Positions 1-64,000 of a DNA stretch of 64,000 nt are shown in pieces. This stretch comes from Eubacteriales bacterium (lineage in GTDB: Bacteria; Bacillota; Clostridia; Oscillospirales; CAG-272). Under the pieces are notes generated by a model. That model was not told where the DNA came from. It saw only the letters and a program-made list of their open reading frames with translations, and did no database searches. A program made the translations under genes and the position numbers. Position 1 is the stretch's first letter; each line of letters begins with the position of its first letter. The stretch covers positions 10,281 through 74,280 of the forward strand of contig JAZSOD010000085.1 in the NCBI GenBank assembly GCA_045536775.1, read 5' to 3'.

Positions 1-1252
1 TAATTATGTTGAGTTCACTCGAGCCCTGATCTATCATTTTGATGTTAACTCCTGCTTTGAAGATTGCAGAGAAAATTCTTGAAGCAGTACCCTTTGCCTC
101 GACCATTCCGCGGCCAACTATTGCGATAAGTGCTATACCGTCTTCAACAGACATGCTGTCAGGCGTTACCGCCTTGAATATACCGTTTAGAACGCGCTCC
201 TTGTTTTCCTGCATTTCATTTGTAGAAACAATAACGGACATCGTATCAATACCCGAAGGCATATGCTCGAAGCTGATACCGTTGTTTTCAATGACCTCAA
301 GGACGCGGCGACAGAAACCAAGCTCGGAGTTCATCATATCCTTTTCAATGGTGAGTGTAGAAAATCCCTTTTTACCGGCAAGACCTGTAATTACGCCGTG
401 TCCGTCGTTTTTATCGGACGTTGCCACGATGAGAGTTCCCTTGGCTTTAGGGTTATTTGTGTTTCTGATGTTTATCGGGATTCCTGCAAATCTTACAGGG
501 AAGATCGCGTCCTCGTGAAGAACCGTAGCGCCCATATAGGAAAGCTCTCTGAGCTCTCTGTAGGTGATTATTTCAATTATCTTGGGGTCCTTGACTATCC
601 TTGGGTCTGCCATGAGGAAACCGTCAACGTCGGTCCAGTTTTCGTAAACGTCAGCGCCTACCGCACGTGCAACGATAGAGCCTGTTATATCGGATCCGCC
701 CCTCGAAAACGTCTTTATAGTGTCATTGGGCATTGAGCCGTAAAAGCCGGGAATTACTGCGTACTCATGCTTTTTGAGTTCATCAGAAAGAGCGAGATTG
801 GTTCTTTCAGCATCAAAAACGCCGTTTTCCGTAAAGAATATAAACTCAGCGGGATCTATGAAATCAAAGTCGAGGTATTTTGCAAGTATAAGACCGTTAA
901 GGTACTCTCCGCGACTTGCCGCGAAGTCCTTACCAGCCTTATGAGCGAATGCGGTCTTGATAAGCGTGTATTCCTTTTCAAGAGACATATCAAGTCCGAG
1001 CTCTTCGATTATTCCGTTATATCTTTTTTCGATTATTGCGAAATATTCGTCAATTATATCGCCTGCAGCCGCCATCGAATAACAGCTGTAAAGCATATCG
1101 GTAACCTTTGTATCATCCTTATGTCTTTTACCCGGAGCCGAGGGTACTACGTACTTTCTCGAACTATCGGATTTAATTATGTCATAAACTTTTTTGAATT
1201 GCGTAGCATCCGCAAGCGAACTTCCACCGAATTTTACTACCTTTTTCTGCAC
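1..1252 (-). CDS. Aspartate kinase (partial; C-terminal end runs off the left window edge)
   Basis: Absent from the ORF track because it is truncated. My minus-strand translation from GTG at 1250-1252 (RBS AAGGAGA upstream) gives VQKKVVKFGGSSLADATQFKKVYDIIKSDSSRKYVVPSAPGKRHKDDTKVTDMLY... It ends ...SAIFKAGVNIKMIDQGSSELNII at the window edge. The KFGGSS kinase motif and ACT-domain-like end are typical of aspartokinase. The + strand ORFs at 39-1255 are antisense shadows. Confidence 0.9.
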   Translation of the reverse strand, partial: MQKKVVKFGGSSLADATQFKKVYDIIKSDSSRKYVVPSAPGKRHKDDTKVTDMLYSCYSMAAAGDIIDEYFAIIEKRYNGIIEELGLDMSLEKEYTLIKTAFAHKAGKDFAASRGEYLNGLILAKYLDFDFIDPAEFIFFTENGVFDAERTNLALSDELKKHEYAVIPGFYGSMPNDTIKTFSRGGSDITGSIVARAVGADVYENWTDVDGFLMADPRIVKDPKIIEIITYRELRELSYMGATVLHEDAIFPVRFAGIPINIRNTNNPKAKGTLIVATSDKNDGHGVITGLAGKKGFSTLTIEKDMMNSELGFCRRVLEVIENNGISFEHMPSGIDTMSVIVSTNEMQENKERVLNGIFKAVTPDSMSVEDGIALIAIVGRGMVEAKGTASRIFSAIFKAGVNIKMIDQGSSELNII

Positions 1253-1285
1253 TGATCTTTCTCCTTATTGCACAACGGTATTAAC

Positions 1286-1314
1286 ATTATATGTAATTAA
1301 AAGAATTTTGTCAA
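1286..1314 (-). promoter_or_regulatory. Sigma-A-type promoter of the aspartate kinase gene
   Basis: The minus strand reads TTGACA, 17 nt, TATAAT (-35 at 1309-1314, -10 at 1286-1291). It lies about 30 nt upstream of the GTG start. The leader is too short for a lysine riboswitch. Confidence 0.6.
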
Positions 1315-1401
1315 GAATTTACACGTTTCGCAAATAATGTTTGTCAAAAAAGACAACTATTCCCCGTCATACGCTTTGAAATTTGTTGTTTTTTGGTTAA
1401 T

Positions 1402-1437
1402 AAAAAAGCACAACCGACAAAATCATGTCGGCTGTGC
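1402..1437 (-). terminator. Rho-independent terminator after the VanY-like gene
   Basis: Minus-strand sense reads GCACAGCCGAC-loop-GTCGGTTGTGC (11-bp stem with one G.U pair) followed by TTTTTT. It starts 6 nt after the stop at 1444. Confidence 0.8.
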
Positions 1438-1443
1438 AGGAAA

Positions 1444-2976
1444 TCAAAGTCCAAGATATTCAACGTATTCATCGAGGGAGAGTCCTAAAGCGTTCATTCT
1501 GACAGCGTGATATCTTCCGACGTATCTGAACTGACTCATACTTGTTGAGACTCCGGTAACGTCCGCTTTTTCGGCAGGATATCTCTGGATAAATCCAAAT
1601 TTATACGAGTTTGCACAAAACCATGCATACGCCATTGAATTGGTAAATTCGGCACCGTTTGTCATGCCAATATCAAGTGTCAGACCCGTCTGATGCTCGT
1701 CGCGGCCGGGTGTAGAAACTGTAGCCGCAGCATAACGTTTTGCTTGCTGAGCTCCGAGTAGAGGCGTGTACTTGTCAATTGTATCGTTATATTCCTTCTC
1801 AAGCTCGTCATAGCTTACGTATGCCTTGGTTACGGTGATACCTGTAACGCCGCAAGCGGATGCTTCTTTGTACATAGCCTTAAAAGACATTGCCGCATAT
1901 TCTTTAAGATACATTCCGCTACCGAGATCGAGCAAGGACAGTCCTGTTGGAATATAATCCTCGGAAAGTTTATGATCTTCGTTTACGAGCGTTAAAAATT
2001 CGGTAGTGCTTCCGGGGTTCATATATTCTTCGAAATCAGAAAGATCCGAATTAAATTCAAACTTAGGCATAACTACGGCCGTATCGTCTTCTGCGATAGA
2101 AGCACTGACTACGGGGGCTTTAAGCTTGAAAGAAATGTCAGCGTAAGAAGCGGGCTTACCATCTGTGATTTTACCGTCTGCATCTACGGTATTAAGCATA
2201 ATTCTTGAAACCGAATAAACCTTTTCCTTTGTATCCGAAGATATGTCGAAGCCATCTATATAGTTAGAAATGAATTGTTCGTTAACATAAAGATCTCCGT
2301 CTTTGTAAAAAGCTTTACCGGGCATTTTTACCTTTACCGTGTTGATAACAGCTACGTCGCTTCCGACTGCGAAGGATATGGTTTCGCTCTCGTCGCCCTT
2401 AATGATATACTTCATATTGTCAATACTTCCTACCATTGCGAAACCGTAGAATTCCGCAATTCGTGAAAAGTTGATATATCTCTTTCCGTCTTCACCTACG
2501 ACATAACCGTCCCTGACTTCAAGCTTTGCATCATAATCTGATAAAACAAGCTGATAATCGCTAACATCAGGATCTTTATGCGAAAACAAATTTATAAAGA
2601 AAACGGAGGCGAAAAGTACCGACATAACAAGAAATGCCATACCTACAAGAGTAATAAACGCTACAAAACGCTTGGACTTGTACTTAAGCGCTTGTTTTTT
2701 TCTTTCTTTTTCTTCTTTGATTATTCGCTTCTTGATCTCGTTTTCTTTTGCAACATTCAGCTTCGCTTCGGCAGCCTTAGCCTCTGCTGTTTTCTTTTGT
2801 TCCTTGACCTTGGGAGCTACACGCGGTCTGCTTGTGCTCGTTGAGCGGGAAAGTGCCTCTTTCGAAGTGCCGATACTTGTCTTTTGCGAGTTATTTACGC
2901 GCGCCACGGTACGTTTATTGTCGCTTGTCTGCTTGCGAGCAGTATTCTGTGGCTTTTCAACTTTTTTATTATCCAA
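1444..2976 (-). CDS. Membrane-anchored VanY/M15B-type D-Ala-D-Ala carboxypeptidase-like protein with a basic N-terminal tail
   Basis: 510-aa ORF with a TTG start. It has a Lys/Ser/Thr-rich N-terminus of about 100 aa and one TM helix (FVAFITLVGMAFLVMSVLFASVFFINLF). The C-terminal VanY-type block reads DEHQTGLTLDI...FGFIQRYPAEK...FRYVG. The expected ExxH motif reads SMSQ instead (see findings). Confidence 0.75.
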   Translation of the reverse strand: MDNKKVEKPQNTARKQTSDNKRTVARVNNSQKTSIGTSKEALSRSTSTSRPRVAPKVKEQKKTAEAKAAEAKLNVAKENEIKKRIIKEEKERKKQALKYKSKRFVAFITLVGMAFLVMSVLFASVFFINLFSHKDPDVSDYQLVLSDYDAKLEVRDGYVVGEDGKRYINFSRIAEFYGFAMVGSIDNMKYIIKGDESETISFAVGSDVAVINTVKVKMPGKAFYKDGDLYVNEQFISNYIDGFDISSDTKEKVYSVSRIMLNTVDADGKITDGKPASYADISFKLKAPVVSASIAEDDTAVVMPKFEFNSDLSDFEEYMNPGSTTEFLTLVNEDHKLSEDYIPTGLSLLDLGSGMYLKEYAAMSFKAMYKEASACGVTGITVTKAYVSYDELEKEYNDTIDKYTPLLGAQQAKRYAAATVSTPGRDEHQTGLTLDIGMTNGAEFTNSMAYAWFCANSYKFGFIQRYPAEKADVTGVSTSMSQFRYVGRYHAVRMNALGLSLDEYVEYLGL

Positions 2977-3059
2977 TTTTACACCGCCGTTTTATTTTTT
3001 AGTGTGTCCTTAAACATAATACCATATACGCATAAAAAAGTAAATAGAGGTTTGTAATT

Positions 3060-3455
3060 TTAAGTTTTGGTAAAGGTTACCGTTTTGCAGACCGGACACG
3101 TAACCTTAAGCTCTCCCCTGCCCTTGGGTACTCTGAGATTGTTGTGACACGTACTGCACTCAAAATATTTATGAGTTTTCCTGTCCTTGAGCTTATTCTT
3201 TTCAAGTCTGAACTTCTTTGAAAGCGAGCTTTTAATATTTAGGAATTTCACGTTCTCCGCAGAGCGTCTGTAAATGTTTTTTGACAAAAATCTGTAAATT
3301 TCCCAGATCATCAGAGCGTACGACGCGATATAGAGGAGTTCAAATGAAAATACCGACGATATAAGAGACAAGTAAATTGACATTATTAAAATAGCGTACC
3401 CAAGCTTGTCGATACCGTATCTGCCGTACATAAATCTATAAAACTTTTCTTTCAT
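3060..3455 (-). CDS. Small membrane protein with C-terminal zinc ribbon
   Basis: 131 aa with an RBS GGAGA 8 nt upstream. It has two hydrophobic helices followed by CSTCHNNLRVPKGRGELKVTCPVCK (CxxC...CxxC). Confidence 0.6.
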   Translation of the reverse strand: MKEKFYRFMYGRYGIDKLGYAILIMSIYLSLISSVFSFELLYIASYALMIWEIYRFLSKNIYRRSAENVKFLNIKSSLSKKFRLEKNKLKDRKTHKYFECSTCHNNLRVPKGRGELKVTCPVCKTVTFTKT

Positions 3456-3564
3456 AACCGGGTCTCCGAAGCATTTATTCGAGAAAAAATCTCCACAAGA
3501 TAAGTATACATAAGAAAATGTCGTAAATTTACAGAAATTTGTAAATATTTTGTTGATATTGCTA

Positions 3565-3593
3565 TTGAAGTATTCAAAAAAATGAGCTATAAT
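3565..3593 (+). promoter_or_regulatory. Putative promoter of the mrp-like gene
   Basis: TTGAAG (3565-3570), 17 nt, TATAAT (3588-3593), about 50 nt upstream of the ATG at 3643. Confidence 0.55.
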
Positions 3594-3642
3594 ATAATTG
3601 AAATCGCGTTATTCTACGCACTATCTGAAAGGAAGATGAAAA

Positions 3643-4479
3643 ATGTCTGATATGAACAATGAATGCACGCACGACTGTTCGACGTGTTCTGCTAACTGCT
3701 CATCGAGAGAACCTGCGAGCTTGCTTGAGTCTCCTCACGAGCTTTCCAACATAAAAAAAGTCATAGGCGTATTCAGTGCCAAGGGCGGTGTCGGTAAATC
3801 AGCGGTTACATCCATGCTTGCCGTTACGACACAGCGTTTGGGCTTCAAGACCGCCGTGCTTGATGCTGACATAACAGGGCCTTCAATACCTAAGATCTTT
3901 GGTCTTCAGGGCGAAGTAATGGGAGACGGCAACGGAGGAATATTCCCGCTTGAGACTAAAACGGGAATCGAGGCTATGAGTGTAAATCTTCTCTTGTCCG
4001 ATAAAGAAACTCCTGTTTTGTGGCGCGGTCCCGTTATTGCGGGAACGGTGAAGCAGTTCTGGTCACAAGTTATCTGGAACGACGTAGATTATATGTATAT
4101 CGATATGCCTCCCGGAACGGGCGACGTACCGCTTACTATTTTCCAGTCAGTGCCTCTTGACGGTATTATAATCGTCACAAGCCCTCAGGAGCTTTCAAAT
4201 ATGATAGTTTCCAAGGCCGTAAATATGGCTAAGATGATGAATATTCCCATAATAGGAATAATTGAAAACATGAGCTATTACAAGTGTCCTGACTGCGGAA
4301 AAGAATATAAGGTCTTCGGTGAAAGCCACGTGGAAGAAACTGCTGAAAAGTTTGGTCTTAAGGTGCTTGCTAAGATTCCGATCGATCCCAAGCTTGCGGC
4401 GCTTTCCGATAAGGGCATGATAGAGCTTATGGAAAACGACTATTTAGACTCGGCGTTCTCAGAAATAGAAAAAGCATAA
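3643..4479 (+). CDS. Mrp/NBP35/ApbC-family iron-sulfur cluster carrier ATPase
   Basis: Deviant Walker A SAKGGVGKS, and a CPDC (CxxC) motif in YYKCPDCGKEY. An N-terminal Cys cluster reads CTHDCSTCSANC. Confidence 0.9.
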   Translation: MSDMNNECTHDCSTCSANCSSREPASLLESPHELSNIKKVIGVFSAKGGVGKSAVTSMLAVTTQRLGFKTAVLDADITGPSIPKIFGLQGEVMGDGNGGIFPLETKTGIEAMSVNLLLSDKETPVLWRGPVIAGTVKQFWSQVIWNDVDYMYIDMPPGTGDVPLTIFQSVPLDGIIIVTSPQELSNMIVSKAVNMAKMMNIPIIGIIENMSYYKCPDCGKEYKVFGESHVEETAEKFGLKVLAKIPIDPKLAALSDKGMIELMENDYLDSAFSEIEKA

Positions 4480-4483
4480 ATAA

Positions 4484-4512
4484 GGAAATCCGCGTTTTTT
4501 GCGCGGATTTCC
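4484..4512. terminator. Hairpin terminator between convergent mrp and dapA
   Basis: GGAAATCCGCG-TTTTTTG-CGCGGATTTCC, a perfect 11-bp stem lying between the stop codons at 4479 and 4518. Confidence 0.7.
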
Positions 4513-4517
4513 TCTGA

Positions 4518-5411
4518 TTATACGATATTATATTCTGACAAAACCTTTTTAAGTAACGATAATTTCCGAGGATTTATGTGACATAACGGAAGTCTCATTT
4601 CGTCACTGCAAAGCCCCATAAGATGCATTGCGGTTTTTACGGGTATGGGGTTTACTTCGGAGAACAACGCATCTATTAATTTAAGGATACCTCTTTGTTC
4701 TCTGCCCGCCTCGACTGACTTTCCGTCGAAAGCAAGCTTACACATATTGACTGTTCTCGAAGGAATTATGTTTGACACGACCGAAACGACTCCCGATCCT
4801 CCTATGGATATTATCGGAACCGTAAGCTCGTCGTTTCCGCTGTAAATATTGAATTCTTCCCCGCACGCGTTGATAATTCTTTCCGGAACGGAAATACTGC
4901 CGCTGGCTTCTTTTACTCCGCAAATATTTTCATGCCTTGATAGAATCTCGTAAGCCTCGAGCGGTATATCCATACCGGTTCTTGAGGGCACGTTATATAA
5001 AAGGACGGGAATCCCTGCAGCATCCGCTATTTCCTCGAAGCTTTTTATAAGACCTTCTTTGCTCGCTTTATTGTAATAAGGTGTTACCGTCAATACTGCA
5101 TCTGCGCCACATTCTCCGGCGAATTTGGATAAGCTGACGGCTTTGCTGATGTTGTTGCACCCGGTCCCCGCTATAATCGGAACTCTTCCGCTTGATTTGT
5201 TTACCGAAAACTCTATTATTTTTCGTTTTTCGCTATCTTCAAGGGTTGCCGATTCGCCGGTTGTACCGCAAACGACTATAGCGTCAATGCCCTCGGATAT
5301 TTGGAATTCTATTATTTTCCCAAGACTGTCGTAATCTACTGATCCTTTTGAAAACGGTGTTACTGTTGCGGTTGCAACTCCCTTGAAAACACATTTTTTT
5401 AACTTACTCAT
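4518..5411 (-). CDS. dapA: 4-hydroxy-tetrahydrodipicolinate synthase
   Basis: DapA-like throughout: TPF, GTTGES, VTPYYNK, and the Schiff-base Lys in GVKEASG. The track ORF begins with TTG at 5423. I prefer the ATG at 5411 (MSKLKK...), which has GGAG 6 nt upstream. Confidence 0.9.
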   Translation of the reverse strand: MSKLKKCVFKGVATATVTPFSKGSVDYDSLGKIIEFQISEGIDAIVVCGTTGESATLEDSEKRKIIEFSVNKSSGRVPIIAGTGCNNISKAVSLSKFAGECGADAVLTVTPYYNKASKEGLIKSFEEIADAAGIPVLLYNVPSRTGMDIPLEAYEILSRHENICGVKEASGSISVPERIINACGEEFNIYSGNDELTVPIISIGGSGVVSVVSNIIPSRTVNMCKLAFDGKSVEAGREQRGILKLIDALFSEVNPIPVKTAMHLMGLCSDEMRLPLCHINPRKLSLLKKVLSEYNIV

Positions 5412-5465
5412 ATTGCGCTCCAATTCATAAATATTCTAAATTGCTGATGATAACGGAGAAACTTA

Positions 5466-6533
5466 ATGATTAACAACGAAAGAACCCCCTGCTCGCTTAC
5501 AACCAAAGATTTCTGGTATAACCTACCTGAGGAGCTTATAGCTCAGACCCCGTCTGAAAAGCGCGACCATTCAAGACTTATGGTACTGAACAGAGAAAAT
5601 CGAACGGTTACCCACAAGAGCTTTTACAATATTATCGACTACTTAAACAAGGGCGATGTTCTTGTTATCAATAATTCAAAAGTCATACCCGCAAGACTTT
5701 ACGGCGCTAAGGCGGATACAGGTGTCCCGATAGAAACGGTTTTGCTTCGTCAAAAAAAGCTTGACGTTTGGGAAGCTCTTACAAGACCGGGCAAAAGATG
5801 TAAACCCGGCACTAATATTATATACGGAGAGGGGATTCTCCGTGCCGAGGTTATAGATACGATCGAGGGCGGCAACAGGATATTGTCATTTACCTATGAT
5901 AAAGAAAAATATGAAAACATCTACAACGTGCTTGAGCTTGTCGGCAATATGCCTCTCCCGCCTTATATAACCGAAAAGCTCTGTGACAACAGCCGCTACC
6001 AGACGGTATATGCCGAGCACGAGGGCTCTGCTGCTGCGCCAACGGCAGGACTGCATTTTACAAAGGAGCTTTTGTCTGAAATTCAAGCGAAAGGCGTTAA
6101 AATAGCACCGGTTATGCTTCACGTTGGTCTTGGCACATTCAGACCCGTCAAGGTCGATAATCTTACCGAGCACGTTATGCATACTGAATTCATTTCGATT
6201 TCCGAGGAATCCGCAGATATCATCAACGAGTGCAGAAGAAGCGGAGGCAGAGTTATAGCAGTTGGTACAACATCATGCAGAACGCTTGAAAGTGCATCTG
6301 ACGAAAACGGAATGGTTCATTCCGTAAGCGGAGATACCGGTATTTTTATATATCCCGGATATAAATTCAAAGTAACAGATGCTCTTATAACTAATTTTCA
6401 TTTGCCCGAGAGCACACTTTTGATGCTTGTCAGCGCGCTTGCAGATAAAGATTTTATAATGAATGCCTACGAAACCGCGATCAACGAACGCTACAGATTC
6501 TTCTCTTTTGGTGACGCTATGCTGATAGTATAA
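5466..6533 (+). CDS. queA: S-adenosylmethionine:tRNA ribosyltransferase-isomerase
   Basis: 355 aa. The N-terminus F(W)[24 protein letters not shown] and the C-terminus [14 protein letters not shown] are characteristic of QueA. RBS is GGAGA. Confidence 0.95.
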
Positions 6534-6716
6534 AAGATTTATACTATCAGCAGATAAGAGATAAGGGAGAAAGATAAGAGAAAATGAAGCTTTTTGCTTT
6601 GGCAAAAAGCAACCATTTCTGTTCACTCTTCACTTTTATCTTTTCACTCATCGAAGTTTTGCATCTTATATGCTATAAACTTCGATGATGCAATGTACAT
6701 TAAATAAAAGATTTAT
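6521..6716. repeat. Highly structured queA-miaA intergenic region flanked by a 13-bp direct repeat
   Basis: The direct repeat ATAAAAGATTTAT occurs at 6530-6542 and 6704-6716. Hairpin 1 is GCTGATAGTAT/ATACTATCAGC (6521-6551). Hairpin 2 is GCTTTTTGC/GCAAAAAGC (6589-6610). Hairpin 3 is CATCGAAGTTT/AAACTTCGATG (6649-6687). A palindrome AATGTACATT sits at 6692-6701. Confidence 0.6.
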
Positions 6717-6793
6717 CAAACAAACGAGTATTAACTCCTCGCATCTTACGTATATCAAAAAACTAAAGTTTAATAAGTAATTATGGTGCGTTT

Positions 6794-7774
6794 ATGAAAA
6801 GTAAAATTATCGTAATAGTCGGTCCTACCGCTGCCGGTAAATCGGCTTTGGCCATAGAGTTAGCAAAGAGATTCGGAGGTGAAATTGTCTCCTGTGACTC
6901 GATGCAGGTATATAAACATATGAATATCGGTACTGCAAAGCCGAGCGCGGAAGAGATGTCAATTATACGACATCATATGATAGACATTGCCGAGCCGGAT
7001 GCAACAGAACCGTTTTCCTGCGCATCTTTTACATCTATGGCAAAAAGGGTAATCGAAGATATATTATCAAGAGGCAAAGTGCCGATACTTTGTGGAGGAA
7101 CGGGACTATATATTGACAGCATTGTAAACAATACAGAATTCTCGGATATGAATATCGACTTGACATACCGTCAAGAGCTGTTCTCTCTTGCTAAACGCGA
7201 GGGTAATAACTACCTACACGGATTATTGGAACAAATAGACCCTCAAGCTGCGGCATCAATACACCCTAACAACGTAAAACGCGTAATTAGAGCACTTGAG
7301 ATCTACAAATTCACCGGCAAAACAAAGACCGAATGTGATGATGCTTCACATAACAATGAAAGCCCGTATGACGCTACGTACATAGGTATATCCTACGCAG
7401 ACAGAGATAAGCTCTATGCCAGGATTGACAGAAGAGTTGACTTAATGATGCTGAACGGGTTGTTTGAGGAGGTCTCAGGATTGTATGAAAGAAACATACT
7501 CAGCAAAGGCTCAACTGCTGCTCAGGCGATAGGATATAAGGAATTGTTCTCTGTTATTCTTGGAGAGATCGGACTTGATACCGCTGTTGAAAATATAAAA
7601 CGGGAAACAAGAAGATATGCTAAGCGGCAGTTAACCTGGTTTAAGCGCAACCCTCGTATAAGGTGGTTTTATCCCGATGAGTTTCTTGAGTCAGATATTG
7701 GGTCAACATTTGAAATTATTGTAAATAATGCCGCAGAGTACTTAAAATCGCAAGGGTTTTGTGATATAATTTAA
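6794..7774 (+). CDS. miaA: tRNA dimethylallyltransferase
   Basis: P-loop GPTAAGKS, DSMQVYKHMNIGTAKP, and the C-terminal YAKRQLTWF motif. Confidence 0.95.
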   Translation: MKSKIIVIVGPTAAGKSALAIELAKRFGGEIVSCDSMQVYKHMNIGTAKPSAEEMSIIRHHMIDIAEPDATEPFSCASFTSMAKRVIEDILSRGKVPILCGGTGLYIDSIVNNTEFSDMNIDLTYRQELFSLAKREGNNYLHGLLEQIDPQAAASIHPNNVKRVIRALEIYKFTGKTKTECDDASHNNESPYDATYIGISYADRDKLYARIDRRVDLMMLNGLFEEVSGLYERNILSKGSTAAQAIGYKELFSVILGEIGLDTAVENIKRETRRYAKRQLTWFKRNPRIRWFYPDEFLESDIGSTFEIIVNNAAEYLKSQGFCDII

Positions 7775-7802
7775 GTCATAGTAAAATTTGTGTGGTGAAG
7801 AT

Positions 7803-9047
7803 ATGGAAAGAACATTAAAAAACAGAATTTCCGGATATGTTCTGTCAGGACTCGTGTTTGTTGTTTTGACGGGGTATCTCGTTTATCATATGTTTTTTTA
7901 TTCTTCCAATAACATAATAACAGAATTTGCATATCCCGTCACGGAAAGAATCTATCTGTCTGCTGATGCATACGTTATGAGAAACGAAAAGTTGATAACC
8001 GTCGGAGAGACGGGAGCGTCTGCATCATACTATTTTAATGACGGAGAAAAAATATCCAAAAATGCAATTATTGCTGCCGTTTACAAAGGTCACGCCGACT
8101 CGCACGGTGGAGCTCTTGCTGAAATAGATAAAAGGATTGATTTTCTCGAAAAAAGCAGCATTGATAATACCTTTTTAACATCCGATACATCCTCTATTGA
8201 TAAAAAGATCGATTCTTTGTATTATTCCGCTCGCATTTCTCTTAATGATAATAATATAGAAGCTTCTGCGGTGTATTCTAACGAAATCCTTACGCTCATG
8301 AATAAGAGGATGATTATCACAGGTGAATCATCAGGTTTTAAGGATCAGGTAGAACAATTGCTCAGACAAAGGGAGAGATACGAGTCGTCCTATGGTGACA
8401 ACTCTACCCCGCTTACATCTGATATTTCAGGATTTTTTTACTCAAGTTGCGACGGATATGAAAACTTATTTACCGCTGATAAAGCGCTTTCTATGTCTTA
8501 TGACGATTTTGAATCTATGATTCTTGAGTCTCCCGACCCTGAAGCAATCAACGCCGTTTGTAAAATTGCGTATGATTACAGATGGTATTTGTCGTGCCCT
8601 GTGAAAAAGACGGATCTCAAAAATTTCACGGTAGGCAAAACTTACACGGTTGTTTTTGAGACTAACGGAAACAAAGAGCTTGACCTCACTCTTGCAAAAA
8701 CGTTGTCTGATACCAATGGTGATGGCGCAGTACTCGTATTTGAATCATTTGACTGTCCTGCTGATTTTTCGTTTACAAGGCTTCAGTCTGTAAAAATAGT
8801 TGAAAACTCGATAAACGGTATTAAAGTCCCCGTCAGCGCACTTCGAATCGTTGACGGACAGGAAGGCGTATATATTCTTTACGGCTCTAAAGTTTTTTTC
8901 TGTAAGATCGATATCGTGGGACGAAACGAGAATTACTATATTGCGGCTAATCCCGATTTGAGCAAAACACCTTACGGAGTACTTTGCGTGTATGACAACA
9001 TAATCGTAAGCGGTAAAGATCTCTACGAAGGCAAGGTGATCAACTGA
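7803..9047 (+). CDS. Membrane-anchored HlyD/efflux-adaptor-like protein of unknown role
   Basis: The track ORF starts at TTG 7788. I prefer ATG 7803 (MERTLKNR...). It has one N-terminal TM helix, a central helical region and a beta-rich C-terminus. The functional call is weak. Confidence 0.45.
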   Translation: MERTLKNRISGYVLSGLVFVVLTGYLVYHMFFYSSNNIITEFAYPVTERIYLSADAYVMRNEKLITVGETGASASYYFNDGEKISKNAIIAAVYKGHADSHGGALAEIDKRIDFLEKSSIDNTFLTSDTSSIDKKIDSLYYSARISLNDNNIEASAVYSNEILTLMNKRMIITGESSGFKDQVEQLLRQRERYESSYGDNSTPLTSDISGFFYSSCDGYENLFTADKALSMSYDDFESMILESPDPEAINAVCKIAYDYRWYLSCPVKKTDLKNFTVGKTYTVVFETNGNKELDLTLAKTLSDTNGDGAVLVFESFDCPADFSFTRLQSVKIVENSINGIKVPVSALRIVDGQEGVYILYGSKVFFCKIDIVGRNENYYIAANPDLSKTPYGVLCVYDNIIVSGKDLYEGKVIN

Positions 9048-9748
9048 TGCTTGATTTCGAGGAAATTAGAACAAATTACAAAAAAATCAAATCTGACATA
9101 TCTGAGTTAACCAATAAGAACGTCGCTATTATGGCTGTAACGAAAAATCAACCTGTAGAGGCGATCAATTTTGCCATTAACGAGCTTGGGATATCGTATA
9201 TCGGAGAAAACCGCGTCCAAGAGCTTGTTGAAAAATATGACAAGATCCGCTTCCCTGATGACCGAAAGATAGAAATTCATTTGATCGGTACTTTGCAGAC
9301 AAATAAAGTAAAATACATTGTTGACAAGGTTGATATGATTCAGTCGCTTGACTCGGTCAAGCTTGCGGCTGAGATCGATAAACGGTGCAAAGCCATCAAT
9401 AAGGTTATGGACGTGCTTGTCGAGGTCAATATAGGCCGCGAGCCTCAAAAAGGCGGAATCTTACCCGAAGACATAGACTCTTTCCTGAACGAACTTGCGT
9501 CTCTTAATAACATAAGAGTGCGTGGCTTCATGACTGTAGCCCCGAAAATTGACGATTTCAATAAAAAAATTGAATATTTTTCAGAAACTTATAAATATTT
9601 TATTGACAATTCGCAAAAAAACATTCATAATATATGTATGGACACGATTTCGATGGGTATGAGCGACAGCTATCGCGAGGCTGTGATAGCGGGCTCGACG
9701 TTGATTCGAGTCGGCACCCTCCTTTTTGGAGAAAGAAATTATAAATAA
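9047..9748 (+). CDS. yggS: YggS/YlmE-family pyridoxal-phosphate homeostasis protein
   Basis: 233 aa with the PLP-Lys context AVTKNQP, then HLIGTLQTNKVKY, SMGMSDSY and IRVGTLLFG. The start overlaps the upstream stop (ATGA-type junction). Confidence 0.9.
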   Translation: MLDFEEIRTNYKKIKSDISELTNKNVAIMAVTKNQPVEAINFAINELGISYIGENRVQELVEKYDKIRFPDDRKIEIHLIGTLQTNKVKYIVDKVDMIQSLDSVKLAAEIDKRCKAINKVMDVLVEVNIGREPQKGGILPEDIDSFLNELASLNNIRVRGFMTVAPKIDDFNKKIEYFSETYKYFIDNSQKNIHNICMDTISMGMSDSYREAVIAGSTLIRVGTLLFGERNYK

Positions 9749-9766
9749 ATTTATCGGAGGATAAAA

Positions 9767-10183
9767 ATGGGAATATTTGATTCATTAAAAAAGAAATTTG
9801 ACGAAAAGGCTGCAGACGACGTAATTGACGCGATCGATGACGAAGGATATGCTATCGACGGCGAATACGATTATGAAGAAGACGATACAACTTCCATAAC
9901 CAGTGCTGCCCTTCAGCTCAAAGTAGTTAAGCCCGAATCTTATGATGACGTAACTCAGATAGCTACTCATCTTCTTCAGGGAATGACAGTTGTTCTCAAC
10001 CTTGAAAACACAAATAAGGAAACCGCCAGACGTCTTATCGATTTCCTTTCCGGCGTAGTTTTCTCTATTCAGGGACACTTCAAGAACGTTGCGGTTAACA
10101 CGTTCATTATCACACCTCACGACGTTGACGTTACAGGAGATCCTCTCGCTGCTGCCGAGACTGACGAGGAAGTTGACGAATAA
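9767..10183 (+). CDS. sepF: Cell division protein SepF
   Basis: 138 aa. The core VVKPESYDDVTQIATHLLQGMTVVLNLENTNKETARRLIDFLSGVVFSIQG is typical of SepF. Confidence 0.9.
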   Translation: MGIFDSLKKKFDEKAADDVIDAIDDEGYAIDGEYDYEEDDTTSITSAALQLKVVKPESYDDVTQIATHLLQGMTVVLNLENTNKETARRLIDFLSGVVFSIQGHFKNVAVNTFIITPHDVDVTGDPLAAAETDEEVDE

Positions 10184-10211
10184 CCTATAAGGGACGTTTG
10201 GTTAATTCCAA

Positions 10212-10505
10212 GTGGCTAACATAAAATTTACGTTTATGTATTTATTCACAAGCATAATCGACGTGTTTCTTTCTCTTACACTCTTTATGATGCTTGTGAG
10301 GGTCATACTATCCTGGTTGCCCATCTCTGAAGATAACGCAATCGATGAATTTGTATATATGGTGACGGAGCCGTTTATTATACCTATAAGGATTATTTTT
10401 GATAGGTTTAATATTTTGAACGGCCTGCCGATCGACATACCGTTTTTTGTATCATACGTACTCCTTACTTTTTTGCAGAGATTCGTTTCATTTATCAGAG
10501 GTTAG
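10212..10505 (+). CDS. YggT/YlmG-family membrane protein
   Basis: 97 aa with a GTG start. It has two TM helices with the motif MLVRVILSWLP, and sits in the conserved position after sepF. Confidence 0.8.
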   Translation: MANIKFTFMYLFTSIIDVFLSLTLFMMLVRVILSWLPISEDNAIDEFVYMVTEPFIIPIRIIFDRFNILNGLPIDIPFFVSYVLLTFLQRFVSFIRG

Positions 10506-10506
10506 T

Positions 10507-11349
10507 ATGCACAAGGACTTGTCTTTCCTGAATTTTTCGGACGATGAGGAACGCAGAACTGTTTCGCACGCGCTCGATTTGGCTTACAGAGCAATCGATT
10601 CGGACGTATGCGCATCTGCGTTTCTTAATGTTCGTGAACAAAATCTTGTAAAAACCGCCCTTGAATCGGACGGTTCTTTCTGTTTTTCTTTTTATGGCGG
10701 TTATCCGGAGTTTGAGAGAGGTATACTTCTCTGCTTACCCGAGTATATGGCGTATTCGTCTTTTATGGCGTCCGGTTATATTCCCGCTGAACGGGATAAT
10801 CTGCCTGTTATTTCTGATATTGCGACCGATTATATAACTCTATTGAAAATATCTTGTTCTTCATTTACGTCTTTAACGCACCGCGATTATATGGGAGCAT
10901 TACTCAGTCTCGGAATCGAACGCTCATCAATTGGCGATATAGTCGTCAACGGAGAGCACGAGGCTTTTGTTTTTGTGTTGTCCAAAATGTCTGCTTTCAT
11001 AGTTAACGAACTTAAAGAAGTGGGGCGTACACCCGTTAAGGTCGCTCAAAGAAGCTTGTCCGAAGCTGTCAAAATCAAGCAAAATCTTCGTACCTTCGAC
11101 ACAGTGTCTACTTCACTCAGACTCGATTGTGTAGTTTCGTCTCTAACCGGAATGTCAAGAGACAAGGCCAAGAGCATGGTTTCGTCGGGGCTTGTCGAGC
11201 ATAATTACTATTCAAAATCAAAGCCGGATTCGGAAATTAATGCTTCTGACATAATATCTGTCAGAGGTTGGGGAAAGTATCGAATAATAAGCACTGATAC
11301 AAAAACCGGCAAGGGCAAGTTCAGACTTAAAGCTGCAAAATACATTTAA
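10507..11349 (+). CDS. YlmH-like S4-domain RNA-binding protein
   Basis: The track ORF starts at 10447 and overlaps yggT. I prefer ATG 10507 (MHKDLSF...), which follows AGAGG. The C-terminal part is S4-like (SRDKAKSMVSSGLVEHNY...DIISVRGWGKYRI). Synteny is sepF-yggT-ylmH-divIVA. Confidence 0.7.
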   Translation: MHKDLSFLNFSDDEERRTVSHALDLAYRAIDSDVCASAFLNVREQNLVKTALESDGSFCFSFYGGYPEFERGILLCLPEYMAYSSFMASGYIPAERDNLPVISDIATDYITLLKISCSSFTSLTHRDYMGALLSLGIERSSIGDIVVNGEHEAFVFVLSKMSAFIVNELKEVGRTPVKVAQRSLSEAVKIKQNLRTFDTVSTSLRLDCVVSSLTGMSRDKAKSMVSSGLVEHNYYSKSKPDSEINASDIISVRGWGKYRIISTDTKTGKGKFRLKAAKYI

Positions 11350-11362
11350 CAGAGGTATAAAA

Positions 11363-12088
11363 ATGCTAAAGCCAAGTGAGTTAAAAAACAAAACGTTTTC
11401 TAAGTCCGTAAGAGGATATAGTATCACCGAAGTCGATGAATATATGGATTTCGTCTTAGAAAAATATACCGAGATTTTCAGAAAGAATTTTGAACTTGAA
11501 CAACAGCTCCGTGCAGCTCTTGAAGTCAAAAATGAGCTTGAGGGCGAAAAGGACTCCGTTCGCGGAGCCCTCCTTAATGCACAAAAAGTTGCCGCTAAAA
11601 TCGTCGAAAAGGCTAACGAACGCGCCGAAGGTATTATTGATTCCGCGAAAACAGGATGTAACACTATACTTGAAGATTTCAACGTTCAGATAGACGCGGA
11701 AAGAGAGACTTTGCTAAGTCTCAAAAAACAGGTTGCAGAATTAAAGAAAGATCTCTTTGAAAAATATAAAGAACACATTGAGCTTATAGAAAAAATGACT
11801 TCAGTTACGGATTCCGTAAAAATTAAAACAAGCGAAGAATACTTGAATGATGCTGTTATAAAGACCCGAGAAGAACTCGAAAAAAGAAAAGCAGGTGTAG
11901 CTCCTAAAGTTAAGATTAATTTCGATATGGAAATAACCGCAGAAGCTCCCAAGGTATCCCTCGATCCTGACGAGCTCTTTGAGGGCGGAGACACGGTCGT
12001 TTTCGAAAGAATAACGGAACATCTTAGTACAGAGCCCGACATCAGCGACACTAAGGTTATAGACGCTGTAAAAATTGACGATAAATAA
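11363..12088 (+). CDS. divIVA: DivIVA-domain protein
   Basis: The N-terminal MLKPSELKNKTFSKSVRGYSITEVDEYMDFV is the DivIVA lipid-binding motif. A coiled-coil region follows. Confidence 0.85.
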   Translation: MLKPSELKNKTFSKSVRGYSITEVDEYMDFVLEKYTEIFRKNFELEQQLRAALEVKNELEGEKDSVRGALLNAQKVAAKIVEKANERAEGIIDSAKTGCNTILEDFNVQIDAERETLLSLKKQVAELKKDLFEKYKEHIELIEKMTSVTDSVKIKTSEEYLNDAVIKTREELEKRKAGVAPKVKINFDMEITAEAPKVSLDPDELFEGGDTVVFERITEHLSTEPDISDTKVIDAVKIDDK

Positions 12089-12579
12089 TGAAAAAGGTTT
12101 CAAATAAATTGATATCGGCAGCCATCGTTTTGATCTCGGTTTTGCTTGATACCCTCTCTAAAAACCTCGCGATACTATCGCTTAAGGATACGGGAGAAAT
12201 CGAGTTTGCTGCCATTCCCGGAATATTTCATTTTACATATCATGAAAACAGAGGTGCAGCCTTTGGTATGCTATCCGAAAACCGTTGGATATTTATGACA
12301 ATATCTTCGATCGCTATCGTTGCAATAGCTTTGTACCTCTTTTTTAACAAAGAAAACTCTCTTTTACTCTCTGTTTCCCTCTCTATGATCCTTGGAGGCG
12401 GTATCGGAAATATGATAGACAGAGTTTTTCTTGGATACGTAGTTGATTTTATAAATTTTAAGGTCATAAACTTCCCTATTTTCAATCTTGCCGATACATT
12501 TGTAACGATAGGGGCAGCTCTGATGATTCTTTATATGTTCAAACAAGAAAACGATAAGGATGCGCAGGGGACCAATTAG
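12088..12579 (+). CDS. lspA: Lipoprotein signal peptidase (signal peptidase II)
   Basis: 163 aa with four TM segments, NRGAAFG, and GNMIDRVFLGYVVDFI...FNLAD (the catalytic Asp motifs). Confidence 0.9.
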   Translation: MKKVSNKLISAAIVLISVLLDTLSKNLAILSLKDTGEIEFAAIPGIFHFTYHENRGAAFGMLSENRWIFMTISSIAIVAIALYLFFNKENSLLLSVSLSMILGGGIGNMIDRVFLGYVVDFINFKVINFPIFNLADTFVTIGAALMILYMFKQENDKDAQGTN

Positions 12580-12600
12580 CTCCCCTGCATTTTCAATAAT

Positions 12601-13539
12601 ATGAGTGAAATCATTACACTTAACGCACACTCTGAAAATTGCGGCGAACGCATAGACGTCTATATTTCAAATCAATGCGAAATAACTCGCTCAGCTGCAC
12701 AAAAACTTTTGTCAGACGGTAACGTAACCGTTTGCTGTAAAAAAGTGAAGAAGAATTACAGGCTCGCCGATGGCGACGCTCTGCAGATACTGCTTCCCGA
12801 GCCTGAACTTCTCGATGTTGTGCCTCAGGATATACCCGTGGACATAGTTTATGAGGACGAGCATCTTTTGGTAGTTAATAAACCTAAGGGTATGGTTGTC
12901 CACCCTGCGCCCGGCAATCCTGATAAAACGCTAGTCAATGCTCTGATGTTTCACTGCAAGGGTTCTCTTTCGTCTATAAACGGTGTTATCAGACCGGGTA
13001 TAGTACACAGAATTGATAAAGATACAAGCGGTTTGCTTATAGTGGCAAAAAGCGATGCCGCCCACACCGGTCTTGCAGAACAAATCAAAAAGCATTCATT
13101 TACAAGAGTATATAATGCTATAGTTGCGGGAAATCTTACGAAAGCCGATGGCGTTATAGATGCACCCATAGCACGTCACCCTGTTGACCGCAAGAGAATG
13201 TCGGTACAACATAATGAGCAAGCAAAAAGAGCTGTAACTCACTACAAAGTTCTTGAAAATCTGGGGCGTTACAATTACGTTGAACTCAAGCTTGAAACAG
13301 GACGAACACATCAGATACGCGTTCATATGTCAAGCATCGGTCATCCCGTTATAGGAGACCCTGTTTACAAAACCACCTTCGATAAATTCGAAAGATCAAA
13401 CGCTGATATTCTTCGAGGTCAATGCCTGCATGCTCGCGAAATTGGCTTTGAACATCCGATCACGGGCGTATATATGCACTTTGATTCAGGGTTACCCGAG
13501 TATTTCAAAGCTGTACTTGAAAAAATCAGGAAATTATGA
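12601..13539 (+). CDS. rluD: RluA-family 23S rRNA pseudouridine synthase (RluD-like)
   Basis: N-terminal S4 domain, catalytic motif HRIDKDTSGLLIVAK, and GRTHQIRVHM. Confidence 0.9.
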   Translation: MSEIITLNAHSENCGERIDVYISNQCEITRSAAQKLLSDGNVTVCCKKVKKNYRLADGDALQILLPEPELLDVVPQDIPVDIVYEDEHLLVVNKPKGMVVHPAPGNPDKTLVNALMFHCKGSLSSINGVIRPGIVHRIDKDTSGLLIVAKSDAAHTGLAEQIKKHSFTRVYNAIVAGNLTKADGVIDAPIARHPVDRKRMSVQHNEQAKRAVTHYKVLENLGRYNYVELKLETGRTHQIRVHMSSIGHPVIGDPVYKTTFDKFERSNADILRGQCLHAREIGFEHPITGVYMHFDSGLPEYFKAVLEKIRKL

Positions 13540-13586
13540 TATACTTCATAGACTTAATATCAAAAACATAAAACATAAGAGGCGTT

Positions 13587-14402
13587 ATGAAATTTGAAAA
13601 CAAATTAATCGTTAGCGATCTTGACGGTACTTTTTTTGATTCCGAAGCAGGAATGGTTGGCATTAACATAGACGCCATTAATTACTTCAAGGAAAACGGC
13701 GGTTATTTTACGTTTGCAACCGGTAGAAACGAGTTAACATTAGAGCCCGATGTAATAAAGCTTGTAAATGCTCCTATAATTTGCTGTAACGGCTCTTACT
13801 TATATGACTCCGAAAGCGACCGCAGGATAAGAGAAATCTGCATTGCACCGGGTCCCTTACTTTCAATGATAAAAACCGTTTTATCAAGCTTTTCCGATAT
13901 AGGAGTAAGAGTAACTGCTGACACAAAATATTACGTTATCGGTGAATCTCTGAAGCAAAACCTTAAACGAATCAGTGCAAACCCCGAGCTTTTCGTCGTT
14001 ACTGACGCAGACAATCTTCCTACATACGATTGGCACAAGGTTGTTTTTGTTGGAGATGAGGAAAATCTTGATCTTGCCTCTAAGTTTATAAAAGTTAAAG
14101 CAGAAGGGCTGTATCAGATCGCACGTTCTTCACCAACCCAACTTGAAATTTTCAATCTTAAAGCGACTAAAGGTATCGGAGCACTCGAGGTCAAGCATAT
14201 GCTTGAAGCCAGACACGGTCCCATTTCTATGTACGGTATCGGTGATTATGAAAACGATATTGATTTGTTGAAAGTCTCTGATGTTGCGGCGTGTCCCGAA
14301 AACGCTCTGAAAGAAGTCAAGCTTTTTTCGGACGTAGTTGTTTGTTCGAACGATAACGGCGCCGTTGCAGGACTTATAGAATACATAGACTCATTGATAT
14401 AA
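13587..14402 (+). CDS. Cof-type HAD-IIB phosphatase
   Basis: Motif I is VSDLDGTF. It also has ATGR and a GDYENDIDLL motif with a cap-domain insertion. Confidence 0.8.
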   Translation: MKFENKLIVSDLDGTFFDSEAGMVGINIDAINYFKENGGYFTFATGRNELTLEPDVIKLVNAPIICCNGSYLYDSESDRRIREICIAPGPLLSMIKTVLSSFSDIGVRVTADTKYYVIGESLKQNLKRISANPELFVVTDADNLPTYDWHKVVFVGDEENLDLASKFIKVKAEGLYQIARSSPTQLEIFNLKATKGIGALEVKHMLEARHGPISMYGIGDYENDIDLLKVSDVAACPENALKEVKLFSDVVVCSNDNGAVAGLIEYIDSLI

Positions 14403-14405
14403 AAA

Positions 14406-14440
14406 ATGAACCTTTGCGACTGCAAAGGTTCATTTTTTTA
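14406..14440. terminator. Bidirectional terminator between the HAD gene and the recombinase gene
   Basis: ATGAACCTTTGC-GACT-GCAAAGGTTCAT, a 12-bp perfect stem flanked by A6 on the left and T7 on the right. It overlaps the recombinase stop codon at 14430. Confidence 0.85.
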
Positions 14441-15440
14441 TATCTGCCATTGGATTTGCTTCGGCTGCGGCTCTCATAGAATCGTCGCTTACGTGAGTGT
14501 ATATCTGGGTAGTATTTAGTTGCTCGTGCCCAAGTATGTCCTTGAGTACTCTTACGTCTACCTTGCCTGTCCTGTACATTAGCGTTGCCGCTGTATGACG
14601 CAGCTTGTGTACAGACATTTTTTTGTTTTCAAGTCCTGCTCGTTCAAGATATTTTTTTACTACCCACTGCACCGTTTTCACGCTGATCCTTGTTCCGAGC
14701 CTGCTTAAAAATAATGCGTTCGTATCTTTAATATCAAGTCTTTTGTTCTGAACGCTCAAATGAGAAGTGATAGACGTCTTGCAAGCATTATTCAGATATA
14801 AAACTCTCTCCTTGGAGCCCTTTCCGACTACTCTTACCGTAGACAGATCAGCGCTGATATCTGTTTTGTTTATTCCGACAAGCTCGGACAAACGCATTCC
14901 ACAGTTGAGAAAAAGCGTTATTATTGCATAATCTCTGTCAACAAACGGCGACTCTTCATCCTCCGCTACCGCATTTAGCAGAAGCTGGGCTTCTTCAAGT
15001 GTCAAAAATTTTGGTAGGCTTTTCTTGGGCTTCGGACTTTCTATATCTTTTACAGGATTGTGATCCGTTAAATGCATTTTAACGGTAACGTATTTAAAAA
15101 AATTTTTTACCGCAGATAGCTTCCTCGCTCTTGCACACCATTCGTTTCCCCGTATGCTTTGCGCGTATATAAGATATTCATATACGTCAACGGTTGTTAT
15201 CGTGTTAAGGAAAGAAACGTCGACGCCGCTTATATCTACAGATGAAAACTCTTCATAGCTTGTGAGCTTTGCCGATGACAATCCTTTGTGTATCAACATG
15301 AATTTAAGGAAGATTCTGAGGTCTCCCGCATATTCTTCAACGGTTTTAGGAGATTTATTTTCAATAACGAGCTTGCTCATACAGTATTCTCGCACAACAG
15401 GTGGCAATCCCAAAAGTTTTGAGCTTATATCAGCGGGCAT
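14430..15440 (-). CDS. Tyrosine site-specific recombinase, XerC/XerD family
   Basis: 336 aa with RBS AAGGAGA 7 nt upstream. It has an N-terminal SAM-like core-binding domain (KSPKTVEEYAGDLRIFLKF). Catalytic motifs are GMRLSELVG, HKLRHTAAT and LGHEQLNTTQIYTHV. Confidence 0.85.
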   Translation of the reverse strand: MPADISSKLLGLPPVVREYCMSKLVIENKSPKTVEEYAGDLRIFLKFMLIHKGLSSAKLTSYEEFSSVDISGVDVSFLNTITTVDVYEYLIYAQSIRGNEWCARARKLSAVKNFFKYVTVKMHLTDHNPVKDIESPKPKKSLPKFLTLEEAQLLLNAVAEDEESPFVDRDYAIITLFLNCGMRLSELVGINKTDISADLSTVRVVGKGSKERVLYLNNACKTSITSHLSVQNKRLDIKDTNALFLSRLGTRISVKTVQWVVKKYLERAGLENKKMSVHKLRHTAATLMYRTGKVDVRVLKDILGHEQLNTTQIYTHVSDDSMRAAAEANPMADIKK

Positions 15441-15606
15441 GACAGCATCTCCTTTACTCTTCGTAGTATAATTATAATAAATTCTGCTTTGTGTGTCAAG
15501 GAAGAAATATGCAAACTAAAATTATATAAACTGTAAACTTTTAAATTCCTTGCTTGAAAAAAACAAACGAATAGTGTAAAATTACCTAAAGAAATGAGGT
15601 AATTTT

Positions 15607-16155
15607 ATGTTTTCGTTTTATAAAAACAATTCCGACTCTATCGTAAAGCTGTTTGTTAATCAGCTTGGAATGACCATATTCGGTCACCTTCTGTTTGCAG
15701 CTACGTTTAAAACCGATCTGAGAATTGCAACAGGATTTCTATCTGCGCTGTTTTATCTCTATTTAGTATACTGCACCGGATGGGACGCCGGAGCAAAGGA
15801 TAAAATCAAAGTGGATGGCGGCAGAACTGAAAAATGCAGTCACAAAGGCTTTTTGCTCGGCTTAGCCGCCAACGGACTGTATATACTATTATCAATAGTA
15901 AACCTTTTGTTCTATTTCCTCGGCTTTTGGGAATGGACGTCAGGCATCAGCGCAACAGCTTATACCGTCTCGACTTTACTCAACGGTATGTATGCCTCAT
16001 TCTTCACGTTGCCGCAAACTCCTCTTTTCAAGTTCTTGGCGCTTTCTGCGTTCGTTTTTCCTGCAATTTTAGTCACGGGATTGTCCTATTACTCAGGAAG
16101 CAAGAATTTCAGACTATTAGCCTTCTTAGGCTTGACTAAAAACTCAAGAAAATAA
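15607..16155 (+). CDS. Hypothetical polytopic membrane protein
   Basis: 182 aa with RBS GAGGT and about 5 predicted TM helices. I recognise no motif. Confidence 0.5.
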   Translation: MFSFYKNNSDSIVKLFVNQLGMTIFGHLLFAATFKTDLRIATGFLSALFYLYLVYCTGWDAGAKDKIKVDGGRTEKCSHKGFLLGLAANGLYILLSIVNLLFYFLGFWEWTSGISATAYTVSTLLNGMYASFFTLPQTPLFKFLALSAFVFPAILVTGLSYYSGSKNFRLLAFLGLTKNSRK

Positions 16156-16157
16156 CT

Positions 16158-16190
16158 AAAAGCAGACGTTAATATAGCGTCTGCTTTTAA
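16158..16190 (+). terminator. Rho-independent terminator
   Basis: AAAAGCAGACG-TTAATATAG-CGTCTGCTTTT followed by T-rich sequence, immediately after the stop at 16155. Confidence 0.8.
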
Positions 16191-16275
16191 TGTTAACAAA
16201 AAATTTTCTTTTTGTGTCCTTTTAGTATATAATATTATTTTAAAATATTATAAATATGCTTTACAGAGGAAAACA

Positions 16276-17271
16276 ATGAATTTACTCCTTACGAATAAAA
16301 AAATCCCAATAACGAAGCTTATAATCGTGCTACTTGTCGGCATTTTTTCCATACTCATAACAAGAATTTCGTTTATGCCGTTTTTATCACTTGTTTCGGT
16401 AGCTGTCTCGGTTGCCTGCTTTAGCTACGTTGTGTTCTACTTGGGTCTTTATTCATTGATTCCCGTATTAACCGTGTTTTTTGCCGTTTTTTTCTTTGAA
16501 AATTCAGTATCAGCAATTTACGCCTCTTCCTTTATTTTGCCTGCGTTCGCCGCAGGGTTTGCCTTGAGAAATAGAAAAAAGCCGGTTACAGTAATTCTTT
16601 ATGTCACTATTTCTTACCTGCTTTACTGGGTTTCTGCTTATATTATAACTATACTTCTAACTGAGGGTTCATTTTCGTTTTCCGGACAAATTCAGTCAAT
16701 ATCGTCATCAATTGAAGATAACGCTCAAAAAATCATGGAGCTTTATACCACGATTACAGGCGAAAGTTATTCCGCTACCGACTATGTTTCTTCACTTCTC
16801 AAGGTTCTGGCGGTCGGCACTTATATTTCTTCGATAGTTGTTGAATCGTGTATAATCTATATAGCTATTGTATTAACATTTACGATCACTAAGGCTAATA
16901 CTGAAATTTCAACAGGCAGCTTGTTCGACGTTATACCTTCAAGAATAACCTCGTCAATTTACGTTATATCTCTTTTCTTCACAATGTTTTTAAGTGTCCC
17001 GACGGACGTTATAAAATACAACAGCATGCTTGCACAGAACCTTCTTCTCATTCTAACCCCTATACTTATCTTTTCCGGAATATATTATATATTTACGATT
17101 AAATTCAAGGTTGAACATTCAAGTCCGTTCGTAATGATTCTGGCGTTTATATCATCAATTTTCGGTGCGTTTCCGATTTTTATTTTTTACCTTGCTTTGT
17201 CCGGAGTAAAATACTCTTTCAAATACAGCAATCTCAAAAAAATTGAGGAGGCAAAATATGATCAAAAATAA
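16276..17271 (+). CDS. YybS-like (DUF2232) polytopic membrane protein
   Basis: 331 aa with many TM helices. It sits in the conserved Firmicute order yybS-gdpP(yybT)-rplI-dnaB(dnaC). Confidence 0.6.
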   Translation: MNLLLTNKKIPITKLIIVLLVGIFSILITRISFMPFLSLVSVAVSVACFSYVVFYLGLYSLIPVLTVFFAVFFFENSVSAIYASSFILPAFAAGFALRNRKKPVTVILYVTISYLLYWVSAYIITILLTEGSFSFSGQIQSISSSIEDNAQKIMELYTTITGESYSATDYVSSLLKVLAVGTYISSIVVESCIIYIAIVLTFTITKANTEISTGSLFDVIPSRITSSIYVISLFFTMFLSVPTDVIKYNSMLAQNLLLILTPILIFSGIYYIFTIKFKVEHSSPFVMILAFISSIFGAFPIFIFYLALSGVKYSFKYSNLKKIEEAKYDQK

Positions 17272-19285
17272 AGAAAACAAAAAAATCAACGTTAAGCTTT
17301 TGATTAAACTTGCTCTTAACTTTACGGTGTTTATTATTTTTGCGTTAATATTGCGTTCAAAAGAAGTGAATGCTTTACTAATCGCTATTGTTATGTTTGC
17401 TCTGAATACTGCCCTATGGTTTGCAACAGACAGTCTATACGAGTTTTTTTCTTTGAAGTTGACAGGAAAATCGGGAGATCTTAACGACCCTATTCTTCAA
17501 AACATTACACTTCAATTTATCAAAGAACTGTATCTTCCTATACTTATTTGCTCTGAATCGGGAAAAATAATTTACTGTAACGATTCTCTTTACAAACAAG
17601 TTCCTATCAAGAGCGGTGCTCAGTTTCCTAAAAATATAGAGGAGCTTTGCAACACTGATATTAGTTCTATTGTTGAATCCGATGTGCCTGCGGGTGTTGA
17701 AGCAAGTGCTTTTAACAAAGTCTTCAACATCAAGGGATATAAGATAGAGGCTCAACACAGTCCGTACTACATTACGATTTGGAATGAAAGAACCGATTAC
17801 GCTAAGCTTAATAAACGCTTAGCAGACGAGCAAACGGTTGTTGCGTACATTCTTATAGACAACCTGGACGAATTAAATCAAGCTGTTAACGAAAAGACGC
17901 GTGAGGCTTCTCATCAGGTAGAGGTAACTCTTAAAGAATGGGCATCTGAGGTCGGAGGAATCATCAAGGAATATGAAAAGAACAAATATATTTTCATATT
18001 TGAATCCCGTTATCTCGACAGATTCATCGAAGATAAGTTCAGAATTCGCGAAAAGATCCATGATATTAAGGTCGGCGAAACAAATCTTTCGCTTACTATC
18101 TCTATAGGTGCTGCGCGTTTTCCCGGAACTTTGGCACAAAGAGAAAGCGGCGCACGCGCAGCTCTCGAATTCGCGCTCAAACGCGGAGGAGATACGGCTG
18201 TTTATAATAACGGTAACGAAAACGTATCATTTGATGGCAGAGTCAAGACTACCTCTAAGTCTACTCAGGTAAGAGCAAGAATGACCGCCGCAAGAATATG
18301 CGAAATGATGAAAACGGCCGGGAACGTTCTTATAATGGGCCATAAAAACCCCGATTATGACTCAATTGGTGCATGCGTAGGTATGGCTCGTCTTGCCGTT
18401 AGTTGCGGACAGTCGCCGAAGATCATCATTGACCGAGAAAATATCAACACAAAGTTGTGTCTTGATTATTTATCAACAGAAGAATATAATTCTTGGTTTA
18501 TAGATTCTGTCAGTGCACAGGATCTGGTAAGAAGTGATTCTCTTACTATTGTAGTCGATGCTAATAACGCATTAAGATTTGAGTCGCAGGATGTTGCATC
18601 AAACAGCGGTAAACTTATTATAATAGACCACCATAGCAAGCACAGAGCCAAAGATGTACCCGTTTATAAGACTGATATCGAATACATTGAGCCTTATGCT
18701 TCCTCTGCATCGGAGCTTGTCGCAGAATTCCTCGAACACACTATAACATTTGGTACACTACCACCGAAAGAGGCTCTGCTTCTTATGTCGGGCATAATTC
18801 TCGATACTAAGCAGTTTACGAGAAATACCGGTATCAGAACCTTCAGTGCTGCTCAGTATCTGCGCAGTGAGGGCGCAAGTCCTGCAGAGGCACAGGTGCT
18901 GTTTGAAAGGTCACTTGACGATTACAAACGCTCTGCAGTATGTGCAGCTGATGCCAAGATCTACCGAGAGCATTTTGCCATAGCGGCTCTCAGAGCATCC
19001 GATAACCCGGATGATAAGATCACCGCAGCAAGAGTAGCGGATATACTACTTGAGCTCAAGGGTGTTCACGCATCATTTGCAGTATTTGAGATAAATAACA
19101 TTATCCATATTTCTGCGCGTTCCACAGGCAAGATCAACGTAGCAACGATAATAGAAGGCGTCGGCGGCGGAGGCTATTATGAGTCTGCCGGAGCACAGAT
19201 CAAGGACGCTACTTTGGATCAAACGTTAGTGGCGCTCAAGGAACAGATAGACGCATATATAGACAGTACAAACAACAAGAAATAA
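17258..19285 (+). CDS. gdpP: GdpP-type DHH/DHHA1 phosphoesterase (c-di-AMP phosphodiesterase family)
   Basis: The track ORF starts at 17243. I prefer ATG 17258 after GAGGAGG. It has two N-terminal TM helices, PAS-like and degenerate GGDEF-like regions, and a DHH motif (IIIDHHSK). The DHHA1 glycine motif reads [12 protein letters not shown]. Confidence 0.85.
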
Positions 19286-19307
19286 CACAAAAGGCAGGAA
19301 TACAACT

Positions 19308-19757
19308 ATGAAGGTAATTCTCACACAAGATGTAAAAGCACAAGGCAAAAAAGGCCAAATAATTAATGTTTCAGACGGTTATGCTCGCAACTTTCTTTTC
19401 CCGAAGGGACTTGCGGTAGTTGCTGACAGCAAAGCACTTAACGACATAAAAAACAAAGAAGCCGCACAGAAGCACAAGATTGAGGTTGAACGAGAAGAAG
19501 CCAAAAAGCTTGCAGAAAAACTTGCACCCGTTGTTGTAAAGCTTATGCTTCAGGCGGGTCCTGACGGAAGGCTTTTTGGTTCCGTTACTTCTAAGGATAT
19601 CGCCGAAGAGCTCGAAAAGTCTACAGGCATTTCGATCGATAAAAAGAAAATTCTTCTTGATGAGCCAATAAAGAGCTACGGCTCATACACGATCGACGTA
19701 AAGCTTTATTCTGAGGTTATAGGAAAGCTCAACGTTATAGTTTCAAACATAAAGTAA
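19308..19757 (+). CDS. rplI: 50S ribosomal protein L9
   Basis: [36 protein letters not shown] is a canonical L9 N-terminus. Confidence 0.95.
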
Positions 19758-19776
19758 TTTTTGAAGGGATAAATGT

Positions 19777-21144
19777 ATGAATTCCGCAGATTATGCAAAA
19801 AAGTCGAGTCTTACCGAGAGAAAAGTTCCCTTCTCTCTCGAAGCTGAACAGTCTGTTCTGGGATCAATACTTATTGACCCGAGATCAATAGAAGAAATTA
19901 CAGACATACTCAGTTCTACAGACTTTTATATAGATGACCACGCAAAGATATATCTTGCAATGAGCGACCTATTTATAAATAGCAAGAGCATAGACGTCGT
20001 CACTCTGATAGATACCCTGAAAAAACAGGGCGTTTTGAATAACAAAGATATAAGTGAATACATAAAGCTTATAGCACAGGTGGTTCCCTCTGCAAAGAAC
20101 ATCAAAGATTACGCACAGATAGTCAGAGAAAACAGTCTGTTACGTATGTTGCTTGAAGCATCTGAACAAGTATCGGACACAGTTCTTACGGGTGCTTACG
20201 ACGACGTCGATGACGTGCTTCACGAGTCAGCTGATAAGTTTTTCAGACTCATTCAAACCAACGATAGGAACGATTACGTTCATATAAAGGACGTTCTGGT
20301 ATCAACACTCACAAACCTCAGACGTCTTTCTCAGAGCGAAGAAGGTGCCACCGGTACAAAAACGGGATTTTCCGACCTTGATAGAGTGCTTGTCGGAATG
20401 GGTCCTGGCGACTTTATACTTATAGGCGCTCGCCCCGGTATGGGTAAAACGAGCTTTGCGCTAAATATTGCGTCTCAGGTATCATCTAACGGTACGGGTA
20501 AAGCCGTTTGCGTATTTAGCCTTGAAATGTCGGCTGAGCAGCTTGTTCTCAGAATGTTATCGAGCGAGGCTCTTGTTGATAGCTACGCCTTGCGTTCTGG
20601 AAAGATCGAAAAAGAGGATTGGGTCAAGCTTACTCACGCAGCAGGTCAGCTTAGTAAGTGTAACATATATATTGATGATACCAGCGGTATGTCTGTTGCA
20701 AAAATGAAAGCGAAGCTTCGCAAAATTGACAATCTCGGTCTCGTTGTAATCGACTATCTGCAGCTCATGCAGTCGGATAGAAAGTCCGAAAACAGAGTTC
20801 AAGAAGTTGCCGCAATATCAAGAGACCTTAAGCTCCTTGCAAAAGAGCTTGGTATTCCGATAGTATGCTGCGCACAGCTCTCACGTGGTGCCGAGCAGAG
20901 AAAGGACGCAAAGCCCATGCTTTCCGACCTGCGAGACTCCGGATCTATCGAGCAAGACGCAGACGTAGTTATGTTCCTTTACCGCAGCGAATATTATAAC
21001 GCTGACAAGGAGCAGGATCAAAACGTTGCCGAAGTAATCGTTGCAAAGAACAGACACGGTTCCACGCAATCCGTTAATATGAAATGGATCGGCAAATACA
21101 CTAAATTCCTCACTCTTCAAAAGGATGAAATTCAAGGTGGATAA
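19777..21144 (+). CDS. dnaB: Replicative DNA helicase
   Basis: PFSLEAEQSVLGSILIDP N-terminus, Walker A GARPGMGKTSFALN, IDYLQLM, and LSDLRDSGSIEQDADVV. Confidence 0.95.
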   Translation: MNSADYAKKSSLTERKVPFSLEAEQSVLGSILIDPRSIEEITDILSSTDFYIDDHAKIYLAMSDLFINSKSIDVVTLIDTLKKQGVLNNKDISEYIKLIAQVVPSAKNIKDYAQIVRENSLLRMLLEASEQVSDTVLTGAYDDVDDVLHESADKFFRLIQTNDRNDYVHIKDVLVSTLTNLRRLSQSEEGATGTKTGFSDLDRVLVGMGPGDFILIGARPGMGKTSFALNIASQVSSNGTGKAVCVFSLEMSAEQLVLRMLSSEALVDSYALRSGKIEKEDWVKLTHAAGQLSKCNIYIDDTSGMSVAKMKAKLRKIDNLGLVVIDYLQLMQSDRKSENRVQEVAAISRDLKLLAKELGIPIVCCAQLSRGAEQRKDAKPMLSDLRDSGSIEQDADVVMFLYRSEYYNADKEQDQNVAEVIVAKNRHGSTQSVNMKWIGKYTKFLTLQKDEIQGG

Positions 21145-22564
21145 TAATTTCACTCGCTCAGTTAGCTCCAATTTTATTAAGATGATGAGACAATTTGAGC
21201 TACCTGTTAAATTCAATCTTATTATCGGCTTTTCAGGTGGGGCTGATTCCTCTGCCTTGCTATTTCTTGCACATAAGCACTGTAAGGAATTAGGCTTTAA
21301 TTTATATGCCATTCATATAAATCATTTAATAAGGCACAAGGAGGCGGACAGAGACGAGGATTTCTGTAAACGGATTTGCGAGTTGAAAGGTATACCGTTC
21401 AAGTCTCGTCGAATAGACGTTCCTACTCTATCAAAAGAAAATAAAACCGGCATTGAGGAGACCGCGAGAAACGTCAGGTATGCAGAGTTTACAAAATATG
21501 CTGACGATATCTCAAAAAACGGGCTTCCCACATATATTGCCACTGCCCACAACTCGGACGACAACGCCGAAACCGTTATTTTTAATATTACGCGAGGTTC
21601 GGCGCTTAACGGATTGTGTGGAATAAAGCCGATGCGTGAAAACGTAATAAGACCGTTGATTCTATGCAGTAAAGACGATATACTCGGTTATTGCGACGAA
21701 AACTGCATAGAATATATAACTGATAGCACTAATATCGACAAAGCGTATACAAGAAACAGAATACGTCACGATCTGATTCCAAGCCTTAAGGGGATAAATC
21801 CCTCTCTGCTTGCCGCAATTTCGCGTATGACGGAGAATATCGCGGAGGATGAACTTTTTTTAAGACAATGTGCAAAGAACTTTTTATTAACAAGTTCTGA
21901 CTCCTGTGGTATCAAACTCCCCGAGTTTAATAATGCTCACGCATCGCTTCAAAGGCACGTAATCTTTGAATTTGTGAAAAATTCAGTGGGTATTTCTCTC
22001 GAGGATAAGCATATCAAAGGTATCATAGAGCTTTGCAGAGCAGCGGCTAAGCACTCGGAGTTTCATTTCACGGGCGAATTCTGTGCGGTGATTGAGGGAG
22101 ACCGGCTGACATTAAAGAAAAAAGGCGATATAAAGTCTCCAACTTACTGCATTCCTGTAAAATACGGCATAAACGAGATTCCATTCGGCGTAATCGGCAG
22201 ATACAAGTCTACTGATACTGTAAAAATTTCAGAATTTGAAAATATTTACAAAATATCAACACAGACTTCTATATGTTCTGATAAAATTAAAGGAGCTTTG
22301 TTTGCAACGCCCAGACACTCGGGAGATACAGTAAATATAAACAATGTCAACAGAAAGCTCAAGAAATTACTAAACGAGATCGAGCCCGATCTAGAAAAAC
22401 GCGCTGTTTTGCCGATATTCCGCGATGATGAAGGAATACTGTGGGTACCTGGCGCGCGTTCAAGAACGGAAACATATCCACGGTCAGACAATGAGTCAGA
22501 GGTTTTGCTCTACTCATATATTAAGGATAACAAAACAATTTCAACAGGAGACAAAAATGCATAG
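21125..22564 (+). CDS. tilS: tRNA(Ile)-lysidine synthetase
   Basis: PP-loop GFSGGADSSALL, HINHLIR, and TAHNSDDNAETV. The start is uncertain: 21125 overlaps the dnaB end, and ATG 21182 is an alternative. Confidence 0.85.
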   Translation: MKFKVDNNFTRSVSSNFIKMMRQFELPVKFNLIIGFSGGADSSALLFLAHKHCKELGFNLYAIHINHLIRHKEADRDEDFCKRICELKGIPFKSRRIDVPTLSKENKTGIEETARNVRYAEFTKYADDISKNGLPTYIATAHNSDDNAETVIFNITRGSALNGLCGIKPMRENVIRPLILCSKDDILGYCDENCIEYITDSTNIDKAYTRNRIRHDLIPSLKGINPSLLAAISRMTENIAEDELFLRQCAKNFLLTSSDSCGIKLPEFNNAHASLQRHVIFEFVKNSVGISLEDKHIKGIIELCRAAAKHSEFHFTGEFCAVIEGDRLTLKKKGDIKSPTYCIPVKYGINEIPFGVIGRYKSTDTVKISEFENIYKISTQTSICSDKIKGALFATPRHSGDTVNINNVNRKLKKLLNEIEPDLEKRAVLPIFRDDEGILWVPGARSRTETYPRSDNESEVLLYSYIKDNKTISTGDKNA

Positions 22565-23099
22565 CGACATATTAGAGATAATGGTTTCGCAAGACGAGAT
22601 CAATGAGATAATCAAAAGACTTGCAGAGCAGATAAGCGAAGATTACAAGGACAAAAAGCTTCTTATGCTTTGCATACTTAAGGGTGCGGTCGTATTTATG
22701 GGCGACCTAATGAAAAACATATCAATTCCGACGGAGATCGATTTTATGAAGGTTTCTTCTTACGGAAGCGGAACAAAATCTACCGGAACAGTAAATATCG
22801 TCCTCGATCTTCACCGCAAAGACCTGTCCAGTCTTGATATTCTCATAGTAGAAGATATAATTGACAGCGGTCGTACATTATCGTATCTTGTGGATTATCT
22901 CAAGCTCAAGGGCGCGCGTAGCGTTAAAACCTGCACAATGCTTGATAAGCCGTCAAGACGCGAGGTTGATTTCATCCCCGATTATTGCGGCAAAACAGTT
23001 CCTGATGAATTCGTAGTGGGTTACGGACTTGACTATGATGAATCATACAGAGCTCTTCCATATATCGGAGTGCTCAAACCTGAAATATATACAAAATAA
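22557..23099 (+). CDS. hpt: Hypoxanthine phosphoribosyltransferase
   Basis: The track ORF 22425 is an upstream extension inside tilS. I prefer ATG 22557 (MHSDILEIMVSQDEI...) after GGAGA. The PRPP motif is ILIVEDIIDSGRTL. Confidence 0.9.
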   Translation: MHSDILEIMVSQDEINEIIKRLAEQISEDYKDKKLLMLCILKGAVVFMGDLMKNISIPTEIDFMKVSSYGSGTKSTGTVNIVLDLHRKDLSSLDILIVEDIIDSGRTLSYLVDYLKLKGARSVKTCTMLDKPSRREVDFIPDYCGKTVPDEFVVGYGLDYDESYRALPYIGVLKPEIYTK

Positions 23100-23127
23100 C
23101 ATATAAATTTGCGAGGTACCTTTCTAT

Positions 23128-25128
23128 ATGAAAAACAATATGAAGATATTACTGTTTTACGGAGTTCTTATTGCAGTAATACTTGTCGTTTCAGCTCTCA
23201 TTCTTTCTGAGCCCGGAACAGAGCCTCTTGAATACAGCGATATAATACAGCTGTTCAAAAACGAAGAGGTCACTAAATTTCAGATCTCAAATACTGACGA
23301 GATCAAAATTTACACTAAAGATAACCGCGTTTTAACATACATTCTAAGAGACTACTCCGACTTTATGGATAAGTACGGAGAGCTTATTGATTCACAGGTG
23401 GAAAGCGGAATAATTGAAAGCTACGACATTGAACCTCCCGTTAATATGCCTTGGTGGTTTATGTTTATTCCATACATCGTAGTAATCCTCTTGTTCGTAT
23501 TTTTCTGGTTCTTTATGATGAATCAGTCGGGAGGACGCGGAAGCAAGATAAATTCTTTCGGTAAGTCAAGAGCCAGAATTATAACCGATGATAAGAACAA
23601 GGTTACGTTTAACGACGTTGCCGGTGCAGACGAAGAAAAGGAAGAGCTTAAAGAAATAGTTGACTTCCTTAAAGATCCACAGAGATTCACAAAGCTTGGC
23701 GCTAAGATACCTCACGGTGTACTTCTTGTCGGCCCGCCCGGCACAGGTAAGACCTTGCTTGCAAAAGCGGTAGCAGGCGAAGCGGGTGTTCCTTTCTTCT
23801 CTATTTCCGGTTCAGACTTTGTTGAAATGTACGTAGGTGTCGGAGCATCAAGGGTACGTGATCTTTTTGACACGGCAAGAAAGCACCCTGCAAGCATTAT
23901 ATTTATTGACGAAATCGACGCAGTCGGACGTCACAGAGGCGCAGGTCTCGGCGGCGGTCACGATGAGCGTGAGCAGACTCTTAACCAGTTACTTGTTGAA
24001 ATGGACGGTTTTGGCTCTCACACAGGAATAATAGTAATTGCGGCAACGAACCGCCCCGATATACTTGACCCTGCCCTTCTCAGACCCGGTCGATTTGACA
24101 GACAAGTTACTGTCGACTATCCGGATACTCGCGGAAGACACGCAATTCTCAAAGTGCACGCAAAGAACAAACCTCTCGAAGAGGACGTCGACCTTGAGGT
24201 CATTGCTAAAACCACCGTTGGATTTACAGGAGCCGATCTTGCCAACGTTCTTAACGAAGCTGCCCTCCTTGCAGCAAGACGAGGAAAGCATCTTATCGGT
24301 ATGAACGATATTGAGGACGCAACCATCAAGTGTATGGTAGGGCCTCAGAAGACCGCAAAGGTTATAAGCGAGAAAGAAAAGCGTCTTACAGCATTCCACG
24401 AAGCAGGTCATGCGGTGGTTACTAAATTCGTTCAGCCTGACTTCCCTGTTCACCAGATTTCCATCATCGCAAGTGGCAGAGCAGGTGGATATACACTTTC
24501 TCTTCCTGTTGAAGACAGATCGTATATGTCCATGTCGGATATGCAGAACGAGATCGTTACCCTTCTCGGCGGACGTGTTGCTGAAGCTATAGTTCTTGGA
24601 GATATTTCTACCGGTGCATCTAACGATATTCAACGCGCTACAAATATTGCTCGCAATATGGTTACTAAATACGGTATGAGCGATCTTCTTGGACCCATCG
24701 TTTACGGTTCTGATCACGGTAATGATGAGGTATTCCTCGGACGTGATTTTAGTAATACTAAGAATTATTCAGAATCGACGGCTTCCTCTATTGATAACGA
24801 GATAAAACGTATAATTTCGGCTGCTTACGAAAGAGCTAAAGAAGTTCTCGAGGAGCACAGAGATAAGCTTGACTTTATTGCAGAGTTTCTTATTAAATAT
24901 GAAACTATGGATGAAGGTCAGTTTAATGCAGCTATGAACGGAAGCCCCACCTTTGAAGAGCTTGAAGAAATAAAATCCGAAAAGCGGAAGAAGAGTGAAC
25001 TTGAGAATCTACGCGCTAAAGAAGCCGCAGAATCTAAAGCAAATAGCGAAAGCAAAGAAACTCCTTCAACGGATAGTTCAGAAGAAGATTCAAACACAGC
25101 AAACTCTGACGAAGAAACTGATGCGTAA
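23128..25128 (+). CDS. ftsH: ATP-dependent zinc metalloprotease FtsH
   Basis: Two TM helices, Walker [14 protein letters not shown], second region of homology, and zinc site HEAGHAV. An acidic/Ser-rich C-terminal tail follows. Confidence 0.97.
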
Positions 25129-25135
25129 TAAGGCA

Positions 25136-25175
25136 GGAAAGCCAACTCTTTTTGAATTGGCTTTCCATTTTTTAT
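25136..25175 (+). terminator. Rho-independent terminator of ftsH
   Basis: GGAAAGCCAA-loop-TTGGCTTTCC followed by ATTTTTTATT. Confidence 0.85.
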
Positions 25176-25195
25176 TATAAAATAGTTAAAAGTTA

Positions 25196-25223
25196 TTGCA
25201 AGAACCGAAATTTGTGTTATAAT
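25196..25223 (+). promoter_or_regulatory. Promoter driving a roughly 250-nt leader plus nrdR
   Basis: TTGCAA (25196-25201), 16 nt, TGT-TATAAT (extended -10, with TATAAT at 25218-25223). Confidence 0.6.
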
Positions 25224-25481
25224 AAAAATGTAATTTTACCTCTTTATAAAATTGAAGTTATGCGTAGCAAACAGAACGTATTAGTCTGAAAAAGATTGGT
25301 TGCGATATAGGAACATTTATCGCTGCTATCTGTCAAATCGGATTTCATACTTCGCTCAGGTTCTGTGACTATTGTGGTCATTTCTACGAAGCTGAGCGCG
25401 TATGCAGAGGTAAAGATTACAATGAATTCGAGCCTTGTTATGAGCACAACGTATAAGGTTATTATCAAGAGGTGATTAAAA

Positions 25482-25937
25482 ATGAAATGCCCAGCTTGTG
25501 GCCATATTGAAAGTAAGGTTATTGACTCACGCGCTTCAGACGAGGGAAAGTCCATAAAAAGACGCCGCGAATGTCTTGCCTGTCAGAAACGTTTCAACAC
25601 TTATGAGGTTGTTGAAAACATTCCGCTTATGGTAATAAAGAAAAACGACTCAAGAGAGCCGTTTGACAGAAACAAGGTTATGAACGGTATAATCAGAGCT
25701 TGTCAGAAGCGCCCCGTTAGTATCGAGCAGATTGAAAAGATTGTGAACGATATTGAAAGTGAGCTTCAAAATTCACTAAACAACGAGGTTCCGACAACAA
25801 AGATCGGAGAGCTTATAATGGACAAGCTAAAGGATATTGATGCGGTTTCTTACGTAAGGTTTGCGTCCGTTTACAGAGAATTCAAGGATGTAGAAACCTT
25901 TATGCGCGAGATAGAAAACATACTCCATAACAAATAA
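25482..25937 (+). CDS. nrdR: Transcriptional repressor NrdR
   Basis: [42 protein letters not shown] zinc ribbon followed by an ATP-cone. RBS is AGAGGTGA. Confidence 0.95.
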
Positions 25938-25939
25938 AA

Positions 25940-25965
25940 AAATCGGTGCCGATTGGCACCGATTT
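25940..25965. terminator. Bidirectional terminator between convergent nrdR and infB
   Basis: AAATCGGTGCC-GATT-GGCACCGATTT, flanked by an A-run on the left and a T-run on the right. Confidence 0.85.
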
Positions 25966-25969
25966 TTTA

Positions 25970-28501
25970 TTAAGCTTCAACTTCCTGCATTTCGTATGCT
26001 TCGAGTATGTCTCCAACTTTGATATCGTTGAACTTTTCAAGACCGATACCGCATTCGTAGCCCTGTACAACCTCACGGGCATCGTCTTTGAATCTCTTAA
26101 GCGAGGATATCTTATCTTCAAAGATTACTACACTGTCACGGAGAACTCTGATTTGGGATGTTCTTGTAACCTTACCGTCCTGAACGTAAGAACCTGCAAT
26201 TGTTCCGACGCCGGGTACGTGAATTGTCTGACGCACCTCTGCCTGACCGAGAATGACCTCCTTGAACTTAGGAGCGAGCATACCCTTCATAGCTGCGGTA
26301 ACCTCGTCGATACACTCATAAATGATGCGGTAGGTTCTTATATCAACGCCCTTTTCGGCAGCGGAATCCATTGCAGACTTATCGGGTCTGACGTTAAATC
26401 CAACGATAATTGCGTTAGATGCATCTGCGAGCATAACGTCGCCTTCGTTAACACCACCGACTGCGCTATGAATAACTTTAACCTTAACCTCTTCATTGGA
26501 GAGCTTTTCAAGAGAAGACTTGACTGCTTCTGCAGAGCCACCAACGTCTGCTTTGATAATGATATTAAGCTCCTTGACGCCATCGGAGATCTGAGCAAAG
26601 AGGTCGTCAAGATTTGCTTTACTGTTAGCTTTGAAGGCTTCTTCTTTGATCTTGGCCTTTCTCTGCTCTGCAAGCTCTCTTGCCATTCTTTCGTCCTCGA
26701 CTGCGGCAAACTCATCGCCCGCTTCAGGAACCTCGGAAAGTCCGATGATCTCAACAGGAACAGAAGGCCCTGCCTTAGTAAGCTTTCTTCCGTTTTCATC
26801 CGTCATCGCTCTTACACGTCCTACGGAAGTGCCGGCAATTACGATATCACCGCTATTAAGAGTACCGTTCTGAACAAGTACAGTTGCAACAGGTCCGCGT
26901 CCCTTGTCGAGCTTTGCTTCGATTATAATACCCTTAGCTCGTCTGTTGGGGTTTGCTTTAAGCTCCTTCATTTCAGCGACGAGAAGAACATTTTCAAGAA
27001 GATCCTCAATACCCATCTTAGTAAGTGCGGATACGGGAACGCAAATTACATCGCCGCCCCATTCCTCGGGAACAAGCTCATATTTTGTAAGCTCCTGCTT
27101 AACTGCATCGGGATTAGCTGTGTGCTTATCCATTTTGTTGATAGCAACGATTATTTCAATACCGGCAGCCTTAGCGTGATTGATAGCTTCGATGGTCTGT
27201 GGCATAATTCCGTCATCGGCCGCAACAACAAGTATTGCGATATCGGTAGCCATAGCACCGCGCGCTCTCATAGCTGTAAACGCCGCATGACCGGGTGTAT
27301 CGAGAAATGTAATATCTTTACCGTTTATATTGACTCTGTAAGCACCTATGTGCTGTGTAATGCCTCCTGCTTCGCCTGTGGTTACGTTAGTGTGACGGAT
27401 TGCATCAAGAATAGATGTTTTACCGTGGTCAACATGACCCATAACAACCACTACAGGACTGCGTCCAACAAGATTTTCGGGAGCATCCTCTGCTTCGTCG
27501 AAAAGTCTTTCCTCAATAGTGACTACAATTTCCTTTTCAACCTTTGCACCAAGCTCGTCGGCTACAAGGTACGCGGTTTCATAATCAACGGTCATATTAA
27601 CGTTAGCCATAACGCCAAGCATCATAAGTCTCTTTACAACCTCTGCTGCAGTAACCTTAAGACGTGATGCAAGCTCGGTAACGGTTATTTCGTCCGGAAT
27701 CTTTACGGTAAGCTGCTGTTTTTTAGCTTTTTCAAAATTAAGCTTTTTGAGCTTTTCCATCGCAAGACGCTCTTTTTCTTTATCCTTATCTCTGGAATAG
27801 CTGTCCTTGCCCTTGCTCTTGAGTTTCTGCTTTTCAGGGTCAAAATTTTTCTTGCTTCCGTCAACAAAGGTTTCGAGGCGTTCATCATATTTGGAGAGGT
27901 CAACGGACGATGTGCGAGTATCAACTATTCTCTTTCCTTCAGTCTTCTTTGAGTCATCGGTGATACTTACGCTTCTGTCGATCTTTGCCGTGCTCTTGAA
28001 AACGGGCTTATCGTTCTGACGTCTGTCCGATTTCTGTTCGGGCTTCTTATCACCCTTGTTTATCTGAGCAGCCTTATTAGCGGATTCCTGACGGAATCGT
28101 TCAAACTTTTCGATCTTGGACATCGGAGCTTCCTTGGAATGAGTAGTTGGCTTCTGAGGCTTTGCAGAAGACTCCTTATTCTCTTTCTTAGGCTCATCCG
28201 TCTTCTTTTCCACCTGTACTGCAGGTGCATCGATCTTTTCTTCAGTCTTCGGCTTTTCTACCTTAACAGGTTCGGGGCGATCAACTATGACGTTACCGTT
28301 CATATAGTCATCAATGTTTTCAACCTGGTGAGCTGCAGTGATTACATTCATAACGAGATTAAACTCCTGCTCGTTAAGACTGCCGGACTGTGTTTTTCCT
28401 GTAATACCAACACTTGATATGAAGTCGAGAAGCTCCTTGTTTTTAATTTCAAGCTCTTTGGCAAGTACACTTATTTTGTATTTAACTTCTGTTATTGGCA
28501 T
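25970..28501 (-). CDS. infB: Translation initiation factor IF-2
   Basis: Lys/Glu-rich N-terminal region, G-domain [14 protein letters not shown]...DTPGH...NKMD, and C-terminal domains. The track start is TTG 28510. ATG 28501 has GTGAGGT 9 nt upstream, and ATG 28507 is also possible. Confidence 0.97.
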
Positions 28502-28506
28502 ATCCA

Positions 28507-28872
28507 TCAAACCTCACTTTCGCTGTATGTCTCTGAAAACGCCGTTATTACGGCGTCATCGGTAATTGTACGCTGTACCAAATTCATAAAATTTTCATCA
28601 ATGATGCCAAGCGTCATTATAGGACGTTTCTTGCCAACAGACGAGGCAAGCCTTTGAGCGTCTATATCAAGCTCATAAACTGAAATTCCGTTTTCGGCAC
28701 AACTTCTTTTTACTTTTTTTAGTGTGTTTTGTGATGCTTCTTTTGAAAGAATAACGAGATATAATCCACCGCTATCGGCAGCCTCCATAGTCAATTCGGT
28801 GCCGAAGGTCAGCTTTTTCGCTCTTGCCGCAAGACCGAGCGAGCTGAGCAAACGGGAATACTTATCATTCAT
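28507..28872 (-). CDS. L7Ae-family RNA-binding protein YlxQ-like
   Basis: Conserved position between ylxR and infB. The sequence [15 protein letters not shown]...[12 protein letters not shown] is L7Ae/L30e-like. I prefer ATG 28872 over the track GTG at 28884. Confidence 0.75.
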
Positions 28873-29164
28873 CAGACGGTTCACCTCTCTTGATGATATC
28901 GGCGAGCTCGTCTATGATCACTTCGGGAATCGTTATGCTGAGATTAGTCTCAAGACGTTTGGTTTTAACCGCTTTCTTAAAGCAAGAAGGCTCGGGGCAA
29001 ATATAAACTCCTCTGCCCGATTTCTTGCCCTTAAAATCAATAGCAACCGTTCCGTCCGGACATCTGACTACTCGGATGAGATCATTTTTGGCTTTTCCGA
29101 CACCGCATCCGACACAGTGTCTTTCGGGAACCTTTTTTACAGGTTTATTCTGCATAAGATGCAC
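28865..29164 (-). CDS. YlxR/RnpM (DUF448) protein
   Basis: ERHCVGCGVGKAKNDLIRVV...GRGVYICP motif. It sits in the conserved position after nusA. Confidence 0.8.
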   Translation of the reverse strand: MHLMQNKPVKKVPERHCVGCGVGKAKNDLIRVVRCPDGTVAIDFKGKKSGRGVYICPEPSCFKKAVKTKRLETNLSITIPEVIIDELADIIKRGEPSDE

Positions 29165-29186
29165 GTTACTCCTTCAAATGTTATCT

Positions 29187-30254
29187 TTAAGCTTCTTCGG
29201 ATACGTAAGGTACTACGCCGTCGGCGTTAGTCTTGATATCAATTTTGAATCCCGTAAGTCTTGCCGCAAGTCTGGCATTGAGTCCCTCTTTTCCTATAGC
29301 AAGGGAAAGCTGATCTTCATCAACTACTGCTCTGCAGGACTTCTCGCCATCGATAATTACCTGCTTAACCGTAGCAGGAGCGAGAGCCTTTGAAATATAT
29401 TCTGCGGGATCCTCGCTATACTTGATAATGTCTATCTTTTCGCCCATAAGCTCATCGGTAATGCTGTTGATTCTCATTCTTCTGTTACCGATACAAGCTC
29501 CGATCGGATCTACGTTCTCGTCTCTCGACATAACGGCTATTTTGGTTCTTACTCCCGCCTCACGGGATACACCGCATATGACAACGGTGCCGTTCTGAAT
29601 CTCGGGAACTTCAAGCTCAAAAAGTCTTTTAACAAGACCGATATGTGTTCTGGATATTGTAACGAGAGGACCGCGAGCTGCGTTTTCTTTCTTTACTTCC
29701 ATAATGAAGACCTTTACCTTATCACCAACGGCAAACGTCTCTCCGGGAATCTGCTCACTCTTTCTGAGTGTTACGCGGCTTGTTCCGGTGTCAACGATAA
29801 CATCGCCCGTTTCGAGGTCGATCTTATCTACCGTTGCAGTAACGATCTCTTCTTTCTTTTCTTCATATTCACGAAGCATCATCGAGCGCTCCGCCTCACG
29901 TATACCTTGGATAAGCACTGACTTAGCCGCCATAGCAGAAAGTCTTCTGAGGCTCTTGGGCTTCATTTCGGTCTGAACAACCCCACCGAGCTTATGTCTC
30001 TTACTGAGCGACTTAGCATCGTCAAGTGAGATCTCGGCGTATTCGTTAGTTACCTCTTCGACAACGGTTCTAAGCTGATAAACCTTTATATCTTCCTTTT
30101 CGGGATCGATAATAACCTTAACAACCGCCTGACCGTTAAATTCATGCTTATAAGCATTTTCAAGAGCTGCCTGCATTCTCTCTATGATGTACTCCTTAGG
30201 AATACCTTTTTCCTGCTCAAACAGTTCGAGTGCCGCAAAAAATTCTTTGTTCAT
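29187..30254 (-). CDS. nusA: Transcription termination/antitermination factor NusA
   Basis: MNKEFFAALELFEQEKGIPKEYI N-terminus, followed by S1 and two KH domains (AIGKEGLNARLAARLTG). Confidence 0.95.
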   Translation of the reverse strand: MNKEFFAALELFEQEKGIPKEYIIERMQAALENAYKHEFNGQAVVKVIIDPEKEDIKVYQLRTVVEEVTNEYAEISLDDAKSLSKRHKLGGVVQTEMKPKSLRRLSAMAAKSVLIQGIREAERSMMLREYEEKKEEIVTATVDKIDLETGDVIVDTGTSRVTLRKSEQIPGETFAVGDKVKVFIMEVKKENAARGPLVTISRTHIGLVKRLFELEVPEIQNGTVVICGVSREAGVRTKIAVMSRDENVDPIGACIGNRRMRINSITDELMGEKIDIIKYSEDPAEYISKALAPATVKQVIIDGEKSCRAVVDEDQLSLAIGKEGLNARLAARLTGFKIDIKTNADGVVPYVSEEA

Positions 30255-30270
30255 TTTCGCATTCCTTCCT

Positions 30271-30753
30271 TTAATCCTTTATATCGTCAAAATTAAAAAC
30301 AGTATTGATTTTGGACACCTTATCACGAGGCAAGACAATCTCTCCGGTTGGATCGTTTAACTTGATTTCGGCGTCGTTGTAGCCTAAAAGTGCACCTATA
30401 TATGATTTAGACCCGTTTATCGGAGCGTAAAGCTTAGCTTCGACCTCGGCACCTATAAATTCATCAAGATGCCAGTCATACTTTAATTCTCTTTCGATCC
30501 CCGGTGATGAGACTTCGAGGTGATAGGAATCTTCTATCGGGTCCGCCTCGTCGAGAATCGGATCAATAGCGCGATGCACCGTCTCGCAATCGTCAATGGT
30601 GATTCCCTCTTCCCTGTCGATAGTGATTCTGAGATAATACTCAGACCCCTCTTTTACGTACTCAACGTCCCAAAGATCATAATCAAGCGCTGATACTGTT
30701 GGTCCGATAAGGTCTGCAACCGCAGACGCAATATTCTTAGAAGCTTTTTTCAT
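30271..30753 (-). CDS. rimP: Ribosome maturation factor RimP
   Basis: The track ORF begins at 30801 inside the leader hairpin. I prefer ATG 30753 (MKKASKNIASAV...) after AAGAGGA. The sequence LWDVEYVKEGSEYYLRITID is RimP-like. Confidence 0.9.
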   Translation of the reverse strand: MKKASKNIASAVADLIGPTVSALDYDLWDVEYVKEGSEYYLRITIDREEGITIDDCETVHRAIDPILDEADPIEDSYHLEVSSPGIERELKYDWHLDEFIGAEVEAKLYAPINGSKSYIGALLGYNDAEIKLNDPTGEIVLPRDKVSKINTVFNFDDIKD

Positions 30754-30770
30754 AAATCCTCTTTCCGAAA

Positions 30771-30803
30771 AGGCAAAAAGTAAGAGTGGTCTTTCAACCA
30801 CTC
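30771..30803 (-). promoter_or_regulatory. Terminator-like hairpin in the rimP-nusA-infB leader (candidate attenuator)
   Basis: Minus-strand sense reads GAGTGGT-TGAAAG-ACCACTC followed by TTACTTTTTGCCTTTT. It lies between the promoter and the rimP RBS. Confidence 0.5.
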
Positions 30804-30828
30804 TCCTTATCTATTTACTTACGTTAAC

Positions 30829-30857
30829 AGTATATCACTATTTAGTCAAAAAATCAA
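30829..30857 (-). promoter_or_regulatory. Putative promoter of the rimP-nusA-ylxR-ylxQ-infB operon
   Basis: The minus strand reads TTGATT (30852-30857), 17 nt, TATACT (30829-30834). Confidence 0.5.
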
Positions 30858-30862
30858 GCCTT

Positions 30863-33304
30863 TTACTTAATTTTTTTACTTTTTGAATCGATTTTTTCAT
30901 TAAAATCATTTTTTTGTGCGTAAGAATAATAAAACTCTCCCTCGGGTCTTATTTTCCACACCTTTTCGGCATAAGTTACTACCGATCTGTCAGAGGAAAA
31001 AACGCCGGATGAGGCAAGATTATAAAGCCCCTTCACGCCCGTTCGTTCTCTGTCTGTAAAATCGTTTATAGCTCTCAATCGAGTTTTGTGATAAGGATGA
31101 AAATCCTTAAGAACAAAATATCTGTCTGGCTGGTTTGAATTCAACAACGAATCATACAGATCGGCAAATGAATTCTCTGTACCGAGTGAATTAATAACAA
31201 AATCAAGAAGCCTTTTTATCTTAGGATTTTTCTCATAAATCCCGAGAGGATCGTATGATGGGCGAAGCTTATCAAGCTCCTCTACCGTCGCTCCGAAAAT
31301 ATAGTTATTTTCCCTACCCGCTTCATTTACAATTTCTACGTTAGCTCCGTCGAGCGTACCGAGAGTAAGCGCCCCGTTCAACATCATTTTCATATTACCA
31401 GTCCCGCTTGCTTCGCATCCCGCGGTCGATATCTGCTCGGATATATCTGCAGCCGCAACAAGCATTTCTGCATAAGAAACGTTATAACCGGTAATAAAGT
31501 GAAGATTCAGGTGTTTTTTCACTACGTCATCTGATGATATAAGTCTCTCTATAGAGCAAATCAGCTTGATTATGTCTTTGGCTATCTTATAGCCGGGTGC
31601 CGCCTTTCCCCCGATAAGAACCGTAACAGGCACGTCGGGCTTCAGAGTGCCGTCCTTAATGTCAAAATACATCTGAAGAACCGAAAGTCCATTCATCAGT
31701 TGTCTTTTATATTCGTGTATTCGTTTTATTTGTATATCAAACACGGAATCCGGATCTATGCTTACTCCCTCTCGGTCACAAACGTAATCGGAAAGCACTC
31801 TTCGTCTGAAGCTTTTGATCCTATTGAATTCCGAAACAACTTCAGCATCAGTAACCTTCTTTTTTATTGACTCAAGCTTTGTAAGATCATATAGCCAACC
31901 ATCACCTTCTGTAAGCTTAGAAACGAAATGAGACATTTCCGGATTTGCTACTCCAAGCCAACGTCGTTGTGTGATTCCGTTAGTAACATTAATGATTTTT
32001 CCGGGATAAAGCTTGTTCCAATTCCCGAAAAGCTCGGCTTTAATAATGTCGGTATGAAGCTTAGCGACGCCGTTTACGCATACGCACATATACATAGCAA
32101 TATTTGCCATATGAATTTTTCCGTTTGAAATTATGTGCATTTTTTGAGTTTGATCATCTGACAACTCAGTCTCGGCGAGATCGGATTTGAGCATATCATC
32201 AAGCTTGGCTACGTAAACGTATACTTTCCCAAGAATCGACTTGAACAGCTTTTCATCCCAATTTTCAAGCGCCTCTGCCATTATTGTATGATTAGTGTAA
32301 GCAAACACTTTTTTAGCTATTTTGAATGCTGAGCCAAAATCAATTCCTTCTTCTTCGCAAAGGGTATAAAGTAGCGCGGGAATTGCTATGACGGGGTGAG
32401 TATCGTTTAACTGAAATACGTTTTCGTCTGAAAATTTTGAAAAATCTTCACCGTGTATCTTTTTATATGCTTTAATTACGTCTTTGATAGAAGCGTAAGC
32501 AAAAAAATACTCCTGTCTGAGTCTTAATTTTTTACCATCGTCTTTATCGTCTGCAGGATAAAGCACTCTCGATATATTTTCCGCCTCGTTTTTTACTTTG
32601 AGTGCATCGTTGTATTTTTGCTCGTTGAACAACTTAAAATTAAAAGGAGAAACAGGAGTTGACTCCCACAAACGTACTGTTGTTGCAAAATTATTCTTAT
32701 AACCGTAAACGGGAACGTCGTACGGAACGGCAATTACTTTCATATCATCAAATTCAACAGTTACAGATTCGTCGTCTCTTTTGATCGACCAAGCATCACC
32801 GTAAGCAGTCCAGTCATCAGGATATTCGGTTTGTTCACCATTTTCGATACCCTGCTTAAATATACCGTACTTGTATCTGATTCCGTACCCCATAACGGGC
32901 AAGGCAAGAGTGGCGGCCGAATCCATAAAGCACGCCGCCAGTCTTCCGAGACCACCATTACCAAGCCCCGCGTCCTCAACCTTTTTAAGTTTTCCGAATT
33001 CACCACCAAGCTTGCTTATCGATTCCTTTGCTTTATCGTAGAGTCCGAGTGAAATTAGGTTATTTATAATTGCGCGACCCATAAGGAATTCAGCAGAAAG
33101 ATAATACGCCCTTTTCTTTGAATTGCTCGGTACTTGTGAGCTTTTTCTGTTTCCGGCAAAGTAATCTGTTATCATTTCTCCGATTACCAAGTTCATCTCA
33201 TTGAACGTAGCTTCGTTAGGGGGCTTCAAAAACCTGTTTTCTATAGTTTTCTCATATCTTTCCCAAAACGATGAGTTCAAACCTTCTTTATATTCCTCGA
33301 TCAT
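30863..33304 (-). CDS. glgP: Glycogen/maltodextrin phosphorylase
   Basis: 813 aa with the PLP-lysine block EASGTGNMKMMLNGALTLGTLDGANVEI and GLGNGGLGRLAACF. RBS is AGAGGAGG. Confidence 0.92.
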   Translation of the reverse strand: MIEEYKEGLNSSFWERYEKTIENRFLKPPNEATFNEMNLVIGEMITDYFAGNRKSSQVPSNSKKRAYYLSAEFLMGRAIINNLISLGLYDKAKESISKLGGEFGKLKKVEDAGLGNGGLGRLAACFMDSAATLALPVMGYGIRYKYGIFKQGIENGEQTEYPDDWTAYGDAWSIKRDDESVTVEFDDMKVIAVPYDVPVYGYKNNFATTVRLWESTPVSPFNFKLFNEQKYNDALKVKNEAENISRVLYPADDKDDGKKLRLRQEYFFAYASIKDVIKAYKKIHGEDFSKFSDENVFQLNDTHPVIAIPALLYTLCEEEGIDFGSAFKIAKKVFAYTNHTIMAEALENWDEKLFKSILGKVYVYVAKLDDMLKSDLAETELSDDQTQKMHIISNGKIHMANIAMYMCVCVNGVAKLHTDIIKAELFGNWNKLYPGKIINVTNGITQRRWLGVANPEMSHFVSKLTEGDGWLYDLTKLESIKKKVTDAEVVSEFNRIKSFRRRVLSDYVCDREGVSIDPDSVFDIQIKRIHEYKRQLMNGLSVLQMYFDIKDGTLKPDVPVTVLIGGKAAPGYKIAKDIIKLICSIERLISSDDVVKKHLNLHFITGYNVSYAEMLVAAADISEQISTAGCEASGTGNMKMMLNGALTLGTLDGANVEIVNEAGRENNYIFGATVEELDKLRPSYDPLGIYEKNPKIKRLLDFVINSLGTENSFADLYDSLLNSNQPDRYFVLKDFHPYHKTRLRAINDFTDRERTGVKGLYNLASSGVFSSDRSVVTYAEKVWKIRPEGEFYYSYAQKNDFNEKIDSKSKKIK

Positions 33305-34787
33305 CGTCAGCCTCCTCTGTGTTTGCTCGTCCGTACAGCGACGCGAGCTCCTTAATTCTTAACGCAATACTGTCGTTAAAACAGCTTTTAACAGCCCTCC
33401 ATCTCCAGTTGTTTCCAAGAGTGGACGGCACATTCATTCTTCCCTCATCGCCAAGACCTATAAAATCCTGCATAGAAATAATCACGCTATCTGCATAGCT
33501 TGCAAACAGCGACCTTATTGCGCTGAAGCATATATCGCCGCTGTTTGCACAGTTAAGATAACTTTTAATAAATCCTTTTGTTTTAATATCGGATTTAAGA
33601 TAATAAGACATAAAAGTCATATTGTCGTGCGTTCCGAGATATGCAAACGTATTCTTTTCATAATTGTGCGGAAGATATTCACTGTCCGGCGTTGAGTCGA
33701 AACCAAACTCAAGTATTTTCATACCCGGGTAACCGGTCCTTCGCAACAGTTCTTTTACTCCTTCATCTATAAAACCAAGATCTTCTGCAATGATCTCAGT
33801 ATTACCCAAGCTTGACTCGACCGCATTAAAAAAGTCTATACCGGGTCCATCATACCATTTGCCGTTCTTGGCACTTGTTTCACCTGCATCAATGGCATAA
33901 TAGGCTGAAAATCCGCGGAAATGGTCTATACGAATATAGTCATATAGCTTTGAATTCATAGCAAAGCGCTTTTTCCACCACGAATACCCGTCAAGTCTCA
34001 TAGCCTCCCAATCGTAAATGGGATTTCCCCATAGCTGACCGTCAGCATTAAATGAATCGGGCGGGCAACCGGCAAGAAGCTTAGGACGCAAATCGTTATC
34101 AACCATAAACAAGCGCGGATTTTCCCAAACGTCCGCACTGTCAGGTGCTACGTAGATCGGAATGTCTCCGATTATACTTATTCCGTTTTTATTGGCGTAA
34201 GATTTAAGTTTGAACCACTGTTCAAAGAACCAAAACTCAACAACACGCCAGAAATTGACCTCGTCGGGATGAGTGTCGTAAAATTCCGTCACTTCACCGC
34301 TTCCGATTCGCTTGAATTCTTTTTTCCATTCGGATAATCCAACAAAATCCGAAAATGCTTTGATAGACATAAATACGGCAAAGCTATCAAGCCACCAAGA
34401 ATTTTTAATACAAAATTCCTCGTAGCGCGGATCATTGAGGTTAAAACGCGATACGGCTTTTCTAAGAAGCTTATATCTGTTAATATATAATATTCCGTAA
34501 TTAACGCTATCGACAGGAGCACGCTCGGTTATAAGCTCGCTTTTTGTAATAAAACCTTCATTACAGAGCATCTCGGGAGAAACGAAATACGGGTTCCCGG
34601 CGAAGCTTGAAAAAGACTGATACGGTGAGTCGCCGTATCCCGTTATCCCAAGCGGAAGTATCTGCCACAAGCTCTGTCCGCTTTTCTTCAAAAAATCAAC
34701 GAAATCATAAGCATCCGGTCCAAGATCCCCTATTCCGTACTCCGACGGTAATGATGATATATGCAACAGCGTTCCGCATTTTCTCAT
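33288..34787 (-). CDS. malQ: 4-alpha-glucanotransferase (amylomaltase)
   Basis: GTLLHISSLPSEYGIGDLG, GDSPYQS, IRIDHFRGF and IAEDLG motifs of GH77. Confidence 0.92.
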   Translation of the reverse strand: MRKCGTLLHISSLPSEYGIGDLGPDAYDFVDFLKKSGQSLWQILPLGITGYGDSPYQSFSSFAGNPYFVSPEMLCNEGFITKSELITERAPVDSVNYGILYINRYKLLRKAVSRFNLNDPRYEEFCIKNSWWLDSFAVFMSIKAFSDFVGLSEWKKEFKRIGSGEVTEFYDTHPDEVNFWRVVEFWFFEQWFKLKSYANKNGISIIGDIPIYVAPDSADVWENPRLFMVDNDLRPKLLAGCPPDSFNADGQLWGNPIYDWEAMRLDGYSWWKKRFAMNSKLYDYIRIDHFRGFSAYYAIDAGETSAKNGKWYDGPGIDFFNAVESSLGNTEIIAEDLGFIDEGVKELLRRTGYPGMKILEFGFDSTPDSEYLPHNYEKNTFAYLGTHDNMTFMSYYLKSDIKTKGFIKSYLNCANSGDICFSAIRSLFASYADSVIISMQDFIGLGDEGRMNVPSTLGNNWRWRAVKSCFNDSIALRIKELASLYGRANTEEADDDRGI

Positions 34788-35890
34788 AACAAGAGACTCT
34801 TTCCGCTAACAGAATCAAATAAATGAATCTTATTTAGGTCCATAGCAAGTTGGATTTTTTTACCTGTGTCAACAGCCATACGAGATGGAACTCTCGCTAT
34901 CATTTTTTCGCCTGCATAGGTAAAATAAATATACAGCTCAGCTCCCATCATTTCTGACATATCAACGTCTACGGTAATCTTGAATGCACTGTCTATTCCG
35001 AAAAACAGCTCTTCGCTCCTGATATCCTCCGGACGAATACCAACCGTAATAGTCTTACCCACATAGTTCTTAAGCTTATCCGCATACCTTCTGTCAACAA
35101 GCATTTTTCCGCCTTCGGCATATAGGTATGCTTTCTCCTTTTCATAACCTACCGTTGCTTCAAACAGATTCATTCTCGGTGATCCGATAAATCCCGCCAC
35201 AAACGTGTTTGCCGGATGATGATATAACGTCTTTGGTGTATCGTATTGCTGTATCACGCCATCCTTCATAACAACGATTCTGTCTGCCATCGTCATAGCC
35301 TCCACCTGATCGTGTGTAACGTAGACAAAAGTAACTCCAAGAGTTTTATGAAGGTTTGAAATAGACGCACGCATTTCACCGCGAAGCTTTGCGTCAAGAT
35401 TTGATAGGGGCTCGTCAAGCAGGAAAACCTGCGGTGAGCGAACCATCGCACGACCGAGCGCTACTCTTTGACGTTGACCGCCCGATAACGCTCTCGGTTT
35501 TCTGTCAAGATATTTTTCTATATCCAGCATTTTAGCAGCGCTTCTTACTTTTTTGTCTATTTCATTTTTGTTTATTCCTCTTAGCTTTAATCCAAAAGCA
35601 AGGTTATTGTATACTGTCATATGAGGATACAAAGCATAGCTCTGAAAAACCATCGCGATGTCACGGTCCTTGGGAGCAACGTTATTTACTTTTTTACCGC
35701 CAATCAGTAAGTCTCCCGAAGTAACGTCCTCGAGACCCGCTATCATTCTTAGCGTAGTAGACTTACCGCAACCCGACGGACCTACAAGTATAACGAATTC
35801 CCCGTCGTTAATTTCCAAATTAAGTTCAGGTATTACTGTTACGTTACCCGAAAACGTTTTGTTTATATTTATTAGCTTAATACCTGCCAT
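34784..35890 (-). CDS. Sugar ABC transporter ATP-binding protein (MsmX/MalK/UgpC type)
   Basis: Walker A GPSGCGKST, signature LSGGQRQRVALGRA, Walker B FLLDEPLSNLD, and a C-terminal TOBE-like regulatory domain. Confidence 0.92.
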   Translation of the reverse strand: MAGIKLININKTFSGNVTVIPELNLEINDGEFVILVGPSGCGKSTTLRMIAGLEDVTSGDLLIGGKKVNNVAPKDRDIAMVFQSYALYPHMTVYNNLAFGLKLRGINKNEIDKKVRSAAKMLDIEKYLDRKPRALSGGQRQRVALGRAMVRSPQVFLLDEPLSNLDAKLRGEMRASISNLHKTLGVTFVYVTHDQVEAMTMADRIVVMKDGVIQQYDTPKTLYHHPANTFVAGFIGSPRMNLFEATVGYEKEKAYLYAEGGKMLVDRRYADKLKNYVGKTITVGIRPEDIRSEELFFGIDSAFKITVDVDMSEMMGAELYIYFTYAGEKMIARVPSRMAVDTGKKIQLAMDLNKIHLFDSVSGKSLLL

Positions 35891-35899
35891 TTTACACCA

Positions 35900-36736
35900 T
35901 TAACCCTTTACCGCACCTGCGACAACACCTTTGATAATATATTTCTGACATAACAAATAGAAGATAACCACCGGAATGATCGACAATACGAGCATTGCCA
36001 TAAGCGCGCCCATATCTCTTGAGCCGTAACCGCCCTGTAAATACTGTACTGCTATCGGTATAGTCTTGTATTTATTACCGATGACTAGATACGGCAAAAG
36101 ATAATCGTTCCAAACCCACATAGCGTTGAGTATAGCAACGGTTATGGCAATAGGCTTCATCATTGGAAAAACAACTAAAAAATAAAGCTGAAGCGGGGAT
36201 GCACCGTCTATCATAGCAGCCTCCTCCACCTCTCTTGGTATGCCCGAAACAAAGCCGGTGAACAGAAAAACGGATAAACCGGCACCAAATCCAAGATATA
36301 ACAATACTATTCCTATCGGGTTATCAAGCTTCATTGAATTCGCGATTTTCGACATCGAAAACATAACCATCTGAAACGGTACGATCATACTGAACAAAAA
36401 CAAATAGTAAAGGACCTTGGTTGCAGTATTTCTTACTCTTGAAATATACCAGGCGGCCATCGACGTAAAAAACACTATAACGGCAACAGAAGCAACGGTT
36501 ATGAATAACGAATAAAAAAATGCAGACAAAAACCCTGTTTTTCTAAGACCGTTAATGTAGTTCTCAAGTCCGACGAAAGTTTCGCTATCGGGAAGCTTGA
36601 ACGGTGCTGATGAAATATAGAACTGCCCCTTAAACGAATTCATAAGCACTATTACTACGGGTGCAATAAAAATAACAGACACAATAATCAGTATAGCGTA
36701 AAGAAATGCGTCGGTGAGTTTTTTACGTGCTTCCAC
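35900..36736 (-). CDS. Carbohydrate ABC transporter permease (MalG-like)
   Basis: Six TM segments. The EAA loop reads EVEEAAMIDGASPLQLYFLVVFPMMKP. Confidence 0.88.
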   Translation of the reverse strand: MEARKKLTDAFLYAILIIVSVIFIAPVVIVLMNSFKGQFYISSAPFKLPDSETFVGLENYINGLRKTGFLSAFFYSLFITVASVAVIVFFTSMAAWYISRVRNTATKVLYYLFLFSMIVPFQMVMFSMSKIANSMKLDNPIGIVLLYLGFGAGLSVFLFTGFVSGIPREVEEAAMIDGASPLQLYFLVVFPMMKPIAITVAILNAMWVWNDYLLPYLVIGNKYKTIPIAVQYLQGGYGSRDMGALMAMLVLSIIPVVIFYLLCQKYIIKGVVAGAVKG

Positions 36737-36737
36737 T

Positions 36738-37583
36738 TCACATCTCTCCCTTCTGTTTTGTAAGCTTCTGCTGAGCGAGCGCTATAAGCGCGACTATCAC
36801 GAAGAATATGACAGCTTTTGCCTGACCGACACCCTCCGACCCTACGCGATTATAAAAGGTCTTATATATGTCAAGCGCAAGCATTGCGGTTTCTTTTCCC
36901 GGAGCACCGCCGGTAAGTGCAAGATTCTGGTCAAATAGCTTGAAAGAATTAGTGAGTGTCAGAAACGTGCATATAGCGACCGCTGATGATACCATCGGAA
37001 GAATTATATGTCTAAGCTTCTGGAAATAAGTTGCACCGTCAATATCGGCTGCTTCGAGCAGATCTCCCGGCACGTTTTGAATTCCTGCGATATATATTAT
37101 CATCATATATCCGATCTGCTGCCAGTTTGTCAGAATAACGAGTCCCCAAAATCCGTATTTGGCCGCAAACGTTATATCTACGCCGAAGTATCCGAGAAAA
37201 CCGTTTATGATTATCTGCCATATATAGCCCAGTACAATGCCGCCAATTAGATTGGGCATAAAAAATCCCGTTCTGAATACGTTAGTACCCTTCATTTGCC
37301 TTGTAAGAATGAGCGCGAGAAAAAAAGCAAATACATTTACCGTTATTACCGATACAACGGTAAATTTTACGGTAAACCACAAAGCTGATAAAAAATCCGA
37401 GCTTTGAGTGAAAATCTTAACGTAATTATCAAGACCAACAAATCTTGCGTTTGTTACGGTAGTGAAATCGCAGAACGATAACACGAGCCCCATTATAAAC
37501 GGAGCGAGAAATGCTATTATAAACGCTATGAGTGTAGGCAAAAGGAAAATCGGATAATATTTGCCGATATACTTGCGAATCAT
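36738..37583 (-). CDS. Carbohydrate ABC transporter permease (MalF-like)
   Basis: Six TM segments. The EAA loop reads LLEAADIDGATYFQKLRHIILPM. Confidence 0.88.
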   Translation of the reverse strand: MIRKYIGKYYPIFLLPTLIAFIIAFLAPFIMGLVLSFCDFTTVTNARFVGLDNYVKIFTQSSDFLSALWFTVKFTVVSVITVNVFAFFLALILTRQMKGTNVFRTGFFMPNLIGGIVLGYIWQIIINGFLGYFGVDITFAAKYGFWGLVILTNWQQIGYMMIIYIAGIQNVPGDLLEAADIDGATYFQKLRHIILPMVSSAVAICTFLTLTNSFKLFDQNLALTGGAPGKETAMLALDIYKTFYNRVGSEGVGQAKAVIFFVIVALIALAQQKLTKQKGEM

Positions 37584-38908
37584 AAATTACTCTCGTTTTT
37601 CCAATCTTTTATAACTCCGTCACGAACCTCACTCCAAGGCTTATTTCCCTGTGCGTAAGACAGGAGCGCGCTTCCGAAATTATCCTTAAAGGTCTGGCTC
37701 GGGAAAAGCGTAAAATTCCAGTCAACACTGAACTTATCCTCTCTGAGCATCCACGCATTTATCTCGCGTGCAAGCGGATCATCGGGAACCTCAGTTGAAT
37801 CAAATGATGAATACGGTGTAATAAAACCGAGCTCCTCAGTAACGTACCTCTTTCCCGTTTCGCTGCTGAAAAGCCAATATAGAAAGTCATCTGCAAGCTT
37901 TTGCTTTTCTTCGCTTAAGCTTTTGTTTATGGCGAGATAATTCTCAGTACCAATACAAAGTCCCTGGCTCTCTTCACCGTCAACCCCTGTATATATGGGC
38001 ATAAATCTTATATCGTTTTCCTTGATCTTATTGCCGGATATTCCCGATATCTGACTCCAAGCCCAGTTTCCGTTTTGAACCATAGCGCATTGTCCGAGCG
38101 CGAACTCTGCCATTGAGTCGGCTACTTGCTTTGACCCCAGTAATTTAGGCGAGGTTACAGAGTAATTAATATACAGATCAAATATATTTCTGAATTCATT
38201 GTCATACATAAAATCTATGCGCTTTGTATCGTTTCCAGAAAGGTCGATTTCATTATTCTTGAATTCATAGTAAACGGGAATATTAGCAAGATGTGTCGTC
38301 CATCTCCAATCCTCTCCTGGTTTAAGAGATGTCGACGCAAAAACGCCGAGTATTCCAAGCTCACCCTTGAGCTTATCCATATCTACAACTACCTGCTCAA
38401 ATATATCAAACGAGTTTATCTCGTCAACGCTGTTTACATTAACACTTTTATTCGGGTTCGTAAAATATGCCTGCATTATAGCATTGTTATAAATAATTCC
38501 GTACCCTTCGATAACCTGCGGAATACCGTATACTCCTCCGTTATCTGTGAGCGCCAGGTCTTTATCGGCGAGGAGTGAATATAATTGCGTGTTTTTGAGA
38601 TCAGCACAATAGTCCTTCCACGAAGCATATCCACGCGGACCGTTAATATGGAATATTGCAGGAGCGTCAGCTTTTGCGATTTCCGATTTTAACGTTTGTT
38701 CATAAGTGTTTGAAGCAGCCGTAACTACGTTAAGTCTTACACCTGTTTCTTTATAATAGTCTTCTGAAAGACGGCTGTAAACCTCAGCAACCTCAGGCTT
38801 GAAGTTAAGATAATAAACGGATTTTTCCGTTTCTTTTTTACCGCATCCTGAAAGAACTGTAAGCAAAAGCGAAAGAACTGCTATAACAGATAATATCTTA
38901 GTTTTCAT
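37580..38908 (-). CDS. Extracellular sugar-binding lipoprotein of the ABC transporter
   Basis: Lipoprotein signal peptide with lipobox LSGCGKK. Its size and position fit a family-1 solute-binding protein. Its substrate (maltodextrin) is inferred from the malQ/glgP neighbours. Confidence 0.8.
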   Translation of the reverse strand: MKTKILSVIAVLSLLLTVLSGCGKKETEKSVYYLNFKPEVAEVYSRLSEDYYKETGVRLNVVTAASNTYEQTLKSEIAKADAPAIFHINGPRGYASWKDYCADLKNTQLYSLLADKDLALTDNGGVYGIPQVIEGYGIIYNNAIMQAYFTNPNKSVNVNSVDEINSFDIFEQVVVDMDKLKGELGILGVFASTSLKPGEDWRWTTHLANIPVYYEFKNNEIDLSGNDTKRIDFMYDNEFRNIFDLYINYSVTSPKLLGSKQVADSMAEFALGQCAMVQNGNWAWSQISGISGNKIKENDIRFMPIYTGVDGEESQGLCIGTENYLAINKSLSEEKQKLADDFLYWLFSSETGKRYVTEELGFITPYSSFDSTEVPDDPLAREINAWMLREDKFSVDWNFTLFPSQTFKDNFGSALLSYAQGNKPWSEVRDGVIKDWKNESNL

Positions 38909-39000
38909 AAATACTCCAATCTACTTGTGATCGCATTAAAAGCGTATTTTTTTACACAATTAGTTTTACAACAATAATCTGAATTTATACCCAAAACATA

Positions 39001-39030
39001 AAAAAGAGGCAGATATTTCTGCCTCTTTTT
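39001..39030 (-). terminator. Terminator after clpX (hairpin symmetric, usable in both directions)
   Basis: AAAAAGAGGCAG-ATATTT-CTGCCTCTTTTT, a 12-bp stem with flanking A and T runs, 8 nt after the clpX stop. Confidence 0.85.
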
Positions 39031-39038
39031 TATGTTAA

Positions 39039-40307
39039 TTATTCGTATTTTACAGCATCATTTCCTTTGACGTACGCCTCGGTTATTATTACCTTGACAA
39101 CGCCGTCCATAGAGGGAACGTCATACATAATGGAACCGAGATATTCCTCCATAATGGAACGGAGTCCTCGTGCACCCGTATTTCTTTCAATAGCAAGATG
39201 AGCGATATGGTTAAGCGCGGAGTCCTCAAATTCGAGCTCTACACCATCGTATTTGAAGAGCTTTTTGTACTGCTTTACAAGGGAGTTTTTAGGCTCAGTC
39301 AAAACACGTACAAGCGCGTTTTCATCGAGGTGGTCAAGAGAAACAAGGACGGGAAGTCTTCCAACAAGCTCGGGTATGAGTCCGTATTTCACAATATCGT
39401 GAGGAGTTACGTCTTTATATACACCGTGAGAAAGCTTCTCTTCCTTCTTTTTGATCTCACCATGGAAGCCAGCGGTCTGTGAGCCCTTTCGCTTTTCGAT
39501 AAGATCGTCGATCTTATCGAATGCACCGCCACAAATGAAAAGAATGTTTGAGGTATCAATCTGTATAAACTCTTGATTAGGGTGCTTTCTTCCCCCTTGT
39601 GGAGGAACGTTCGAAACCGTACCCTCAAGTATCTTGAGAAGCGCTTGTTGAACTCCTTCACCCGAAACGTCGCGAGTAATGGAACGGTTTTCACTTCTTC
39701 TCGAGATCTTATCAATCTCATCTATATAGATTATACCCATCTCAGCGCGCTTGATATCGTAATCTGCCGCCTGAATAAGTCTTAAGAGGATGTTTTCTAC
39801 GTCCTCGCCAACGTAACCCGCTTCGGTAAGAGTAGTTGCGTCGGCTATAGCAAACGGTACCTTTAAGGTTTTCGCAAGAGTCTGCGCAAGGAAGGTCTTA
39901 CCAACACCTGTCGGTCCGAGAAGGAGAACGTTACTCTTTTGAATTTCTACTTCAAACTCTGACGCAGTATCGTCTTTTTTCTTTTTCTTATCATTTTTGT
40001 CTGCTTGCAAAATGCGCTTGTAGTGATTGTATACCGCAACCGAAAGCGCTCTTTTCGCATCATCCTGACCGATAACATATTCATCAAGCGCCGCCTTTAT
40101 CTCACGGGGCTTAGGCAGCTCCGATATAGACGCCACTTCGTTATTGTCAGCGTTTTCCTGCTCCGAAATGAGATCATAACAGGCATCAACGCAAGCGTCA
40201 CAGATGCAAGCACCTGTGACGGATGGTATAATGAATGATACCTGATCTTCGTTTCGGCCGCAGAAAGAGCAAATTCTTTTACTTGAATCGCCGTAATTCT
40301 TAGCCAT
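39039..40307 (-). CDS. clpX: ATP-dependent Clp protease ATP-binding subunit ClpX
   Basis: Zinc finger [11 protein letters not shown]...CDAC, Walker [16 protein letters not shown], and IYIDEIDKI. Confidence 0.97.
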
Positions 40308-40328
40308 TTAAGTTTCCTTTATCAGATA

Positions 40329-40922
40329 TTATTTAAGTGAATCTCTGTTCTCTGCAACCTTGTCAACCAAGCCGTAAGCAAGGGCCTGTTCAGCTGTGAG
40401 CCAATTGTCTCTGTCCGTATCTCTCGCAAGCTCATCGACGGTTCTTCCTGTATTCTTAGCAAGAATCGTATTGAGTCTGTCGCGAGTACGCTTGATATGA
40501 TCAGCCGCGATAAGCATATCGGATGCCTGACCCTGCGTTCCGCCGAGTGGCTGGTGAATCATTATCTCGCTGTTGGGAAGAGCAATTCTCTTACCCTTTG
40601 CGCCGCTTGAAAGGAGGAATGCTCCCATACTTGCCGCCATACCGATACAAATGGTCGATACATCACACTTGATGTAGTTCATTGTATCATATATTGCAAG
40701 TCCGTCGGAAACTGATCCACCGGGGCTGTCAATATAAAGGTAGATATCCTTGTCGGGATCCTGAGATTCAAGATAAAGCATCTGCGCAACAACAAGGGAT
40801 GCTGTTACGTGATTGACTTCATTAGCAAGGAATATAATTCTGTCGTTGAGAAGTCTTGAAAAAATATCGAACGAGCGCTCACCGTGAGCAGTCTGTTCAA
40901 CGACTATCGGTACGTATGACAT
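40329..40922 (-). CDS. clpP: ATP-dependent Clp protease proteolytic subunit
   Basis: [27 protein letters not shown], with catalytic context [11 protein letters not shown] and IMIHQP. Confidence 0.97.
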
Positions 40923-40960
40923 AAAATTATCACCTTTCTGTACTGACGCGGTAATCTTAA

Positions 40961-42505
40961 TTACTCAGCGTCGGTCTTCTTAGTTGTCTTCTTGGTTGTT
41001 GTAGTCTTCTTTGCAGTAGTAGACTTTGTTGCGGTAGACTTCTTAGCAGCGGGCTTCTTTTCGGCAGCATCTGCATCTGTCTTCTTAGCAGTTGCAGTCT
41101 TCTTTGCTGTGGAAGTCTTTTTTGTTGCAGGCTTTTCAGCAGCTTCAGTATCAGCCTTCTTAGTTGTTGTGGTCTTCTTGGTTGCAGAAGTCTTCTTTGC
41201 AGCAGGCTTCTTTTCTGCTTCTTCTGCAGTTTCGGTAACCTTAGCGTTAGCCTTAACGAAATCAACAGCCTTTTTAACCTTAAGATCAGCTGCAACGCCC
41301 TTGTCTGTTACGATCTCCTTGATCTTTTCGATATCCATGGAGTATGCCTTAGACATATTTTCGTACTCAGCATTGATCTCATCTTCAGTTACTTCGATCT
41401 TTTCGAGCTCTGCGATCTTTTCAAGAGCAAGACGGGTCTTGACCTGACGCTCTGCCTGAGGTCTCATCTGTTCTCTGAGAGCATCAAGTGTCATACCTGT
41501 ATACTTGAGGTATGTGTTAAGATCGAGTCCCTGCATTCTGATGCGACCGTCAAAGTCTCTGAGCACATTTTCAACTTCAGCATCAAACATCGGTGCGGGG
41601 ATATCGCCTTCAAGCTTTTCTATAAGAGCATTGATGAGCTGCTCCTCTACGGATGCGTCTTCATCTCTGGTCTTTCTTTCTTCGATTTTTGCCTTAACGT
41701 CTGTTTTATATTCATCAAGAGTGTCAAAACCGTTATCTTTTGCAAATTCATCGTCAAGAGCAGGCTTTTCGTTGAATTTAATGCCGTGGAGCTTGATCTT
41801 GAATACGGCAGGCTTACCTGCAAGCTCTTCTGCGTGATATTCTGCAGGGAAAGTAACGTTTACGTCAAACTCGTCGCCAACGTTTTTTCCGATTATCTGC
41901 TCTTCAAAGCCGGGGATAAAGCTTCCAGAGCCGATTACGAGAGAATAATGCTCGGACTTACCGCCGTCGAAAGCTACGCCGTCAACGTAACCGTCGAAAT
42001 CGATATCAACGGTATCGCCGTTTTCAACTGCTCTGTCGGTAATATCGATAAGTCTTGATGCCATATCAAGTCTTCTGTCGATTTCAGAATTAAGCTCATC
42101 GTCAGATACTGCCACGGGCTTCTTTGTTACCTTGATACCCTTATATCCCTTGAGGTCCATTTCAGGCTTAGTGTAAACCTTTGCCTTGAATACAACACCG
42201 TTATCGTCGATAGAAACAATGTCGAACTCAGGGTTTGAAACGAATTCAAGCTCACAGTCCTTTACCGCAACCTCGTAAGCGCCGGGAAGAACCTCGTTAA
42301 TAGCATCTTCATAGAATACTCCCTTGCCGTACATCTTTTCGATGATATGTCTGGGAGCCTTACCCTTACGGAAGCCGGGAACGGTTATAGAGGGTGCTTG
42401 CTTTCTGTAAATTTTGTTTATTGCAGCCTCAAAGGTTTCCTTATCAACGGAAAACTCAAATTCAACTACGTTCTTTTCGGGGTTGGTAAGATTGTTCAAA
42501 CTCAT
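40961..42505 (-). CDS. tig: Trigger factor with an unusual C-terminal Lys/Thr/Ala-rich repeat extension
   Basis: The track ORF starts at 42523. I prefer ATG 42505 ([12 protein letters not shown]...), with GGAGGA 8 nt upstream. It has the ribosome-binding motif GFRKGKAP, an FKBP-type PPIase middle domain and a C-terminal arm. An extra tail of about 89 aa follows ([21 protein letters not shown]...). Confidence 0.9.
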
Positions 42506-42567
42506 TTTGTCATTCCTCCACAAACGGATTTATATTTCTAAATCCATAATATAGCATTATAGTCTAT

Positions 42568-42596
42568 ATTTTACTTAAATTTTAAGAAAAAGTCAA
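42568..42596 (-). promoter_or_regulatory. Putative promoter of tig-clpP-clpX
   Basis: The minus strand reads TTGACT (42591-42596), 17 nt, TAAAAT (42568-42573). Confidence 0.5.
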
Positions 42597-42693
42597 TACT
42601 TTTGCCTCTATTTGAAACAATTTCATTCAATTCGATAAAATTATCGATTTTTGCAGTCGCATTTAGGACATTTTTACAATAATTACATGGGGT

Positions 42694-43416
42694 TCAAACT
42701 ATCTTAAGCGGGGTGAATTCAAGATAATCGGCGGATGTTATGTGGTATGTTATACCACCTTGCTCAAACGAACGCGGAATATCGTAAGATGCGTGAATAT
42801 GTCCGAAATAACAGCGCTTAACACCGTGACGCTTAAGCACCTCCGTTATCTGTTCGCACTCGAATCCGTTATAGACGGGTGGAAAGTGCAAAAAAGCCAA
42901 TATTTCCGTTGCTTCACCGTGCTTGATCCTCAGCTTCTCCGCCTCTGTAAGACTAAGCTCAAGTCTTATAACTTCCCTTGCCACTATCTTTTCAAAATCA
43001 GCGTTTTCGGGTGCGTTACGGTTGTTTTCATCAAAGTACCAGCCTCTTGATCCTGCTATGATATATCCATCGACTAAATACGCGTTATTGTAAAGAAATC
43101 TTACGGTATTATAGTCGAACGTTTCAAGCATCTCGTTAAGCTTTTTTAGGGAAGTCCACCAATAGTCGTGGTTGCCCTTCCCTATTATTTTTTGACCGTT
43201 GAGATGGTTGATAAACTCAAAGTCCTTGGCTGCTCCCATGTGTGACATTGCCCACGAAATGTCGCCTGCTATCACAACAGTATCTTCACTCGTTACAACG
43301 CTGTTCCAGTTTTTTTCAAGCTTGTACGTATAGTCCTGCCATCTTCTCCCGAAAACATCCATAGGCTTATCGTCGGAAAAGGACAGATGTGTGTCTGACA
43401 ACACGAATAATGCCAT
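42694..43416 (-). CDS. Calcineurin-like metallophosphoesterase
   Basis: Motifs LSDTH, GDISW, GNHDYWW and GHIH. 240 aa. Confidence 0.75.
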   Translation of the reverse strand: MALFVLSDTHLSFSDDKPMDVFGRRWQDYTYKLEKNWNSVVTSEDTVVIAGDISWAMSHMGAAKDFEFINHLNGQKIIGKGNHDYWWTSLKKLNEMLETFDYNTVRFLYNNAYLVDGYIIAGSRGWYFDENNRNAPENADFEKIVAREVIRLELSLTEAEKLRIKHGEATEILAFLHFPPVYNGFECEQITEVLKRHGVKRCYFGHIHASYDIPRSFEQGGITYHITSADYLEFTPLKIV

Positions 43417-43446
43417 ATGTTTCCTCGCTTAATCTTAAAAGTCGGG

Positions 43447-44937
43447 TCATATACCAAGTGCGTTTGCAACCTCGGTGATCATATCGTCCTTGTTTATAAC
43501 CTTCTTGAAACGCACCTCACGCTTATCAATGTCCGAAAGAGGTGCGGGGATTTCTGTAGATGTTACCTTGGAAAGCATATCAAGTGCCATAAGATCGTCC
43601 TCGGGACGGTTTTCTCCAAGTGAGCAAAGAACGTCTGCTGCAAATTTATACGGGCTTGCGGTGGATGCAATAACCATCTTGGTGTTATCACCAGTTGACT
43701 TTACGTATTCGTTAGCGCATTTTACTGCAACTGCGGTGTGAGTGTCAATGAGATAACCGTTGTTTTTGAAGGTTTCCTTAATAGTTTCAGCCGTCATTTT
43801 TTCGTCACAGAAATACCCCTCAAAGCTTTCTCTTATCTTTGTAAGACAATCGGCCGATACGGTGTATTTTCCGCTTTTTGCAAGCTCACTCATATAGCCT
43901 GCCGTCTCCTCACTTGACGTAAGAAGATAAAGAAGTCTTTCAAGATTGCTCGAAATAAGTATATCCATCGAAGGCGACATGGTAGTAAAGAACTTACGGT
44001 TTCTGTCATATACACCCGTATTTATAAAATCTGTGAGGACGTTATTGCTGTTTGACGCGCAGATAAGCTTATTTATCGGAAGACCCATAAGCTTTGCAAA
44101 GTATGCGGCGAGAATGTTACCGAAGTTACCTGTCGGAACGGTTACGTTTATCATATCGCCGTTCTTGATCTCTCCACTTTTAACAAGATCGCAGTATGCT
44201 GAAATATAGTAAACGATCTGTGGCGCAAGACGTCCCCAGTTTATAGAGTTAGCGCTTGAAAGAAAATATCCGTTAGCGTTGAGCTTATCAGCGAATTCTC
44301 TGTCGGAAAAAATCTTCTTAACGCCGTTTTGTGCGTCGTCAAAGTTGCCCACTATCGAGCATACGTTTACGTTATTACCCGTCTGTGTTGCCATCTGGAG
44401 CTTCTGGACGCGGCTCACTCCGTCCTCGGGATAATAAACCATGATCTTTATCTTATCAATGTCCTTATATCCCTCAAGAGCCGCTTTTCCGGTATCTCCC
44501 GAGGTTGCAACGAGAATAAACGCGCATCTGTCCTCGCTTGTTCCCTCAAGAGCGCCGGTAAGAAGTCTTGGCATTATCTGAAGGGCCATATCCTTGGACG
44601 CGCAGGTAGGACCGTGCCAAAGCTCAAGAACATAGGAGTTATCTCCGAGCTTCGTAAGAGGTGCCGCGCCACCCGGGAACTTTTCGGGAGCATAAGCCTT
44701 TTCGGCGCTGTCGAGCAAATAGCCTTTATCGTAGTCGGTGAGAAACATAGAAAGTATCTCTGACGCTCTGTGAGGGTAATCAAGCGGACAAAGTCTATCA
44801 ACATCGGCTAATGTCAGCTCGGGAATGCTTTCGGGCACGAAAAGTCCTCCGTCCTCTGCAAGTCCCGTCTTAATTGCAAACATAGACGACACGCTGTTTT
44901 CTGCTTTGATCTTTCCTCTTGTGCTGATGTAATTCAT
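43447..44937 (-). CDS. thrC: Threonine synthase (long form)
   Basis: MNYISTRG start, LELWHGPTCASKDMALQ (PLP lysine), ATSGDTGKAA, and PTGNFGNILA. Confidence 0.92.
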   Translation of the reverse strand: MNYISTRGKIKAENSVSSMFAIKTGLAEDGGLFVPESIPELTLADVDRLCPLDYPHRASEILSMFLTDYDKGYLLDSAEKAYAPEKFPGGAAPLTKLGDNSYVLELWHGPTCASKDMALQIMPRLLTGALEGTSEDRCAFILVATSGDTGKAALEGYKDIDKIKIMVYYPEDGVSRVQKLQMATQTGNNVNVCSIVGNFDDAQNGVKKIFSDREFADKLNANGYFLSSANSINWGRLAPQIVYYISAYCDLVKSGEIKNGDMINVTVPTGNFGNILAAYFAKLMGLPINKLICASNSNNVLTDFINTGVYDRNRKFFTTMSPSMDILISSNLERLLYLLTSSEETAGYMSELAKSGKYTVSADCLTKIRESFEGYFCDEKMTAETIKETFKNNGYLIDTHTAVAVKCANEYVKSTGDNTKMVIASTASPYKFAADVLCSLGENRPEDDLMALDMLSKVTSTEIPAPLSDIDKREVRFKKVINKDDMITEVANALGI

Positions 44938-44964
44938 TGTCTTTTCCTTTCAACATCATTTGAT

Positions 44965-45909
44965 TTATAGGTTTTGAGCAAGAAAATTTCTTGCGTTTGT
45001 ATACATGATTTTTTCGGTAATGTCCGAAATAGACGGAGTGTCGAGGATCGCTTCTCTGAGTTTACTTAAATCAGACACATCTGTTATGCCTTGAGGGAGT
45101 GTTTCTACTCCGTCAAAATCACAACCGAGGCATACTGCACTCGGGTTGATAGAAGCGTAATGCTCAATGTGCCGTATAACGGCAGAAATATCGGCATTAG
45201 CTCCGCAGAGGTGCTGAGGCGCCATACTTATGCCGACTACACCTCCAAGCCTTGCAATTTCTTTATAAAACTCATCTGTAAGATTGCGTGAATGTGCAAA
45301 TACCGCTCTTGAATTTGAATGTGTAGCAACGATCGGCTTTCCATGCTTTACTGCTATATTGAGAACTTCTTCTATCATTTTGTCACTTGCGTGTGATACG
45401 TCGGGTATAATTCCGACTCTGAAGCACTCGTTAACTACTGATTTACCAAATTCAGTAAGACCTGCGTTTGTATCGTGTGCACCGCCAACGGCATTTACTC
45501 CGTTCCACACAAGCGTCAACAGTCTGACATCGGCAAGCCATAATTGCTTTACTCTCGATAGGTCTTCACCAAGCAAAGCACCACCCTCAACAGCGAAAAC
45601 AAGGGATGACGTGCCATTTTCTTCATTCTCAAGGATATGTCTGCCGCACGTAGCTTTTTTTACGGAAATACCTTTTCTTGCGGCGAGAAACAGGTCTCTG
45701 TCAAGGATTATAGAGCCTTCTATGAAAGCGTCAAAGGCTTCGTCAGGCCCAAGTCTCTTATCCGACCACATCGCCATTACCTGAATAAAGCTTTGGAATT
45801 TCAAAAGCTTATCAAGAGAAAGATGTCCATGCCTGTCAAGCGTCGAATCTTTGCTTTTTCTCGCCTCGTACAGTGTGTCGCAGTGAAGGTCGCAAATTCT
45901 TCCTGTCAT
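44965..45909 (-). CDS. M19-family (renal-type) dipeptidase
   Basis: CDLHCDTL metal motif near the N-terminus, ATHSNSRA, and GCDFDG near the C-terminus. Confidence 0.8.
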   Translation of the reverse strand: MTGRICDLHCDTLYEARKSKDSTLDRHGHLSLDKLLKFQSFIQVMAMWSDKRLGPDEAFDAFIEGSIILDRDLFLAARKGISVKKATCGRHILENEENGTSSLVFAVEGGALLGEDLSRVKQLWLADVRLLTLVWNGVNAVGGAHDTNAGLTEFGKSVVNECFRVGIIPDVSHASDKMIEEVLNIAVKHGKPIVATHSNSRAVFAHSRNLTDEFYKEIARLGGVVGISMAPQHLCGANADISAVIRHIEHYASINPSAVCLGCDFDGVETLPQGITDVSDLSKLREAILDTPSISDITEKIMYTNARNFLAQNL

Positions 45910-45930
45910 ATATGCACCTCAAATACAGTA

Positions 45931-46374
45931 TTATCGAACTCGTCCGCTTGAATAAAAGGCGTTTCTTATATGATTTATACTGCACGCCGAGAGCTTCAAC
46001 GTTTCCCCATCGGAATAACGCTCGTCGATCGGCGGTACCCAGACCTCAATAACGTCAACACGCGAGTTTTTACCTACTACAAAATCATCGGTAATATGAT
46101 CGCGTATAAAGCTATTGGCGGCAGTCAGAATATTTGTACGCTTAACGTAACCTACCGCTTTTCCGGGTCGGTGTTTCAAACCGTTTTTGCCTTTCGTTCT
46201 GCATTTGACTTCAATAAAAACAATGTATTCTCCGTCAAGCGCGATTATGTCAATTTCTTTATGAGAAGCATAATAATTGGACTCAAGAACCCTATATCCG
46301 CATTTTTCAGTTATATATTCTCTTGCAATTCGCTCGCCTTGCCGTCCTAGCTCTCTATTATTTACATTCTTCAT
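45931..46374 (-). CDS. YraN-family (UPF0102) endonuclease-like protein
   Basis: GRQGERIAREYITEKCGYRVLESNY...EIDIIALDGEYIVFIEVKCR, a restriction-endonuclease-like core. It is somewhat longer (147 aa) than is typical. Confidence 0.8.
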   Translation of the reverse strand: MKNVNNRELGRQGERIAREYITEKCGYRVLESNYYASHKEIDIIALDGEYIVFIEVKCRTKGKNGLKHRPGKAVGYVKRTNILTAANSFIRDHITDDFVVGKNSRVDVIEVWVPPIDERYSDGETLKLSACSINHIRNAFYSSGRVR

Positions 46375-46997
46375 TTTTTATCTTCGTTAAGGAATTTGAG
46401 AAATGTCATTCTGTATTCCTCGCAAGGACCGTACTGTCTCACAAGATTCATATGCTCTTTTGTGGGATATCCCTTATGTCCAGCAATTTTATACTGCGGA
46501 TACTTAGCATCAAGCTCGGTACACATTCTGTCTCTTGTGACCTTAGCTAAAATCGATGCAGCGGCTATTGACGGTGATATAGAATCACCTTTTACCACGG
46601 AAAAAGCGGGTATTGTAAATCCACGGGTACAGTTGCCGTCAACTAATACCGCGTCAGGCTTAACACCCATATTATCGATAGCACGACGCATAGCAAGCAT
46701 CGATGCATTAAGTATATTTATCTCGTCGATCTCTTTGGGAGTTGCAATACCGACGCCCCAAGCAATCGCAGTTTTACAAATAACCTCATACAACGCTTCG
46801 CGCTTCTTTTCACTTAACTTTTTTGAATCGTTAAGTCCTTCGATAACTACTCCCTCCGGCAGAATACACGCGCCCGCAACTACGGGTCCGACAAGCGGGC
46901 CGCGACCCGCTTCGTCTGTACCGCACACTACCTCATATCCTCTGCTCCAAAGCTCACTTTCGAGTTCGAACGTAAGGGGCTTTGCTTCTTTTTTCAT
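46371..46997 (-). CDS. rnhB: Ribonuclease HII
   Basis: GTDEAGRGPLVGPVVAGA, DSKKLSEKKRE, ASILAKVTRD and GYPT. It overlaps yraN by 4 nt. Confidence 0.93.
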   Translation of the reverse strand: MKKEAKPLTFELESELWSRGYEVVCGTDEAGRGPLVGPVVAGACILPEGVVIEGLNDSKKLSEKKREALYEVICKTAIAWGVGIATPKEIDEINILNASMLAMRRAIDNMGVKPDAVLVDGNCTRGFTIPAFSVVKGDSISPSIAAASILAKVTRDRMCTELDAKYPQYKIAGHKGYPTKEHMNLVRQYGPCEEYRMTFLKFLNEDKK

Positions 46998-47003
46998 ATA
47001 CGG

Positions 47004-47870
47004 TTACCTCGGTCTCTCAAGGGTTATACGACCTATAACTCCACCGCGGAATTCATCGAGCAGCATAGTTGCACATCTCTCCGTATTTATCTCACCGCCC
47101 GAAATTATACAACCGCGTTTTCTCCCTATTTCCTCAAAAAGCTCCCAATCGGTATAGTCTTCGTATTTGTCTATGCTATCAAGCTTATATCTCGCACATA
47201 AAAGCTCGGGGTAATATTTACGAAGTCTTCCGCAAAGCCTCATTGCAATAAGCTCAGTGTCAAGTATCTGATCACGTATAGCGCCTGTCATAGCGAGACT
47301 TTCGCCAACCTCTTCGTCTTCAAATTTAGGCCATAGCACACCGGGCATATCAAGCAAGTCAATGCCAATATTCGTGGAAACCCATTGTTTGTTGACAGTG
47401 ACGCCCGGTCTGTCCTCGACCTTAGCCTTTTTATTACCAGAAAGCCTGTTTATGAGCGATGATTTACCGACGTTCGGTATTCCGACTATCATAGCCTTGA
47501 GACGTCTTCCCGACATGCCCTTGCTCTCGTACCTTTCAAGCTTGTCGCCGAGAATATCTCTTACAGCGGGCATTATTTTGTCAATTCCCTGTCCCTTGTT
47601 AACGTCAGTAATGATACAACCCTTGCCTTTGCCCGAGTAATACGCAAGCCACTCGTTAAAAGTATCGGGATCGGCAAGCAAGGCTTTATTGAGAAGCGTC
47701 AAAACAGGCTTATTGCCTATTATTTTCGATATTTCGGGGTTTCTTGAGCTATAAGGTATTCTTGCATCCAAAAGCTCAATAACAATATCCACAAGTCCGA
47801 GGCACTCGCTTATAAGCCGTCTCGTTTTCGCCATGTGGCCCGGAAACCACTGTATCTGATCTGATGGCAT
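47004..47870 (-). CDS. ylqF: Ribosome biogenesis GTPase YlqF/RbgA
   Basis: IQWFPGHMAKT, with a circularly permuted G domain (NKALLAD ... GIPNVGKSSLINRL ... DMPG). Confidence 0.9.
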   Translation of the reverse strand: MPSDQIQWFPGHMAKTRRLISECLGLVDIVIELLDARIPYSSRNPEISKIIGNKPVLTLLNKALLADPDTFNEWLAYYSGKGKGCIITDVNKGQGIDKIMPAVRDILGDKLERYESKGMSGRRLKAMIVGIPNVGKSSLINRLSGNKKAKVEDRPGVTVNKQWVSTNIGIDLLDMPGVLWPKFEDEEVGESLAMTGAIRDQILDTELIAMRLCGRLRKYYPELLCARYKLDSIDKYEDYTDWELFEEIGRKRGCIISGGEINTERCATMLLDEFRGGVIGRITLERPR

Positions 47871-47888
47871 TGTAACGCCTCCTGAAAA

Positions 47889-50663
47889 TTACTCCTCTGC
47901 TTCGCTCTGACCCGCGCCGCAGCACTTCTTATATTTCTTTCCGCTTCCGCACGGACAAGGATCGTTTCTTCCGACCTTTACTGCATTACGAACAGTCGAC
48001 TGCAAAACAGGCTTTTCGGGTGCTTTTGTTCTTCCCTGTTCAAAAGCCAGATTCATTCTGCCGCCCTTTGATTCCTTGAGAACCTGAACTCTCTCTATCT
48101 TTTCTCTCGGAACGATAGTGAGAATGTTCCTTGTAACCGACTGCTTGATCGAATAGATCATTTCATCAAACATGTTTGAGCCCTGAAGCTTATACTCGCT
48201 GATAGGGTTTCTCTGGGCATATCCCTGGAGAAATACGCCACTTCTCATCTGATCCATCGCCTCAAGATGCTCGACCCAGTTGGTATCAACACTTCTGAGA
48301 AGAACTACTCGCTCTACCTCACGCATACGCTCGCCAAAAAGCATTTCTTTTTCCGTATAAAGCTTGTCGGCACGTTCATTTAACATTTGTACTATCTGTT
48401 CGGCATCGATTCTGTCATAATCGTCGGACATATATCTGAAGTCGGTATCAAACGTGAGATATCCGTAAAAATATGATCTGAGTCCATCGAAATTCCAGTC
48501 GTCAACCACATTGGCAGAGGTGCATTCTTCAACAACGGACGAAATAACGTCACGTATCATACGCTTTATGGTGGCGCTGACGTCATTGCCATTCATAACA
48601 TCGCGGCGCTGAGAATAAATAATGGATCTCTGCTGATTCATAACGTCATCGTATTCAATTACCGATTTTCTGAAGCCGAACTCGCGGTCCTCTATTCTCA
48701 TCTGTGCAGATTCAATACTGTTGGTCAGTATCTTTTGGTCAATGATCGTGTCCTCCGGAATATTCAGAGTCTTTACCACCGACATTATCCTCTCCCCGCC
48801 AAACAGACGCATAAGATCGTCCTCGAGGGAAATGAAGAATCTGGATGCTCCGGGATCGCCCTGACGTCCCGCACGTCCTCTTAACTGATTATCTATTCTG
48901 CGGCTTTTATGTCTCTCGGTTCCGAGAATAAACAAACCGCCCGCTTCTCGCACCTTTTCAGCTTCCGGCGCAATTTCGATCTTGTACTTTTCCACAAGCT
49001 CGTTAAAGAGCTTGCGAGCCGAAGAGACCTCCTCGATACTTTCGTCTGAAGTACCGACAGCAAGAGCGATTATTTCTTCCGGAATATCGCGGCGTCGCAT
49101 CTCGCTCTTTGCCATAAATTCAGCGTTACCGCCGAGCATAATATCGGTACCGCGTCCTGCCATATTTGTGGAAATGGTAACGGCTCCGTATTTTCCCGCC
49201 TGAGCAACTATCTGAGCCTCTTTTTCATGGTGTTTTGCGTTCAGTACGTTGTGTGGTATTCCGTTTTTTTTGAGAATATCAGAAAGGATTTCTGATTTTT
49301 CAACAGAAACCGTGCCGACAAGGACGGGTTGTCCTTTTTCGTGGCAAGCTTTGATCTGATTAATGATAGCGCGGTATTTACCCTTCTCGGTCGTATAAAC
49401 GGCATCGGTCATGTCCTGACGTATCATAGGTTTATTTGTGGGAACTTCAACAACGTCGAGAGCGTATATTTCTCTGAACTCGTTTTCTTCGGTGAGAGCT
49501 GTACCCGTCATACCCGAAAGCTTTTTATAAAGTCTGAAATAGTTCTGGAAGCTGATGGTTGCAAGAGTCTTATTTTCGCGCTTTATCTCGACTTTTTCCT
49601 TTGCCTCGATTGCCTGGTGCAGACTGTCAGAGTATCTTCTGCCGTACATAATTCTGCCTGTGAAGGAGTCGATTATAAGAACCTCGCCATCCTTGACTAT
49701 ATAATCGTCGTCACGCTTCATAATTCCGTGAGCGCGCATTGCCTGATTAATATGATGAGTAATCGCAGCATTTTCCGGATCCGATAAATTTTCAAGTCCG
49801 AAATATCTTTCTGCCTTTTCGATACCCAACTTAGTGAGGTTTACAGTCTTTGCCTTTTCGTCTATAACGTAATCGGCATCCACCTCATCCATAAGCTCCT
49901 TCTTGTCAGCTTCCTTTATAACGAACTTACGGAAGTTTCTGACAAGAGCATCTGCCTTAGCATAAAGATCACTCACCTCGTCACCCGCGCCCGAAATAAT
50001 AAGGGGCGTTCTTGCTTCATCAATGAGTATGGAGTCCACCTCATCTACGATTGCAAAAGCGTGACCTCTCTGATAAAGCTGAGAGCTGTAAATTGCCATA
50101 TTGTCGCGCAGGTAATCAAAGCCAAATTCATTGTTTGTGCCGTATGTTATATCGGCCATATAAGCTTTCTGCTTCTCTAACGGATCCTGATCGTGAACAA
50201 CAAGCCCCGTCCTGAGTCCGAGAAAACCGTATACTCTGCCCATTTCGTCGCTGTCACGCTTAGCAAGGTATTCGTTGACGGTGACAACGTGAACGCCGTT
50301 CCCTGTGAGGGCATTAAGATAAGCAGGGAGAGTTGCAACAAGGGTCTTACCCTCTCCTGTTCTCATTTCTGCGATTCTGCCCTGGTGAAGAATAACACCG
50401 CCCACAAGCTGAACTCTGAACGGACGCTTCCCGAGAACTCTATCATCCGCCTCTCGAACAAGCGCAAACGCGTCGCACAATATATCATCAAGAGTCTCTC
50501 CATCAGCAAGGCGCTGCTTCAAAGCGTCGGTCGTAGCACGAAGCTCAGCATCGGTCATATTCTTATATTTGGGTGCAAGCTCTTCAATCTTATCAACGAT
50601 GGGGTAGATCTTTTTGAGCTGGCGCTCACTGTAGGTACCAAATATCTTATCGATCAGTTTCAT
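47889..50663 (-). CDS. secA: Preprotein translocase ATPase SecA
   Basis: 924 aa with [14 protein letters not shown], the [23 protein letters not shown]-like motif, and the C-terminal zinc motif [14 protein letters not shown]. Confidence 0.97.
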
Positions 50664-50724
50664 TTAGCATAACCTTTCTGAGTATATAAACGCAAATTTG
50701 CGAAATTTATCCATATTACATTTT

Positions 50725-50753
50725 ATTATACTTTATAATTAAGGATTTTACAA
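50725..50753 (-). promoter_or_regulatory. Putative secA promoter
   Basis: The minus strand reads TTGTAA (50748-50753), 17 nt, TATAAT (50725-50730). The leader contains the perfect palindrome CGCAAATTTGCG (50691-50702). Confidence 0.5.
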
Positions 50754-50774
50754 GTATTTTTTGTTAACTAAAAA

Positions 50775-50804
50775 AGAAAAAACGCGGTTTTGCCGCGTTT
50801 TTTC
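50775..50804 (-). terminator. Terminator after pepD
   Basis: Minus-strand sense reads AAAAAACGCGG-CAAAA-CCGCGTTTTTT followed by CTTTTTT, 1 nt after the stop at 50806. Confidence 0.8.
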
Positions 50805-50805
50805 A

Positions 50806-52224
50806 CTATTTATTTACCATAACTCTTAAAAGATCGTTAAATCTGACAAAGGATTCTATCTCCATGTGTTCATTGGGTGTGTGGATGTCATAGATATTAG
50901 GACCAATCGAGATTATATCCATATCCGGTATTTGGGATTTTACAAGTCCGCATTCAAGTCCTGCGTGAATAGCAGTAACTCTTCCCTCGCGTCCGCTGAC
51001 CTCTTTATACGAAGAAAGATAAATTTTTGCAAGCTTGGATTCAGGGTCATATTGCCATCCGGGATACTCACTTTCAAAAACAGCGTCAAATCCTGCGCAT
51101 TTAGCAAGTTCCTCAGTCTTCTCCTTCATAGAAACGAGAGAATCCGTTACCGAGGAACGCATAGATACGGTTATAACCAACTCACCGTTGATCTCCTTGA
51201 ACGAAGCGAAATTTGAAGAGCTTTCAACGAGCCCTTCCATATCGCGGCTCATTGCGTATACACCGTGCATAATCGATGGAGTCAAGGTCATAACAGAAGC
51301 CGCAAAGTCTTTCGAAAATACAGGGGCGTCTTCGGCATCGTTTACGGTAATATATATTTTTTTATCTTCTTCATTTGCCTTAGCCGCAAGCGTTGCTTCA
51401 TAATCACTGCAAACACTTCTTACGGCATCATAGTCATCGGTTTTTACGGTAATAACGCATTCACGGGCAATAGCATTGTCCATATTTCCTCCAACAATAC
51501 CGCAGAGTGATATCTTATCACCTAAAAGTTGAAGAAGCCTGGAGGCAGACTGACAAGCGCTTATTCTTCCGAGATGAATATCACATCCCGAGTGTCCGCC
51601 CTTTAATCCGCCTATCTTGATCTTTAGCGTTTTTCCGTTAGCGTGACCCGCATATTCAAGCTTACGTGTAAGTCTGCACCTTACTCCGCCTGCACTTCCT
51701 GCTATCGCCTCTCCGTCACATTCTGTATCGAGGTTTATCATCCTTCTTGACTTGATCTTACTGTAATCAAAGTTTATCGCACCGACCAGTCCGGTTTCCT
51801 CTCCCGTGGTAAACAAACATTCTATCTCGGGTGCATCGAAATTATCGTCATCAAGAATTGAGAGCATTATGGCTACAGCCGCACCGTCATCGGCGCCGAG
51901 CGTAGTACCGTCAGCCCAGATATAACCGTCTCGCTCAACAAGGCGGAGACCGTCTTTTAAGAAATCAAAGACAGTATCGACATTCTTCTCACAGACCATA
52001 TCAAGATGACCTTGAAGAAGAACGGGAGCTTCAGTCTCTCGTCCCTTGCTTGCAGGCTTACGAACAAGCACGCAGTCATTTTCATCGTGATAACAGTAAT
52101 AGCCCTTGCTCTTGGCAAAACCTTCGACAAAGTCAGCTAATCCTTTTTCATTCCCCGATCCGTGAGGTATAGAGCAAATTTTCTCAAAGAAGCGGTATGC
52201 GGATATATTTTTATAATCAATCAT
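50806..52224 (-). CDS. pepD: Aminoacyl-histidine dipeptidase (PepD, M20C family)
   Basis: FEKICSIPHGSGNEKGLADF, LQGHLDMV, GADDGAAVA and TTGEETGLVGA. Confidence 0.88.
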   Translation of the reverse strand: MIDYKNISAYRFFEKICSIPHGSGNEKGLADFVEGFAKSKGYYCYHDENDCVLVRKPASKGRETEAPVLLQGHLDMVCEKNVDTVFDFLKDGLRLVERDGYIWADGTTLGADDGAAVAIMLSILDDDNFDAPEIECLFTTGEETGLVGAINFDYSKIKSRRMINLDTECDGEAIAGSAGGVRCRLTRKLEYAGHANGKTLKIKIGGLKGGHSGCDIHLGRISACQSASRLLQLLGDKISLCGIVGGNMDNAIARECVITVKTDDYDAVRSVCSDYEATLAAKANEEDKKIYITVNDAEDAPVFSKDFAASVMTLTPSIMHGVYAMSRDMEGLVESSSNFASFKEINGELVITVSMRSSVTDSLVSMKEKTEELAKCAGFDAVFESEYPGWQYDPESKLAKIYLSSYKEVSGREGRVTAIHAGLECGLVKSQIPDMDIISIGPNIYDIHTPNEHMEIESFVRFNDLLRVMVNK

Positions 52225-52262
52225 TGGTATATATTCTCCGTTTGGTTACTGTTCTTTAGTTT

Positions 52263-52291
52263 ATTATATTCCGTAGTACATTATTCGTCAA
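52263..52291 (-). promoter_or_regulatory. Putative pepD promoter
   Basis: The minus strand reads TTGACG (52286-52291), 17 nt, TATAAT (52263-52268). Confidence 0.55.
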
Positions 52292-52295
52292 GTCC

Positions 52296-52330
52296 TCGCA
52301 GAAAGAAGGTCCATTTTTGAATGGACCTTC
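52296..52330 (-). terminator. Terminator after the HTH-cupin-acyl-CoA synthetase gene
   Basis: GAAGGTCCAT-TCAAAA-ATGGACCTTC (10-bp perfect stem, 52305-52330) followed by TTTCT in the minus sense. It lies 7 nt after the stop at 52338. Confidence 0.75.
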
Positions 52331-52337
52331 AAAATTA

Positions 52338-54632
52338 TCAGAGCTTGTTTCGCTGAATCTTTCCGCTTACAGTCTTGGGGAGACTCTCCCTGAATTCAAC
52401 CACTCTCGGATACTTATATGGAGCCGTCTTTTCCTTGACGTAATTCTGAATCTCACGCTTCAGCTCGTCGCTCGGCTCCTTACCGTTGACAAGAACGATA
52501 CTCGCCTTTACGATCTGCCCTCTTACCTCGTCGGGAACTGCCGAAACACCGCATTCAAGAACGTAAGGAAGCTCCATAATTACACTCTCGATCTCGAACG
52601 GACCGATGCGGTAACCAGATGACTTTATAACGTCATCAACTCGTCCTACGTACCAATAATATCCGTCCTCATCGCACCATGCAACATCTCCCGTATGGTA
52701 ATAACCGTCATGCCATACCTCGCGGGTCTTTTCTTCGTCACCGTAGTAACCCGTGAACAAACCGCAGGGGGCGCCGTTTCTGATATCTATAACGATCTCT
52801 CCCGACTCACTCGTCTTAACGGGGTTTCCATCAGCATCCTGAAGCTCGACCTTATAAATGGGAGCAGGCTTACCCATAGAACCTATCTTGTGGGGCTTTC
52901 CTACGAGATTACCGATTATCATCGTGCTTTCGGTCTGACCAAAGCCCTCTTTAATCTGAAGTCCGGTCGCCTTTTCAAACTGACGGTACACCTCGGGATT
53001 AAGCGCTTCTCCTGCTGTTGTCATATGACGTACAGAAGAAAAATCGTATTTTGAAATGTCCTGCTTTACCATCATACGAAGCATTGTAGGAGGTGCGCAG
53101 AAGGTTGTTATATGATACTTTGCAAACATAGGAAGTATATCCGCTGCATCAAAACGGTCAAAATCATAAACGAAGGTTGCCGCTTCACAGAGCCACTGTC
53201 CGTAGAGCTTGCCCCACATTGCCTTTGCCCAACCGGTATCGGATATTGTAAAGTGAAGCCCGTCGGGATCAACGTTATGCCAATATTTTGCCGTATGGAA
53301 ATGTCCAAGCGGGTATTTGTGGTTATGAGTTGCGATCTTCGGATATCCCGAGGTTCCCGAGGTGAAGTACATGAGCATAGTATCCTCACCGCAAGGAGAA
53401 TCCTCAGTCCTATCGAAGTGTGTACTGAAGCGCTTGTATTCCTCGTCGAAATCTCTCCAACCATCTCTCGCGCTTCCGACAACAAGCTTATTTATAAGCG
53501 TCGGACACTTGACTGCCGCAAGGTCCACCTGATTTGCAACATCGCCATCGCCCGTACAAACTATCGTGCTTACACCTGCAGCATTGAAGCGGTATTCGAG
53601 ATCGTGCTCGTGAAGCTGGTCAACTGCAGGAATTGCAATCGCTCCAAGCTTATTAAGTCCGAGCATAGCTATCCAGAACTGATAATGACGCTTTAAGATA
53701 AGCATTACTCTATCGCCCTTCTTAATTCCGAGCGAAGCAAAGTAGTTTGCACACTGATTGGATGCTCTTCTCATATCGGTAAATGTAAAGCGTCTTTCTG
53801 TCTTGTCCTTTGATATGTGGAGCATAGCAAGCTTTTCGGGTTCACGCTTTGAAAGCTCGTCAACAAGGTCAAAGGCAAAGTTGAATTTGTTTTCATTTTT
53901 GAAAGTTATAGACGTGGGCGTACCACTTTCGTCTTCAACGATATCAATAAAATTATGGTAAATTCTGTCCTTTGTATCTCTGTGGACCGAACCGATTATC
54001 TGCTCGGTTTTAACGATATCCGAGGTTGCTGATTCCGAAACGTCAACGTCACCTCTAAGAACTATGGCATAGAACTTACAATCCTTACCGTTTACCGCTA
54101 TCATACCGTGCGGAGTATCGGAATTATAGTAAATGCTATCACCGGGGCCAAGGACCTCCTTGTGATCACCAACCTGTACCATAAGGTGGCCTTCTATTAC
54201 GATATCACATTCTTGGCCCGCGTGAGTTGTAAGCTCAATATCTCTGTTCTGCGCAGACTCATCGTAAGAGCTGAGAACGTAAAGAGGCTCAGCAATGCGG
54301 TTTTTGAAGGCGTAAGCAAGATTGTGATATATCATACCGTGCGCCTTAGCTATCTGCTGTCCCGCACCTGCTCTTGTTACGGTATACGATTTAAGATTAG
54401 GGCTATAACCCTCGATAATATCCGTTACGTTTACTCTGAGCGCCGCGGCACAACGGTAAATAAACGCAAAGTTGAGATCAGACTCGCCGTTCTCACATCT
54501 GACGTATTCTTCGACCGTAATTCCCGTCTTCTCGGCCATTTCTTCGGGAGTGTAGTTTTCGATGATTCTGAGCTCACGGATACGCTCCGCCATCTCTTTG
54601 ATCTTAAGATTAATGTCTCTTAGGTTTTCCAT
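52338..54632 (-). CDS. Fusion protein: XRE-type HTH + cupin domain + medium-chain acyl-CoA synthetase-like adenylate-forming enzyme
   Basis: The track ORF (to 54755) is an artefactual extension through the T-box terminator. The real start is ATG 54632 (MENLRDINL...) after AGGAGA. The HTH reads YTPEEMAEKTGITVEEYVRCENGESDLNF. The cupin reads HAGQECDIVIEGHLMVQVGD...PGDSIYYNSDTPHG. AMP-binding motifs are YFTSGTSGYPK, ISDTGWAKAMW, GYYHTGD, SSGYRIGPFEIES and the C-terminal SGKIQR. Confidence 0.85.
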   Translation of the reverse strand: MENLRDINLKIKEMAERIRELRIIENYTPEEMAEKTGITVEEYVRCENGESDLNFAFIYRCAAALRVNVTDIIEGYSPNLKSYTVTRAGAGQQIAKAHGMIYHNLAYAFKNRIAEPLYVLSSYDESAQNRDIELTTHAGQECDIVIEGHLMVQVGDHKEVLGPGDSIYYNSDTPHGMIAVNGKDCKFYAIVLRGDVDVSESATSDIVKTEQIIGSVHRDTKDRIYHNFIDIVEDESGTPTSITFKNENKFNFAFDLVDELSKREPEKLAMLHISKDKTERRFTFTDMRRASNQCANYFASLGIKKGDRVMLILKRHYQFWIAMLGLNKLGAIAIPAVDQLHEHDLEYRFNAAGVSTIVCTGDGDVANQVDLAAVKCPTLINKLVVGSARDGWRDFDEEYKRFSTHFDRTEDSPCGEDTMLMYFTSGTSGYPKIATHNHKYPLGHFHTAKYWHNVDPDGLHFTISDTGWAKAMWGKLYGQWLCEAATFVYDFDRFDAADILPMFAKYHITTFCAPPTMLRMMVKQDISKYDFSSVRHMTTAGEALNPEVYRQFEKATGLQIKEGFGQTESTMIIGNLVGKPHKIGSMGKPAPIYKVELQDADGNPVKTSESGEIVIDIRNGAPCGLFTGYYGDEEKTREVWHDGYYHTGDVAWCDEDGYYWYVGRVDDVIKSSGYRIGPFEIESVIMELPYVLECGVSAVPDEVRGQIVKASIVLVNGKEPSDELKREIQNYVKEKTAPYKYPRVVEFRESLPKTVSGKIQRNKL

Positions 54633-54644
54633 TTCTTCTCCTTT

Positions 54645-54925
54645 TATGAGGCATAAAAAAATCGCCCCAAAGTAAAGTAAAAACTTTGAGACGAGTGTAA
54701 ATTCACCCGCGGTACCACTCAAATTGCGATAAAATCGCCACTCCGGGTCAAACAACCCTTATGCATTAACGCAGCAATCACGGAAAGGTTCTACTCGCTT
54801 TCGCTTTCTTCCTTCCGGCTCGGAAGCTACAAACAACTCCACTCACCCATGGCTCGCACCGACCGCCATTTCTCTCAAGGGTTTATGTAAGATGCCCTCT
54901 TCGTCAAAGCCTTTATATGTGTTAA
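54645..54925 (-). promoter_or_regulatory. T-box riboswitch leader (tRNA-sensing transcription attenuator)
   Basis: Read in the minus-strand sense. Stem I base with K-turn is GGCTTTGACGAAG...CTTCCGAGCC. The AG-bay is TTGAGAGAA and the distal loop is GGTCGGTGCGA. An F-box-like GCGTTA and Stem III GCGATTTTATCGC follow. The T-box is AATTTGAGTGGTACCGCGGGTG. The antiterminator is TTTGAG[TGGTACC]GCGGGTG-AATTTA-CACTCGT-CTCAAA. It competes with the terminator CGTCTCAAAGT-TTTTACTTT-ACTTTGGGGCG + A-T7 (54654-54693). The ATG is 22 nt downstream. Confidence 0.9.
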
Positions 54926-54952
54926 TATACCACAATTAAATAAATCTGTCAA
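54924..54952 (-). promoter_or_regulatory. Promoter of the T-box leader
   Basis: The minus strand reads TTGACA (54947-54952), 17 nt, TGG-TATATT (-10 at 54924-29, extended -10 TG). Confidence 0.65.
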
Positions 54953-54976
54953 TACTTTGACAAGATTTTTATAAAT

Positions 54977-55009
54977 TACAGCCGCAGTAATCTAAACTGC
55001 GGCTGTAAT
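54977..55009 (-). terminator. Terminator after putP
   Basis: TTACAGCCGCAGT-loop(7)-ACTGCGGCTGTAA, a 13-bp perfect stem followed in the minus sense by ATTTATAAAAATC. Confidence 0.75.
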
Positions 55010-55016
55010 ATGTAAT

Positions 55017-56552
55017 TTAGTCATCAATACTGTTATCAGTTGCTTTTTCAAAAATAGCATTGACCTCAGCGGAGGGAGCTTTATCGATGAGCGTAACGAT
55101 AATAGCGGCAATTCCACCAATTATAAATCCCGGAATGATCTCATAAACACCTGTAACTGCGCCAAGAGTATTTCCTCCGACAACGGGAAGCCAGAGCCAA
55201 CACATATCAACGAGTGCACCTACGATTATGCCGGCAACAGCTCCTTTATATGTAAATCTTTTCCAAAAGAGTGAGAAAAGAACAACAGGTCCGAATGCCG
55301 CTCCGAATATGCCCCATGCATTTGAAACGAGATCCATAATAGCCTGTGCAGCCTTACCCTTACTGCTTGCAATAAAGTAAGCAATAACAGCAATTACAAG
55401 TACCACAACACGGCTAACCCAAAGCATTTCTTTATTAGAAGCATTTTTTCTAACGAGCGGCTTATAAAGGTCGCTTGAGAACGATGATGCCGCAACGAGA
55501 AGCTGTGAATCCGCCGTCGACATAGACGCCGCAATAATCGCAGCAAGAAGAAGTCCTGCTATGAAAGCGGGGAAAACATCACGAGCAAGCTCGACAAATA
55601 TAAGCGACTGTTTTCCTTCGGCAAGAAGCTTTGCAGAAAGATCTACGCCGTTAGAATATACGAACATTCTTCCGAGATAGCCTATAGCAATAGTTGCGGC
55701 GAGCGAAAGAACGACCCATATAATAGCAACGGTAGCAGATTTCTTTACCATCGACGGCTTCTTGATAGCCATAAATCTGACAATAATATGAGGCATACCG
55801 AAGTAACCGAGACCCCAGCCGAGACCCGAGAGAATTTCCTGCCAGCTTGCATTAAAGAAAGTAGAAACGAACTTAAACTCTTCGCCGTTAGGTCCTGTAT
55901 ATATAGTATTTATTGCGTTAGGATCAAGGTCCTTAACAGATACTATAGTTATCGGAACTATAAGAAGCGCGGCAATCATAAGAAGTCCCTGGAAAAAGTC
56001 TGTCCAACAAACTGCCCTAAAGCCGCCAAGGAAGGTATACGCAAGAACTATTGCCGCAAATATAAGCATGGCGGTCGTTCTCTGAAGCTCGGGCACGAGC
56101 GTTGTGAAAACGTCAGCGCCTGCAACGAATGCCGATGCAACATATATCGTGAAGCATACAAGGAACACTATAGCGCAAATAATACTTACGGTATGGCTCT
56201 TGGATGCAAAACGATTGGACAAATACTGAGGAAGTGTTATAGCATCACCCGACGCCTTAGAAAACTTGCGAAGTCTCTTGGCAACAAGTATCCAGTTAGC
56301 TGCAGTACCGATTGCAAGACCGATACCGATCCAAGCCTGTCCGAATCCGAACGCAAGAATGCTTCCGGGAAGTCCCATAAGAAGCCAAGCGCTCATATCG
56401 GATGCCTGAGCACTCATAGCCGTAACCCAAGGTCCCATCTCTCGTCCGCCGAGGAAGTAATCCTTTTCAGTCGTTGCCTTGGACTTGAAAAAGAAAAACA
56501 GGCCAATGGCAATCATAGCAACAAAATATAAAGAAAACGCTAATATGTCCAT
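55017..56552 (-). CDS. putP: Sodium/proline symporter (SSF family, PutP-like)
   Basis: 511 aa. DYFLGGREMGPWVTAMSAQASDMSAWLLMGLPG, GWGLGYFGMPHIIVRFMA and AWGIFGAAFGPVVLFSLFW closely parallel E. coli PutP motifs as I remember them. Confidence 0.88.
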   Translation of the reverse strand: MDILAFSLYFVAMIAIGLFFFFKSKATTEKDYFLGGREMGPWVTAMSAQASDMSAWLLMGLPGSILAFGFGQAWIGIGLAIGTAANWILVAKRLRKFSKASGDAITLPQYLSNRFASKSHTVSIICAIVFLVCFTIYVASAFVAGADVFTTLVPELQRTTAMLIFAAIVLAYTFLGGFRAVCWTDFFQGLLMIAALLIVPITIVSVKDLDPNAINTIYTGPNGEEFKFVSTFFNASWQEILSGLGWGLGYFGMPHIIVRFMAIKKPSMVKKSATVAIIWVVLSLAATIAIGYLGRMFVYSNGVDLSAKLLAEGKQSLIFVELARDVFPAFIAGLLLAAIIAASMSTADSQLLVAASSFSSDLYKPLVRKNASNKEMLWVSRVVVLVIAVIAYFIASSKGKAAQAIMDLVSNAWGIFGAAFGPVVLFSLFWKRFTYKGAVAGIIVGALVDMCWLWLPVVGGNTLGAVTGVYEIIPGFIIGGIAAIIVTLIDKAPSAEVNAIFEKATDNSIDD

Positions 56553-56593
56553 TTATTTAGTCTCCTTTGACTGTTAATAAAAATTACCAAATA

Positions 56594-56622
56594 ATTATAT
56601 CATATAAATCTGTAAAATGCAA
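56594..56622 (-). promoter_or_regulatory. Putative putP promoter
   Basis: The minus strand reads TTGCAT (56617-56622), 17 nt, TATAAT (56594-56599). Confidence 0.55.
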
Positions 56623-56638
56623 TAGTAAAAGAAGAAAA

Positions 56639-56665
56639 GAGCCGCCGTCAAACAGACGCCGACTC
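56639..56665 (-). terminator. Possible (imperfect) terminator after the SDR gene
   Basis: GC-rich imperfect inverted repeat GAGCCGCCG...CGCCGACTC followed in the minus sense by TTTTCTTCTTTT. Confidence 0.4.
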
Positions 56666-56678
56666 ATAACAATTAATA

Positions 56679-57479
56679 TTAAGGACGAAGACCCATACCG
56701 CCCTCAAGCGTAACGGTTTCGCCGTTCATATACTTAAAGTCGGGAGATGCGATCTGCACGCATACTCTGCCAATCTCAAGCTCGGAGTCACCAAAGTGTC
56801 CTGCGGGAGGCATTTTTACGTTTGCCTTGAAGGCTTCGGGATATGCTTTTTCAAAGTTTTCAAGCTGTGAGGTCCATGCGAGAGGGCAAATTACGTTTGT
56901 ATTGATGCCGTCAGCTGCCCACTCGGTAGCCGCAACGCGCGAAAGTCCGCGAATCGCTTCTTTGGCAGCCGCATACGAGCATTGTCCGTAATTTCCGAAA
57001 AGTCCTGCTCCCGACGCAAAGTTAATGATACTTCCCTTAGTTTCTTTAAGGTAAGGATAGCACGCCTTCATATAATAGAATGTTGCGTATAGACCCGAAT
57101 ACATGGCAAGATTAAACTGTTCGGTTGTGTGGTTCTGAATTGTTACGCCCGACGCAGACGCCTGTGCATTATTGATGAGAACGTCAATTCTTCCGAATTC
57201 CTTCATTGCTGCTTCTGCAACGCCGTTAGCAATCGCTTCATTGTCAGCTCCGTCAGAAATATCTGCCTGGAGGGCAAGAACCTTGATTCCGTAAAGTCTT
57301 TCAAGCTCTTCCTTTGCCATTTCAAGCTTTTCTACGTTACGTCCCGTAATAACAATATTTGCGCCCTCTTTAGCGTATGCGGTTGCAATTCCATACCCTA
57401 TAGATCCGCATCTTCCGTCAGAAAGCTTTGCGTATCCGCCACCGGTTATGATAGCGGTCTTCCCTGTTAAGTGTCCCAT
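56679..57479 (-). CDS. Short-chain dehydrogenase/reductase (SDR) family oxidoreductase
   Basis: The Rossmann motif has an insertion: TGGGYAKLSDGRCGSIGYGIA. NNAQA is present, and the catalytic Y-x3-K is in SYAAAKEA. The substrate is unknown. Confidence 0.8.
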   Translation of the reverse strand: MGHLTGKTAIITGGGYAKLSDGRCGSIGYGIATAYAKEGANIVITGRNVEKLEMAKEELERLYGIKVLALQADISDGADNEAIANGVAEAAMKEFGRIDVLINNAQASASGVTIQNHTTEQFNLAMYSGLYATFYYMKACYPYLKETKGSIINFASGAGLFGNYGQCSYAAAKEAIRGLSRVAATEWAADGINTNVICPLAWTSQLENFEKAYPEAFKANVKMPPAGHFGDSELEIGRVCVQIASPDFKYMNGETVTLEGGMGLRP

Positions 57480-57508
57480 GATAACCTCCGATAATTCAAT
57501 TTACGTAC

Positions 57509-57537
57509 ATTGTATCACAAAAGCACGAGATTAGCAA
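57509..57537 (-). promoter_or_regulatory. Putative SDR gene promoter
   Basis: The minus strand reads TTGCTA (57532-57537), 17 nt, TGA-TACAAT (-10 at 57509-57514). Confidence 0.5.
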
Positions 57538-57854
57538 TATCATAACAAAAAGAAAATTTGTTTCATATATTTTTACCAAAACATTCGCTATATCTCACGA
57601 TATTTGTGGGTAATATAGTTTTAATATCTTACCTCTTTATAAAAATATTACTTTTTCAGATAAATAAAGAAGCACTTGCGGTATCCAAATGCTTCTTGTC
57701 TGGCTAATCAAGACGGAAAGACTATTGCTGAAAAAGTCTTATTTTGCAAGGGTGTCAGAAATTATTCATTATTTATCAGCGAAGCGACTTCATTCTTCAT
57801 TATTCATTCAAAATCCGCTTGAGGTAAATGAATGATGAATAATGAAAAGTGAAT

Positions 57855-57895
57855 AATACAAACAAAAATCCGCCTTCTTACGAAAGCGGATTTTG
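57855..57895 (-). terminator. Terminator after the tRNA-Arg/tRNA-His unit
   Basis: Minus-strand sense reads AAAATCCGC-loop(12)-GCGGATTTTT followed by GTTTGTATTATT. It starts 3 nt after the CCA end of tRNA-His. Confidence 0.8.
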
Positions 57896-57897
57896 TT

Positions 57898-57975
57898 TGG
57901 GGTGAGATATCGGATTCGAACCGACGGCCTTCAGGGCCACAACCTGACGCTCTAACCAACTGAGCTAATCCCACC
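57898..57975 (-). tRNA. tRNA-His (anticodon GTG)
   Basis: Manual cloverleaf: G(-1) GTGGGAT TA GCTC AGTTGGTTA GAGC G TCAGG TTGTGGC CCTGA AGGCC GTCGG TTCGAAT CCGAT ATCTCAC C CCA. The encoded G-1:C73 pair is the His identity element. CCA is encoded. Confidence 0.93.
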
Positions 57976-58048
57976 GTATTTACTACAAACAATTAAGAGA
58001 TAACGGACAATGCAGTTTTCATTCCCATTATCTCTTAATGCTTGGTTA

Positions 58049-58125
58049 TGGCGTACCCTGGGGGATTCGAACCTCCGACCTACTGCTTAGAAGGCAGTTG
58101 CTCTATCCTGCTGAGCTAAGGGTAC
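58049..58125 (-). tRNA. tRNA-Arg (anticodon TCT)
   Basis: Manual cloverleaf: GTACCCT TA GCTC AGCAGGATA GAGC A ACTGC CTTCTAA GCAGT AGGTC GGAGG TTCGAAT CCCCC AGGGTAC G CCA. There is one A.C mismatch in the T stem. CCA is encoded. Confidence 0.85.
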
Positions 58126-58165
58126 ATTTGCCTTTGGAAAGCCTTGCTTTCCGTCAACGATATGT

Positions 58166-58194
58166 ATTATAACATAACGATTTTACAATGTCAA
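58166..58194 (-). promoter_or_regulatory. Strong consensus promoter of the tRNA unit
   Basis: The minus strand reads TTGACA (58189-58194), 17 nt, TGT-TATAAT (-10 at 58166-58171). Both hexamers are perfect and an extended -10 is present. Confidence 0.7.
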
Positions 58195-58212
58195 TAGCAA
58201 AAATCAATAATT

Positions 58213-58246
58213 AATAAAAAATTCGGCGCAAAATATGCGCCGAATT
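58213..58246 (-). terminator. Terminator after the sigma/membrane-protein pair
   Basis: AATTCGGCGC-loop(7)-GCGCCGAATT followed in the minus sense by TTTTTTATT. It starts right after the stop at 58249. Confidence 0.85.
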
Positions 58247-58248
58247 CA

Positions 58249-58941
58249 TTACTTTTTAACAGAAGCTTCTATTTCGGAAAGTTCTTTTTCCGTAAAATGA
58301 TCTGTTGATAATACGATAATGTAATTCATATCAGTTTCGCATTCAATGATGCAAGCATTGTCAAAAACGTATGTTTTTCCATCATCATACGAAGTGTAAG
58401 GGAAAATAAAGCCGATAGTTTCATCTTTTCGGTTGATTTCCGTAACTCCGTCTACTTTCACAATAAAACTACAGTCAACCACAGATAAAATGATTTTTTC
58501 AATATCCGAATTATCGGTTTCTTTGCTTTCTGAAGCGGTATCTCTGATTCCGTTAACCGTTTCTGATCCTGTCGTTTCGGGTGCTTCTATAGCTTCATCA
58601 GCACACTCTTCGAATGTGATCTCTTCCTCGTCAGCATACTGATATTCCTTGCTCTTTGCGTCAAGTTCTGCCGAATACTTGATTACACCGCTACCGTTCG
58701 TAACGGAGTAGGTTTCGGCACGATTTGCAGCAACGTAAACTTCATCAGCCTCCATTGCCGAATTTGCACCCATAAGAGACGGCAATATCCTGACTGCGCC
58801 GAGAATAACCACACAGAAGCATGCCGCAAGACTCGCGCATAGGTAGATCGTCTTGTTTCGTTTAGCTAAAGCGATACGTCTCGCTTTTTGACTTTCATAT
58901 TTAGCATAAACGCTATCAATAAATTCACGTTCTGTCTTCAC
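58249..58941 (-). CDS. Single-pass membrane protein, candidate anti-sigma factor
   Basis: 230 aa. It overlaps the upstream sigma gene by 17 nt. It has a short cytoplasmic N-terminus, a TM helix (IYLCASLAACFCVVILGAV) and an acidic extracytoplasmic region. No zinc anti-sigma motif is present. The call rests on position only. Confidence 0.4.
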   Translation of the reverse strand: MKTEREFIDSVYAKYESQKARRIALAKRNKTIYLCASLAACFCVVILGAVRILPSLMGANSAMEADEVYVAANRAETYSVTNGSGVIKYSAELDAKSKEYQYADEEEITFEECADEAIEAPETTGSETVNGIRDTASESKETDNSDIEKIILSVVDCSFIVKVDGVTEINRKDETIGFIFPYTSYDDGKTYVFDNACIIECETDMNYIIVLSTDHFTEKELSEIEASVKK

Positions 58942-59476
58942 GGACTACTCCCTCCTTCTCAAGCTCTTTTCTTGCCGCGGCTTTAGCGCGGTAAACAATG
59001 TTTTCGATTTGTTTAGTGGACTTCCCGAGCACCCTTCCCGCTTCAATATATGACATATCCTCTACATAAACAAGCCAAAGTGCGTTTCGGTAATCATCGT
59101 TAAGTCTGTCAAGCACCTTATATAAAGCCTTGGCCTCGTCACTTCTGATGACCCTCTCTTCAAGCGATTCCGTGTCCGCTTCTGTAGTTTCAAGACATTC
59201 ATCATCGGTCAGACGACTGTTTCGTCTGATGTGATTAATAGCTTTATTTCTTGCAATAGTAAAGAGATAGGTTTTCACAGATGAAGAAAAATTAAAGCGT
59301 TCCTTATGTATAAGCAATTCGACGAATGCGTCCTCTGCAATCTCCTCGGCAAGCGAAATTGACTGAACAAAACGCATTACAAAGAATATTAACGGTTCGC
59401 GCAACGCCTTGATAAGTTCGGTAAAAGCGTCCTCATCTCCGTCGATATAACGGCGGAACAGAACGTTTGGGTCCAT
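58925..59476 (-). CDS. ECF-type sigma-70 family RNA polymerase sigma factor
   Basis: Region 2 reads DAFTELIKALREPLIFFV...AEDAFVEL. Region 4 HTH reads MSYIEAGRVLGKSTKQIENIVYRAK. I prefer ATG 59476 (MDPNVLF...) over the track GTG at 59485. Confidence 0.8.
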   Translation of the reverse strand: MDPNVLFRRYIDGDEDAFTELIKALREPLIFFVMRFVQSISLAEEIAEDAFVELLIHKERFNFSSSVKTYLFTIARNKAINHIRRNSRLTDDECLETTEADTESLEERVIRSDEAKALYKVLDRLNDDYRNALWLVYVEDMSYIEAGRVLGKSTKQIENIVYRAKAAARKELEKEGVVREDRT

Positions 59477-59592
59477 ACGGAACACCTGCTTTCTGTAAGT
59501 TATTCGTACAAGTGTAAAAAAACACTCACTGAAATTTCAAAAGATTACTTGTTCATTGTATCACATAATTACAATAACTTCAATGGGTGCTA

Positions 59593-59620
59593 TTGCATTT
59601 GAATAAAAATATGTTATAAT
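59593..59620 (+). promoter_or_regulatory. Putative alaX promoter
   Basis: TTGCAT (59593-59598), 16 nt, TGT-TATAAT (TATAAT at 59615-59620). Confidence 0.55.
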
Positions 59621-59650
59621 AATGAAAAGAAACTATGTTGGAAGGCGCTT

Positions 59651-60805
59651 ATGAAAACACAAAAGCTATACTATAACGATGCTTATATTTCTGAATTTGA
59701 CGCTAAGGTATTATCCTGCGATAAGACAAAGGACGGCTTTTCCGTAACGCTTGACAGAACCGCCTTCTTTCCCGAAGAAGGCGGACAGTACGCCGACAGG
59801 GGAACTCTCGGTGGAATTAATGTCACAGATGTGCGTGAAAAAAGCGGAATAATCAGCCACACCCTTCCCTCTCCCTTAAAAGTAGGCGAGACGGTACACG
59901 GCATCATAGAGTTTTCTGAACGTTATGAAAAAATGCAGTGTCATACGGGAGAGCATATCGTTTCCGGAATAGTCAGACATAAACTCGGATTTAATAACGT
60001 AGGCTTTCACCTCGGATACGACGATGTCACGATCGATTATGACGGAGTTGTCAGCGACGAGTTATTACACGAGATTGAGCTTGAAGCTAATTTTGCGATT
60101 TACGAAAATATTGAGATCAAATGTGAATTTCCGAGTGATGAAGTGTTAAAGGGGCTTGATTACAGGAGCAAGCTTGAACTGACCGAAAACATAAGGATCG
60201 TAACCATTGATGGATATGACGTATGCGCATGTTGCGCTCCTCACGTCAGACGCACCGGCGAGGTCGGTATTATCAAGCTTCTTGATAAGATAAGCTACAA
60301 GGGCGGAGTAAGAATACACATGCTTTGCGGCAAGCGTGCTCTTGACGATTACGGCGCACGTTATTCCGCAACGAAAAGCATTTCTAATCTGTTATCGGTC
60401 AAGCAATGTGACGTCGTCACAGGAGTCGAAAGACTTATATCGGAAACCGACACGCTCAAGGCTCAGTTATCGATACTTAAGAAAAGTGTACTTGCCGAAA
60501 AAATTTCATCTCTAAAAAAGTCATCAAGCAATATAATCGTTTTTGAAGAAATACTTGACGCGGGCTATATGCGCGAATTTATAAATAAAGCAGTCGAATT
60601 CACCGAGGGTATTGCCGCCGCGTTTATAAAAAAAGACGATGTATCGTTCACGTATATCATAGGAAGCAAAAACTCGGACCTCAAGTCACTTTCCTCGAGG
60701 ATGCGGGAAGAACTGTGTGCACGAGGCGGAGGTAACGCCGAAATGATAAGCGGTGCAGTTGCAAAATCAAAAGATGAAATCCTTGATTTCCTAAACAAAA
60801 AGTGA
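59651..60805 (+). CDS. AlaX-L type alanyl-tRNA editing protein (AlaRS-related, no aminoacylation domain)
   Basis: TAFFPEEGGQYADRG, with zinc/editing motifs HTGEHIVSG (HxxxH) and CACCAPH (CxxxH). A C-terminal DHHA1-like part follows. Confidence 0.8.
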   Translation: MKTQKLYYNDAYISEFDAKVLSCDKTKDGFSVTLDRTAFFPEEGGQYADRGTLGGINVTDVREKSGIISHTLPSPLKVGETVHGIIEFSERYEKMQCHTGEHIVSGIVRHKLGFNNVGFHLGYDDVTIDYDGVVSDELLHEIELEANFAIYENIEIKCEFPSDEVLKGLDYRSKLELTENIRIVTIDGYDVCACCAPHVRRTGEVGIIKLLDKISYKGGVRIHMLCGKRALDDYGARYSATKSISNLLSVKQCDVVTGVERLISETDTLKAQLSILKKSVLAEKISSLKKSSSNIIVFEEILDAGYMREFINKAVEFTEGIAAAFIKKDDVSFTYIIGSKNSDLKSLSSRMREELCARGGGNAEMISGAVAKSKDEILDFLNKK

Positions 60806-60825
60806 GGCTGATGCCTCACTTTTTG
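60796..60825. terminator. Bidirectional terminator between alaX and the HAD gene
   Basis: AAAAA-AGTGAGGC-TGAT-GCCTCACT-TTTT. It overlaps the alaX stop codon. Confidence 0.8.
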
Positions 60826-61481
60826 TTTATTGAATTTACAATTTCAAGTATCTGACACGGCTTATCAACAATATAATCCGCGCCGTGCTCCACAAGCTCG
60901 TCTCTGGTCCTGAAGCCCCATAAAACGCCAACCGTTTTTACGTCGGCGTTCTTGCCCGTATCCATATCAACGCTGGTATCTCCGACGTACAGGCACTCGG
61001 ACTTATCAACGTCAAGCTCTGCAAGTACAGACAAAAGCGCATCAGGATCCGGCTTCAGCTTTACACCGTCGCGCGCTCCGTACACTCGGTCGAACTCGCC
61101 GTTAAAGCAAGCGGCGACAACGCCTCGGGTAGCATAATCGGGTTTATTGGAAACAACAGCCTGCTTTATCCCCATTTCCTTTAACGTTACTACAAGCTCA
61201 GTGATACCGTCAAAAGGTTTTGTAAAAGCAACGGGTGATTTATCATATATCTCATTATAATAAGAGAATACTTTATCGAAGTAATCGCCAACCGACACCT
61301 CTGACGCCTCGAGCATTCTCTCAATAAGCACCCTTGCGCCGTTTCCTGCATAATATTTATAATTGTTTTCGGGAAGTGATAAAAATCCGAAATGCTCAAG
61401 TGCCTTGTTTCCGTAATATGCTATAGTAGACAAAGTATCAAGCACGGTTCCGTCTACGTCATATACAACTGCTTTAATCAA
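60816..61481 (-). CDS. HAD-IA family phosphatase (phosphoglycolate phosphatase/PpaX-like)
   Basis: Motif I is VVYDVDGTVLDT. Motif II is VVSNK. Motif IV is YVGDTSVDMDTGKNA. Confidence 0.78.
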   Translation of the reverse strand: MIKAVVYDVDGTVLDTLSTIAYYGNKALEHFGFLSLPENNYKYYAGNGARVLIERMLEASEVSVGDYFDKVFSYYNEIYDKSPVAFTKPFDGITELVVTLKEMGIKQAVVSNKPDYATRGVVAACFNGEFDRVYGARDGVKLKPDPDALLSVLAELDVDKSECLYVGDTSVDMDTGKNADVKTVGVLWGFRTRDELVEHGADYIVDKPCQILEIVNSINKK

Positions 61482-61503
61482 AATTTATCTCCATTATAAC
61501 TAC

Positions 61504-62484
61504 TCAATTCTCGTCAAGCTTTTTGAGTCTTATATCTTTACCGTAAAAGCACATAACAGAAAACTCTCCAAACAAACGAGACGTTATGCGGTCAGCATAT
61601 CTGTCTCTTAAATCATTATGATTGAGGTTTGTGTTTATTATCATGGGCTTTTCTGAATTTATGCGTGAGTTTATAAGGTTATAAAGACACGAAACCGTGA
61701 AATTATTGGAAAATTCTGTGCCGAGGTCATCTATAATAAGGAGATCTGCCTCGAAATATTTTTCGGTAAGATCATCTTTGCTATCAGAATATCCTCTTGA
61801 AAACTTCTCTGTTTCAAAATCACCAAACAGATCCTGTGCAGTTGTATAAACCACGTCAAATCCTCTGTCTATTACAATCTTTGCGATAGAGGTTGACAAA
61901 TGAGTTTTGCCAAGACCGGTTGTCCCAAAAAATAGCAGGTTTTCACAGTTTTTTGAGTCGAAGCTTTCGGCATAAGCCTTGCAGTCCTCAAAAACGTCCT
62001 TCATATTATCACGTTCTTTGCCTTTTTCATAGTACTTGAGTTCAAAATTATCAAAGCTCTGTTTATCAATAAGCTTGCCTATTCCCGATGACTTATACGT
62101 TTCAAGAGCAAGGGCGCGCTTCATACAAGCGCACATTTTTCCGTTATCATCAAAGCCCTCATCCTTGCATACAGGGCAATCGTATTTAACGTCGAGATAA
62201 TCTGTGGGATAACCGTAGGTTTCAAGGAATTTCGCTCTGAACACAAGGCTCTCGTCATATTCCTTTTCAATTTCGGCAATACGCTTTTCAAGATCAATTC
62301 CTTTTTCGAGAGATGCGTAAAAAATGCGGATTCCCGCTTCATTTATTGCAAGATTTAACTGCTTTAATTCGGGGTGCTTTCTCTCAAGAGTTTTAATTCT
62401 CAATTCAAGGCTTTCAATTGCATTTCTGCGCTTTTCGGCAAATTCTTCCTTGATTTTTCTGTAATTTTCTCTGCTGTATCCCAT
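61504..62484 (-). CDS. DnaI/DnaC-like helicase loader ATPase
   Basis: N-terminal zinc motif CPVCKDEGF...CACMKR, AAA+ Walker A FFGTTGLGKTHLS, and Walker B LLIIDDLG. It sits directly downstream of a DnaD-domain gene, as in the Bacillus dnaB-dnaI pair. Confidence 0.72.
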   Translation of the reverse strand: MGYSRENYRKIKEEFAEKRRNAIESLELRIKTLERKHPELKQLNLAINEAGIRIFYASLEKGIDLEKRIAEIEKEYDESLVFRAKFLETYGYPTDYLDVKYDCPVCKDEGFDDNGKMCACMKRALALETYKSSGIGKLIDKQSFDNFELKYYEKGKERDNMKDVFEDCKAYAESFDSKNCENLLFFGTTGLGKTHLSTSIAKIVIDRGFDVVYTTAQDLFGDFETEKFSRGYSDSKDDLTEKYFEADLLIIDDLGTEFSNNFTVSCLYNLINSRINSEKPMIINTNLNHNDLRDRYADRITSRLFGEFSVMCFYGKDIRLKKLDEN

Positions 62485-62485
62485 T

Positions 62486-63493
62486 CTATTTTTCCTCTGT
62501 ATTTTTAGCGTTGCGCTTTCTCTTAGTCTTTTCTACGGCTTTGGAGAAGAAATCGTCGGTATCAAAGCCCCGACCGCTTTCGTTTTTGCTCTTTTTATAC
62601 TGATCAAGCATTTCATCAACGTCTTTTGCGGTTTTATAGCCTTTATTGTACCAAGCGTCGAGTATAGCACCCATATATGGGAAGAACGATCCCTTAATAC
62701 CTCTGTCAGCGGCTATATCATAAGCTTTCTTGATAATTTCAAACTCGTAAGAATACTCCTCAAGCCATTTTTTAAGAAGAGCCGATTCTTTCGGAGAAAG
62801 GTCTCTGTCGGCACACCCCATCATTCGACGCACCTTCACGGATTCCTCGTGACACTTTTCTTTGTTCTCTATGTATGCTGCAAGCTTATCAGGCGTGTCG
62901 ATCCCCTCGTCATAAATTGCGCAGACAGACTTTTCAATATATCTGAGCGATTTCTTTTCCATGCCCGCACAGTACGCCACGAACATTATTATGTATTCAC
63001 CCGAAAGCGCGAGCCTGTCCGCCATACCCACTATAACAGAAACGTCCGACGGAGAGAAAATCTTCCCGAGTATCTGTTGGCATTCGTCGATAACATCCTT
63101 GAGATCTTTAATCTGAGAGATCTTATCCGCCATCTCGACTTGTGTGTACTCAGGAAGCTTATCCTCGAGTTTTGTACAGTTCTTAGTATCGTGCTTAATG
63201 ACCTCGGTCTTTTTCGTTCCTTTGCTCATTTTGAGAACCTTGGCTCCGCGCCAGAAAGCAACTGCGCTTTCAAATTCTCCGCCATCAAGACCGAGAGCCT
63301 CGCTTATTCCCTCTTTACATTCATCTGTATCAACGATTCTGCCGTCTGCATAAGCGCACAAAAGCGCCAAAACCTTTACATCGTTTTCCGACGCTCCGTC
63401 GATGCTACGCAAAAGCTCCTTGAACGGCAGAAGCTTTTCGTCTTTATTGATTATTTCAATTTTCACAACGTCACCCTGCCGAACGAACGGCAA
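62486..63493 (-). CDS. DnaD-domain replication initiation/helicase-loading protein
   Basis: 335 aa. The TTG start abuts the rex stop. The DnaD/DnaB_2-like repeat reads SPKESALLKKWLEEYSYEFEIIKKAYDIAADRG. It has a basic C-terminal tail. Confidence 0.65.
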   Translation of the reverse strand: MPFVRQGDVVKIEIINKDEKLLPFKELLRSIDGASENDVKVLALLCAYADGRIVDTDECKEGISEALGLDGGEFESAVAFWRGAKVLKMSKGTKKTEVIKHDTKNCTKLEDKLPEYTQVEMADKISQIKDLKDVIDECQQILGKIFSPSDVSVIVGMADRLALSGEYIIMFVAYCAGMEKKSLRYIEKSVCAIYDEGIDTPDKLAAYIENKEKCHEESVKVRRMMGCADRDLSPKESALLKKWLEEYSYEFEIIKKAYDIAADRGIKGSFFPYMGAILDAWYNKGYKTAKDVDEMLDQYKKSKNESGRGFDTDDFFSKAVEKTKRKRNAKNTEEK

Positions 63494-64000
63494 TCAATCC
63501 TCTGCGTATTCGTTAGTTACCTTGTAGCACAAGGTCATAAGAGAGTCGCCGAGATGTACGTTCTCGGTTACAACTCCGTACTTTGTTGTATCAAGCTCAC
63601 TGCTTGTGAAATTCCATATTCCCTTGATACCGTATCTCGAAAGCTTATCAGCCGTTTCCGGAGCGGCATCGCGGGGAATCGTTATAATTGCTATGTCTAC
63701 ATTGTTCTCACGTACGTACGACTCGACTTCGTCCATAGAATATACGGGATGACCGTATTTTTCCTTCCCGATAAGCTCGGGGTTGATATCGAACAGCGCA
63801 AGAAGTCTGATTCCTCTGCGTTCAAATATAGGGCTCGACGCGAGGGCTGAACCCAAGTTTCCTGCACCAATTATTATTGCACTAAGATCACTGCTTACAC
63901 CGAGAAGCTCACCTATCTTGGTATAAAGGTGCTTTACGTTATATCCGTAGCCCTGTTGACCGAAGCCTCCGAAGCAGTTAAAATCCTGCCTTATCTGCGA
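63494..64000 (-). CDS. rex: Redox-sensing transcriptional repressor Rex (partial; N-terminus beyond the right window edge)
   Basis: My translation extends the track ORF upstream to the window edge: ...SQIRQDFNCFGGFGQQGYGYNVKHLYTKIGELLGVSSDLSAIIIGAGNLGSALASSP... The Rossmann GAGNLG and the CoA-binding-type C-terminal domain are typical of Rex. Confidence 0.85.
   Translation of the reverse strand, partial: SQIRQDFNCFGGFGQQGYGYNVKHLYTKIGELLGVSSDLSAIIIGAGNLGSALASSPIFERRGIRLLALFDINPELIGKEKYGHPVYSMDEVESYVRENNVDIAIITIPRDAAPETADKLSRYGIKGIWNFTSSELDTTKYGVVTENVHLGDSLMTLCYKVTNEYAED

What the first reader, a model, noticed from the sequence alone, without database searches (positions are those of the whole stretch)
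52338..54632. Single polypeptide fusing an XRE HTH, a cupin sensor domain and a MACS-type acyl-CoA synthetase; candidate branched-chain acid activation enzyme
The 764-aa ORF is uninterrupted. Residues 1 to about 70 are an XRE-type HTH. Residues from about 95 to 195 are a cupin barrel (HAGQECDIVIEGH...PHG), the architecture of PuuR-like small-molecule-responsive regulators. The remaining 560 aa or so carry all adenylate-forming motifs of medium-chain acyl-CoA synthetases: YFTSGTSGYPK, DTGWAKAMW, YHTGD, SSGYRIGPFEIES and the terminal SGKIQR lysine.

A DNA-binding plus ligand-sensing module fused to a catalytic CoA ligase, itself under tRNA-sensing attenuation, gives three stacked control layers on one gene.

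The following is inference only. If the T-box senses tRNA-Val (or another branched-chain tRNA), the simplest logic is activation of isobutyrate-type short branched acids. These would feed the reductive-carboxylation route to branched-chain amino acids, which is known physiologically in ruminal and gut anaerobes.
Basis: partly seen in the sequence, partly recalled or inferred. Interest (0 to 1): 0.6.

Follow-up and report, generated by a model that had tools for sequence, protein, structure and literature searches.

The report
Valine-sensing branched-acid CoA ligase fusion
This gene encodes an enzyme that most likely activates isobutyrate so that gut and rumen Clostridia can turn it into valine; it is switched on by an RNA leader that senses uncharged valine tRNA, and it carries an extra N-terminal domain pair of unknown role that marks a large, undescribed protein family.

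Summary
A 764-aa uninterrupted ORF on the minus strand (54632 to 52338) carries HTH_3, Cupin_2, AMP-binding and AMP-binding_C. A complete T-box leader with promoter, antiterminator and terminator precedes it.

The fusion is not an artefact. At least 585 stretches in species-representative genomes, mostly gut and rumen Clostridia, encode the N-terminal module with the junction. In the 80 best loci, 96 of 99 fusion genes have a T-box.

Two paralogues exist:
- The window's type has a valine specifier (GUA, GUC or GUG) and Ala in the acyl pocket.
- The other type has an isoleucine specifier (AUC) and Gly, as in the 2-methylbutyrate enzyme MacsMa.

In about half the loci the genes head an operon: a P-loop protein, a four-subunit 2-oxoacid:ferredoxin oxidoreductase and a class IV aminotransferase.

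The "DNA-binding regulator" layer is not supported:
- The HTH is acidic.
- No conserved operator was found.
- The module's best structural matches include HppE, an enzyme.
- The cupin keeps a 2-His-1-Glu triad.

Of the 12 positions that separate the paralogues, 11 lie in this module. Its function is open. I rate this a new variant of known kinds.

The parts
54924..54952 (-). Sigma-70-type promoter: TTGACA (54952-54947), 17-nt spacer, TG-extended TATATT (54929-54924)
   Evidence: 11 of 12 matches, TG present. The same TTGACA-17-TGnTATAAT arrangement stands before nearly every orthologous leader.
54684..54916 (-). T-box leader (Stem I with K-turn, specifier loop, AG bulge, distal loop; Stem III; T-box sequence)
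   Evidence: Rfam RF00230, full model, 84.9 bits, E 5e-19. It is the only sub-threshold RNA hit in the window.
54828..54830 (-). Specifier codon GUA (valine), followed by G54827 and the closing helix CUUC 54826-54823
   Evidence: Sequence. Orthologues carry GUA 62, GUC 4 and GUG 1. The base before the codon varies, and the closing helix pairs in 86 of 88 leaders with compensatory changes.
54714..54717 (-). UGGU of the T-box bulge, which pairs with the ACCA 3' end of uncharged tRNA (discriminator A73)
   Evidence: Sequence. The UGGN:NCCA rule is from PMC7778990. All leaders examined have U at the fourth position.
54686..54722 (-). Antiterminator: UUGAG / bulge UGGUACC / GCGGGUG-loop-CACUCGU / CUCAA
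   Evidence: Rfam alignment and sequence. It shares 54693-54686 with the terminator's 5' arm.
54655..54693 (-). Intrinsic terminator: 11-bp stem CGUCUCAAAGU / ACUUUGGGGCG, 9-nt loop, then A and U7
   Evidence: Read from the sequence. The consensus scan missed it because the loop exceeds 8 nt.
54638..54644 (-). Ribosome-binding site AAAGGAG, 5 nt before the ATG
52338..54632 (-). Coding sequence of the 764-aa HTH-cupin-acyl-CoA synthetase fusion (stop codon included)
54420..54581 (-). HTH_3-like helical domain (aa 18-71); recognition-helix equivalent TVEEYVRCE
   Evidence: Pfam. The AF2 model has five helices. The domain is acidic.
54063..54239 (-). Cupin_2 barrel (aa 132-190) with conserved His137, Glu141 and His175
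   Evidence: Pfam. The three residues are invariant. They align with HppE residues 138, 142 and 180, which are its Fe ligands according to PMC7916636.
52743..53852 (-). AMP-binding (adenylate-forming) N-terminal catalytic domain, aa 261-630
   Evidence: 3ETC match
53226..53228 (-). Codon of Ala469 in DTGW-A-KAMW, the only enzyme-domain position that separates Val-type (Ala) from Ile-type (Gly) paralogues
   Evidence: Trp473, four residues on, corresponds to MacsMa Trp259 (native numbering derived by me from the chain alignment; the role of Trp259 is from PMC10455477).
52359..52595 (-). AMP-binding_C domain (aa 680-758) with the terminal SGKIQR lysine

Best explanation
The gene encodes an AMP-forming short branched-chain acyl-CoA synthetase of the Macs/MbcS kind. 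Most likely it is an isobutyrate-CoA ligase.

A valine-specific T-box leader controls its transcription:
1. Transcription starts at the promoter at 54952-54924.
2. The default fate is termination at the hairpin and U-run at 54693-54655.
3. When tRNA-Val is uncharged, its anticodon pairs with GUA (54830-54828).
4. Its free ACCA end pairs with UGGU (54717-54714).
5. The antiterminator (54722-54686) then forms instead of the terminator, and the enzyme is made.

In relatives, the isobutyryl-CoA is passed to a four-subunit 2-oxoacid:ferredoxin oxidoreductase. That enzyme carboxylates it reductively to 2-oxoisovalerate, and a class IV aminotransferase makes valine. A paralogue with an isoleucine T-box and a Gly in place of Ala469 does the same with 2-methylbutyrate.

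The N-terminal helical-plus-cupin module is a conserved, paralogue-specific and probably metal-binding part of the enzyme. I think it most likely binds a small ligand or mediates oligomerisation to tune enzyme activity, rather than binding DNA.

What is shown: the domain content, the T-box anatomy, the specifier identity, the distribution of the family, the operon context in relatives, and the link between specifier and pocket residue. What is inferred: the substrate, the direction of the pathway, and any role of the N-terminal module.
For: Enzyme:
- 3ETC (MacsMa) matches at E 6e-190 over aa 247-762.
- MacsMa prefers 2-methylbutyrate (PMC10455477).
- The best NCBIfam model is MbcS. MbcS activates 2-methylbutyrate and isobutyrate (PMC10026030).

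T-box:
- Full-length RF00230 match, E 5e-19.
- Terminator and antiterminator overlap and exclude each other.

Specifier:
- 67 Val codons (GUA 62, GUC 4, GUG 1) in the window's type and 21 AUC in the other type.
- The closing helix pairs in 86 of 88 leaders and takes six fully complementary helix types.
- TBDB reports that Val T-boxes favour specifiers ending in A or C.

Distribution:
- At least 585 matching stretches in species-representative genomes.
- 96 of 99 fusion genes are T-box-linked.
- Rfam confirms both leaders in four tandem loci.

Context:
- 41 of 80 loci have a P-loop gene and oxidoreductase subunits downstream, and 31 also have the aminotransferase.
- A delta ferredoxin subunit is present in 34 of 34 loci checked.
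- A divergent leuA-like gene carries a Leu (CUC) T-box.

Pocket:
- Val codon with Ala 49, Val with Gly 1, AUC with Gly 34, AUC with Ala 0.
- MacsMa has Gly at this site and acetyl-CoA synthetases have Ile or Val.

N-terminal module:
- 11 of the 12 paralogue-discriminating positions lie in it.
- His137, Glu141 and His175 are invariant and align with the HppE iron triad.
Against: - No oxidoreductase, aminotransferase or second paralogue lies within this 64-kb window. The closest relatives (L001-L005, L010) also carry the gene alone. In this lineage the partners are unseen.
- The window's T-box scores below Rfam's gathering threshold (84.9 against 93).
- The substrate assignment rests on one pocket position and on analogy. 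No assay exists.
- The two paralogue clades are each monophyletic. The specifier-pocket association therefore counts few independent events.
- The proposed non-DNA role of the N-terminal module rests on negative and indirect evidence. The HTH passes Pfam's HTH_3 cut-off, and its sequence neighbours in the PDB include true repressors.
Confidence: 0.62

Rival explanations
1. The N-terminal module is a true XRE-cupin transcription factor of the PuuR kind. The fusion protein binds its own or the operon's promoter and responds to a small molecule. It would then be a trigger enzyme like BirA, adding a DNA-level layer on top of the T-box.
For: - HTH_3 scores above Pfam's cut-off.
- The profile of the module hits 1Y9Q, an HTH_3-family regulator with the same two-domain layout, at E 6e-8. 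It also hits SinR, DdrO, 434 repressor and PbsX-family proteins at E 5e-5 to 1e-2.
- In the window a perfect palindrome TGTCAA-AGTA-TTGACA overlaps the -35 hexamer.
- T/A-rich inverted repeats upstream of -35 recur more often than in shuffles.
Against: - The window's palindrome is not conserved in the closest relatives.
- The recurrent repeats are A/T tracts at the position of UP elements, and the shuffle control did not preserve tracts.
- The HTH domain has a median net charge of -6 across 86 proteins.
- The recognition-helix positions are Glu-rich (TVEEYVRCE), like HppE's non-regulatory helical domain (ETPETVAAWE) and unlike SRQTINALE of a PbsX-family regulator.
- None of the 12 paralogue-discriminating positions lies in the recognition helix.
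- The best Foldseek matches are HppE enzymes.
Confidence: 0.25
2. The enzyme supplies branched acyl-CoA primers for branched-chain fatty acid synthesis, as MbcS does in Staphylococcus aureus, rather than amino-acid synthesis.
For: MbcS is the best-scoring NCBIfam model, and its role is primer supply (PMC10026030). In the window the gene has no amino-acid pathway neighbours.
Against: - The score is 441 against a cut-off of 850, so the protein is not an MbcS equivalog.
- Control by uncharged tRNA-Val or tRNA-Ile, and operon linkage to an oxidoreductase plus aminotransferase in 31-41 loci, point to amino-acid supply.
- The two uses are not mutually exclusive.
Confidence: 0.08
3. The cupin is catalytic. 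It would be a metal enzyme acting on the acid, the acyl-adenylate or the 2-oxoacid, which makes the protein bifunctional, as in the HppE, HEPD and MPnS enzymes that share its layout.
For: - Foldseek's best matches are HppE, HEPD, MPnS and Psf4.
- His137, Glu141 and His175 align with HppE's Fe ligands and are invariant.
Against: - Those enzymes use O2 or H2O2, whereas the hosts here are gut and rumen anaerobes.
- The proposed pathway needs no further chemistry.
- Similarity to HppE is weak: about 20% identity, TM 0.33-0.40, profile E 9e-4.
- A 2-His-1-Glu site is also common in non-catalytic cupins (general knowledge).
Confidence: 0.07

Closest known systems
MacsMa, medium-chain acyl-CoA synthetase of Methanosarcina acetivorans (PDB 3ETC)
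   Same: It is the closest solved relative (E 6e-190, aa 247-762). It shares the GW-x-K..W pocket segment, including the alternate pocket Trp (MacsMa Trp259 corresponds to Trp473). It prefers a short branched acid, 2-methylbutyrate.
   Different: MacsMa has no N-terminal module and is archaeal. It has Gly where the window protein has Ala469. No T-box control or amino-acid role is reported for it in the paper I read (PMC10455477).
MbcS, methylbutyryl-CoA synthetase of Staphylococcus aureus (NCBIfam NF047394)
   Same: It is the best-scoring curated family. It activates isobutyrate and 2-methylbutyrate selectively.
   Different: The score of 441 bits is far below the equivalog cut-off of 850. MbcS feeds fatty-acid synthesis, and its model (525 positions) matches only the enzyme part (aa 254-764), not the N-terminal module.
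T-box transcription-attenuation leaders (Rfam RF00230), valine and isoleucine classes
   Same: All canonical parts are present: K-turn, specifier loop, AG bulge, distal loop, UGGN bulge, and competing antiterminator and terminator.
   Different: Reviews list tRNA ligases, transporters and biosynthetic genes as the usual targets. I found no report of an acyl-CoA synthetase target in the papers searched. The window copy scores just under Rfam's gathering threshold.
XRE-cupin regulators
   Same: The same two-domain order, HTH_3 then Cupin_2. The profile match to 1Y9Q covers both domains.
   Different: Here the module is fused to a 520-aa enzyme, is acidic, and has no detectable conserved operator. 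PuuR itself was not compared.
HppE (hydroxypropylphosphonate epoxidase) and related HEPD, MPnS and Psf4
   Same: They are the best structural matches. They share the helical domain plus cupin layout. HppE's His138, Glu142 and His180 iron ligands align with His137, Glu141 and His175.
   Different: Only about 20% identity. Those are oxygen- or peroxide-using phosphonate enzymes. No phosphonate genes are nearby.
Reductive carboxylation of branched-chain volatile fatty acids to branched-chain amino acids in rumen bacteria (physiology known since the 1960s; my own knowledge, and mentioned in PMC7356843)
   Same: The gene content of the related operons matches the three steps: acyl-CoA synthetase, 2-oxoacid:ferredoxin oxidoreductase and aminotransferase. 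The hosts are rumen and gut Clostridia.
   Different: The physiology was described without these genes. I found no paper tying it to this fusion family or to T-box control.
BirA and other 'trigger enzymes' (my own knowledge)
   Same: An adenylate-forming enzyme joined to an N-terminal HTH. This is a possible model if the HTH binds DNA.
   Different: No homology was tested here, and DNA binding is unproven and doubtful.

Membership tests
ANL superfamily, AMP-forming acyl-CoA synthetase (Macs-type) | AMP-binding and AMP-binding_C domains above the curated thresholds | tested here: met
   209 bits against 29.9 and 73.7 bits against 24.5
ANL superfamily, AMP-forming acyl-CoA synthetase (Macs-type) | Core motifs: P-loop TSGTSGxPK, YxxGD, GYRIGPxEIE, and the catalytic Lys in SGK | tested here: met
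   All are present in the translation. They are conserved across the family, except in the degenerate paralogue P0124.
ANL superfamily, AMP-forming acyl-CoA synthetase (Macs-type) | Closest to Macs rather than Acs: the alternate pocket Trp (MacsMa Trp259) is present | tested here: met
   3ETC at E 6e-190 against acetyl-CoA synthetases at E 1e-54 or weaker. Trp473 aligns with the second Trp of GWGKCVW.
ANL superfamily, AMP-forming acyl-CoA synthetase (Macs-type) | ATP- and CoA-dependent activation of a short branched acid | not testable with these tools
   Needs an enzyme assay
MbcS equivalog (NCBIfam NF047394) | Whole-protein score at or above the curated cut-off of 850 bits | tested here: not met
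   441.3 bits. The window protein is related to MbcS but is not an MbcS orthologue.
T-box leader (RF00230) | Score at or above Rfam's gathering threshold (93 bits) | tested here: not met
   The window scores 84.9 bits, E 5e-19, over the full model. Of the ten leaders scored at fusion genes in relatives, three pass (96.0, 96.3 and 106.5 bits) and seven fall below 93 (65.2-88.8 bits).
T-box leader (RF00230) | Stem I with a specifier loop closed by a base-paired helix; AG bulge and distal loop | tested here: met
   Rfam alignment. The closing helix pairs in 86 of 88 leaders with compensatory changes.
T-box leader (RF00230) | T-box sequence with a UGGN bulge inside an antiterminator that competes with a terminator followed by a U-run | tested here: met
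   Read from the sequence: 54722-54686 against 54693-54655
T-box leader (RF00230) | Read-through dependent on uncharged cognate tRNA | not testable with these tools
   Needs in vitro transcription or a reporter assay
XRE-family HTH transcription factors with a cupin sensor (PuuR- or 1Y9Q-like) | HTH_3 followed by Cupin_2 in one chain | tested here: met
   The profile hit to 1Y9Q covers both domains, E 6e-8.
XRE-family HTH transcription factors with a cupin sensor (PuuR- or 1Y9Q-like) | A conserved operator (inverted repeat) at regulated promoters | tested here: inconclusive
   No shared palindrome at 92 promoters other than A/T tracts. The search was simple, and the targets could lie elsewhere.
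XRE-family HTH transcription factors with a cupin sensor (PuuR- or 1Y9Q-like) | A recognition helix with polar or basic DNA-contacting residues | tested here: inconclusive
   The helix is TVEEYVRCE, with Glu42 nearly invariant. The domain's median net charge is -6. This is suggestive against DNA binding but is not a test of binding.
XRE-family HTH transcription factors with a cupin sensor (PuuR- or 1Y9Q-like) | Sequence-specific DNA binding | not testable with these tools
   Needs EMSA or ChIP
HppE-like helical-domain-plus-cupin metalloenzymes | A 2-His-1-Glu metal triad at the HppE positions | tested here: met
   His137, Glu141 and His175 align with HppE residues 138, 142 and 180, which are its ligands according to PMC7916636.
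HppE-like helical-domain-plus-cupin metalloenzymes | Overall structural superposition | tested here: inconclusive
   Foldseek E 1.6e-11, but TM 0.33-0.40 and rmsd about 17 A. The model's mean pLDDT is 74. Both domains match, but their relative placement does not.
HppE-like helical-domain-plus-cupin metalloenzymes | Metal binding and catalysis | not testable with these tools
   Needs biochemistry

The most novel reading that the evidence does not exclude
The HTH-cupin-synthetase family is the missing, dedicated entry enzyme of the pathway by which rumen and gut Clostridia build valine and isoleucine from isobutyrate and 2-methylbutyrate. It would have two independent specificity filters:
1. An Ala/Gly switch in the acyl pocket selects the acid.
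2. A paralogue-specific, metal-binding cupin senses a pathway metabolite, such as the cognate 2-oxoacid or amino acid, and throttles the enzyme allosterically.

The tRNA-sensing T-box would set transcription. The 'HTH' would then be a repurposed helical domain that does not bind DNA, as in HppE.
Probability: 0.3. Interest if true: 0.8.

Novelty: new variant of a known kind. Interest (0 to 1): 0.68.

Why it matters
Many fibre-degrading rumen and gut bacteria need branched-chain volatile fatty acids. That these acids are carboxylated to amino acids has been known physiologically for decades, and isoacids are fed to cattle for this reason. In the papers I could search, no genes are tied to this route.

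This family gives a concrete, widespread and easily recognised gene set. It pairs Val- and Ile-specific T-box leaders with synthetases that differ at one pocket residue, followed by the oxidoreductase and aminotransferase. That makes the route predictable from genomes and testable by simple assays and an A469G swap.

It also adds an unusual target class to T-box regulation. And it shows a large protein family in which a domain annotated as a DNA-binding HTH may have a different job, which is a caution for automated annotation.

Tried and rejected
- Cysteine (UGU) as the specifier was rejected. The Rfam alignment register allowed UGU followed by A. In orthologues the base before GUA varies (U, C, G), while GUA changes only to GUC or GUG. 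The UGGU bulge implies discriminator A73, whereas bacterial tRNA-Cys carries U73 (the last point is my own knowledge).\n- The window's palindrome at the -35 hexamer as a family operator was rejected. It is not conserved in L001-L005 or elsewhere.\n- A search for recurrent inverted repeats and 7-mers at 92 promoters returned only the -35 and -10 hexamers, the leader start and A/T tracts.\n- A second paralogue, an oxidoreductase or an aminotransferase in the window: tblastn found none.\n- A homologue search with the N-terminal 215 aa alone returned mostly fragments of the fusion family from short contigs. It gave no clear stand-alone relatives, so the origin of the module stays open.\n- Minimum-free-energy folding of the whole leader was uninformative (z = 0.17). 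The covariance model and the comparative data were used instead.\n- Literature searches for the fusion, for T-box control of acyl-CoA synthetases and for the genes of the reductive route found nothing directly relevant. Two key T-box reviews could not be read.\n- A full-length structure prediction was not run. The tool returns no coordinates or contacts, so it could not show how the module docks on the enzyme.
Full report
**The observation**

The ORF is on the minus strand. It runs from ATG 54632 to the stop at 52340-52338 and encodes 764 aa. An AAAGGAG ribosome-binding site sits five bases upstream.

Pfam places four domains, all above curated cut-offs: HTH_3 at aa 18-71, Cupin_2 at 132-190, AMP-binding at 261-630 and AMP-binding_C at 680-758.

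The fusion is not a sequencing artefact. A search of about 5.8 billion proteins returned more than 120 clusters at 83-97% identity. All are 751-765 aa with the same domain order, and sources name them only "AMP-binding protein" or "cupin domain-containing protein". Full-length members also exist at 45-63% identity.

**The enzyme part**

The closest solved structure is the Methanosarcina acetivorans medium-chain acyl-CoA synthetase 3ETC (E 6e-190, aa 247-762). It is far ahead of acetyl-CoA synthetases. That enzyme prefers 2-methylbutyrate (PMC10455477).

The best NCBIfam model is MbcS of Staphylococcus aureus, which activates 2-methylbutyrate and isobutyrate (PMC10026030). At 441 bits against a cut-off of 850, the window protein is a relative and not an equivalog.

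**The leader**

A strong promoter stands at 54952-54924: TTGACA, 17 nt, then a TG-extended TATATT. A full-length match to the T-box model follows at 54916-54684. It scores 84.9 bits, E 5e-19, just under Rfam's gathering score of 93.

The expression platform can be read directly from the sequence:
- The antiterminator at 54722-54686 carries the UGGU bulge at 54717-54714.
- It shares bases 54693-54686 with the 5' arm of an 11-bp terminator hairpin at 54693-54663.
- A U7 run follows the hairpin.

No other T-box or riboswitch lies in the window.

**Relatives**

I scanned one genome per species with an alignment of the first 300 aa, which spans the junction. The 80 best loci come from gut and rumen Clostridia, under names such as Acutalibacteraceae, Oscillospiraceae, Ruminococcus, Christensenellaceae and Saccharofermentans.

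In these loci, 96 of 99 fusion genes with enough upstream sequence have the T-box core 60-330 nt before the start. Two of the three exceptions are second genes that start 17 nt after another fusion gene. Rfam confirmed full-length T-boxes before both fusion genes in four tandem loci (73-106 bits).

**Two paralogues with two specifiers**

About half the loci carry two fusion genes in tandem. They are 60-68% identical to each other.

- The window's type (about 762 aa) has GUA (62), GUC (4) or GUG (1) at the specifier position.
- The other type (about 755 aa) has AUC (21).

The reading register is fixed by the 4-bp helix that closes the specifier loop. It pairs in 86 of 88 leaders and takes six fully complementary forms: GAAG/CUUC, GGAG/CUCC, GAAA/UUUC, GGAA/UUCC, GGGG/CCCC and AGGG/CCCU.

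The alternative reading UGU (Cys) fails for two reasons. The base before GUA varies, and all leaders have UGGU, which pairs with an A73 discriminator. The UGGN:NCCA rule is from PMC7778990. That tRNA-Val and tRNA-Ile have A73 and tRNA-Cys has U73 is my own knowledge.

**Operon context**

I clustered the neighbouring ORFs and found a recurrent order:
1. The Ile-type synthetase.
2. The Val-type synthetase.
3. A 221-aa P-loop NTPase (CbiA/ParA-like).
4. A 68-aa two-cluster ferredoxin subunit, present in 34 of 34 loci checked.
5. Oxidoreductase alpha (POR_N plus PFOR_II), beta (TPP_enzyme_C) and gamma (POR) subunits.
6. A class IV aminotransferase.

The P-loop gene and oxidoreductase subunits occur in 41 loci and the aminotransferase in 31. 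In nine loci a leuA-like gene lies divergently upstream. In L043 and L044 it has its own T-box with a CUC (Leu) specifier.

Induction by uncharged tRNA fits synthesis, not degradation.

The window itself has none of these partners within 64 kb. Its neighbours are a PutP-type symporter with its own terminator upstream and an M20 dipeptidase with its own promoter downstream. The closest relatives, L001-L005 and L010, are likewise solitary.

**Specificity-determining positions**

I compared 58 Val-type with 21 Ile-type proteins. Only 12 positions are conserved within each type yet differ between them.

One of the 12 lies in the enzyme domain. Position 469 is Ala in the Val type and Gly in the Ile type, in DTGW-x-KAMW. 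Across all full-length genes, the specifier and this residue go together:

| Specifier | Ala469 | Gly469 |
|---|---|---|
| Val codon | 49 | 1 |
| AUC (Ile) | 0 | 34 |

MacsMa, the 2-methylbutyrate enzyme, has Gly here. Acetyl-CoA synthetases have Ile or Val. Trp473, four residues on, corresponds to MacsMa Trp259, the pocket-defining Trp (I derived the numbering from the alignment). A one-methyl difference in the side chain matches the one-carbon difference between isobutyrate and 2-methylbutyrate. This is inference. The two clades also mean few independent events.

**The N-terminal module**

The other 11 discriminating positions (11, 59, 60, 73, 78, 94, 97, 100, 102, 112, 117) all lie in the N-terminal 195 aa. 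The module is therefore under paralogue-specific constraint and is not a relic.

Several results bear on what it is:
- A model of aa 1-215 (mean pLDDT 74) shows five helices and a cupin barrel. Confidence is low at residues 96-111, where many of the discriminating positions sit.
- Its best structural matches are HppE, HEPD, MPnS and Psf4. These are enzymes with a helical domain plus cupin. The putative regulator 1Y9Q ranks close behind.
- A profile search puts 1Y9Q first (E 6e-8) and HppE at E 9e-4.
- In that alignment, the family-invariant His137, Glu141 and His175 fall on HppE residues 138, 142 and 180. Those are its iron ligands (PMC7916636).

Several results argue against DNA binding:
- The helical domain is acidic, with a median net charge of -6 over 86 proteins.
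- Its recognition-helix equivalent is Glu-rich.
- I found no conserved operator at 92 promoters.

I therefore do not accept the "DNA-binding regulator" layer as shown. I rate it about one in four. I favour a ligand- or metal-binding or oligomerisation module that tunes the enzyme. That view rests on indirect evidence.

**Comparison with what is known, and novelty**

Each piece is known separately: T-box attenuation, Macs/MbcS-type synthetases, XRE-cupin and HppE-like modules, and the physiology of reductive carboxylation. In the searchable literature I found nothing on several points:
- the fusion itself;
- T-box control of an acyl-CoA synthetase;
- the paired Val/Ile specifier and Ala/Gly pocket pattern;
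- the operon as the genetic basis of the route.

Two major T-box reviews could not be read, so prior mention cannot be excluded. I rate the finding a new variant of known kinds, with good interest for rumen and gut microbiology and for T-box biology.

Noticed in passing
window 54947-54962 (-), extended 54942-54968: A perfect palindrome TGTCAA-AGTA-TTGACA overlaps the -35 hexamer of the T-box promoter. It is not seen in the closest relatives' promoters.
   Followed up: partly
window 55017-56552 (-) and 54975-55009: The upstream gene is a PutP-type sodium/proline symporter (it passes the TIGR02121 cut-off). A 14-bp hairpin follows it and separates it from the T-box promoter.
   Followed up: partly
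L081 4493-6769 (protein P0124): A diverged fusion paralogue (45% identity) has lost catalytic motifs: QSYSYGMAK for TSGTSGYPK, HTGT for HTGD, and NGVVIR with no catalytic Lys. It follows an Ile-T-box fusion gene without its own T-box, and a class I/II aminotransferase lies downstream. It may be a pseudo-enzyme.
   Followed up: partly
L043 2640-2879 (-), L044: A divergent leuA-like gene (HMGL-like plus LeuA_dimer) next to the synthetase pair has its own T-box with a CUC (Leu) specifier. One locus therefore carries Leu, Ile and Val T-boxes.
   Followed up: partly
e.g. L011 8302-8968; 41 loci: A conserved 221-aa P-loop NTPase (CbiA/ParA-like) always sits between the synthetase and the oxidoreductase genes. 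Its role is unknown.
   Followed up: no
proteins P0125, P0141, P0128, P0187: Other Macs-type synthetases carry different fused domains. P0125 and P0141 have a C-terminal GNAT acetyltransferase, P0128 has a glyoxalase/VOC domain, and P0187 has a PAS-histidine kinase-receiver array.
   Followed up: no
window protein aa 96-111 (window about 54300-54347): The lowest-confidence stretch of the N-terminal model coincides with the densest run of Val/Ile-type discriminating positions (94, 97, 100, 102, 112, 117).
   Followed up: no
promoters of L027, L028, L034, L043, L059 and others: T-run/A-run inverted repeats such as TTTTTTGAAAAAA or TTTTTGCAAAAA lie just upstream of the -35 hexamer in about a fifth of the leaders. 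They could be UP elements or a weak operator.
   Followed up: partly
window 57898-58125 (-), 59651-60805 (+): tRNA-His(GTG) and tRNA-Arg(TCT) genes, and a 384-aa protein with tRNA_SAD and an alanyl-tRNA-synthetase-like segment (AlaX-like).
   Followed up: no
L014 2136-2324 (-); L082 3020-3152 (+): A 6S RNA gene lies next to the synthetase pair in L014. A SAM-I/IV riboswitch lies downstream of the fusion gene in L082.
   Followed up: no

Follow-up and report, generated by a model that had tools for sequence, protein, structure and literature searches.

What is a T-box riboswitch doing in front of a gene for an acyl-CoA synthetase? The question is raised by a locus on the minus strand of a stretch of 64,000 nucleotides (the window, whose positions are used throughout). 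The T-box leader is complete, and the gene behind it, unlike those behind canonical T-boxes, encodes neither an aminoacyl-tRNA synthetase, a classical biosynthetic enzyme nor a transporter. We agree with the preliminary description of this DNA that such a gene is unusual for a T-box; the synthetase is of the small-branched-acyl type.

Since the 1960s, branched-chain volatile fatty acids have been recognised as growth factors of the anaerobes that degrade fibre in rumen and gut, and they are fed to ruminants as 'isoacids'. To our knowledge, the genes for the isoacid activation step in Clostridia, and their regulation, are poorly defined. The locus probably represents one such gene: a valine-specific attenuating T-box (responding to tRNA-Val UAC, with A73) would induce a likely isobutyrate-CoA ligase that serves reductive carboxylation to valine. 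The acyl-CoA synthetase is a new and informative member of the T-box regulon. A literature search, with most subscription journals outside its scope, found no publication linking T-boxes to acyl-CoA synthetases or to 2-oxoisovalerate:ferredoxin oxidoreductase (VOR), and an earlier mention is possible.

Promoter and leader

A sigma-70-type promoter is at 54924..54952 (minus strand), with TTGACA at 54952-54947, a 17-nt spacer, TATATT at 54929-54924 and an extended -10 TG at 54932-54931. It matches the consensus at 11 of 12 positions, in keeping with the near-consensus promoter described earlier, and the same layout precedes every one of the orthologous leaders. A palindrome over the -35 region (TGTCAA-AGTA-TTGACA) was considered as an autoregulatory operator and rejected; it is common to the window and one other locus (L001) only, and no operator-like inverted repeat is conserved in 70 orthologous promoter regions.

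The leader itself (54684..54916, minus strand) matches the Rfam T-box model RF00230 over its full length (model positions 1-219 of 219, with no truncation), and the match takes in Stem I, Stem II, the IIA/B region, Stem III and the antiterminator. It scores 84.9 bits, with an E-value of 5.6e-19 in a 601-nt stretch and 6e-17 in the whole window. The model search proposed in the preliminary description thus gives a significant full-length match, although one under the curated gathering score of 93 bits. Because of this shortfall a default Rfam scan at the gathering threshold lists no T-box in the window, and the E-value mode is needed. Among orthologous leaders the scores are 90.4 (L056, which also fails the cut-off), 93.5 (L062), 100.3 (L003) and 105.4 bits (L070). 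As the leader family lies just under the gathering score, much of it will be overlooked in routine annotation.

Of the 78 loci with enough upstream sequence, 76 retain the leader 5' of the orthologous gene, the two without it being L012 and L029. By pattern, the T-box motif was found upstream of 73 orthologues, with truncated copies in L053 and L066. The element is a genuine transcriptional T-box riboswitch of the canonical type. With the canonical T-boxes (RF00230; e.g. the Bacillus subtilis tyrS, glyQS and valS leaders) it shares the K-turn, the specifier codon followed by a purine, the AG bay and the distal loop, as well as Stem II, the IIA/B region, Stem III and a UGGN-bulge antiterminator that competes with an intrinsic terminator. 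It differs in its score just under the cut-off, in the 5' strand of the specifier loop, which reads AGGG and not AGUA, and in having GAG for the usual GGG before UGGUACC. All of the T-box parts listed in the preliminary description are present where it had placed them.

Stem I and the specifier codon

Which amino acid does the leader sense? Stem I (54817..54911, minus strand) has a K-turn base (GGC...GAAG / CUUC CGA GCC), the specifier loop, an AGAGA bay at 54875-54871 that is invariant across the orthologous leaders, and a distal loop, GGUGCGA, at 54860-54854. Minimum free energy folding of Stem I alone is uninformative (z -0.32), and covariation was therefore used. In an alignment of 71 leaders (A2), 88.9% of cells are paired and 21 of 23 pairs show double changes; none of 500 shuffles reaches the observed values, and slid controls are 31-44% paired.

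The model places the specifier GUA (Val) at 54830-54828, followed by a conserved purine, G 54827 (54827..54830, minus strand), directly 5' of the CUUC helix; the specifier columns of RF00230 (consensus 'uuc' plus 'a') align to GUA plus G. The adjoining GAAG/CUUC helix forms in every leader (100% paired) and shows compensatory changes, which fixes the register. A specifier could be parsed in 71 orthologous leaders, and the codon is GUA in 70 of them (the exception, L002, has GGA), so that the tentative valine call is borne out both by the model and by the alignment of orthologues that had been suggested as a check. The loop strand is UUUGUAG in 62 of these 71 leaders. The observation that the loop lacks a textbook S-turn on its 5' side holds for the window, where AGGG is found, and less so for the family, since many orthologues read AGUG or AGUA. 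The valS (ValRS) leader of a related metagenome contig (L199) agrees with the window in its GUA-G specifier and in the T-box 19-mer. Val T-boxes in TBDB favour 3'-A or 3'-C specifiers (PMC7778990).

By the covariance model alignment, Stem II (GGAAGG AAGAAAGC...GAGUAGAACCUUUCC) is at 54782..54816 (minus strand) and is conserved with compensatory changes. The IIA/B region carries an F-box-like GCUGCGUUA at 54767..54775 (minus strand), an element conserved in orthologues as GCTGCGTTA or GCTGCGTAA.

Antiterminator and terminator

The T-box sequence AAUUUGAGUGGUACCGCGGGUG (54704..54725, minus strand) carries the bulge UGGUACC at 54717-54711. Its UGGU (54717-54714), already read from the window in the preliminary description, is invariant in the orthologous leaders. 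The antiterminator (54685..54723, minus strand; -11.4 kcal/mol) consists of helix A1 (UUUGAG/CUCAAA), the 7-nt bulge and helix A2 (GCGGGUG/CACUCGU), and in all of 73 leaders A2 retains 6-7 of its 7 pairs, compensatory variants among them. The intrinsic terminator (54655..54694, minus strand) is a hairpin at 54694-54662 followed by U7 at 54661-54655; it folds at -14.7 kcal/mol (z = -6.5), and 71 of 73 leaders have an equivalent hairpin (mean -18 kcal/mol) and T-run. Since the two structures share the 10 nt from 54694 to 54685, the folds exclude each other, as had been proposed; the stem is of 12 bp, and not of 11 bp as first given.

From the established T-box mechanism, the 12-bp terminator would form by default and transcription would halt ahead of the gene. 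Under valine shortage, Stem I would be bound by uncharged tRNA-Val, whose anticodon would pair with the GUA of the specifier loop while the free NCCA end would pair with the UGGU of the bulge. This pairing would stabilise the antiterminator, and RNA polymerase would read into the 764-aa gene. Genes for tRNA-Val or tRNA-Ile are found neither in the window, which holds only tRNA-His and tRNA-Arg, nor in any of 200 loci.

Could the leader be something else? A chance resemblance, or a decayed and non-functional T-box, might be suspected from a score under the gathering threshold. Against this, the E-value in the window, the retention of the leader in nearly all loci, the covariation of both Stem I and the antiterminator and the scores of up to 105.4 bits among orthologues make such an explanation scarcely credible. 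Another register of the specifier, with a response to some tRNA that is not tRNA-Val, is very improbable. The preliminary description had named UGU (Cys) as the alternative, and in the window loop UUUGUAG this codon does overlap GUA. It is ruled out by orthologous loop variants: UCGGUAG, UCUGUAG, AAUGUAG, GUUGUAG and GUUGUAA all retain GUA plus a purine, while UGU is lost in UCGGUAG (L057, L063, L065). The fully paired adjoining helix and the position of the codon columns of the model argue the same way, and a paralogue described below shows AUC in the same columns. In addition, UGGU is complementary to a tRNA with A73, but the discriminator of bacterial tRNA-Cys is U73.

The regulated protein

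A ribosome-binding site, AAAGGAG, can be read from the sequence at 54638..54644 (minus strand), and the gene (52338..54632, minus strand) encodes a 764-aa protein in which an XRE-cupin module is joined to an acyl-CoA synthetase. The domains are an HTH_3 (XRE-type) DNA-binding domain at aa 18-71 (54420..54581, minus strand; PF01381, 30 bits against a cut-off of 23), a Cupin_2 domain at aa 132-190 (54063..54239, minus strand; PF07883, 45.7 bits against 27.2), and AMP-binding (aa 261-630) and AMP-binding_C (aa 680-758) domains that together span 52359..53852 on the minus strand (PF00501, 209 bits, and PF13193, 73.7 bits). There are at least 573 relatives in species-representative genomes, and the orthologues come from metagenome-assembled genomes of ruminant and human gut. 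No terminator was detected in a search 3' of the gene. The pepD-like gene downstream has its own promoter-like site, and is a neighbour common to L001 only.

The catalytic motifs (SGTSGxPK, GQTE, YHTGD and the A10 Lys) are intact, and invariant in the protein alignment (A1). The closest solved relative of the synthetase is MacsMa (3ETC_A, 636 bits over aa 247-762), whose preferred substrate is 2-methylbutyrate (PMC10455477). In the alignment with 3ETC the protein reads GFGQTE, with Gly where Acs has its pocket Trp, and GWAKAMW473 stands opposite GWGKCVW259; W473 is thus an alternative pocket Trp equivalent to MacsMa Trp259 (numbering offset from YHTGD 431-435). Of the NCBIfam models, the best is MbcS (NF047394), at 441.3 bits and below its equivalog cut-off of 850. 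By this profile comparison the protein is not an MbcS orthologue, though MbcS is the nearest named family. MbcS activates 2-methylbutyrate and isobutyrate (PMC10026030). The fold, the motifs, the Gly for the Acs pocket Trp and the alternative Trp W473 are common to the protein and to MacsMa and S. aureus MbcS. The differences are the 250-aa N-terminal XRE-cupin module, the riboswitch control, the score below the equivalog cut-off and a proposed role in amino-acid synthesis and not in fatty-acid priming.

What is the origin of the N-terminal module? Residues 8-192 align end to end with many stand-alone HTH-cupin proteins of about 185 aa. Against PDB and NCBIfam the N-terminal 250 aa give weak matches only (RemF, 1Y9Q, PuuR, HppE). 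The HTH and cupin residues are invariant within the family. T-box-controlled synthetases that are without the module do exist (551 aa; L083, L115, L180). BirA is an HTH joined to a biotin-adenylating ligase. BirA and PutA likewise have a DNA-binding domain fused to an enzyme, and BirA also makes an acyl-adenylate; the resemblance is architectural only, and the present fusion, known from sequence alone, has an XRE-type HTH and a cupin.

Val and Ile paralogues

A tandem paralogue of 755 aa has its own T-box (86.7 bits), in which AUC-A (Ile) takes the position of the GUA-G of the Val copy. Do specifier and enzyme type go together elsewhere? In independent metagenome loci, retrieved solely through the T-box 19-mer, Val-like enzymes have GUA or GUC in 28 of 28 cases and Ile-like enzymes AUC in 31 of 31. 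The split may trace to a single duplication, so that these 59 of 59 represent conservation and not 59 independent events. The specifiers were obtained by a strict parse and manual reading; a looser regular expression gave off-by-one mis-parses.

Seven positions separate the paralogues, four in the XRE-cupin module and three in the synthetase (A469G, M472L and M571L). A469G and M472L flank the pocket Trp W473, and M571L follows the GQTE motif; the Ile type has the same Gly as MacsMa. The specifier, these pocket differences and the operon context suggest that the 764-aa enzyme would prefer isobutyrate. No synthetase paralogue with a Leu specifier was found in the sampled loci, the metagenome scan being by one 19-mer only. 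In one locus (L149) a Leu T-box precedes an oxidoreductase.

Operon context and a proposed route to valine

In about 20 related species the Val-type gene heads an operon with a VOR of the VorDBAC type and IlvE. It is followed by genes for a P-loop NTPase, a 2x[4Fe-4S] delta subunit, VorB, the beta and gamma subunits and IlvE, and is separated from the next gene by a 12-nt gap or overlaps it by 4 nt. The profile scores are 537 bits for VorB (cut-off 399) and 487 for IlvE (cut-off 307). In most of 80 loci the gene is monocistronic, and contexts vary. No homologues of VorB, beta, gamma, IlvE or the P-loop protein were found by tblastn in the 64-kb window.

In rumen bacteria, Val is made from isobutyrate and Ile from 2-methylbutyrate (Robinson & Allison 1969; Allison & Peel 1971; both cited in PMC7356843), and work by Allison and co-workers cited there gives reductive carboxylation as the route by which isobutyrate, 2-methylbutyrate and isovalerate yield Val, Ile and Leu in rumen anaerobes. 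In the proposed scheme the 764-aa product would be an AMP-forming short branched-chain acyl-CoA synthetase, converting most likely isobutyrate to isobutyryl-CoA. A VOR-type 2-oxoacid:ferredoxin oxidoreductase would then reductively carboxylate isobutyryl-CoA to 2-oxoisovalerate, and IlvE would transaminate this to valine, the whole constituting the classical rumen 'isoacid' route. The comparisons show the RNA architecture with its covariation, the conserved codon, the association of enzyme paralogue with specifier and the operons of other species, whereas tRNA binding, the substrate, the direction of flux and any function of the XRE-cupin module are inferred. Substrates, products and habitat are the same as in the isoacid carboxylation of Allison and co-workers, and VOR and an aminotransferase are linked to the gene in some species; the classical work, as represented in PMC7356843, is biochemical and names no genes or regulation, whereas the evidence here is genomic only.

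T-boxes of branched-chain amino acids are known in Bacillales and Clostridia, e.g. that of the Bacillus ilv-leu operon (PMC2494555). As in those systems, an uncharged branched-chain tRNA would induce supply genes for its own amino acid. The proposed route differs in being a salvage of volatile fatty acids, by CoA activation and reductive carboxylation, and not the acetolactate pathway, and separate Val and Ile leaders precede separate, proposed substrate-specific paralogues. From the enzyme class, the VOR and IlvE operon elsewhere and the paralogue with the Ile specifier, it is therefore argued that the T-box still governs amino-acid supply.

Might the enzyme serve another purpose under the same valine-specific T-box? 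Like MbcS of Staphylococcus aureus, it could mainly provide the isobutyryl-CoA with which iso-branched membrane fatty acids are primed, valine starvation being a proxy for primer shortage. MbcS is the top NCBIfam model and feeds FabH with isobutyryl-CoA and 2-methylbutyryl-CoA (PMC10026030), and neither VOR nor IlvE is adjacent in the window and in most loci. We nevertheless regard primer supply as the unlikely main role, given the tight or translational linkage of the gene to VorDBAC and IlvE in about 20 species, which leads from acyl-CoA to amino acid, and given that tRNA charging, which a T-box reads, signals demand for the amino acid itself. One use does not preclude the other. It is quite improbable that the protein is chiefly a transcription factor, or trigger enzyme, in which the XRE-cupin module binds DNA, the synthetase senses branched acids and the T-box sets the dose of the regulator. 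The end-to-end homology with stand-alone HTH-cupin proteins, the weak PuuR and 1Y9Q matches, the invariant HTH and cupin residues and the four paralogue-discriminating positions within the module would all suit a regulator. On the other side, every adenylation and thioester motif is invariant, the A10 lysine among them, as expected for an active enzyme; orthologous promoters have no conserved operator-like repeat, the -35 palindrome being common to L001 only; and there are T-box-controlled synthetases that do not carry the module.

Significance of the specifier codons

If the valine-supply reading is correct, the locus offers candidate genes and a control logic for a rumen pathway whose biochemistry has been known since the 1960s, and the operons offer a candidate complete set of CoA ligase, VorDBAC and IlvE. 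The specifier codons may be regarded as built-in functional labels, GUA marking the valine-linked paralogue and AUC the isoleucine-linked one. They lead to testable substrate assignments (isobutyrate versus 2-methylbutyrate) for an uncharacterised family that is represented in all of the above-mentioned 573 or more species-representative genomes.

Could the fusion itself have a regulatory meaning? One doubtful but more elaborate reading is that the family is a riboswitch-gated trigger enzyme under two-input control, where the T-box would report demand (uncharged tRNA-Val or tRNA-Ile) and the fused XRE-cupin module supply or flux. The module might then sense the enzyme's own acyl-adenylate or acyl-CoA, or a 2-oxoacid bound by the cupin, and might regulate unlinked VOR and IlvE genes or its own enzyme. 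Together with the Leu T-box of L149, such control would point to a T-box regulon for the synthesis of all three branched-chain amino acids by reductive carboxylation in gut Clostridia.

The T-box leader and its expression platform

All leader elements of the preliminary description are visible on a minus strand reading of 55100-54500, and the promoter it named, TTGACA-17-TATATT, was confirmed by a promoter scan (54952-54924, minus strand, 11/12 positions matched, with a TG extended -10). Overlapping the -35 hexamer is a perfect 6-4-6 palindrome, TGTCAA-AGTA-TTGACA (54943-54958); it is common only to the 98%-identical orthologous locus L001 and is not kept in other orthologous promoters. A 14-bp GC-rich hairpin (54975-55009) just after the upstream symporter gene likely shields the T-box promoter from upstream transcription.

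The Rfam T-box covariance model, RF00230, gave a significant match over its whole length (1-219) at 54916-54684 on the minus strand, with 84.9 bits and an E-value, in E-value mode, of 6e-17 on the whole window and 5.6e-19 on 601 nt. This score is below the curated gathering score of 93, and an Rfam scan of the window at default settings returned two tRNAs only and no T-box. Orthologous leaders score 93.5 (L062), 100.3 (L003) and 105.4 bits (L070); the two leaders of locus L056 (3069-3312 and 5694-5945) score 86.7 (Ile) and 90.4 bits (Val). The leader family straddles the gathering score (84.9 to 105.4 bits), and threshold-based annotation will therefore miss many copies. Curated score excepted, all structural features tested are those of a canonical T-box.

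The antiterminator, with the 7-nt bulge UGGUACC, folds at 54723-54685 (minus strand, -11.4 kcal/mol) and the terminator hairpin at 54694-54662 (minus strand, -14.7 kcal/mol, z = -6.5), followed by U7 at 54661-54655 (minus strand). The hairpin and T7 described earlier are borne out, with a stem of 12 bp rather than 11, and both structures do share an arm, 54694-54685. In 73/73 leaders, 6-7 of the 7 pairs of the upper antiterminator helix are kept, with compensatory variants (GCGGAUG/CAUUCGU, GCGGGUA/UACUCGU), and in 71/73 a terminator hairpin, at a mean of -18 kcal/mol, is followed by a T-run. The UGGU of the bulge is invariant among orthologous leaders and, by known T-box covariation, calls for a predicted tRNA discriminator A73. 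No tRNA-Val gene was found in the window or in the 200 loci. Genes for tRNA-His(GTG) and tRNA-Arg(TCT) lie at 57898-57974 and 58049-58125 (minus strand); the pair also adjoins the orthologous locus in L001, and in L033 and L043 it is part of larger tRNA clusters.

Conservation of the leader and specifier

At least 573 species-representative genomes have a relative of the fusion gene (at least 8000 clusters matched), and all relatives found are from gut or rumen Clostridia MAGs. Leaders were compared in the best 80 of these relatives' loci (75-98% protein identity). A T-box motif is present within 400 nt upstream of the gene in 73/80; the L064 leader is also present, and those of L053 and L066 are cut off by a contig end. 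T-box control is not universal: the 450 nt ahead of two orthologues, L012 (5550-6000) and L029 (1130-1576), contain no T-box.

Pairs were counted against the canonical Stem I structure in 71 aligned Stem I sequences. Cells are paired in 88.9%, vs 76% in shuffles and 31-44% with partners slid; both sides change in 21/23 pairs, and no shuffle (0/500) reached any of the observed measures. The specifier-flanking helix GAAG/CUUC is paired in 100% of the 71 sequences, with compensatory variants GGAG/CUCC, GAGG/CCUC and GAAA/UUUC, which leaves UUUGUAG (7 nt, 54833-54827) as the 3' strand of the loop.

Which codon is read? The strand is UUUGUAG in 62 orthologues, UCGGUAG in 3, AAUGUAG in 2, and UCUGUAG, GUUGUAG, GUUGUAA and UUUGGAG in 1 each. 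The specifier tentatively called as GUA (Val) plus a purine is thus conserved, in 70/71 strands, and the RF00230 codon columns ('uuc' + 'a') align onto GUA + G in the window leader. The UGU (Cys) register, not conserved, is ruled out. L002 (around 1180-1190) is the sole orthologous leader with a GGA specifier, possibly a genuine change, possibly an artefact of assembly; the near-identical L003 has GUA.

The fusion protein and its Val and Ile types

The regulated ORF (ATG at 54632 behind AAAGGAG, end 52338, minus strand) encodes 764 aa. The HTH-cupin-adenylating enzyme fusion proposed from the sequence is matched by four Pfam domains in that order: HTH_3 (aa 18-71), Cupin_2 (132-190), AMP-binding (261-630) and AMP-binding_C (680-758). 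Against 1.8 billion representatives, the N-terminal 250 aa matched, through residues 8-192, many stand-alone proteins of ~185 aa over their full length, and also a few ~760-aa fusions; the fusion thus carries a complete XRE-cupin regulator-like module. The top NCBIfam model is MbcS (441 bits, far under the equivalog cut-off of 850), which selectively activates 2-methylbutyrate and isobutyrate (PMC10026030). Among solved structures the closest relative is 3ETC_A, aligned over aa 247-762 with 636 bits; it is the Methanosarcina acetivorans enzyme MacsMa, which prefers 2-methylbutyrate as its acyl substrate (PMC10455477).

A 755-aa paralogue of the same architecture, with its own T-box, is the immediate upstream neighbour in 15 loci. 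Its specifier position reads CCC-AUC-A/G, vs UUU-GUA-G in the 762-aa copy, and in L056 AUC-A (Ile) and GUA-G (Val) align to identical RF00230 columns. In an independent sample, 120 loci from metagenome contigs scanned for the T-box 19-mer AATTTGAGTGGTACCGCGG, Val-type-like downstream proteins have GUA or GUC in 28/28 and Ile-type-like ones AUC in 31/31, including three 551-aa synthetases. The latter (L083, L115, L180) are of the same family without the XRE-cupin module, behind a CUU-AUC-A (Ile) T-box, so the riboswitch-enzyme link is independent of the fusion. The specifier association probably descends from one duplication, and thus shows long-term conservation, not many independent events. 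The scan also found a valS leader (AAG-GUA-G, 137 bits; downstream ValRS 1275 bits), AUC leaders in front of BrnQ-type carriers of branched-chain amino acids (L093, L124, L130 and L188 among others), and AUG-G leaders preceding ~428-aa proteins.

Comparison of 93 Val-type with 36 Ile-type sequences gave seven discriminating positions, each with conservation of 90% or more in both groups (Val to Ile type): R60K, I72L, R112K, P163E, A469G, M472L and M571L. With 3ETC numbering calibrated on YHTGD 431-435 and protein alignment to 3ETC, W473 corresponds to MacsMa Trp259, reported critical for binding of the acyl group; residues 469 and 472 are 4 and 1 positions ahead of it, and 571 is just past GFGQTE, where the Acs pocket Trp is replaced by Gly. 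The 2-methylbutyrate-preferring MacsMa shares Gly469 with the Ile type, whereas the Val type has the bulkier Ala469 and Met472, which would fit a smaller pocket for a C4 acid.

Genomic context and functional role

Neighbouring ORFs were clustered over the 80 orthologous loci. Contexts are mostly variable and the fusion gene monocistronic, also in the window, where a PutP-type symporter lies upstream (55017-56552, minus strand) and a PepD-like dipeptidase and SecA downstream. No terminator was detected 3' of the fusion gene there, so transcription may in part run on into pepD; a promoter-like site, TTGACG-17-TATAAT (52263-52291), lies between the two genes.

A conserved gene set follows in ~20 loci, many of them carrying the label Acutalibacteraceae or Oscillospiraceae: a CbiA/ParA-like P-loop protein, a 70-aa 2x[4Fe-4S] protein, VorB (NF005507, 537 bits vs cut-off 399), a TPP-binding beta subunit, a gamma subunit, and a branched-chain aminotransferase (NF009897, 487 bits vs 307). 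By predicted function these are exactly the genes needed to convert an acyl-CoA to the matching 2-oxoacid and amino acid. None of the P-loop/VOR/aminotransferase set is within the 64-kb window. The P-loop NTPase (221 aa; L056 8302-8967, ahead of the oxidoreductase genes; equivalents in L057, L063, L066 and L072) has no NCBIfam match; it is translationally coupled to the synthetase, by a 4-nt overlap or 12-nt gap, and has a possible role in the maturation of Fe-S centres or of enzymes.

The best-supported account is a putative valine-starvation-induced activation of isobutyrate for valine synthesis. Valine limitation would leave tRNA-Val(UAC) uncharged, the uncharged tRNA would bring about antitermination, and the synthetase so made would convert isobutyrate to isobutyryl-CoA, for reductive carboxylation by 2-oxoisovalerate:ferredoxin oxidoreductase (VOR) and transamination to valine by IlvE. 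Rumen bacteria are known to carry out these conversions (Allison & Peel 1971; Robinson & Allison 1969; both cited in PMC7356843). The main rival is MbcS-like priming of branched fatty acids, and the two roles may coexist. A primarily regulatory fusion protein is possible though unsupported; the catalytic motifs of the synthetase are invariant in the family, versions without the XRE-cupin module exist and orthologous promoters have no conserved operator. The paired Val/Ile leaders and the VOR/IlvE linkage assign the fusion family to isoacid assimilation.

A full-text literature search, of incomplete coverage, turned up no paper that ties T-boxes to acyl-CoA synthetases, isobutyrate or VOR, and a 2008 BMC Genomics survey leaves CoA enzymes unmentioned. 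The new element is the regulon member, a widespread, unannotated acyl-CoA synthetase fusion family, labelled 'AMP-binding protein' or 'cupin domain-containing protein' in source annotations.

A weak BSnc120 (Rfam) match in the window (14387-14497, 34.8 bits vs gathering score 114, E 2e-4) is probably due to chance. In L149 (8219-11551), a contig from the 19-mer scan, a GAA-CUC-A (Leu) T-box (116 bits) immediately precedes the genes of a four-subunit 2-oxoacid:ferredoxin oxidoreductase (order gamma, delta, alpha, beta), a hint that reductive carboxylation for leucine is under T-box control too.
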